NCBI GenBank assembly: GCA_038231275.1
Contig: JBBRLQ010000064.1
Location: 1 to 15,031 of the forward strand
DNA length: 15,031 bases
Source of the DNA: Polyangiales bacterium
GTDB taxonomy: Bacteria > Myxococcota_A > Polyangia > Polyangiales > Polyangiaceae
Direction of reading: 5' to 3'
Below the pieces are notes generated by a model, which ran no database searches, was not told the origin of the DNA, and worked only from the letters and a program-made list of their open reading frames with translations. The translations under genes were made by a program, and so were the position numbers. This document shows, one piece after another, positions 1-15,031 of this stretch. Numbering within the stretch: the stretch's first letter is position 1; the number at the start of each line of letters is the position of its first letter.

Positions 1-1
1 G

Positions 2-358
2 CCTGCACGAACGGACGTTTACATCCAGGGCCCGCTGGTCACGGGCGTCCGGCACGTGCTCGGAAGCGCCAGGCTCCTGGCCCGCGTCGTCCGCGAGGCC
101 GTGACCTTCGGCGTCGCCTACAACATTCTGGCGGTCGGCGCGGCCTGCGCCGGCCTCATGTCGCCGCTGCTCGCGGCTATCTTGATGCCGCTCAGCTCGC
201 TCGGGGTCGTGGGCTGGGTGGTCTACCGGCTGCGCGCGTCAGCCGCGCCAGCCGCGTCAGCCGCGTCAGCCGCGTCAGCCGCGTCAGCCGCACGCCAATC
301 CGCCGTATGCCCCGTCCCCGCCCAGGCGCGGCAAACCCCTGCCGTGGGAGTTTCCTGA
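2..358 (+). CDS. ccoI: Heavy-metal (Cu) P1B-type ATPase CcoI/FixI, C-terminal fragment (5' end outside window)
   Basis: Frame is open from base 2 ([10 protein letters not shown]...). '[15 protein letters not shown]...[20 protein letters not shown]' matches the YN...P..AA..M..SS last two TM helices of P1B ATPases. Stop overlaps the ccoS start (TGATG). Confidence 0.8.
233..292 (+). repeat. 9-bp in-frame tandem repeat (GCCGCGTCA)n, 4 perfect copies plus degenerate flanking copies
   Basis: Perfect GCCGCGTCA at 251-259, 260-268, 269-277 and 278-286; variants at 233-241, 242-250 and 287-292. Encodes (AAS)n in the CcoI tail. Confidence 0.9.
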
Positions 359-525
359 TGGAAGTAATATTTCTACTGGTGTTCATCAGCTCGGTCCTCG
401 TGGCCTGCTCGATTGGAGCCTTCGTGTACACGATAAAACAGAACGATCACGATCACGTCGATCGCCTCGCCATCGCGCCGCTGCGCGACGACGATGGGGC
501 GCGGGCGGTTGGGGGGGCGTCGTGA
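358..525 (+). CDS. ccoS: cbb3-type oxidase assembly protein CcoS/FixS
   Basis: ATG at 358 overlaps the ccoI stop. [45 protein letters not shown]: 55 aa, one TM helix followed by an acidic segment. Lies between ccoI and ccoN. Confidence 0.8.
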
Positions 526-2846
526 GCGAGCCCCGCAGGCTCGAGGAGCAGACGATCGTCTACAACGACGCCATCGCCCGCCGCTTCCTCTTTGCCTCTG
601 TGGGCTGGGGAATCGTCGGGATGCTCGTCGGCGTCATCGTCGCCGCGCAGCTCATCTGGTTCCAGGGGAACGTCGCCCCGCAGCTGTCGTTCGGCCGGCT
701 GCGCCCGCTGCACACCAACGCGGTCATCTTCGCCTTCGTCGGCAACATGATGTTCGCCGGCGTCTACTACTCGACGCAGCGCCTGCTCAAGGCGCGCATG
801 GCCAGCGACCTCCTGGGCAAGATTCATTTCTGGGGCTGGCAGGCCATCATCGTCGCCGCCGCCATCACGCTGCCGTTGGGCTTCACGCAGGGCAAGGAGT
901 ACGCAGAGCTGGAGTGGCCCATCGATATCGCCATAGCGGTCATCTGGGTCGTGTTCGCTATCAACTTCTTCTGGACGCTGAAGAAGCGTAACGAGAAGCA
1001 CCTGTACGTGGCGATCTGGTTCTATATCGCCACGATCGTCACGGTGGCGGTGCTCCACATCGTCAACTCGCTCTCGCTGCCCTGGTCGCCGCTCAAGAGC
1101 TACCCGATCTACTCGGGCGTGCAGGACGCGCTCGTGCAGTGGTGGTACGGCCACAACGCCGTCGCGTTCTTCCTGACGACGCCGATCCTCGGCATCATGT
1201 ACTACTTCGTCCCGAAGGCGGCAGAGCGGCCGGTCTACAGCTACCGGCTCTCGATCATCCACTTCTGGGCGCTGGTGTTCCTCTACATCTGGGCCGGCCC
1301 GCACCACCTGCTCTTCACGGCGCTGCCGGACTGGGCGCAGACGCTCGGCATGGTCTTCAGCGTGATGCTCTGGGCGCCGTCGTGGGGCGGCATGCTCAAC
1401 GGCCTTCTCACGCTCCGCGGCGCGTGGGACAAAGTCCGCACCGATCCGGCGCTCAAGTTCTTCGCGGCGGCGATTACGTTTTACGGCATGGCGACGTTCG
1501 AGGGGCCGCTCCTCTCGATCAAGAGCGTCAACGGCCTCGCCCACTACACCGATTGGATCATCGGTCACGTCCACGCGGGCGCGCTCGGCTGGAACGGCTT
1601 CATGGCTGCGGGAATGTTCTATTGGATGGTCCCGCGTCTCTACGGCACGAAGCTCCACTCCAAGACGCTCGCGGAGACGCACTTCTACCTCGGGACCGTC
1701 GGCATCATCCTCTACGTCGTCTCGATGTGGGTGAGCGGCGTGACGCAGGGCATGATGTGGCGTGCGCTCGATCCGAAGGGCGTCCTGCTCTATCCGTCGT
1801 TCGTCGAGACGTTGATCGCGATCCGGCCGATGTACTGGGTCCGCCTCGCCGGCGGCACGATGTACCTCAGCGGAATGGTGATGATGGCCTACAACCTCGT
1901 CCGCACCGCGCGCTCCGGCAAGGCGGTCGACGGCGAGGCGCTCGTCACGGTGGAGTCGATCGCGCCGGAGGTGCCGTGGAAGAACGTCGTCTTCGGCGGG
2001 CCCGTCGTTCTCGTCGCCGTCGTCAGCGTTCTCGTCGGCGCGCTGGCGGTCGTCGGGATCAACGCGAGCGTCGCGATCGTCGCGCTGGCCACCGCGGTCG
2101 CGATCGGCGGGACCCTCGCGCTCCAGCTCTCGCGCACGGAGGGCCAAAAGGCCTGGCACCGCCTGCTCGAAGGGCGCGCGCTCATCTTCACCGCGTTCGT
2201 CGTCCTGGCGGTGCTCGTCGGCGGAGTGGCGGAGATCATCCCGACGATCATCACGACCCGCACCGACCCCGGCATGAGCGGCGCCGCGACGTACTCGGCC
2301 CTCGAGCTCGAGGGGCGTGACGTGTACCTGCGCGAGGGTTGCTACACGTGCCACTCGCAGATGATCCGGGCGATGCCGTTCGAGTCGGCACGCTACGGCG
2401 ACATCTCGCGCATCGACGACTCGCGGCACGATCACCCGTTCCAGTGGGGCAGCAAGCGCACCGGCCCCGATCTGGCGCGCGTGGGCGGCAAATACCCGAG
2501 CCTCTGGCACTACAGCCACATGCGCGATCCGCGCGCGACCTCGCCGGGCTCGAACATGCCGCCGTACGGGTTCCTCGTCGATGCGAAGGTGGATCTGACG
2601 CGAACGCACGAGAAGCTGCAGGCGCACAAGACCATCGGCGTTCCGTACACCGACGCGCAAATCGCGAACGCCGCGGCCGACGCGCGCGGGCAAGGCGAGG
2701 GGATCGCCAAAGAGCTCCACGAGCAAGGGGCGGACGTCGCGCCCGACAGCGAGCTCGTCGCGCTCGTCTCGTACCTGCAGCACCTCGGCAGGCCGCCGAC
2801 AGTGCTCGAGCCCAAGGTCCCCGCCGTCGCCGCGGCGGGGCACTGA
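522..2846 (+). CDS. ccoNO: cbb3-type cytochrome c oxidase, fused subunits I and II (CcoN-CcoO)
   Basis: CcoN motifs [36 protein letters not shown]. CcoO motifs [13 protein letters not shown] (CxxCH), [14 protein letters not shown]. No stop between the two parts. GTGA overlap with ccoS. Confidence 0.97.
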
Positions 2847-2858
2847 AAGGAGGAGGCG

Positions 2859-3080
2859 ATGTACCACGAATTTTTTACCAAGAGCCCGCTCCTCGCGTTC
2901 CCGATCGTCGCGCTCGTCATCTTCGTCGCGGTGTTCGGGCTCATCGTCCTGCGGACGCTGAGCAAGCGGGAGCGAGAGTCGGCGGGCGTCGCCAGTCTTC
3001 TCCCGCTCGAAGACGACGCGGCGCCACCGGCCGCGCCGGCGCGAATCGGTTCCACCCGTTCGGAGGGTCGTCATGAGTAG
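2859..3080 (+). CDS. ccoQ: Small single-TM subunit, CcoQ/FixQ-like
   Basis: Strong RBS (AAGGAGGAGG) before the ATG. One TM helix followed by ...LLPLEDD, typical of CcoQ. Located between ccoO and ccoP. Confidence 0.8.
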   Translation: MYHEFFTKSPLLAFPIVALVIFVAVFGLIVLRTLSKRERESAGVASLLPLEDDAAPPAAPARIGSTRSEGRHE

Positions 3081-3642
3081 TGATCCGGGCACGGAGCAGA
3101 AGGTCGTCCACGTCACCGGCGACGGCATCGAGGAGTTCGACAGCCACCTGCCCAACTGGTGGCTCGTGACCTTCTTCGGCGCGATCGTCTTCAGCATCGG
3201 GTACTGGTTCTATTTCCAGGTCTTCCAGATCGGCGAGACGAACCAAGCGGCCTGGCGCCGCGAGGTCGCCGAGATCGCGGAGCGCTCCGGGCAGAACGTG
3301 CCGGTCACCGCGCAGCAACTCGCCGAGCTCTCGAAGGATCCAGCGGTGCTCGCCGAGGGGAAGCAGATCTTCGTGTCGACGTGCGTGGCGTGCCACGCGC
3401 TGAACGGCGGCGGCGTGGTCGGGCCCAACTTGACCGACGAGTATTGGATCCACGGCGGCGGTCCCGAGCAAATCTACGCGACGGTCAAGGACGGTGTCCC
3501 GGTGAAGGGAATGCCGGCGTGGGGGCCTCAGCTCGGGGCGACGCGCGCGCAGGCAGTGACGGCCTACGTGCTCACGCTCCGCAACACGCACGCGCCCGGT
3601 GGAAAGCCGCCGCAAGGAGACAAATTCGCGCAAGCGAATTGA
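3073..3642 (+). CDS. ccoP: cbb3-type oxidase subunit III CcoP (short, mono-heme form)
   Basis: N-terminal DGIEEFDSHLPNWW (FixP_N-like) plus a TM helix, a single CVACH heme motif, GPNLTDEYWIHGG and GMPAW. GGAGG RBS upstream. Confidence 0.92.
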   Translation: MSSDPGTEQKVVHVTGDGIEEFDSHLPNWWLVTFFGAIVFSIGYWFYFQVFQIGETNQAAWRREVAEIAERSGQNVPVTAQQLAELSKDPAVLAEGKQIFVSTCVACHALNGGGVVGPNLTDEYWIHGGGPEQIYATVKDGVPVKGMPAWGPQLGATRAQAVTAYVLTLRNTHAPGGKPPQGDKFAQAN

Positions 3643-3649
3643 CGATGAC

Positions 3650-5059
3650 ATGACCACGCACCTCCCCGTCATCCCTCCGAAGAGCTCGCTTCGGATCGAC
3701 GGAACGCGCAACTTCGTGTACCCGGCGGACGTGAAGGGGAGGTTCACGATCGCGCGTAACGCTCTATTTTATGCCCTGATTGGCGTCTACGCGGCGCTCC
3801 CGTGGATCCAAATCCGTGGGAATCCGGCGGTCTATCTGGACATCGCCGAGCGAAAGTTCTTCCTCTTCGGGGCGACGTTCAACGCGCAGGACATCTGGAT
3901 GACGGTGTTCCTGCTCACCGGCGCCGCGTTCGGCCTCGTTTTCGCGACGGCGTTGCTCGGTCGCGCGTGGTGCGGCTGGGCGTGCCCGCAGACGGTCTTC
4001 CTCGAAGCCGTGTACCGACGCATCGAGCGCTTCGTGGAGGGCCCCCGCGAGAAGCGGATGCGCCGCGACGAGGGGCCGTGGACGATGAACAAGCTCGCGC
4101 GCAAGCTCGTCGTGCACACGCTGTGGATCGTCGTGTCCCTCGTCCTCGCGCACGTGTTCCTCAGCTACTTCGTGTCGCTGCGGCAGCTGTTCGACATGAT
4201 GCGCCATCGCCCGGCCGAGCACCCCGAGGCGTTCCTCGTCGTGATGGCGCTCGCCGGCCTGTTCTATTTCGACTTCGCCTGGTTCCGCGAGCAGTTCTGC
4301 GTCGTGATGTGCCCGTACGGACGCCTCCAGTCCGTGCTACTCGACCCCGACTCGCTGGTCGTCGGATACGACGCCGGCCGCGGCGAGCCGCGCGGAAAGG
4401 TGAAGGATCCTTCGCGCGGCGCGTGCGTCGACTGTAACCGCTGCGTGGTCGTGTGCCCGACCGGCATCGACATCCGCAACGGCCTGCAGATGGACTGCAT
4501 CGCCTGTACGCAGTGCATCGACGCGTGCGACGAGGTGATGGACAAGGTCGAGCAGCCGCGGGGGCTCATTCGCTACGACTCCCAGAACGGCCTCGCCGGC
4601 AAGCCGCGCCGCGTCGTGCGGTCTCGCGTGCTCGTTTACACGGGTCTCGGCGCCCTCGGCCTGCTCGTCGCGACGTTGTCGCTCTCGCGTCACGAGCGCT
4701 TCGAGTCCAACGTGCTGCGCGTGCAGGGAGCGCCGTATGTGCTCGACGGCGACGACGTCCGGAACGCGTACCGTTTGCACCTGATCAACAAGGACGGCCG
4801 CGCGACGACGTTCCACGTAATGCCCGAAGCGACGCCGGGCGTGTCGTTCATCGTGCCGCTCCCTGACGTGAAGCTGGAGTCGCTCGCCAGCGCCGACGTG
4901 CCGCTCTTCGCGACCATGCCGCGCAGCGCGTTTCACCCGCCGCGGACGCTGCGGATCGTCGTGACCAGCGATCTGGGCGATACGCGGACGATGATGGCGC
5001 CGTTCCTCGGGCCCGAGGGCGGCGCGACGCCGCACGCGACGCTCGGAGCCACGCCGTGA
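3650..5059 (+). CDS. ccoG: Cytochrome c oxidase accessory protein CcoG/FixG (4Fe-4S membrane protein)
   Basis: GRAWCGWACPQTVF, FCVVMCPYGRLQ, CVDCNRCVVVCPTGIDIRNGLQMDCIACTQCIDAC and a C-terminal Ig-like region (RNAYRLHLINK). Start placed at ATG 3650, just after the ccoP stop. Confidence 0.95.
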   Translation: MTTHLPVIPPKSSLRIDGTRNFVYPADVKGRFTIARNALFYALIGVYAALPWIQIRGNPAVYLDIAERKFFLFGATFNAQDIWMTVFLLTGAAFGLVFATALLGRAWCGWACPQTVFLEAVYRRIERFVEGPREKRMRRDEGPWTMNKLARKLVVHTLWIVVSLVLAHVFLSYFVSLRQLFDMMRHRPAEHPEAFLVVMALAGLFYFDFAWFREQFCVVMCPYGRLQSVLLDPDSLVVGYDAGRGEPRGKVKDPSRGACVDCNRCVVVCPTGIDIRNGLQMDCIACTQCIDACDEVMDKVEQPRGLIRYDSQNGLAGKPRRVVRSRVLVYTGLGALGLLVATLSLSRHERFESNVLRVQGAPYVLDGDDVRNAYRLHLINKDGRATTFHVMPEATPGVSFIVPLPDVKLESLASADVPLFATMPRSAFHPPRTLRIVVTSDLGDTRTMMAPFLGPEGGATPHATLGATP

Positions 5060-5775
5060 ACGCGCTGCCGCTCGCGACGTTCGCGCTCGGGCTCGTGGGC
5101 TCCACGCATTGCGTCGTCATGTGCGGAGGCATCGTCGGACTCGGCGCTGCTGCACGCGGACCGCGGTTGCCGCTCGCGCCGGGCGTCGGGCTCGCGCGCC
5201 GGACGATCGCGAGCTCGGCGGCGCAGCACGTCGGTCGCATCGGCACCTACGCGGTCGCAGGCGCGCTCGCAGGGGGTGCGGGTCGCCTGGCGGCGTCATC
5301 GTGGCAGCTTGGCCTCGAGATCGTCGCTGGCGCGCTCATGATCGGTCTTGGCCTCTTCTTGTGCGGGCTCTTGCCGAGCTTCGCGCGCGTCGAGTCGGTG
5401 GGCGCTCCGCTCTTTCGTCGCCTCCGGCCCCTCGGCCAGCGGCTCCTGCCGCTGCGTACGCCATGGCACGCGCTGGCGTTCGGCGCGGTGTGGGGACTCT
5501 TGCCGTGCGGCCTCGTTTACTCGGCGCTCTCGCTGGCAGTCCTCGCCGGTTCCGCGTCGAACGGCGCGCTGGCGATGGTGGCGTTCGGCGCAGGCACGGT
5601 GCCGGCCCTGGTCGCGGTCTCTGCGCTGCTGGGGTCGATGCGGCGCTTCTTCGCGGGCGCACGGCTGCGCGTGGCGGGCGGCGCGTTGGTCGCGCTGCTC
5701 GGCGCGGTCCACATGACTATGGCGATCGATCGACTCCACGACCCGCGCGCGACGTGCCACGCGGCGGCGCCGTGA
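5056..5775 (+). CDS. DsbD_2 / TauE-SafE-like membrane protein commonly associated with cco operons
   Basis: GSTHCVVMCGG and WGLLPCGLVYSAL motifs, multiple TM helices, GTGA overlap with ccoG. Confidence 0.88.
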   Translation: MNALPLATFALGLVGSTHCVVMCGGIVGLGAAARGPRLPLAPGVGLARRTIASSAAQHVGRIGTYAVAGALAGGAGRLAASSWQLGLEIVAGALMIGLGLFLCGLLPSFARVESVGAPLFRRLRPLGQRLLPLRTPWHALAFGAVWGLLPCGLVYSALSLAVLAGSASNGALAMVAFGAGTVPALVAVSALLGSMRRFFAGARLRVAGGALVALLGAVHMTMAIDRLHDPRATCHAAAP

Positions 5776-5821
5776 GCAGGCTTCGATTGCCCTGACGCGC
5801 GCGGTGGTCTAGCACCAGCGT

Positions 5822-6880
5822 ATGGCCGATCCCATCAGGCTCACGAAGATCGCGAAGCGCGCCGGTTGCGCGGCGAAGCACCCGCCCGGGTACCTCCTTC
5901 CTCTCCTCGCGGGGCTGCCGAAGGTCCAGGATCCGAACGTGCTCATCGGGAGCGCGTCATCGGACGACGCGGCGATTTACAGGCTCTCGGCCGACACGGC
6001 GCTCGTCCTCACGACCGATTTCTTTACGCCGGTCGTCGACGATCCGTACGACTTTGGCGCCGTCGCGGCGGCGAACGCCCTGAGCGACGTGTACGCGATG
6101 GGCGGGAGGCCGATTTCGGCGCTGAACATCGTGGGGTTCCCCGACGAGACGCTCGACGGTGCGGTCCTCGCCGAGATCTTGCGCGGCGGCGCGGAGAAGG
6201 CGCGCGAGGCGGGGATCGACATCGTCGGCGGCCACACGATCAAGACCGACGAGCCGATCTACGGCCTCTCGGTGACCGGCCTCGTGCACCCCGATCGCGT
6301 CCTGTCGAACGCAGGAGCGCGCCCCGGCGACCTCCTCGTGCTGACGAAGCCGCTCGGCATCGGGATCCTGACGACGGCGGCGAAGCAAGACGTGGACACG
6401 CGCGGCGCGATAGGCGACGCGATCGCGCTCATGAAGACGCTGAACCGCGCGGGCGCCGAGGCGGCGGAGGGATTGCCCATCCACGCGGCGACCGACGTGA
6501 CGGGGTTCGGGCTGCTCGGGCACCTGCGCAACGTGCTCGCGGCGAGCGGCTGCGCGGCGACGGTGTGGCTCGACGCGGTGCCGGTGTTGCCGGCGGCGTG
6601 GGAGTACGTGCGCGCGGGCGTCGCGCCAGGCGGCACGCACGCGAATCGCCGGTTTTTCACGGCCGGCGAGTGGGTGGCGTACGAGAACATCGACGACCCG
6701 GAGCAGCTCGTCTTGTGCGACGCGCAGACGTCGGGCGGCCTCCTCTTCGCGTTGCCCGAAGCGGACGCGCCCGCGCTCGTTCGCGCGCTCGAAGCACGTG
6801 GTACTCCGTGCGCGGCGATCGTCGGACGCGTCGAAGCGGGCGCACCGGGCAAGGCGCGCGTCGTTCGTTCGCGTCGCTGA
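5822..6880 (+). CDS. selD: Selenide, water dikinase (selenophosphate synthetase), Cys-type
   Basis: N-terminal RLT...GCAAK, DDAAIY, TTDFFTPVVDDPYDFGAVAAANALSDVYAMGG, GGHT, LTKPLGIG, TDVTGFGLLGHL, DAQTSGGLL. Confidence 0.96.
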   Translation: MADPIRLTKIAKRAGCAAKHPPGYLLPLLAGLPKVQDPNVLIGSASSDDAAIYRLSADTALVLTTDFFTPVVDDPYDFGAVAAANALSDVYAMGGRPISALNIVGFPDETLDGAVLAEILRGGAEKAREAGIDIVGGHTIKTDEPIYGLSVTGLVHPDRVLSNAGARPGDLLVLTKPLGIGILTTAAKQDVDTRGAIGDAIALMKTLNRAGAEAAEGLPIHAATDVTGFGLLGHLRNVLAASGCAATVWLDAVPVLPAAWEYVRAGVAPGGTHANRRFFTAGEWVAYENIDDPEQLVLCDAQTSGGLLFALPEADAPALVRALEARGTPCAAIVGRVEAGAPGKARVVRSRR

Positions 6881-6900
6881 CCTCGCGTCGCCGGGCGCGG

Positions 6901-7677
6901 CTACGGCCCTTTTCCGTATCCCTGCAGACGGTAAACGTAGCGCCCGAAGACCTCGCGGAGCACGCTGGAGCTCTGGGTGAGGAGCCCCGCGCGTGGGAGC
7001 CACGTCGACGAGAACCGCCCGCTGTCGAAGCTCCGGTAGTCGACGGGCTCTGCGTCGACGTCGAGGCCGACCGCGCGAAAGCAGTCGAGCGCGCGCGGCA
7101 TGTGCATCGCGCTCGTGACGACGAGGAGGCGGGTCATGCCCCGGTCGCGCGCGATCTTGGCGACGTAGACGGCGTTCTCCCGCGTGTTGCGCGCCTGATC
7201 CTCGACGACGACGCGGTCCGCTGCGATGCCCCAGTCACTCAGCTGCTTCGCGATGACGCGCGCCTCGACCACGTCGGCGCGCGACGCGTCGAGAGCGCCG
7301 CTCGAGACGACGACCTGCTTCGCGCGGCCTGCGCGCAGGAGATCGAACGTCACCAGCATGCGCTCGACACCCTCGTTGTATTGCGGCGCGCCGAAGGTGG
7401 CGGTCGCCCGATCGTCCACGACCCCGCCGAGGAGCACGACGGCGTCGTACACGACGTCCGGCTTGGCGGTCTGGGTCGACGGCGTCTCGAGCGCGCGCGC
7501 CAACGCGTTCGCCGTCGGCTCAATCGAGAAGACGTACAGGATGCTGGCCGCCGCGAGCGCCGCCCATTTCTGCCCGCGGCGCGGCTTCTTCTTCGGCACC
7601 GCGTACAGGCAAAGGAGAATCGCCCACGCCAGCGGGCTCAGCAGGATGTCGAGGATCTTCGAGAGGACGTAAAACAA
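6901..7677 (-). CDS. YdcF/ElyC-like DUF218 envelope protein
   Basis: TTG start, MFYVLSK...P N-terminus with 2 TM helices, VVLLGG, VVSSG, EDQARNTRENA, LVVTSAMHMPRA, PVDY, and E..G...Y near the C-terminus. Confidence 0.9.
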   Translation of the reverse strand: MFYVLSKILDILLSPLAWAILLCLYAVPKKKPRRGQKWAALAAASILYVFSIEPTANALARALETPSTQTAKPDVVYDAVVLLGGVVDDRATATFGAPQYNEGVERMLVTFDLLRAGRAKQVVVSSGALDASRADVVEARVIAKQLSDWGIAADRVVVEDQARNTRENAVYVAKIARDRGMTRLLVVTSAMHMPRALDCFRAVGLDVDAEPVDYRSFDSGRFSSTWLPRAGLLTQSSSVLREVFGRYVYRLQGYGKGP

Positions 7678-7696
7678 GACGGCCGCGCGAGTCGCG

Positions 7697-8875
7697 CTAG
7701 AACCTGAGCCCGCCCGTGGCGAAGATGCCGAACGCGGGACCGCCGTGGTAGCCGACCGTGCCGGGCACGAAGACGAGGCGCGCGTCGCCGCCGATCATGA
7801 AGCGCGAGTTGGGGATGTCGTAGAGCGCCGTCACGCCGGGCCAGAAGATGAGGCGCGACTCCGACTGGCTCGAGTTGCCGCCGAGCGTGGGGTTGCTGAA
7901 GCTCACCGACGCGTTGAACGACCCGAAGCCGAGGCCGCCGTACGGACGCAGCGTGAAATTCGGGGCGAGCACGAACTCCCACCCGACCTCGGGGCCGATG
8001 TAGAAGGCCGACGTCGAGATGTTCTCGGTGCCGGCGACGGTGCCGATCGTGTACGACGTGCCGAAGTTGTAGACGAGCGAGCCGCCGACGTAGAGGTGCG
8101 CGGTCACGACCTTGCCGCCACGCACGCCGATGCCGACGTTGACGTTGTCGCTCGTGTATCCGAGGAGCGCATCGATGCGGATCGGCTCTTTTACCGGTTC
8201 TTCCGGGCCGTCTGCCGACGGGGGGGCGTCGGTTCGCGCGGTAGCCTTTGCGCCGCCCCCGCGCGGCGTCCCCATTCCGCCAGTGTCGGTTGGCGTCGCA
8301 TTCGGGCTCGCGTTGCCGCTGCCCGAGCTTCCGCCTCCTCCTGCGCCGCTGCTGCCACCCGAGGTTCCGCCGCCTGCGTTGCCGCCGCCGGAGGTTCCGC
8401 CTCCGCCTCCACCTCCGCCTCCGCCAGCTGCCGGGTTCGCGGTCGGCGCCGATCCGCCGCCGGTACCACCGCTCGCGCGACGCGCTTCGGCGAGTCCCTT
8501 CTCGGCCTCGGCGCGCTTGGCGGGCGTTCCGTCCTTCGAGTCGCGCAGGTAGCTGTTGAACGCCTCTTCGGCCTCTTGCGGGTGGCCGCTCTTCAGGCTG
8601 CTCCAGCCGAGGTTCAGGAGCACGTCAGGGTGCTGCTTCAGCGCGTACGCCTGCTTGAATTTGGCGCGCGCGGCCTCGTTCTTCCCCTCGTCGTAGAGCG
8701 TGACACCTTCGCGGAACCGCGCGCGCGCTTCGGCGGTCGACGAATCGTCGCCCTGGGCGAAGGCCGACGTAGGAGCCAGCAGCGTGGCGGCACCGATCGC
8801 AGCAGGCGCGAGCGCGCAGGCGCCGAGCGCGGCGCGAAGGATCAGGGAAATCGTGGGGTGTGAAAGGCCTGACAT
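7697..8875 (-). CDS. Exported protein: signal peptide + TPR domain + Gly/Ser-rich linker + C-terminal outer-membrane beta-barrel-like domain
   Basis: Start placed at ATG 8875 (MSGLSHPT...). Hydrophobic leader ends SAFA|Q. TPR-like helices ARARFREGVTLYDEG...FKQAYAL...VLLNLG. Poly-Gly linker. Amphipathic beta strands ending GGLRF (terminal Phe). Confidence 0.75.
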   Translation of the reverse strand: MSGLSHPTISLILRAALGACALAPAAIGAATLLAPTSAFAQGDDSSTAEARARFREGVTLYDEGKNEAARAKFKQAYALKQHPDVLLNLGWSSLKSGHPQEAEEAFNSYLRDSKDGTPAKRAEAEKGLAEARRASGGTGGGSAPTANPAAGGGGGGGGGGTSGGGNAGGGTSGGSSGAGGGGSSGSGNASPNATPTDTGGMGTPRGGGAKATARTDAPPSADGPEEPVKEPIRIDALLGYTSDNVNVGIGVRGGKVVTAHLYVGGSLVYNFGTSYTIGTVAGTENISTSAFYIGPEVGWEFVLAPNFTLRPYGGLGFGSFNASVSFSNPTLGGNSSQSESRLIFWPGVTALYDIPNSRFMIGGDARLVFVPGTVGYHGGPAFGIFATGGLRF

Positions 8876-8978
8876 GCTGTGGAAGTGACGCTGGACGGGG
8901 ACGTGGCTACCTATCCGAGCCCTGCGGGTCCGGACTGTCGCAAAAGATCGTGTGCCCGTCCACCCCGGCGCTGGAAAA

Positions 8979-10922
8979 TTACGCTCGGGCCGTGTCGGCG
9001 GCGATGACGGCGAGCAGCCCGTCGCCGTATTGCTCGATGCGACTGGGGCCGAGGCCGAAGATCGCCCCGAGCTCCCCGGGCGACCGCGGCCGTGCCACGG
9101 CCAGCTCGACCAGCGTGCGATCGTGGGCGACGACGTACGGCGGCACCCCACGCCCGCGCGCGATCTCCGCCCGATGCGCGCGCAGCTTTTCGAAGAGCGG
9201 ACGGTGCTCCTCGCCGATCTCCGGCCTGTCCGCGCGCTTCGCACGGCGATTTCCGTCACTGCTCGAAGAAGACGCCGTGCGGGCGCGCGGCTCGAGGGGG
9301 AGCACCAGCCGCGCCGGGCCGCGCCCGGTCATGACTTCTCCACCTGCGCGCGTCACGTACGGCACGGGGTGATCGGTGGGCGTGAGATCGATCCACCCCG
9401 CGGCCAGGAGCGCGCGCAAGAGCGCCATCAGCCACTCGTGCGAGCGGTCGCGGAGGAGCCCGAACGTCGTCAGACCCGTGAACCCGAACTTGCGCGTCCG
9501 CTCCGTCTCCGCGCCGCGCAGCATCTCCGCGATCGCGATGAGGCCTGCGCGCCCCTTCGCCCGCGCCACGCCCGAGAGCGCCATGCGCACGACCTTCTCC
9601 GCGCGCGCGCGCTCCTCGCTCGCGCCGTCGGCCGACTCCGGCACTTCGTCGAGGGCCATGCAGACGTCGCAGTGTCCGCAGCCGCCGAGGGTCTCTTGCT
9701 CGTCGCCGAAATACCGAAGGACAAAGTCATGGCGGCAGCTCCGCGCGTCGAGGTAGCGCAAGAGCTCGCGGAAGAGGCCCCACGCGCGCGCCGTCGCCAC
9801 GGGATCGGCCGGCCCGTCCATCGACGACTCACACATCCGGCGCCGCAGCGCGATGTCCACGCCCGAGCACAAGAGGAGGCCGTGCGCCTCTTGCCCGTCA
9901 CGCCCCGCGCGCCCGACCTCCTGGTAATACGCCTCGATCGACGCCGGTGGCTGCACGTGCACGACGGCGCGGATGTCCGAGCGATCGATGCCCATGCCGA
10001 ACGCGTTGGTGGCCACGACGACGTCGACCTGGCCGCCGGCGAACCGGCTCGCCACGCGCGTGCGCTCCTCGGCGCTGGCGCCTGCGTGGTAGTGCGCCGC
10101 TTTGTAGCCGCGGTCACGGAGGAGCGCCGCGTTCTCTTCCGCGCTCTTGCGGGTCGCCGCGTACACGATGGCGCCGCCGCGCTCGCCCTTGCCGATCGCC
10201 TTCTGCAGCGCTGTGAGAACCGAGCTTCGTGCCTCGCGCGGCCCGTCCACGAAGCGCGCCTCGAGGTGCAAGTTGGGCCTCGCGAAGCCGCGAAGCACCT
10301 CCTTGTGAGGCACGCGATCGAAGCCGAGCTGCGCCAGGATCTCGCGCCGCACCTCTGGCGTGGCCGTGGCGGTGCACGCGAGGACGCGCGGCGGCTGCAG
10401 TCGCGAGAGGAGAGCGCCGATCCTCAGGTAGTCGGGCCGAAAATCGTGCCCCCACTGCGCGATGCAGTGCGCCTCGTCGATCGCGACCAGCGGCACGTTG
10501 CACGACGCCACGAACGCGACGAACGCGTCCGAGGCCAGCCGCTCGGGCGCGACGTACACGAGCTTGTACTCGCCGCGCCGCATGCGTTGCTCGCGCTCGC
10601 GCCGCGTGTCCAAATCGAGCGTCGACGCGAGGAACGTCGCCGGCACGCCGCGCGCGTCGAGGCTGCGCACTTGGTCTTCCATGAGCGCGATGAGCGGCGA
10701 GACGACGAGCGTGGTTCCAGGCAAGACGGCCGCCGGCAGCTGGTAGGTCAGCGACTTTCCGCCGCCGGTCGGCGCGACGACGAGGACGCGCCCCGGTCCC
10801 TCGAGCAGCGCATCGATCGCGTCCCGCTGCCAGGGGCGAAACGCGTCGAGGCCAAAGCGCTCGCGCAGGACGTCGTCGAGGTCCAGGGGTGCGGGCTCGA
10901 GGTTCAACGCGGGCATGCTCAT
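8979..10922 (-). CDS. recQ: ATP-dependent DNA helicase RecQ (helicase core, Zn-binding/RQC, HRDC)
   Basis: APTGGGKSLTYQLPA, VVSPLIALMEDQV, IDEAHCIAQWGHDFRPDY, TATA, ATNAFGMGID, YYQEVGRAGRDG, CRH...CGHCDVC, HRDC-like VPPYVVAHDRTL. Start could be 10916. Confidence 0.96.
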   Translation of the reverse strand: MSMPALNLEPAPLDLDDVLRERFGLDAFRPWQRDAIDALLEGPGRVLVVAPTGGGKSLTYQLPAAVLPGTTLVVSPLIALMEDQVRSLDARGVPATFLASTLDLDTRREREQRMRRGEYKLVYVAPERLASDAFVAFVASCNVPLVAIDEAHCIAQWGHDFRPDYLRIGALLSRLQPPRVLACTATATPEVRREILAQLGFDRVPHKEVLRGFARPNLHLEARFVDGPREARSSVLTALQKAIGKGERGGAIVYAATRKSAEENAALLRDRGYKAAHYHAGASAEERTRVASRFAGGQVDVVVATNAFGMGIDRSDIRAVVHVQPPASIEAYYQEVGRAGRDGQEAHGLLLCSGVDIALRRRMCESSMDGPADPVATARAWGLFRELLRYLDARSCRHDFVLRYFGDEQETLGGCGHCDVCMALDEVPESADGASEERARAEKVVRMALSGVARAKGRAGLIAIAEMLRGAETERTRKFGFTGLTTFGLLRDRSHEWLMALLRALLAAGWIDLTPTDHPVPYVTRAGGEVMTGRGPARLVLPLEPRARTASSSSSDGNRRAKRADRPEIGEEHRPLFEKLRAHRAEIARGRGVPPYVVAHDRTLVELAVARPRSPGELGAIFGLGPSRIEQYGDGLLAVIAADTARA

Positions 10923-10991
10923 GGCCGCACGGGGATGGCAATCGTCATGCCCAGCAGCGCAGCACGGATATAGCGCGTTTTTCGATCACGC

Positions 10992-11030
10992 GGGTGTCCC
11001 GGACGGCGGTCCCGGCGTCCTGGGACACTC
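10992..11030. other. GC-rich inverted repeat / hairpin between the recQ start and the IS end
   Basis: GGGTGTCCCGGACG (10992-11005) pairs with CGTCCTGGGACACTC (11016-11030) with one bulge and one G-T pair. No U-tract. Confidence 0.6.
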
Positions 11031-11057
11031 GCTCTGCGCGGGCCGCTCCTCCTCTAG

Positions 11058-11574
11058 TTACACGGCGGTGCAGAATTCGGTTGAAGGACCGGCCTGAGCC
11101 GCCTCGATGAAGCGGCGCCGGGTCGGACGCTCGATTTCGCGTCGGGGGCGGTCAGGCGGTGTGGCGGGCGATGGCGACCAGGTTGTTCGAAATCCCCGCC
11201 CAATAGGCGCTGCGCTCGATGCCGTGAGCGCCGCGGTAGCGCGTGCGGTGCATGTCGAAGGTGTGTTTGAGGCGCGCGATGCGCGCTTCTCCGCCTGCAC
11301 GCCATGCACGTGCACGGCGGAACGGACGACGACGCTCGCGTTCGAGCCACGCGACGGAGCGGTGACCGGGTTTTGGAATCGCGACGCACGCGACGCCCAT
11401 CGCTTCCGGGGCGCGCACGTTTTCGAGCGAAAAAAAGCCTCGATCCGTTGCGAGCACGCGCGGTGGTCGCTTGAAGACGCTGCGGTGATGCTCAACCGAA
11501 GGTACGAGCAGTGCGGTGTCGTGCTCGGTCACGACAGCGATGTCGGTGACGATGCCGCCTTCGGCTTCCTGCGG
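11058..11574 (-). mobile_element. Truncated IS remnant (ISNCY/IS5-like): transposase 3' portion plus probable right end
   Basis: Transposase fragment (next feature). The minus strand continues ~90 bp to ...GAATTCTGCACCGCCGTGTA|ACTAG, a plausible terminus next to a CTAG. Left end is absent; exact terminus uncertain. Confidence 0.65.
11152..11574 (-). pseudogene. C-terminal fragment of a DDE transposase (ISNCY/IS5-like)
   Basis: Frame reads PQEAEGGIVTDIAVVTEHDTALLVPSVEHH...LATDRGFFS...WRAGGEARIARLKHTF...RYRG...SNNL, with the DRGF aspartate and R...E..I..LK glutamate motifs. In-frame TGA at 11575-11577 upstream; N-terminal majority is missing. Confidence 0.85.
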
Positions 11575-11582
11575 TCAATTTG

Positions 11583-11648
11583 GTCCACCGACATCCACTC
11601 GACCCGAGCTCCCGCCTTGTCGCGTGTAACGCGTTTTAGGAAAACCGC
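11583..11648 (+). repeat. Direct repeat copy 1 (66 bp) with dif/Xer-like core at 11619-11646
   Basis: GTCCACCGACATCCACTCGACCCGAGCTCCCGCCTTGTCGCGTGTAACGCGTTTTAGG-A-AAACCGC; identical to 14813-14878 except position 11641 (A vs T). Confidence 0.95.
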
Positions 11649-11764
11649 GCCGTTACCGCCCGCATGGCTTTGCATTTCCAACCCCCTCGATGCAGCGTTC
11701 GAGCGGACTCTCGGCGATGTACAGGCGAAGGAGCGGGTAGCCCATCCACTTGCGCAGGCGCCGG

Positions 11765-14005
11765 CTACTTCTCGGTCGCTCGCGCCGCCTCCACCGGCGC
11801 GGGGGACGGTACGCTCGGAACCCGGCTGGCTCGCGCGGGCAGCGTGAAGTAGAACGTCGCGCCGGCACCGAGGGTGCTCTTGGCCCCGATTCTCCCGCCG
11901 TGCGCTTCGACGATCCCCTTGGCGATGTACAGCCCCAGCCCCGCCCCGGCGCTGCGCACCCGGCGCGCCTGCCAATAGCGGTCGAAGATGTGCGCCAGCT
12001 CGAGGCCGTCGATCCCGGGCCCGGTGTCCTCGACGGAGAAGCAGACCGTTTCCGCCTCGGCGCGGATGGCGATCGTGACGGCGCCGCCCTGCGGGGTGAA
12101 CTTGATCGCGTTGCCGATGAGGTTGGAGAAGATCTGGAAGGCACGCTCCACGTCTACGTCCACCAACGCGTCGCTCTCGCCGCAAGAGAGGCGCACCCCC
12201 TTCGACTCCGCGATCGGCGCGAGGATCACGAACGCGTCGGAGACGAGCCGGCTCGCCTCATAGGGCTGGGGCGAGACGTCGAAGCGGCCGGCCTCGATCT
12301 TCGCGAGATCGAGCAGATCGAGGACGAGCCGGTTCATCCGGTCCACCGCGCGCTGAACGCGTCCAAGCGTGCTCTCGGCGCCGGCGTCTCCCCCGACGTG
12401 CCCGCGGAGCACCGCTGCCGAGAGCTGAAGGACGTTGAGAGGATTCTTCAGGTCGTGCGACAGCACCGCGACCATCTCGTCGCGGAGGCGCACCGCCTGC
12501 TCGGCGCGCGCGATTTGCTTGCCGAGATCGAGCTCGATCGCCCGCCGTCGGAGGTCCTCTGCGGCCTCGATTTCGGCGGGCCGCCAGGGGCGCGCGCGCG
12601 CACGCACGACCTGCTTCCAGGCATTGAACGAGTGCCGCGGGTGGTAGCGCGCACCGCCGTCGCTCACCTCCAGGGTCTTGGTCGGATCGCCCGCCCAGGT
12701 GACCGTCCGAACGAGCTCCGGACGAAACCACAGCACGTGGGAGAGCGCGACCCCAGGGAGGGCCAACGCGAGCAGCCCGCTCGCGACGTGAGTGTAGTCG
12801 GCCGCCGGCGGGTGCCGCTCCGCGAGCGCGTCGGTGTGCAGGATACCCGACGACCCTTCCTTGGCGAGCCACGCGACGAGCGCCGAGATCTGCGCCGTCG
12901 AAGGGGTCGCGCCCACCGTTCGCACGCTGCCGGCAGCACACACCGCAGCGCCCGTCGCGCCGACGAGCGCGAGCAGGGCGTCCCCTCGCTGCACGAGACC
13001 GCTCGCCGGGTCTTCTTGCGCGTCGCGCATCGCATCGACGAGCGTCGCCTCGTAGCCTTTCAGCGCACTGCGCAAAGTCCGCGCCTCGATCTCTTCGAGC
13101 GCCGCGATCTGCAGCGACACCACGCGCCCGATGACCTCGCACGCCGCGCGCGCCGCGAAGCTGACGTGTCGCGGGTGCCGGTGATGGCAGGCGACGAGCC
13201 CCCAGAGCGTCTCCGCACGCACCAGCGAAATGCTCATCGACGCGCGAACGCCCATGTTTTGCAGGTACTCGAGGTGCACCGGTGAGACGCTGCGCAGCGT
13301 GGAGAACGACATGTCGAGCGGCGCGCCCGTGTCCGGGCGCAGCTCGGGGACGAGCGGGATCGGCGTATAGCCGGCGTCGGGGATCAGACGCAGCCAGTTG
13401 AGTAGGTACATCTCGCGCGCCTGCCGCGGGATATCCGAGGCGGGGAAGCGCAGTCCTCGGTAGCTGTCCACGTCGACCGCGCGTGCCTCTTCGATCACGT
13501 CGCCGTGTCCGTCGGCGTCGAACCGGTAGAGCAGGACCCGGTCAAAGCCGGTGATCTTCCGGATCTCATCGACGGCGATGCTGCACACCTCCGCCACGCT
13601 GCTCGGCCGCTGGAGACGCGCGAGGGCGCTCCGCAGGGCCGCGTCGCTCGCGGAGGCGGCGGGGTCGTGCCGCTCGAACTCGAGGATGGCGACGCCCTGA
13701 TGGTAGTGCGCGCGCACGTCGAACAGCGACCCGCTCACGTGCGCGAGGAGGGGCTCGCCGAGCGTCGACCCCGCCGCGCGCACCGTCGAGAGCAGCGCTT
13801 CCGCGGTGACACCGACGAGCGCGGAGAGCGGCCGGCGGAGCGCGTCCGCCGGGGCAACGCCGAAGTAGGTCGCCGAGTTCGCGCTGACCTGCTGGACCTC
13901 GAAGCGATGCGTGTCGAGGACGACGAGCACACCGTGCGGCTGGACGGCACCGGGGACGTGGATTGGCTCCACGTCGCAGGCGCGCGCTTCGTCCTGGTTG
14001 GTCAC
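11765..14005 (-). CDS. bphP: Bacteriophytochrome histidine kinase (PAS-GAF-PHY-HisKA-HATPase), 746 aa
   Basis: GTG start overlapping the bphO stop. N-terminal biliverdin-binding Cys in ACDVEPIHVPGAVQPHG, GFDRVLLYRF, FPASDIPRQAR, LRSVSPVHLEYLQNMGV, LWGLVACHH, PHY tongue PRHSF, H-box SHDLKNPL, N-box NLIGNAIKF, G boxes DTGPGI and GAGLGL. Confidence 0.96.
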   Translation of the reverse strand: MTNQDEARACDVEPIHVPGAVQPHGVLVVLDTHRFEVQQVSANSATYFGVAPADALRRPLSALVGVTAEALLSTVRAAGSTLGEPLLAHVSGSLFDVRAHYHQGVAILEFERHDPAASASDAALRSALARLQRPSSVAEVCSIAVDEIRKITGFDRVLLYRFDADGHGDVIEEARAVDVDSYRGLRFPASDIPRQAREMYLLNWLRLIPDAGYTPIPLVPELRPDTGAPLDMSFSTLRSVSPVHLEYLQNMGVRASMSISLVRAETLWGLVACHHRHPRHVSFAARAACEVIGRVVSLQIAALEEIEARTLRSALKGYEATLVDAMRDAQEDPASGLVQRGDALLALVGATGAAVCAAGSVRTVGATPSTAQISALVAWLAKEGSSGILHTDALAERHPPAADYTHVASGLLALALPGVALSHVLWFRPELVRTVTWAGDPTKTLEVSDGGARYHPRHSFNAWKQVVRARARPWRPAEIEAAEDLRRRAIELDLGKQIARAEQAVRLRDEMVAVLSHDLKNPLNVLQLSAAVLRGHVGGDAGAESTLGRVQRAVDRMNRLVLDLLDLAKIEAGRFDVSPQPYEASRLVSDAFVILAPIAESKGVRLSCGESDALVDVDVERAFQIFSNLIGNAIKFTPQGGAVTIAIRAEAETVCFSVEDTGPGIDGLELAHIFDRYWQARRVRSAGAGLGLYIAKGIVEAHGGRIGAKSTLGAGATFYFTLPARASRVPSVPSPAPVEAARATEK

Positions 14006-14637
14006 GAGCCTGCCAGCGCTGCGTCGAGCCAGACGGTGAGCGTCTCGAAGGTCTCGATGGCCGCGGCGATCGCGACGTCGGTGTCGATCGCGGAGGCTGC
14101 ATCGACGTGGCGCGAGAAGCGCGTCCACATCGCCCCGGTCGCGTCGCCGTAGCCGCTGAAGAACGCCGCGCCCCCGGCGGCGTCGAGGCCGAGCGCGGCG
14201 TCGACGTGGCGAAGGATGATCCGTCCGCCGAGCGTCGCGCCCTCCAGCACGTAGAGCACCCCGATCGCCTGCGAGGCGGACGTGACGCGAGGCAGGTCGG
14301 CGCAGCGCGGGAGCGCCTGAACCTCGGCGACGGATTTCCCGAGCGCGGCGAGGTCGGCGACGAGCAGCGCCACCTTGCCGCGATCCCCGAGCGCGAGCGC
14401 GACCCCGTGCTCCGCCGCTGCTCGCGAGAGCCGTGGCTCGAGCTGCGCATAGACTCCATGAAACGCCTCGAGCACGCGCACATAAGTGGCAAGGGTCAGC
14501 GACGGAGACATCAGCGGGAGCGACGCCTCGACGCGCGCGTGCGCGAGCCGGGTGGCCTCGCGCAGCCTGTGCATCGGGCTCTGCGTCGCGGGCATCGTCG
14601 GCGCGTGGAAGAGGAGCTGGCTCGGTGCGGCGTTCAC
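14002..14637 (-). CDS. bphO: Biliverdin-producing heme oxygenase BphO
   Basis: RLREATRLAHARVE (proximal His), GVLYVLEGATLGGRII, FFSGYG..TGAMW..F, AIETF. GTG start at 14637 preceded by AAGAGGTGA RBS (alternative ATG at 14595). Coupled to bphP by a GTGA overlap. Confidence 0.92.
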   Translation of the reverse strand: MNAAPSQLLFHAPTMPATQSPMHRLREATRLAHARVEASLPLMSPSLTLATYVRVLEAFHGVYAQLEPRLSRAAAEHGVALALGDRGKVALLVADLAALGKSVAEVQALPRCADLPRVTSASQAIGVLYVLEGATLGGRIILRHVDAALGLDAAGGAAFFSGYGDATGAMWTRFSRHVDAASAIDTDVAIAAAIETFETLTVWLDAALAGS

Positions 14638-14705
14638 GCTCACCTCTTTCCCGCAAGACGTCATCGGCGTTTGCATTTGCGTCGTGCGTGCCCGAAGGGA
14701 CGACG

Positions 14706-14736
14706 ACCATAGCACTCTGCAGACTTGCCGCCGCAA
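14706..14736 (-). promoter_or_regulatory. Possible sigma70-type promoter for bphO-bphP (extended -10)
   Basis: Minus strand TTGCGG-19 nt-TATGGT with TG one base upstream of the -10 (TGcTATGGT). Spacing is suboptimal; pattern match only. Confidence 0.3.
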
Positions 14737-14812
14737 GCCGCTCGAACGCGCAGCGCTAGCGCACCGCGCTTAGCTAATCTAGGTCATCCGTTGAGCGTAG
14801 CGCCTACTCAAT

Positions 14813-14878
14813 GTCCACCGACATCCACTCGACCCGAGCTCCCGCCTTGTCGCGTGTAACGCGTTTTAGGTAAACCGC
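14813..14878 (+). repeat. Direct repeat copy 2 (66 bp) with dif/Xer-like core at 14849-14876
   Basis: Same sequence as 11583-11648, offset by 3230 bp. Core GTCGCGTGTAA-CGCGTT-TTAGGTAAACC. Confidence 0.95.
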
Positions 14879-15031
14879 CCACGAGCCGACGGGGCCGCAT
14901 CGCCGACGACGAGGCTCACCGAAACGCCCAGCCCACCCAGAAACGCGCACGCGGACGCAAGCCCGGGCCCTGCGAGATCGCCCAGCCATAGGGCATCCCG
15001 CCGTCGTCGATCCTCCCGATGATGGGCGCCC

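Follow-up and report, generated by a model that had tools for sequence, protein, structure and literature searches.

The window analysed here, the entire 15,031-nt contig C64 of a Polyangiales bacterium genome of 9.28 Mb in 164 contigs (labelled G000), contains two near-identical direct copies of a short repeat, R(a) and R(b), with a heme oxygenase and bacteriophytochrome gene pair lying between them. The questions raised by this locus are which kind of element R is and how an operon could have come to lie between two of its copies.

Positions 11583-11648 and 14813-14878 were identical at 65 of 66 positions, an A/T difference at 11641/14871 being the sole mismatch, and BLAST within the contig retrieved the pair with E = 3.6e-24, so that the repeat is not due to chance. 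TCAAT precedes both copies (11575-11579 and 14808-14812), followed in R(a) by three nucleotides, TTG, that are missing in R(b). A first-pass annotation of this DNA had described 36 bp identical in both copies to the left of a dif-like core, TCAAT upstream of each, and a near-tandem motif pair plus a palindrome within this arm. Such features were confirmed, the identical arm spanning 11583-11618 and containing a near-tandem TCCACYGAC pair (TCCACCGAC/TCCACTCGAC) together with the CTCGACCCGAG palindrome. On the contrary, the shared block is not limited to the arm, as had been stated, but runs through the core to complete 66 nt. Beyond 11648/14878 rightwards the sequences of R(a) and R(b) part, and the assertion that nothing is conserved right of the core is correct for R(b) but fails for R(a), which matches a copy on contig C1 over 111 nt at 96%. 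The repeat is part of this conserved 111-nt unit, in agreement with the proposal that both partners carried a larger unit. Features of the window are as follows.

11152..11532, minus strand: C-terminal part of a DDE (IS4/IS5-type) transposase whose truncation faces R(a); Pfam DDE_Tnp_1 positions 59-193 of 200, E = 7.8e-4, weaker than the curated cut-off
11576..11686, plus strand: R(a), complete 111-nt unit, 96% identical over its whole length to C1:766867-766977 and aligning collinearly with the 3' ends of IS91-family elements in relatives
11576..11600, plus strand: block A, beginning with CAATTTGGTCCACC; sharp left edge in all four aligned R copies; an equivalent TCAAWTTGGTCC block occurs in the R2 repeats (see below) and in relatives' IS91 ends
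11583..11618, plus strand: 36-nt arm, the same in both window copies, sitting between blocks A and B of the insertion sequence (IS) end layout
11619..11646, plus strand: block B, a dif-like 28-mer, the core of the first-pass annotation
11629..11659, plus strand: imperfect palindrome GTAACGCGTTTT-AGG-AAAACCGCGCCGTTAC, a subterminal hairpin according to folding
11666..11686, plus strand: block C, terminus GGCTTTGCATTTCCAACCCCC, an oriIS-type end
11765..14005, minus strand: bphP, bacteriophytochrome histidine kinase; Pfam PAS_2-GAF-PHY-HisKA-HATPase; its GTG start overlaps the bphO stop
14002..14643, minus strand: bphO, heme oxygenase; Pfam Heme_oxygenase E = 1e-13; GTG start with GGGAAAGAG upstream
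14808..14878, plus strand: R(b), right-truncated, blocks A and B only, joined straight to sequence Z; 65/66 to R(a)
14874..15031, no strand assigned: Z, with which a two-copy repeat begins; its 158 nt are 98.7% identical to C1:767149-767306, where contig C1 ends

BLAST and an nhmmer profile located exactly four R copies in the genome, namely R(a), R(b), C1:766867-766977 and C18:1145-1226 (89%), which sit in two lineage-specific islands rich in pseudogenes and IS debris. The left edge (..YC|AATTTGG) is common to the four of them, while right edges vary: R(b) measures 71 nt and the C18 copy ~82 nt, R(a) reaches 111 nt, and the 111 nt of the C1 copy are followed by ~171 nt (named s) and then by Z. 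The arrangement of R(b) and Z equals that of C1 minus ~210 nt (38 nt of R and the ~171 nt of s), with a GC/GCC microhomology at the junction, and the C18 copy adjoins a frameshifted and truncated sigma-54 activator gene. R was found by BLAST neither in 200 family genomes, with one chance-level 33-nt match, nor in 400 genomes of the order, where eight genomes gave matches of 20-33 nt (E = 8.6e-4 to 0.01); exact-pattern scans of genome and metagenome contig collections returned no matches. The k=31 contigs of public runs are short and break inside R, two runs showing no cover at 11626-11827, which is not evidence of absence; no bridging contig, circle junction or copy-number evidence came from these runs.

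The hairpin of R, in which one pair differs in a compensatory manner between R(a) and the C1 copy (CGCG/CGCG versus CGGG/CCCG, read directly from the alignment), along with the placement of each copy 3' of a minus-strand gene and of R(b) upstream of bphO, could be taken to mean that R, next to those genes, is a small RNA or has a cis-regulatory function (terminator, promoter or leader). We regard this as very improbable, considering that (i) no known RNA family was matched in Rfam at E <= 1, (ii) eight folds, as structured RNA or single-stranded DNA, gave z-scores between -1.7 and +1.0, (iii) no T-run follows the hairpin and the flanks are broken genes, and (iv) R is missing from the 200 family and 400 order genomes searched. 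A promoter, a sigma-54 site or a leader with a short ORF (MSVDQI...) was also discarded by eye, the spacing being off and the frame not being kept between copies.

A more informative comparison is offered by a sister family, R2, that came to light because two other sites resembling the host dif at 18 of 28 positions belong to a second repeat. It comprises four copies, as follows.

C68:1420-1524, C68:5381-5484, C2:2200-2306 and a partial copy on C56: R2 copies

The two C68 copies form a direct pair (105 nt, 99% identical) 3.96 kb apart that flanks glyoxalase and S41-peptidase genes. With four R and four R2 copies, further same-orientation copies exist, as the first-pass annotation had expected, and the window pair is not the only one genome-wide. 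R2 starts with TCAAATTGGTCC and R with TCAATTTGGTCC, R2 holds GTTACGTAAACT and R holds TTTTAGGTAAACC, the left motif and a GTAAAC core thus being common to both. What is left of an IS91-family (Y2_Tnp) transposase, its C-terminal part, is encoded at C68:~1004-1366; this remnant shares 41-53% identity with the corresponding ends of the genome's five Y2_Tnp genes, all of them on short contigs, and its stop codon lies 55 nt before the first R2 copy. This R2 copy, as well as units in relatives, is therefore found no more than ~250 nt behind a Y2 HUH transposase gene and oriented like it, a position that none of the four R copies occupies, there being no transposase gene beside them. Likewise, no IS91 element with an R-type end was found in this assembly, none of the five Y2_Tnp contigs carrying the motifs.

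Homologues of the C-terminus of the Y2_Tnp remnant were detected in 79 of 201 family genomes. In the closest of these homologues, the 100-250 nt following the transposase stop display a common layout, which in the IS91 elements of five relatives is collinear with R and R2 in three blocks: block A (TCAAWTTGGTCC..TTCC), the dif-like block B, and block C, a TTTCCTAT-type terminus like the right ends of ISCR1 and ISCR2. Arm, core and the next 38 nt of R are thus collinear with the non-coding 3' end of IS91-family elements, and the proposal that the arm is the accessory arm of a Xer- or integron-type site is not supported. Block C of relatives reads, for example, GGATTTCCTATGCGC or CGTTTCCTATGCTCC, and that of R GCATTTCCTACCCCC; it matches the end of a relative's IS91 element (L185) at 16 of 21 positions and a plasmid IS91-family end (GGGCGTTTGAACTTCCTATACGC) at 15 of 21. 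On three plasmids, ISCR1, ISCR2 and another IS91-family element end in ..TTTATACTTCCTATACCCC, ..TTTATTCTTCCTATACG and ..TTTGAACTTCCTATACGC, respectively, ~235-250 nt past the stop, following the pattern ...CTTCCTATAC..., and these ends corroborate block C as the oriIS-type terminus. Where the conserved IS91-type terminus is ...TTCCTATAC, R reads GCATTTCCAACCCCC / GCATTTCCTACCCCC, R(b) and the C18 copy being devoid of it; the imperfect subterminal palindrome of the family is also present in R, with a folding energy no better than that of shuffled sequences.

A profile built from the five relatives' ends alone, its columns taken from an alignment made jointly with R and R2, was run against the whole 9.28-Mb genome and returned R2 with E = 3.5e-5, 3.5e-4 and 1e-3, a resident IS91 end with 0.04, dif with 0.25, and the R copies with 0.37, 2.9, 17 and 49, all within the top ~16 matches. 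In local alignments evaluated with 1000 shuffles, R2 versus L179 gave z = 9.0 (0/1000), and the C1 copy of R gave z = 4.6 versus L175 (1/1000) and z = 2.9 versus L185 (17/1000), while three of the five pairwise comparisons of R with relatives' IS91 ends were no better than shuffles. The statistical link of R itself to IS91 ends is, consequently, modest, and the case for R as an IS91 end leans on R2 and on the common layout. Regarding flanks, CTTG or GTTC appears within 0-12 nt of the terminus in the five intact relatives' elements, as counted by eye rather than by script. Neither tetranucleotide is consistently present beside R or R2 termini, where CTCG follows R(a) and GAAC follows two of the four R2 copies, and no flanking duplication was seen. 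Units start with CAAT in R, CAAA in R2, CAAG in relative G021 and CACC in relative G045, preceded by C or T in every copy seen; the CAAT of R is not among the published tetranucleotides, with which these starting bases agree in part. Altogether, R(a) is most likely a transposase-less right-end (oriIS-side) segment of an IS91-family element, and R at large probably a copy, lacking the transposase, of the last ~111 nt on the oriIS side of such a rolling-circle (Y2 HUH) IS, as predicted from these alignments.

Other mobile-element or gene-derived identities of R were considered and rejected. ARAGORN found no tRNA or tmRNA gene in the window that could supply an att site, no convincing terminal inverted repeats were recognised for a MITE, and a Tn3-type GGGG inverted repeat was out of register. 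R is not the left end of the adjoining DDE transposase, this fragment being a C-terminus without paralogue in the genome. A 16-mer of the R left end agrees at 15 of 16 positions with the inverted repeat found in an IS3-family element of contig C18, a match that counts against an IS91 origin of R; derivation of R from such an inverted repeat was discarded, as the rest of R is unlike an IS3 leader and no orfA comes after it. Similarly, R is not a remnant of the C18 sigma-54 activator gene ('ELPPFRVER' frame), which is not collinear with the expected motif position, and paralogue homology stops ~25 nt before R.

Block B deserves separate consideration, the first-pass annotation having likened the core to dif. 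A scan with an E. coli-type motif surfaced a host dif candidate at C37:35994-36021. The same contig carries a 43-nt direct repeat corresponding to the 3' part of a tRNA-Gly gene. At up to three mismatches the C37 site was found in 6 of 60 other family genomes, as a single copy in five and on two contigs in G001, with none for the reversed-pattern control, and a looser pattern, KCGCATAA-N6-TTNNGTAAAC with at most one mismatch, was present in 105 of 121 family genomes, mostly at exactly one site. Relative to the E. coli dif motif, block B scores 15/28, a value that ~1,600 genome positions reach. Relative to the host candidate, R(b) and the C1 copy score 18/28 (9/11 in the XerD-like arm), and at least 18/28 is attained by only 19 other positions among 18.5 million; the R2 block also scores 18/28, with 10/11 in the XerD-like arm. 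In relatives' IS91 ends block B shows 18-23/28 to dif (L181 22, L184 23, L185 20), 5 of 29 loci having at least 18, so the likeness to the family's own dif was well founded. None of the three plasmid ISCR/IS91 elements exceeds 18/28 to the E. coli motif, a lone 18/28 site lying beyond the ISCR1 terminus in AT-rich flank, and block B is thus not a general oriIS feature. Compared with a dif layout (11-6-11, inner CATAA...TTATG, close identity to the host dif), R has inner TGTAA/TTAGG, and its dyad axis, TTTT-AGG-AAAA, falls in the XerD-like arm and off the proposed spacer. Judging from these comparisons, block B bears a real but partial resemblance to the host dif.

Units of this kind form directional arrays in relatives. 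While most family genomes have a single site of the KCGCATAA-N6-TTNNGTAAAC pattern, 7 of 121 have 3-21. G045 contains 20 units of exactly 100 nt, 13 of them within 41 kb (12 on the plus strand, and including one exact head-to-tail dimer), and this cluster begins 80 nt after a 601-aa Y2 transposase gene; its other clusters (5 and 2 units) likewise begin just behind transposase matches, in matching orientation. Among the DNA between G045 units are kdp genes, further ISs, a group II intron and a second IS91, which is paired with a Xer-like integrase. G021 has 12 transposase-less units of ~150 nt with exact edges; those on its contig C274 (at 5222, 8167 and 10403) share one orientation, the first lying directly behind an IS91 transposase gene, and its contigs C319 and C85 carry further same-orientation groups. 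Both edges are exact in units of R2, G021 and G045, which recur in numerous unrelated contexts. There is moderate support for R belonging to a class of IS91-family right-end units that cluster directionally. The tandem array envisaged by the first-pass annotation is borne out in so far as relatives have same-orientation arrays of homologous units split by unrelated DNA, but not as a recombinase-driven cassette system, attC signatures being absent; within the window the array can be followed over two units.

These arrays also bear on the possibility that the units are themselves site-specific recombination sites, with block B binding XerC/XerD or an IS91-associated Xer-like integrase, segments moving as circles, and arrays growing as those of IMEX or pdif modules. 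In its favour are the dif likeness of R, R2 and the relatives' units (up to 22-23/28), the multiplication of dif-like sites in seven genomes of a mostly single-site family, and the lack of this block in the canonical ISCR/IS91 ends. Moreover, G057 units have the GTCAAC variant of their host's dif, G045 and G021 units have their host's T/G at the outer XerC arm, a Xer-like integrase and Y2 transposase pair lies inside the G045 array, and G021 units combine a common left half with either of two right-half types, the switch falling near the spacer. Nonetheless, host matching is confounded by common ancestry and G107 does not match, the search pattern itself demands both arms, which makes their conservation partly circular, and R departs from dif in its inner positions and dyad axis. 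The R(b)/Z junction is accounted for by a 210-nt deletion relative to C1, and insertion beside an oriIS end predicts arrays equally well. A recombinase gene is lacking near R copies as well: among nine PF00589 matches in the genome none falls on C64, the C1 end, the C18 start, the C20 end or C108, and the two Xer-sized recombinase genes are on C22 and C4. The tyrosine recombinase gene that the first-pass annotation anticipated at the array was thus not encountered on the contigs beside the four R copies. On the R2 side, the first nucleotides of C68 fall within a tyrosine integrase gene that has 268 homologues at E <= 1e-5, with PF00589 in most of the top-ranking ones and 60% as the highest identity; a tRNA scan of integrase flanks found tRNA-Gly directly adjoining both paralogues and at the single relative locus, so that it looks like an ordinary island integrase and was rejected as the R2 recombinase. 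On balance, a role of the units as Xer-type sites seems unlikely.

A further option is that R does not move by itself and merely belongs to a longer stretch that homologous recombination or errors of replication duplicated in two decaying islands. R(b) and Z indeed duplicate the R, e1, s and Z segments of C1 at 98-99%, the R islands are full of pseudogenes and IS debris, and most IS801 fragments in genomes have been attributed to reorganisation (Bardaji et al., PMC3189936). This origin hardly agrees, however, with the identical left edge of R in four different contexts or with R2, G021 and G045 units having exact two-sided edges in unrelated contexts, exact dimer included, and we consider it improbable, even more so than the Xer-type role.

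With R as a probable IS91-family right end, attention turns to the DNA lying between its window copies. The bphO-bphP pair is most likely an acquired light-sensor operon bracketed by the R pair. The photosensory part of bphP was found in none of three relatives searched, two of them of the same genus, the kinase half alone giving matches, and R was absent from all 80 metagenome loci encoding BphP relatives, the best of these being 43% identical. Left of R(a) comes the DDE fragment and, left of it, recQ; in two same-genus genomes other genes come after recQ, and beyond them lies sequence homologous to contig C20 of this genome, which makes the region after recQ variable.

Z encodes the final 37 codons of gene X, on the minus strand (GC3 0.85 in that frame), with no paralogue found when these codons were used as query, and the final 100 nt of contigs C64 and C1 are identical. 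Contigs C20 and C108 end in another common piece of 361 nt, encoding an N-terminus with signal peptide, and the other end of C108 overlaps the start of C18; in relative G019, synteny joins the C1 end to C18 from position 8456 on, across an interval of 2.35 kb. From these contig-end overlaps (C1/C64, C20/C108 and C108/C18) and the synteny in relatives (G019, and recQ followed by C20-like sequence) we infer two paths through a two-copy repeat whose middle is absent from the assembly: C1-R-s-[gene X]-C108-pseudogene-R(C18), and recQ-R(a)-bphPO-R(b)-[gene X]-C20.

A route that would place bphOP between two units can be envisaged from what is described for the family. Rolling-circle transposition of IS91 initiates at oriIS, downstream of tnpA, and terminates at terIS, beside orf121 and upstream of tnpA; the last 82 bp of the right end, where subterminal palindromes are located, suffice, the retained target tetranucleotide adjoins oriIS, 1-10% of events fail to terminate, and a mini-IS can be driven in trans (PMC13181058). 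For IS801, right-end miniatures of 229, 360 and 679 nt, which share the right terminus and have their left end at a ter-like tetranucleotide, account for 26% of events, and upstream DNA is mobilised too (PMC3189936). R is probably a miniature right-end fragment of the kind demonstrated experimentally for IS801, where it arises from prematurely terminated one-ended transposition, with a fixed left edge CAAT at the position of the ter-like tetranucleotide, then a subterminal palindrome like the host dif, and finally a TTTCCWAC-type terminus. Because the oriIS end adjoins a retained target tetranucleotide, repeated insertions at this point would yield a head-to-tail stack of equally oriented units. 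The bphOP genes may have arrived as captured DNA plus right end, inserted directly beside a resident right end, such pieces of cargo plus right end being conceivably made by read-through from a unit. Such a process would account for three junctions, R(a)|bphPO, R(C1)|s-gene X and R(b)|gene X, at which foreign DNA begins at the unit terminus or a deletion hides it. Later deletions would have trimmed R(b) and the C18 copy, and copies may also have recombined with one another, either homologously or through the dif-like block; R(b) and R(C18), being without terminus, cannot be direct transposition products, so that homologous recombination and deletions are needed in addition to transposition.

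Such units have close precedents. Like the IS801 miniatures, as characterised in PMC3189936, they are transposase-less, share the right terminus and run gapless leftwards to a fixed point at a putative ter-like motif; such pieces lie near accessory genes and can interrupt other ISs. On the contrary, units here are shorter (100-150 nt versus 229-679 nt), contain a dif-like block, and occur in same-orientation arrays behind the parent transposase gene. With gene capture by IS91/ISCR elements, as presented in PMC13181058, they have in common an oriIS downstream of the Y2 HUH transposase gene, a TTCCTAT-type terminus, subterminal palindromes and the mobilisable flanking DNA, although in that classical model captured DNA lies on the terIS side of a complete element, whereas here the cargo ends in a bare right end without transposase gene. 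Right-end debris of IS91 elements, the kind to which R would belong, is already known; the dif look-alike carried by R is unexpected, and a search of open-access text found no paper on this block or on the directional arrays.

IMEX arrays at dif (CTX/TLC/RS1 and the gonococcal island) and Acinetobacter pdif modules, the latter in alternating orientation, rely on genuine XerC/XerD substrate sites, which are located at dif or descend from it. The loci described here resemble them in having gene modules bounded by dif-like sites and in the possible head-to-tail accretion, but have these sites inside an IS91 end, away from the chromosomal dif (C37), and with weaker inner arms. Integron cassette arrays and CALINs (attC) similarly show one or more genes followed by a repeated ~100-nt element in one orientation; an integron array was nevertheless rejected, RYYYAAC/GTTRRRY core sites being found on neither strand by direct reading and intI being absent from the PF00589 survey of the R contigs, and the repeat being homologous to an IS end. 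A precedent for cross-talk of IS91-type elements with site-specific recombinases is given by the ISCR-related CR2-sul2 unit, which the tyrosine integrase of GIsul2 mobilises via att cores (PMC9376610), while R has no linked integrase. No open-access text joining 'IS91' with 'dif-like' was found, and a search for IS91, dif and XerD gave nothing on topic among the matches listed.

If R is an IS91-family right end, as is probable, it would be ordinary debris of this family, yet it would explain both a phytochrome operon absent from close relatives and the assembly fork found there. The wider pattern is less ordinary: IS91-derived units carrying a look-alike of the host dif line up directionally, as many as 13 of them within 41 kb. 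It would represent a testable link of rolling-circle transposition with Xer recombination and a possible route for building cassettes in large genomes of soil bacteria. A bolder generalisation, which we advance only tentatively and deem rather unlikely, is that IS91-type elements across this myxobacterial family carry a host-dif mimic in their right end and shed transposase-less units of 100-150 nt, which accumulate equally oriented behind the parent element and might double as Xer-type sites for the host XerCD or an IS91-encoded Xer-like integrase. Were the units indeed Xer sites, DNA bounded by two of them, such as bphO-bphP, would be an excisable and re-insertable cassette, and the whole a hybrid of rolling-circle transposon and dif module, functionally parallel to integrons.

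R2, the sister family in the source genome of the 111-nt repeat unit R, is present as direct copies on contig C68, and units of the IS91-end type form an array in the genome of a relative (G045):

Source genome, C68, region 1-8901: two direct copies of R2, 105 nt each, 3.96 kb apart.
G045, C3, 4411530-4452148 (loci L210-L212): array of 13 IS91-end units, 100 nt each, over 41 kb.

The C68 copies flank glyoxalase and S41-peptidase genes, the end of the S41 ORF being contained in the second copy, and are adjoined by an IS91 transposase remnant and a tyrosine integrase gene that is cut off by the contig end. The array of the relative is placed behind a Y2 transposase gene, with 12 of its units sharing orientation and one pair of them constituting an exact head-to-tail dimer. 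Its region also holds an IS91 and Xer-like integrase pair, together with kdp genes, IS66, Mutator and DDE transposases, and a group II intron.

Outside the window, contig C37 of the source genome carries the following features:

C37, 35994-36021: candidate dif, AACGCGCATAAGATGTATTATGTAAACT.
C37, 2753-2795 and 7145-7187 (locus L163): perfect direct repeat of 43 nt.

The former is probably the chromosomal dif, and one site like it is displayed by most genomes of the family (n=121). A single additional site, TCGTCGCGTGGTTACGTAAACT, resembling the dif-like core of R and R2, lies on the minus strand of C4 (~397408), near the contig end. The 43-nt repeat is the 3' part of tRNA-Gly(ccc), and its copies bound an element of ~4.4 kb with an integrase gene at its end, related to that of C68.

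On C18 (~290-317, minus strand), the inverted repeat that precedes an IS3-family orfA includes CAATTTGGCCCACCGA, which matches the left end of R at 15 of 16 positions; the inverted repeat is 830 nt away from the C18 copy of R. This likeness could reflect either chance or common origin.

Nine pairs of contig ends in this assembly have their last 100 nt in common. One pair comprises both ends of C63, in inverted orientation, and among the other pairs two contigs enter one sequence at C1/C64 (C64 being the window), C2/C68, C3/C100, C19/C55, C20/C108 and C35/C50. Such shared ends are repeats or strain variants breaking the assembly.

Other features of the window are:

235-288: 9-nt tandem repeat, CGCGTCAGC-type, in four overlapping 27-nt copies.
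522-2846, plus strand: single 774-aa ORF in which CcoN (COX1 domain) and CcoO (FixO domain), two subunits of the cbb3 oxidase, are joined; it belongs to a cco/fix cluster (FixS, FixP, FixG, DsbD_2).
8310-8425: GC-rich repeat of 30-36 nt in a minus-strand TPR protein gene.
14002-14005: GTGA overlap of the bphO stop with the bphP start.

This last overlap suggests that bphO and bphP are translationally coupled. The GC content of their operon (0.71-0.725, versus 0.692 for the genome) is genome-like, even though the operon is absent from the three relatives searched.

Follow-up and report, generated by a model that had tools for sequence, protein, structure and literature searches.

A bphO-bphP operon between probable transposase-less IS91/ISCR-type origin ends in a Polyangiales genome

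Insertion sequences of the IS91/ISCR type lack terminal inverted repeats and target duplications (PMC13181058). The portions of the IS801 literature on which we draw describe fixed-length right-end miniatures and the carriage of adjacent DNA (PMC3189936), as well as circular derivatives and activity in trans (PMC6354349). Most IS801 fragments are considered there to come from reorganization and to act as recombination regions rather than as carriers (PMC3189936). For ISCR1 arrays, the model given in the sections cited is a circle plus homologous recombination (PMC7707992). This capture route has so far been studied mostly for resistance and virulence genes. The locus described here suggests that the same route probably handled a sensory operon in an environmental myxobacterium, and this known route of gene capture by rolling-circle IS91/ISCR ends replaces the new recombinase cassette that had been proposed for this DNA in an earlier note.

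The window analyzed is a stretch of 15,031 nt from a genome assembled from a metagenome (Table 1). As the earlier note had reported, it contains a direct repeat pair at 11583-11648 and 14813-14878 that is 65/66 identical at a spacing of 3230 bp. With a 3-bp gap allowed, the match starts at 11576 and 14809 and is 69/70 identical, and with a blastn E of 1e-26 the repeat is far beyond chance. A genome-wide search for paired direct repeats with a minimum length of 50 bp and a minimum identity of 95%, 1-20 kb apart, gave 12 alignments on 8 contigs, several of which are simple repeats or a tRNA duplication. It is very improbable that the duplication is an assembly artefact. This is a metagenome assembly and independent source-run contigs break inside both repeats, so the locus is not phased by them, but source-run contigs confirm three junctions at 99.9-100% (10682-11605, 11611-12124, and 13958-14842), and the copies can be told apart by a substitution, a 3-bp deletion, and their length. 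In run X2, a 2049-bp contig matches 11054-11572 and then runs on.

Table 1. Features of the locus, in window coordinates
Feature	Position	Strand	Basis or remark
recQ	8979..10922	-	Pfam; last backbone gene kept in both congeners; 87-88% orthologs
ISNCY-family element right end, last ~139 codons	11051..11572	-	NF033593 positions 308-444, E 2e-35
Left repeat, full length	11576..11686	+	very probable solo IS91/ISCR-type origin end, ~109-111 bp; 96% to C1 copy
Semi-palindromic box	11576..11586	+	start point of all four copies
Imperfect subterminal palindrome	11626..11656	+	visible in sequence
oriIS-type terminal motif	11662..11684	+	profile, 18.4 bits
bphP, bacteriophytochrome histidine kinase, 746 aa	11765..14005	-	PAS_2-GAF-PHY-HisKA-HATPase (Pfam)
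bphO, heme oxygenase	14002..14574	-	PF01126 E 5e-14
Right repeat, damaged	14809..14878	+	3-bp deletion in box; 214-bp deletion relative to C1 block
Secreted beta-barrel-like protein gene, 3' end	14874..15031	-	98.7% to C1 end; two-copy gene; homologs found

The earlier note was also right that bphO and bphP lie between the repeats and that no recombinase or transposase is seen between them. The possible promoter it placed there was not borne out, as a sigma-70 scan of 10900-15031 gave no promoter-like site. BphP has the N-terminal Cys, PASDIP, PRxSF, and H-box motifs, its closest database proteins are 77% identical, and its gene overlaps bphO by 4 bp at the start. There is no linked response regulator. 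BphO and BphP look like an ordinary pair that makes biliverdin and senses red/far-red light. The bphO-bphP pieces of relatives in runs X2 and X7 are about 92% alike. BphP is absent from both congeners (0/2), a PHY domain scores over the cut-off in 19 of 151 genomes, and the neighbours of nine related bphO-bphP pairs differ; sequence comparison supports an accessory status for the pair at this locus.

Synteny with the congeners ends at 11000-11043, at the ISNCY end and about 550 bp outside the left repeat, and in neither congener is the repeat present between recQ and the backbone gene that comes after it. The ISNCY remnant is cut off at the left repeat, with homology to intact relatives stopping at 11572, while the end of contig C20 carries an ISNCY left end with the first ~97 codons, next to the gene found after recQ in the congeners. 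The bphO-bphP pair is inside a larger insertion (>3230 bp) between two halves of an ISNCY element, and the limits of the strain-specific DNA are the ISNCY ends, not the repeats. The left copy joins mid-ISNCY sequence to DNA near the bphP end, and its flanks are not contiguous. The ISNCY transposase remnant abutting the left copy (NF033593 E 2e-35) had been overlooked in the earlier note. We rejected the reading of the repeat as ISNCY coding sequence (DNA z up to 1.4, no HMM match). At the other side, the window contig breaks within the beta-barrel-like gene, whose probable 5' halves are at the ends of C20 and C108, with weak scores of 6.6-7.0 bits. For the C1 end, the atlas hint of a hydrolase in a different reading frame (score 0.79) was not confirmed. 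There are no tRNA genes in the window, and Rfam gave no matches at E up to 1 within 10900-15031.

The repeat is part of a sequence of ~109 bp that occurs four times in the genome: on C1, on C18, and as the left and right window copies. The left window copy is the longer of the pair and has 111 bp in common with C1:766867-766977 (96%), from which it differs by one base within the conserved terminal CCTA word. The fourth copy, C18:1145-1226, is 89% identical. In the right window copy, the 214-bp deletion takes away the origin terminus. The earlier note had taken the near-identity of the pair as a sign of recent activity or selection, but current activity is not supported by it: 65/66 does not exceed the identity with the C1 copy, which is unlinked (68/70), and the right copy is damaged. 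The C1 and C18 copies also adjoin IS debris or a tRNA island. The whole repeat folds no better than shuffles (z -1.1), folding z is only -1.1 and -1.6 for the two full copies, and a hairpin-dependent element is not supported.

We conclude that the repeat is, very probably, the transposase-less right end of an IS91/ISCR-type (Y2 HUH) rolling-circle transposon, bearing its origin (oriIS). An oriIS profile was built from 11 ends that lie downstream of Y2 transposases in other genomes; among 18.5 million positions, it placed the C1 copy first and the left window copy ninth. Its anchors were chosen by eye, after the likeness had been noticed, and as a control it recovered two of the genome's own four transposase-linked ends (ranks 13 and 25) and missed those on C127 and C68. 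The terminal oriIS motif is absent from the right window copy (3.3 bits) and from the C18 copy. Global alignment of the repeat family to transposase-linked ends gave z 5.4 for G001 and z 4.2 for C68, each above the best of 500 shuffles (lengths 109/107/107), and the ORFs linked to the compared ends are of the ISCR/IS91 type. Reading the four copies by eye, we saw no terminal inverted repeats and no target duplication. TC follows the origin end in five distinct right flanks of G001, not in the sixth; the left-edge word is not the same in all copies, and the comparison of target words in the present genome covers the two full copies only.

Sister families in C68, G001, and G044 have a Y2 HUH transposase upstream of the end. 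For the repeat family itself, the 94%-complete assembly has no transposase gene with the exact repeat end (0/5 of its own tails match), and a search near the four copies found no Y2 remnant. The best family match of the local transposases is NF052416 clade Ia, far below its cut-off. Since no cognate transposase was found for the family in the assembly, our claim to a named element is lowered, while the claim that the repeat works like such an end is not. We propose that repeat-bounded DNA was mobilized in trans by a rolling-circle mechanism.

A remnant of an IS3-family (IS407 group) end is the other identity we considered, and we find it very improbable. Of the first 16 bases of the repeat, 14 agree with the left inverted repeat of an IS3 element on C18, and the repeat scores 12.4 bits with a subterminal profile (rank 255 of 18.5 million). 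However, all four copies lack the terminal cleavage domain (1.2 bits or less with the full profile), the repeat interior is unlike any of the IS3 tails taken from 30 loci, and the other end of the repeat fits IS91-type termini much better. With the terminal domain absent and the interior unlike IS3 tails, we rejected this reading.

With the repeat very probably an IS91/ISCR-type origin end, the view of the cassette as a new kind of element is not supported. Nor is the earlier note's reading of the repeats as sites for a tyrosine recombinase (att sites): the copies are dispersed, the repeat carries an IS91-type terminus, the congeners lack the repeat at this locus, and the boundaries of the strain-specific DNA are ISNCY ends. 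It had named dispersed copies or a known IS end as findings that would speak against its view, and the genome has four copies with the hallmarks of IS91/ISCR origin ends. What survives of the cassette interpretation is an accessory gene pair flanked by repeats that come from mobile DNA.

The search for the repeat in the genome and beyond, also raised there, yielded the four copies here and nothing convincing outside this genome. It was found in 0 of 60 genomes of relatives. Among 382 family genomes, with two candidates scored per genome, seven gave weak matches (E 6e-4 or worse), and the four of these inspected are chance. Exact repeat patterns had no matches in metagenome contigs or genome contigs, and in viral contigs they gave none and then three chance matches. 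A plasmid search had no real match. A 17-mer of the repeat with two mismatches allowed matched 136 of 383 genomes, a tally that takes in genomes G267 and G307, and 30 loci inspected had no further likeness; one further search, with G267 and G307 also in its tally, gave only GC-rich noise. None of our conclusions depends on these two genomes.

In these myxobacteria, solo origin ends are arranged around cargo in arrays that share one direction. A second family in the same genome has a 105-bp direct repeat (99%, 3961 bp apart), the first copy of which follows a Y2 transposase tail. In G001 there are one linked and five solo copies, 98-100% identical and co-oriented on each contig, and in G044 there are five solo ends, all in one orientation, no more than about 30 kb from the parent. 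Such co-oriented ends around cargo were found in the second family here and in two of five other genomes tested; the other three had no solo copies. Viral contigs contained no relative of the C68 transposase tail.

A box similar to that of the repeat is present in three transposase-linked ends, 49-86 nt after the transposase stop (3/13 tails scanned, plus one weak match). Solo copies start at the box in 4/4 cases in the repeat family, 2/3 in the second family, and 5/5 in G001, often with 1-3 matching bases on its left. The G044 array starts at a different word. The copies of G001 and G044 have sharp edges on both sides, the right one being the origin terminus. The common start could mean that a tyrosine or serine recombinase makes its crossover at the box, moving an integron-like unit of box, origin end, and following DNA, which would be a modified form of the proposal in the earlier note. 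The polarity fits a beta-barrel block travelling on the outer side, there are eight PF00589 matches over the cut-off in the genome, and in the account of CR2-sul2, as far as it is cited here, an island integrase does the mobilizing (PMC9376610). We nevertheless consider box-specific recombination improbable, given the two sharp edges of the copies in G001 and G044, with the origin terminus on the right, the scarcity of the box in transposase-linked tails, the other start word in G044, the damaged box in the right copy, and IS801 miniatures, whose left edges are fixed without a recombinase in the portion of the literature on which we draw (PMC3189936).

Doubtful, although with some chance of being right, is the idea that a dedicated semi-palindromic site 105-110 nt inside IS91/ISCR-type origin ends is a programmed second cut or crossover point. 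Such a site would give a standard ~107-bp unit and integron-like arrays in trans, and the bphO-bphP operon would have been captured in this way in this myxobacterial family. If true, this would go some way towards explaining why red-light sensing is so patchily distributed in the group. How the left edge of solo ends originates can be tested directly on the fixed box and on the near-identical arrays found in G001 and G044.

For the history of the window, we think it rather likely that bphO-bphP was captured by rolling-circle read-through as a 3.2-kb circle that then recombined into a resident end. A mini end of ~109 bp, from box to origin terminus, would first have inserted in a donor, 234 bp upstream of bphO. 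From the origin of this end, a trans-acting transposase would have read through the box and across bphO-bphP to a point about 80 bp beyond the stop codon of bphP, and the circle of ~3.2 kb would have been closed. Recombination with a resident copy of the same end may then have produced the order end-cargo-end, after which the right copy would have suffered its deletions and lost the origin terminus, with the left copy pointing away from the cargo. The 3230-bp circle made by a trans-acting enzyme that the earlier note envisaged is therefore plausible as a past intermediate. Because the right copy lacks the origin terminus, the unit is probably now fixed and no longer mobile; with that terminus gone and the left copy facing away, exit would be only by ordinary recombination between the ~70-bp repeats.

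The cargo is on the side of the right copy that read-through would take, which is in favor of capture. Against it, both C1 and the window have the beta-barrel block outside the origin, so that DNA on the "wrong" side has also been duplicated, which is not explained by read-through alone. We saw neither an empty site nor a donor site nor a circle junction; the assembled contigs break inside the repeats, and none of the 15 joints listed (of 79) is at the repeats. Unlikely but a serious contender is an incidental bracket, in which IS91/ISCR ends landed independently or were shuffled by recombination, bphO-bphP came in a larger piece, and the ends are rearrangement joints. The strain-specific DNA larger than 3230 bp and bounded by ISNCY halves fits this, as do the surroundings of the C1 and C18 copies and the second-family copy C68:5385, which, with its flanks joined, looks like a simple insertion near the 3' end of a gene. 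It also agrees with the conclusion on IS801 fragments cited above (PMC3189936). On the other hand, what lies between the repeats is precisely one two-gene operon, intact and with margins of 78 and 234 bp, and all arrays seen are co-oriented, which independent landings do not require.

In the literature searched (subscription journals were outside its scope), going by titles and the openings of abstracts, we found no account of a bacteriophytochrome or bphO on insertion sequences, or of IS91 rolling-circle elements in myxobacteria. The cargo itself resembles the SaBphP1/2 operons of Stigmatella, which likewise have a heme oxygenase and a PAS-GAF-PHY histidine kinase with PASDIP and PRxSF; the portion of that study cited here describes these with a response regulator and says nothing of mobility (PMC6126659), and no response regulator is between the present repeats. 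Cassettes flanked by att sites, such as CR2-sul2 moved by the GIsul2 integrase, also have direct repeats and no enzyme inside, according to the part of the account used (PMC9376610). In contrast to those, the present repeat has no conserved host target gene, its copies are dispersed and one is damaged, and it has an IS91-type terminus. ISCR and the ISCR1 arrays of complex class 1 integrons share the transposase superfamily, and in the sections cited their direct duplications around cargo arise by a circle and homologous recombination, with an array repeat made of the integron 3' segment and a whole ISCR (PMC7707992). Here, only the origin end of ~110 bp is repeated, in a myxobacterial host and with a photoreceptor operon as the cargo. 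Closest are the miniatures of IS801 (IS91 family) in Pseudomonas syringae, which, as described in the parts of the two studies cited, also lack a transposase, keep the origin end, and have a fixed left edge; they can be mobilized in trans, can take neighbouring DNA along or circularize, and act as regions of recombination (PMC3189936, PMC6354349). In those same parts, the miniatures are 229-679 nt long and start at a target-like tetranucleotide without a palindrome, whereas the present ends are 105-111 nt long (PMC3189936, PMC6354349). Unlike those of IS801, the present ends have a semi-palindromic start box common to three distinct elements, and their parent element is absent from the assembly. 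What is new here is the phytochrome cargo and the shared boundary box, with IS801 miniatures and ISCR1 arrays as the precedents.

The direct repeat that the earlier note reported in the window is real: its two copies are identical at 65 of 66 positions and are spaced 3230 bp apart (Table). The bphP gene has the Cys, PASDIP, PRxSF, and H-box motifs, all as expected. GC3 is 0.89 for bphO and bphP compared with 0.90-0.94 for backbone genes, which means that any donor had a similar base composition. Contigs from the probable source run, which is not independent support, confirm three window junctions and break within both the left and right repeats, so neither a circle nor an empty site would be visible there. 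Elsewhere in this 15,031 bp contig, a cbb3-type oxidase cluster at 360-6880 (fused ccoN-O, ccoP and ccoG, plus a membrane protein encoded downstream; named by eye) precedes a selD-like gene, and this stretch is kept in both congeners.

Features of the repeat, its cargo, its borders, and comparable loci (G000, host genome; L, fetched loci)
Feature	Location	Description
Left repeat	window 11576-11686	66-bp match at 11583-11648
Right repeat	window 14809-14878	66-bp match at 14813-14878
bphO	between repeats	beside bphP
bphP	between repeats	746 aa; PAS_2, GAF, PHY, HisKA, HATPase
ISNCY right part	window 11051-11572	right end plus final ~139 codons; truncated at 11572, 3 bp short of left repeat
ISNCY left part	G000:C20:144900-145276	left end and first ~97 codons
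Beta-barrel-like secreted protein gene, 3' end	window 14874-15031	two-copy gene, common to C1 end; contig ends here
Second-family direct repeat pair	G000:C68:1420-5484 (L179)	encloses genes judged by eye to be glyoxalase-like and peptidase-like
Second-family further copies	C2:2200-2306; C56:24082-24141	
G001 arrays	C92 and C126 (L215-L217)	near-identical co-oriented solo origin ends, varied cargo
G044 array	C12:94909-125190 (L225-L231)	near-identical co-oriented solo origin ends, varied cargo
G020 bphO-bphP flanking duplicate	L142:6844-7288 and 10373-10560 (G020:C1)	87%; 5' end of neighbouring arginase-family gene

The repeat occurs four times in the host genome (two copies in the window, one near the C1 contig end, and one near the C18 start), and the same short semi-palindromic box opens every copy. 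The left window copy has 111 bp in common with the one on C1; its right counterpart has lost 3 bp within the box and, compared with C1, another 214 bp, which takes away the remainder of the repeat. The C1 copy is located 2.3 kb into a patch that is linked to tRNA-Lys and contains an integrase-core fragment, and the C18 copy truncates a sigma-54 ATPase gene next to an IS3 end (names for IS3 subgroups are our reading). Nested ISs also occur in this genome, at C63:1-3495 and C13:227015-227350: one IS3 element has been disrupted by an IS66-like element and by a second IS3 end, and an IS3 right end has landed immediately within the left end of another IS3. At C1:13649-17054, a 56-bp direct repeat with a spacing of 3350 bp resembles a duplicated tRNA piece and is likely a conventional tRNA-targeted islet.

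We gathered 28 IS91/ISCR-type loci from 12 of 23 genomes; the host genome has five PF04986 matches, on small contigs. For an origin-end profile we used 11 tails from other genomes in which an end could be recognised, one of 12 candidates being dropped, and host, duplicate, truncated, or unclear tails were kept out. Across 18.5 million positions the C1 copy end ranked 1st and the left window copy end 9th, with two of the host's transposase-linked ends at 13th and 25th and two missed, ranks that are somewhat optimistic because the anchors were picked by eye after the likeness was noticed. In a separate test, global alignment matched the repeat to the transposase-linked ends of congener G001 (z 5.4) and of C68 (z 4.2). 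Based on these ranks and alignments, we are confident that the repeat corresponds to the final ~109 bp of an IS91/ISCR-type element whose origin end is directed right. The element class is already known. No transposase gene belonging to the repeat family was found in this assembly (9.3 Mb, 94% complete). The suggestion that a tyrosine recombinase moves the cassette is not supported, given a dispersed repeat with the character of an IS91/ISCR-type origin end.

The strain-specific DNA also exceeds the 3230-bp cassette that had been proposed as the mobile unit. In both congeners the ccoNOQP-to-recQ backbone is kept as far as window 11000-11043, a BphP match is absent, and past the breakpoint there are one or two variable genes and then sequence found at the C20 end in the host. 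Halves of an ISNCY element on the window and C20, with about 690 bp from the middle of its transposase gene absent between them, bound the strain-specific region, and together with the layout of the contig ends they place bphO-bphP and both repeats between the two halves. We infer the join between the window contig and C20 from synteny across an assembly gap. The beta-barrel-like gene (the label is our reading; two homologs of the protein had no Pfam family) probably links C1, C20, C108, and the window contig through an unassembled middle, and its probable 5' halves lie at the C20 and C108 ends, where the 5' link scores weakly.

PHY scored over the cut-off in 19 of 151 genomes, the host included, and bphO adjoins bphP in 9 of the 23 loci fetched, in differing neighbourhoods. 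The window repeat is absent from all 9 related bphO-bphP loci. Flanking direct repeats of other sequence are clear in one (G020), marginal in another (score 40 vs. a shuffle maximum of 38), and lacking in seven. The G020 duplicate has a spacing of about 3275 bp, an internal deletion, and a 45-bp inverted match, and is unrelated in sequence to the window repeat. Next to one related pair, a Gp49-like domain is fused to an integrase-core fragment (L161:2473-3390, G333:C109). In sequencing runs X2 and X7, the match of pieces about 92% alike to bphO-bphP ends at 14677, and for X2 also at 11834, both short of the repeats; such limits are no more than suggestive, given how quickly intergenic DNA diverges.

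Counting direct-repeat pairs in the host genome revealed a second family on C68 (105 bp, 99% identical, 3961 bp apart), which opens with a similar box and whose first copy there follows the C-terminal part of a Y2 transposase, of IS91/ISCR type, at a distance of ~50 bp. With its flanks joined, one C68 copy reads as a plain insertion. G001 has one transposase-linked end and five transposase-less (solo) 107-bp copies, 98-100% identical with both edges sharp, forming one group of two and one of three, directly oriented, that enclose 0.6-6 kb of cargo, and G044 has five co-oriented solo ends at most about 30 kb from their parent. Solo copies exist for one of the five host tails and were absent in G037, G002, and G040 with the tails tried. 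Where checkable, flanks of solo ends are mostly fragments of unrelated genes. Co-oriented solo ends around cargo are a recurring pattern, and the G001 and G044 arrays are good material for mechanism tests. The box fixes the left edge in three distinct elements and is one of two points that remain of interest.

According to PMC13181058, elements of the IS91 family begin at oriIS, often run past their stop, and cause no target duplication, and all they require of the right end is its final 82 bp. PMC6354349 describes circular derivatives of IS801, its action in trans, and measurable recombination rates for 228-nt direct repeats, and PMC7707992 derives ISCR1 arrays from a circle formed by the rolling-circle route and then rescued through homologous recombination. 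Here, upstream of bphO, an origin end would have read through bphO-bphP and closed a 3.2-kb circle, which would then have recombined into a resident end. By analogy we lean towards this full history of capture, circle, and recombination, with some reserve. Against it, duplication also extends to the barrel block, on the origin's outer side, neither a donor nor an empty site was seen for the bphO-bphP unit, and PMC3189936 considers that most IS801 fragments act as regions of recombination, not as carriers. At present the unit is probably fixed: the right copy has no terminus, and any DNA taken by the left copy would come from the recQ side. A photoreceptor operon as probable cargo of IS91/ISCR-type ends is itself of interest. 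The closest comparison is with IS801, which carries adjacent DNA and gives rise to right-end miniatures of fixed length (PMC3189936); a shared left-edge box such as that of our repeat was not found by that study in the miniatures.

Follow-up and report, generated by a model that had tools for sequence, protein, structure and literature searches.

The window analyzed here is the whole of contig C64 (15,031 nt), part of a 9.28-Mb, 164-contig, ~70% GC draft genome. Its right part holds two minus-strand genes: a heme oxygenase (BphO-like; 14002–14736; Pfam PF01126, E 1e-13), which is the upstream gene of the pair, and a bacteriophytochrome histidine kinase with the Pfam architecture PAS_2-GAF-PHY-HisKA-HATPase_c (11765 to ~14050, start codon approximate). 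Both lie between two copies of a repeat unit, called F1 below. A repeat search of the window returned this pair as direct repeats of 66 nt (11583–11648 and 14813–14878), 65/66 identical and 3230 nt apart, and listed no inverted copy. To the left, on the minus strand, is the C-terminal remnant (~135 aa; 11152–11561) of a DDE transposase of IS4/IS5/IS1182 type, recognized by a weak Pfam match to DDE_Tnp_1 and by tblastn with homologues from genomes G026 and G024. No tyrosine recombinase gene and no tRNA were found in the window, and an Rfam scan of 10900–15031 gave three microRNA chance matches only (E ≥ 1). Near the contig start, 9-nt tandem units (CGCGTCAGC / CGCGCCAGC) occupy 235–288 within an open reading frame.

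Each repeat contains, on the plus strand, a core of two 11-nt arms around a 6-nt spacer: GTCGCGTGTAA-CGCGTT-TTAGGAAAACC in copy 1 (11619–11646), and the same spacer with the right arm TTAGGTAAACC in copy 2 (14849–14876). A preliminary description, made from the letters alone, had taken these for XerCD-type sites in which the repeats end. Its motif letters and coordinates were exact when re-read from the sequence, its manual match counts to E. coli dif (7/11 for the left arm; for the right arm, 6/11 in copy 1 and 7/11 in copy 2) were correct, and the identity of the two spacers was confirmed. That the repeats end in the site is true of the window pair only: copy 1 runs 38 nt further, to 11686, and copy 2 stops 2 nt past the motif because it is fused there to a different sequence, present twice in the genome.

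This two-copy sequence (14879–15031) replaces the right part of the unit in copy 2 and runs off the contig; it is 98.7% identical to C1:767149–767306 (158 nt). It holds the 3′ end of a minus-strand open reading frame (~14916–15029), of which the 37-aa end at 14919–15029 had no relative in the 60 genomes searched. On C1, 171 nt separate it from a complete F1 unit; in the window it is fused into the unit, and contigs C64 and C1 terminate at the same base within it. In a source-like public sequencing run, its unitig had a depth of 18.9 versus 7.5–11.3 (~2x) and extended 636 nt past the window, while the unitigs covering the window stretch broke inside both unit copies. Among the joints listed in that run, none linked the flanks across the cargo module; contigs cannot reveal rare forms. 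Three other public runs contained only 90%–95% relatives of the two cargo genes, with the units almost uncovered.

The F1 family has four members in this genome: the two window copies, C1:766867–766977 and C18:1145–1226. Copy 1 (11576–11686, plus strand) is complete at 111 nt and 96% identical to the C1 copy over that length; these two share 111 nt with different flanks on both sides, and the unit therefore continues 38 nt past the motif. Copy 2 (14813–14878, plus strand), aligned with the C1 and C18 copies, has lost ~38 nt on the right and carries a 3-nt deletion at its left end relative to copy 1. A second family, F2, has four members of ~105 nt on C68, C2 and C56. The two families have in common a left end CAAWTTGGTCC, a core of the form ..CGCG..N..TTASGTAAAC and a TTCC-rich right end. 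Copy number and boundaries could be read directly: a joint F1 and F2 profile found exactly eight copies in 9.28 Mb and nothing else, and all eight have sharp common boundaries and unique flanks. Core changes within the genome include GAA for TAA in the C18 copy, the spacer CGGGTT in the C1 copy, and, in F2, GGTC where dif has ATAA, so that the inner left arm is lost.

Searches beyond this genome with the unit sequence itself returned little. A BLAST search of 40 relatives with the 121-nt unit produced two matches, both short and weak (E 0.002 and 0.007) and unconfirmed by the family profile, and a strict F1 pattern scan of a metagenome collection gave two AT-rich chance matches of one identical sequence. 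No empty-site orthologues of the C18 and C56 copies were found; the matches were to paralogous domains only. The possibility that the unit is the end of the adjacent DDE transposase was rejected: homology to related transposases begins outside the unit, and an in-frame extension of the transposase through it is weak and contains two stops. An attC-type hairpin was likewise rejected, as DNA folds of six unit sequences gave z values of −2.2 to +1.0, five of the six within one standard deviation of shuffles; no end-to-end pairing was seen in any of these folds.

That the module lies in an island was observed directly from synteny and from its flanks. Collinearity with two congeners covers 555–5772 and 6903 to ~11043 and resumes on contig C20. 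The DDE remnant abuts the left end of unit copy 1, with DNA homology beginning at ~11561 and excluding the unit, and an N-terminal piece of the same transposase lies at C20:145063–145263, with ~230 codons missing between the pieces; the gene is single-copy in the genome. Since its pieces flank the island on both sides, the island appears to sit inside a disrupted, unrelated insertion sequence. Neither same-genus genome has a full-length counterpart of the phytochrome, the nearest being 52% identical and from another genus. The heme oxygenase-bacteriophytochrome module is thus recently acquired cargo, outside the core genome. Within the window, the stretch 5773–6902 is a gap in the collinear match to both congeners that holds an AIR-synthase-related gene (5822–6880; AIRS, AIRS_C), and it may be a second small insertion. 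Elsewhere in the genome, a second island, with F2 copies, is an insertion of at least 10.7 kb between sequences that are adjacent in G001 (C67:8906/8921). Here it spans C68:790–8901 plus C2:1–2590 and contains three F2 units in one orientation, among which lie modules for a glyoxalase-family protein with an S41 peptidase, a Kelch-repeat protein and a beta-lactamase-fold protein.

The units correspond to the last ~100–110 nt after the transposase gene in IS91/ISCR-family (Y2-HUH, rolling-circle) elements of other Polyangia. Four sets of loci found in other Polyangia genomes through protein homology to the transposase (L084, L065/L083, L081 and L091) carry the same three blocks after the transposase stop, with their order and their distance from it unchanged, and copy 1 of F1 is collinear with them. 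Position 3′ of a Y2-HUH gene at an element terminus was seen directly for the units of F2 (on C68), G233, G022, L081 and L084. In this genome, the F2 copy at C68:1420–1523 begins 54 nt after the stop (1366) of a C-terminal IS91-family transposase remnant with a weak ISCR match. Five more Y2_Tnp genes are present, all on contigs of 1.7–2.7 kb; the ends of the other IS91-like contigs (C122, C105, C126 and C127) gave no significant alignment to F1 or F2, and no Y2 transposase gene lies beside any F1 copy in this genome. With an nhmmer profile built from three foreign ends, F2 copies were the top three matches in the genome (E 2e-11, 5e-7 and 2.4e-3), while F1 ranked fifth at E 3.2, and reached E 0.32 and 1.1 (not significant) once F2 had been added. 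An exact 15-mer is common to F1 and the L081 terminus (0/500 shuffles), and the F1 core is shared with L065 (4/500 shuffles). By itself F1 does not reach significance with the foreign-end profile, so its membership rests on the collinear blocks and these short exact matches.

The closest named relatives of the transposase are those of ISCR2 (ISVsa3) and ISCR1, at 39% identity. The right ends of the units, ..TTTCCTATGCGC in G233 and ..TTTCCTACCCCC for F1 on C1, resemble the oriIS termini of ISCR2 and ISCR1 taken from plasmid records (..CTTCCTATACG and ..CTTCCTATACCC, respectively). According to PMC13181058, IS91-family oriIS regions have subterminal palindromes, 82 bp of the right end is enough for transposition, and the tetranucleotides GTTC, CTTG or GTCC serve as target beside the oriIS end. 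GAAC follows only two of the four F2 copies, and it is absent from the right flanks of the 18 G233 copies for which the alignment shows them. The inner (left) boundary of the unit carries GTCC, a target or cleavage tetranucleotide of the family (PMC13181058), and GTGTCC is repeated at the left end of the G233 element. From these sequence comparisons, F1 and F2 are read as solo oriIS-side end-pieces of ISCR-like elements. The motif does not stand alone as a site that closes a repeat; it is the central block of a ~110-nt end-piece of IS91/ISCR type. A separate arrangement was seen at L047 (G002:C595, same genus; ~1790–1990), where a 70-aa remnant of the same IS91-like transposase is followed by the left-end motif of the unit, then by an opposite-oriented dif-like site, AAGGCGCATAA-GACAAA-TTATGTAAATT, with 20/22 matches to the G000 dif arms. 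Next comes another left-end motif, which is fused to a partial core, and last a phd/vapC-like pair.

Solo units and arrays of them were found in other genomes. G233, a near-complete genome of the same family, carries three copies of a 1.97-kb element with a Zn_Tnp_IS91 plus Y2_Tnp transposase of 601 aa, and the last 100 nt of this element occur in 19 copies with identical left and right boundaries and unique flanks. Three of these units end full elements and the rest are solo, with one head-to-tail pair; all informative differences among the 19 copies lie to the right of the spacer. Two arrays, one of 13 units in 41 kb (12 in the same orientation) and one of five units in 37 kb (all in the same orientation), both run downstream of a full element. 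The arrays lie away from the chromosomal dif, which is at 3.56 Mb, their own positions being 2.74, 4.41–4.45 and 5.23–5.27 Mb. G022 has at least 12 units, and in G197, which belongs to another family, direct units of ~107 nt are spaced 3.7 and 3.0 kb apart. The preliminary contrast with Acinetobacter modules, based on the direct orientation of the sites, stands for the window and for the G233, G022 and G197 arrays alike. In G197, one cassette between two direct units at L171 (G197:C100; 3751–4524) contains an IS110-family (DEDD) transposase gene. A different terminus, lacking a dif-like block, is repeated in G038 (L071/L072; C13:98000–127000) as four to five direct 930-nt repeats, 99.7% identical and 2–8 kb apart, each comprising the 3′ part of an IS91-like transposase gene and ~215 nt of element end.

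In the genome-wide scan against E. coli dif one site stood out. This site, AACGCGCATAA-GATGTA-TTATGTAAACT at C37:35994, matches E. coli dif at 20/28 positions, occurs with up to three mismatches in 5 of 24 other genomes of the same family, nearly always once per genome, and gave no matches in a reversed-pattern control; on this pattern it is probably the host dif. The host also encodes XerD (an open reading frame on C22; TIGR02225, 350.5 bits, cut-off 329.6) and a XerC-like protein (on C4; TIGR02224, 325.3 bits, just below the cut-off of 335.15), both outside the window. For dif likeness, ~18.5 million 28-mers on both strands of the 9.28-Mb genome were scanned. Against the arms of E. coli dif, 1,281 positions scored at least 13/22 and 190 at least 14/22, so the similarity of the window cores to E. 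coli dif is at background level and unremarkable. Against the host dif arms, copies 1 and 2 score 15/22 and 16/22 (spacer 2/6 in each). Just 27 genome positions reach 15/22, of which one is dif itself and seven are F1 or sister-family copies; from the score histogram, ~3 positions are expected by chance at 16/22 or above. The 10-mer TTANGNAAAC occurs 15 times in the genome, eight times in F1 or F2 units, once in dif and six times elsewhere.

The case for a dif-related core comes from the element family. In an alignment (A1) of nine units from five genomes, nine of the ten invariant columns belong to the 28-nt core. They comprise CG of the left arm, TT..G..AAC of the right arm and a single base of the spacer. 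The spacers differ wholly between genomes (GATGGA, CGCGGC, TGGGCG and CGCGTT). The preliminary description had counted a lack of preferential conservation of a TAA-N6-TTA core among other copies of the repeat as part of what would refute its site reading; within this genome the core is not preferentially conserved, and across the element family it is the best conserved block. Several of the cross-genome units had been found with the core pattern, which biases this sample toward having the core. In a class-wide set of 46 distinct 300-nt stretches downstream of related transposase genes, five scored at least 17/22 against dif arms, whereas shuffles of these stretches reached a maximum of 15/22 (0/920 at 16 or more).

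Tracking of the local dif was observed directly in several hosts. The G233 dif is AATTCGCATAA-GATACA-TTATGTAAACT and its unit core is ACTTCGCATAA-GATGGA-TTCCGTAAACT, a match of 19/22 in the arms and 4/6 in the spacer that includes the host-specific TTCG of the left arm. Family f32 has CGATAA and TTATGTCAAC in the dif arms, against CGATAA and TTACGTCAAC in those of the multi-copy sites. Multi-copy sites copied the local dif spacer at 5/6 positions, with the last base differing, in three genus sets: GAAATA/GAAATC in G197 (14 copies of the type among those listed, 10 with exact GAAATC), TAAATA/TAAATC in G369, and CAGATA/CAGATC in G271, G391 and G456. Arm tracking is weak among hosts of the same family because their dif sites are nearly alike. 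The spacers of the F1, F2, G022 and G443 units match their own host dif at 0–2 of 6 positions, and recombination with dif itself is therefore not expected there. No dif-like motif was found in the enterobacterial ISCR1 and ISCR2 ends (best 13–14/22, within the shuffle range) or in more distant IS91-like ends of this and other genomes; since the ISCR1 and ISCR2 ends lack it, this transposase family does not generally need the block. In G209, of the same family, three dif-like sites (C539:4147, C766:3298 and C568:4934) have the related spacers GAACCC, GAACTC and GAACCA, the kind of trace that integrated Xer-dependent elements would leave.

Conserved arms, a free spacer and tracking of the host dif are properties of the element family, not of this genome alone, and on balance they suggest that its core probably has a Xer-related role. 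Counting against such a role are the core-pattern bias of the sample, the near identity of dif sites within a family, the many units with spacers that differ from dif, and the position of the arrays away from dif. The proposal that the window motif is a site for a Xer-family recombinase survives as mimicry of dif at the level of the family; the window copies themselves are degenerate, with 15–16 of 22 arm positions and 2 of 6 spacer positions matching.

The account that we favor, with moderate confidence, is that the window repeats are solo oriIS-side end-pieces of IS91/ISCR elements with a dif-mimicking core, and that they bracket an acquired module. F1 would be a non-autonomous terminal segment of ~110 nt derived from just downstream of the transposase gene. 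For the origin of solo units and arrays, and for Xer proteins acting on the core, we infer the following. End-pieces would detach from the transposase gene, spread in Polyangia-type myxobacteria and pile up in the same orientation downstream of an element, parting accessory gene modules; in the window, two of them would bracket the heme oxygenase-bacteriophytochrome pair within an island that congeners lack. Two plausible origins of their fixed inner boundary are that the element would be cut at an internal site resembling a terminator, or that initiation would occur at one direct end-piece and termination at the next. The central 11-6-11 block would most likely be a XerC/XerD binding or recombination site carried by the element, with a plausible role in joining or resolving circular forms made of a unit and its cargo. 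Because the window copies are degenerate and copy 2 is truncated, present-day activity at this locus is doubtful.

A more far-reaching version of this account is put forward only tentatively, with low confidence: the elements may represent an undescribed gene-capturing class, an ISCR-like transposon that carries a mimic of the host dif in a ~100-nt end-piece and has cassette arrays built by Xer. Circles of an end-piece and its cargo would be made by the HUH transposase or by Xer excision, and host XerC/XerD would insert them at resident end-pieces and remove them again. The result would be uniformly oriented, integron-like arrays of up to 13 units in 41 kb, and the phytochrome module of the window would be a cassette whose sites have since decayed.

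Were the units instead working XerC/XerD sites, the module would enter and leave as a circle in the manner of a dif module or an integrative mobile element exploiting Xer (IMEX). Direct repeats around an accessory module are the outcome of circle integration at a resident site, and the identical spacers of the two window copies, the dif mimicry of the family with spacer copying in other genera, the nearly uniform orientation of arrays and the XerD and XerC-like proteins encoded by the host all agree with such an active cassette. We nevertheless regard it as unlikely for this locus, where the cores match the host dif at just 15–16 of 22 arm and 2 of 6 spacer positions, copy 2 is without the right third of the unit and has its junction after the core, not in the spacer, and no listed contig joins the flanks across the module (rare forms being invisible in contigs). 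The right boundary of the unit is moreover a transposon terminus, which Xer recombination does not explain.

An explanation that dispenses with Xer, and that we consider improbable, has the core serve the Y2-HUH transposase at oriIS as a recognition sequence or structural element, its likeness to dif going back to one ancestral accident. The core does form part of a transposon end in which further blocks are conserved as well, subterminal palindromes are reported for IS91-family oriIS (PMC13181058), and the spacers of most units are unlike the host dif. Function at oriIS does not need the motif, however, as the ends of ISCR1, ISCR2 and distant IS91-like elements lack it. Conserved arms with a free spacer are the pattern of a two-arm recombinase site, and neither the 5/6 copies of three genus-specific dif spacers by local units nor the left arm in G233 that follows the TTCG variant of its host favors this explanation.

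Background-level similarity to E. coli dif and the failure of BLAST to find the unit in 40 related genomes would fit a leftover of segmental duplication or a scar of homologous recombination with a coincidental likeness to dif, a very improbable reading that is already contradicted by eight units with sharp common boundaries and unique flanks and by the occurrence elsewhere of homologous units joined to transposase genes. A cassette array with integron-type attC sites, suggested by ~100-nt units in direct orientation between small accessory gene modules, has a negligible probability given units with no whole-unit hairpin and, by eye, no R″/R′ core pair, no integron integrase nearby and a window without any tyrosine recombinase.

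Several known systems share parts of this organization. Sedentary chromosomal integrons (VCR-type attC) have homogeneous ~100-nt direct repeats between accessory cassettes, whereas the units described here have no attC hairpin, no IntI and a different recombination core. IMEXs such as the CTX, VGJ and TLC phages and the gonococcal genetic island are mobile elements that exploit Xer and carry a mimic of the host dif, in some hosts with likeness in the central region too; after integration they are flanked by direct dif-like sites. The element-borne mimic and direct flanking sites are alike, but the arrays here lie away from the chromosomal dif and the mimic is carried on a transposon end-piece instead of a phage or island. 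Xer-dependent modules are, to our knowledge, known mainly from Acinetobacter plasmids, on which pdif sites are bare 28-mers of alternating orientation. Those dif modules, as presented in two reports (PMC6449649, PMC13141974), are accessory modules bounded by XerC/XerD-like 11-6-11 sites, as here; the present sites differ in being direct, chromosomal, within a ~100-nt transposon end and tied to a rolling-circle transposase. Insertion sequences of the IS1202 family (ISAjo2) sit near Xer sites with constant spacing and orientation, but the dif site is a target outside the element (PMC10132070), whereas the dif-like block here lies ~35 nt inside a conserved terminus resembling an ISCR oriIS end.

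The likeness to ISCR/IS91 elements (ISCR1, ISCR2 = ISVsa3, IS91 and IS1294) extends to the Zn_Tnp_IS91 plus Y2_Tnp transposase, the lack of inverted terminal repeats and a ..TTCCTAT(A/G)C..-type terminus downstream of the gene, and, with ISCR1, to variable accessory genes on the oriIS side (PMC6218425). Here, unlike in those elements, the last ~100 nt are found many times as solo copies whose inner boundary is fixed, end-piece arrays are interspersed with gene modules, and, in distinction to ISCR1 and ISCR2, the end has a dif-like 11-6-11 block. Judged from titles and abstract openings, no literature linking IS91/ISCR ends with dif or Xer was found, and the nearest published systems are dif modules and pdif-targeting elements of the IS1202 family (PMC6449649, PMC13141974, PMC10132070). 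A dif-like core in ISCR-type end-pieces across related bacteria is thus apparently an undescribed pattern. ISCR elements are known for their position beside captured genes, but by one account the mechanism of gene capture by ISCR is still debated and transposition undemonstrated for these elements (PMC6218425).

The units account for breaks in the assembly, both at the five transposase-bearing contigs of 1.7–2.7 kb and at the two contigs that end in the two-copy sequence adjoining a unit. They also mark the borders of islands and could help to locate accessory gene arrays when myxobacterial metagenome bins are searched. If the favored account is true, a detachable transposon end that imitates the host dif and marks module borders would join the ISCR and Xer-module systems, and it would offer a testable route to cassette-like gene exchange in large environmental genomes.
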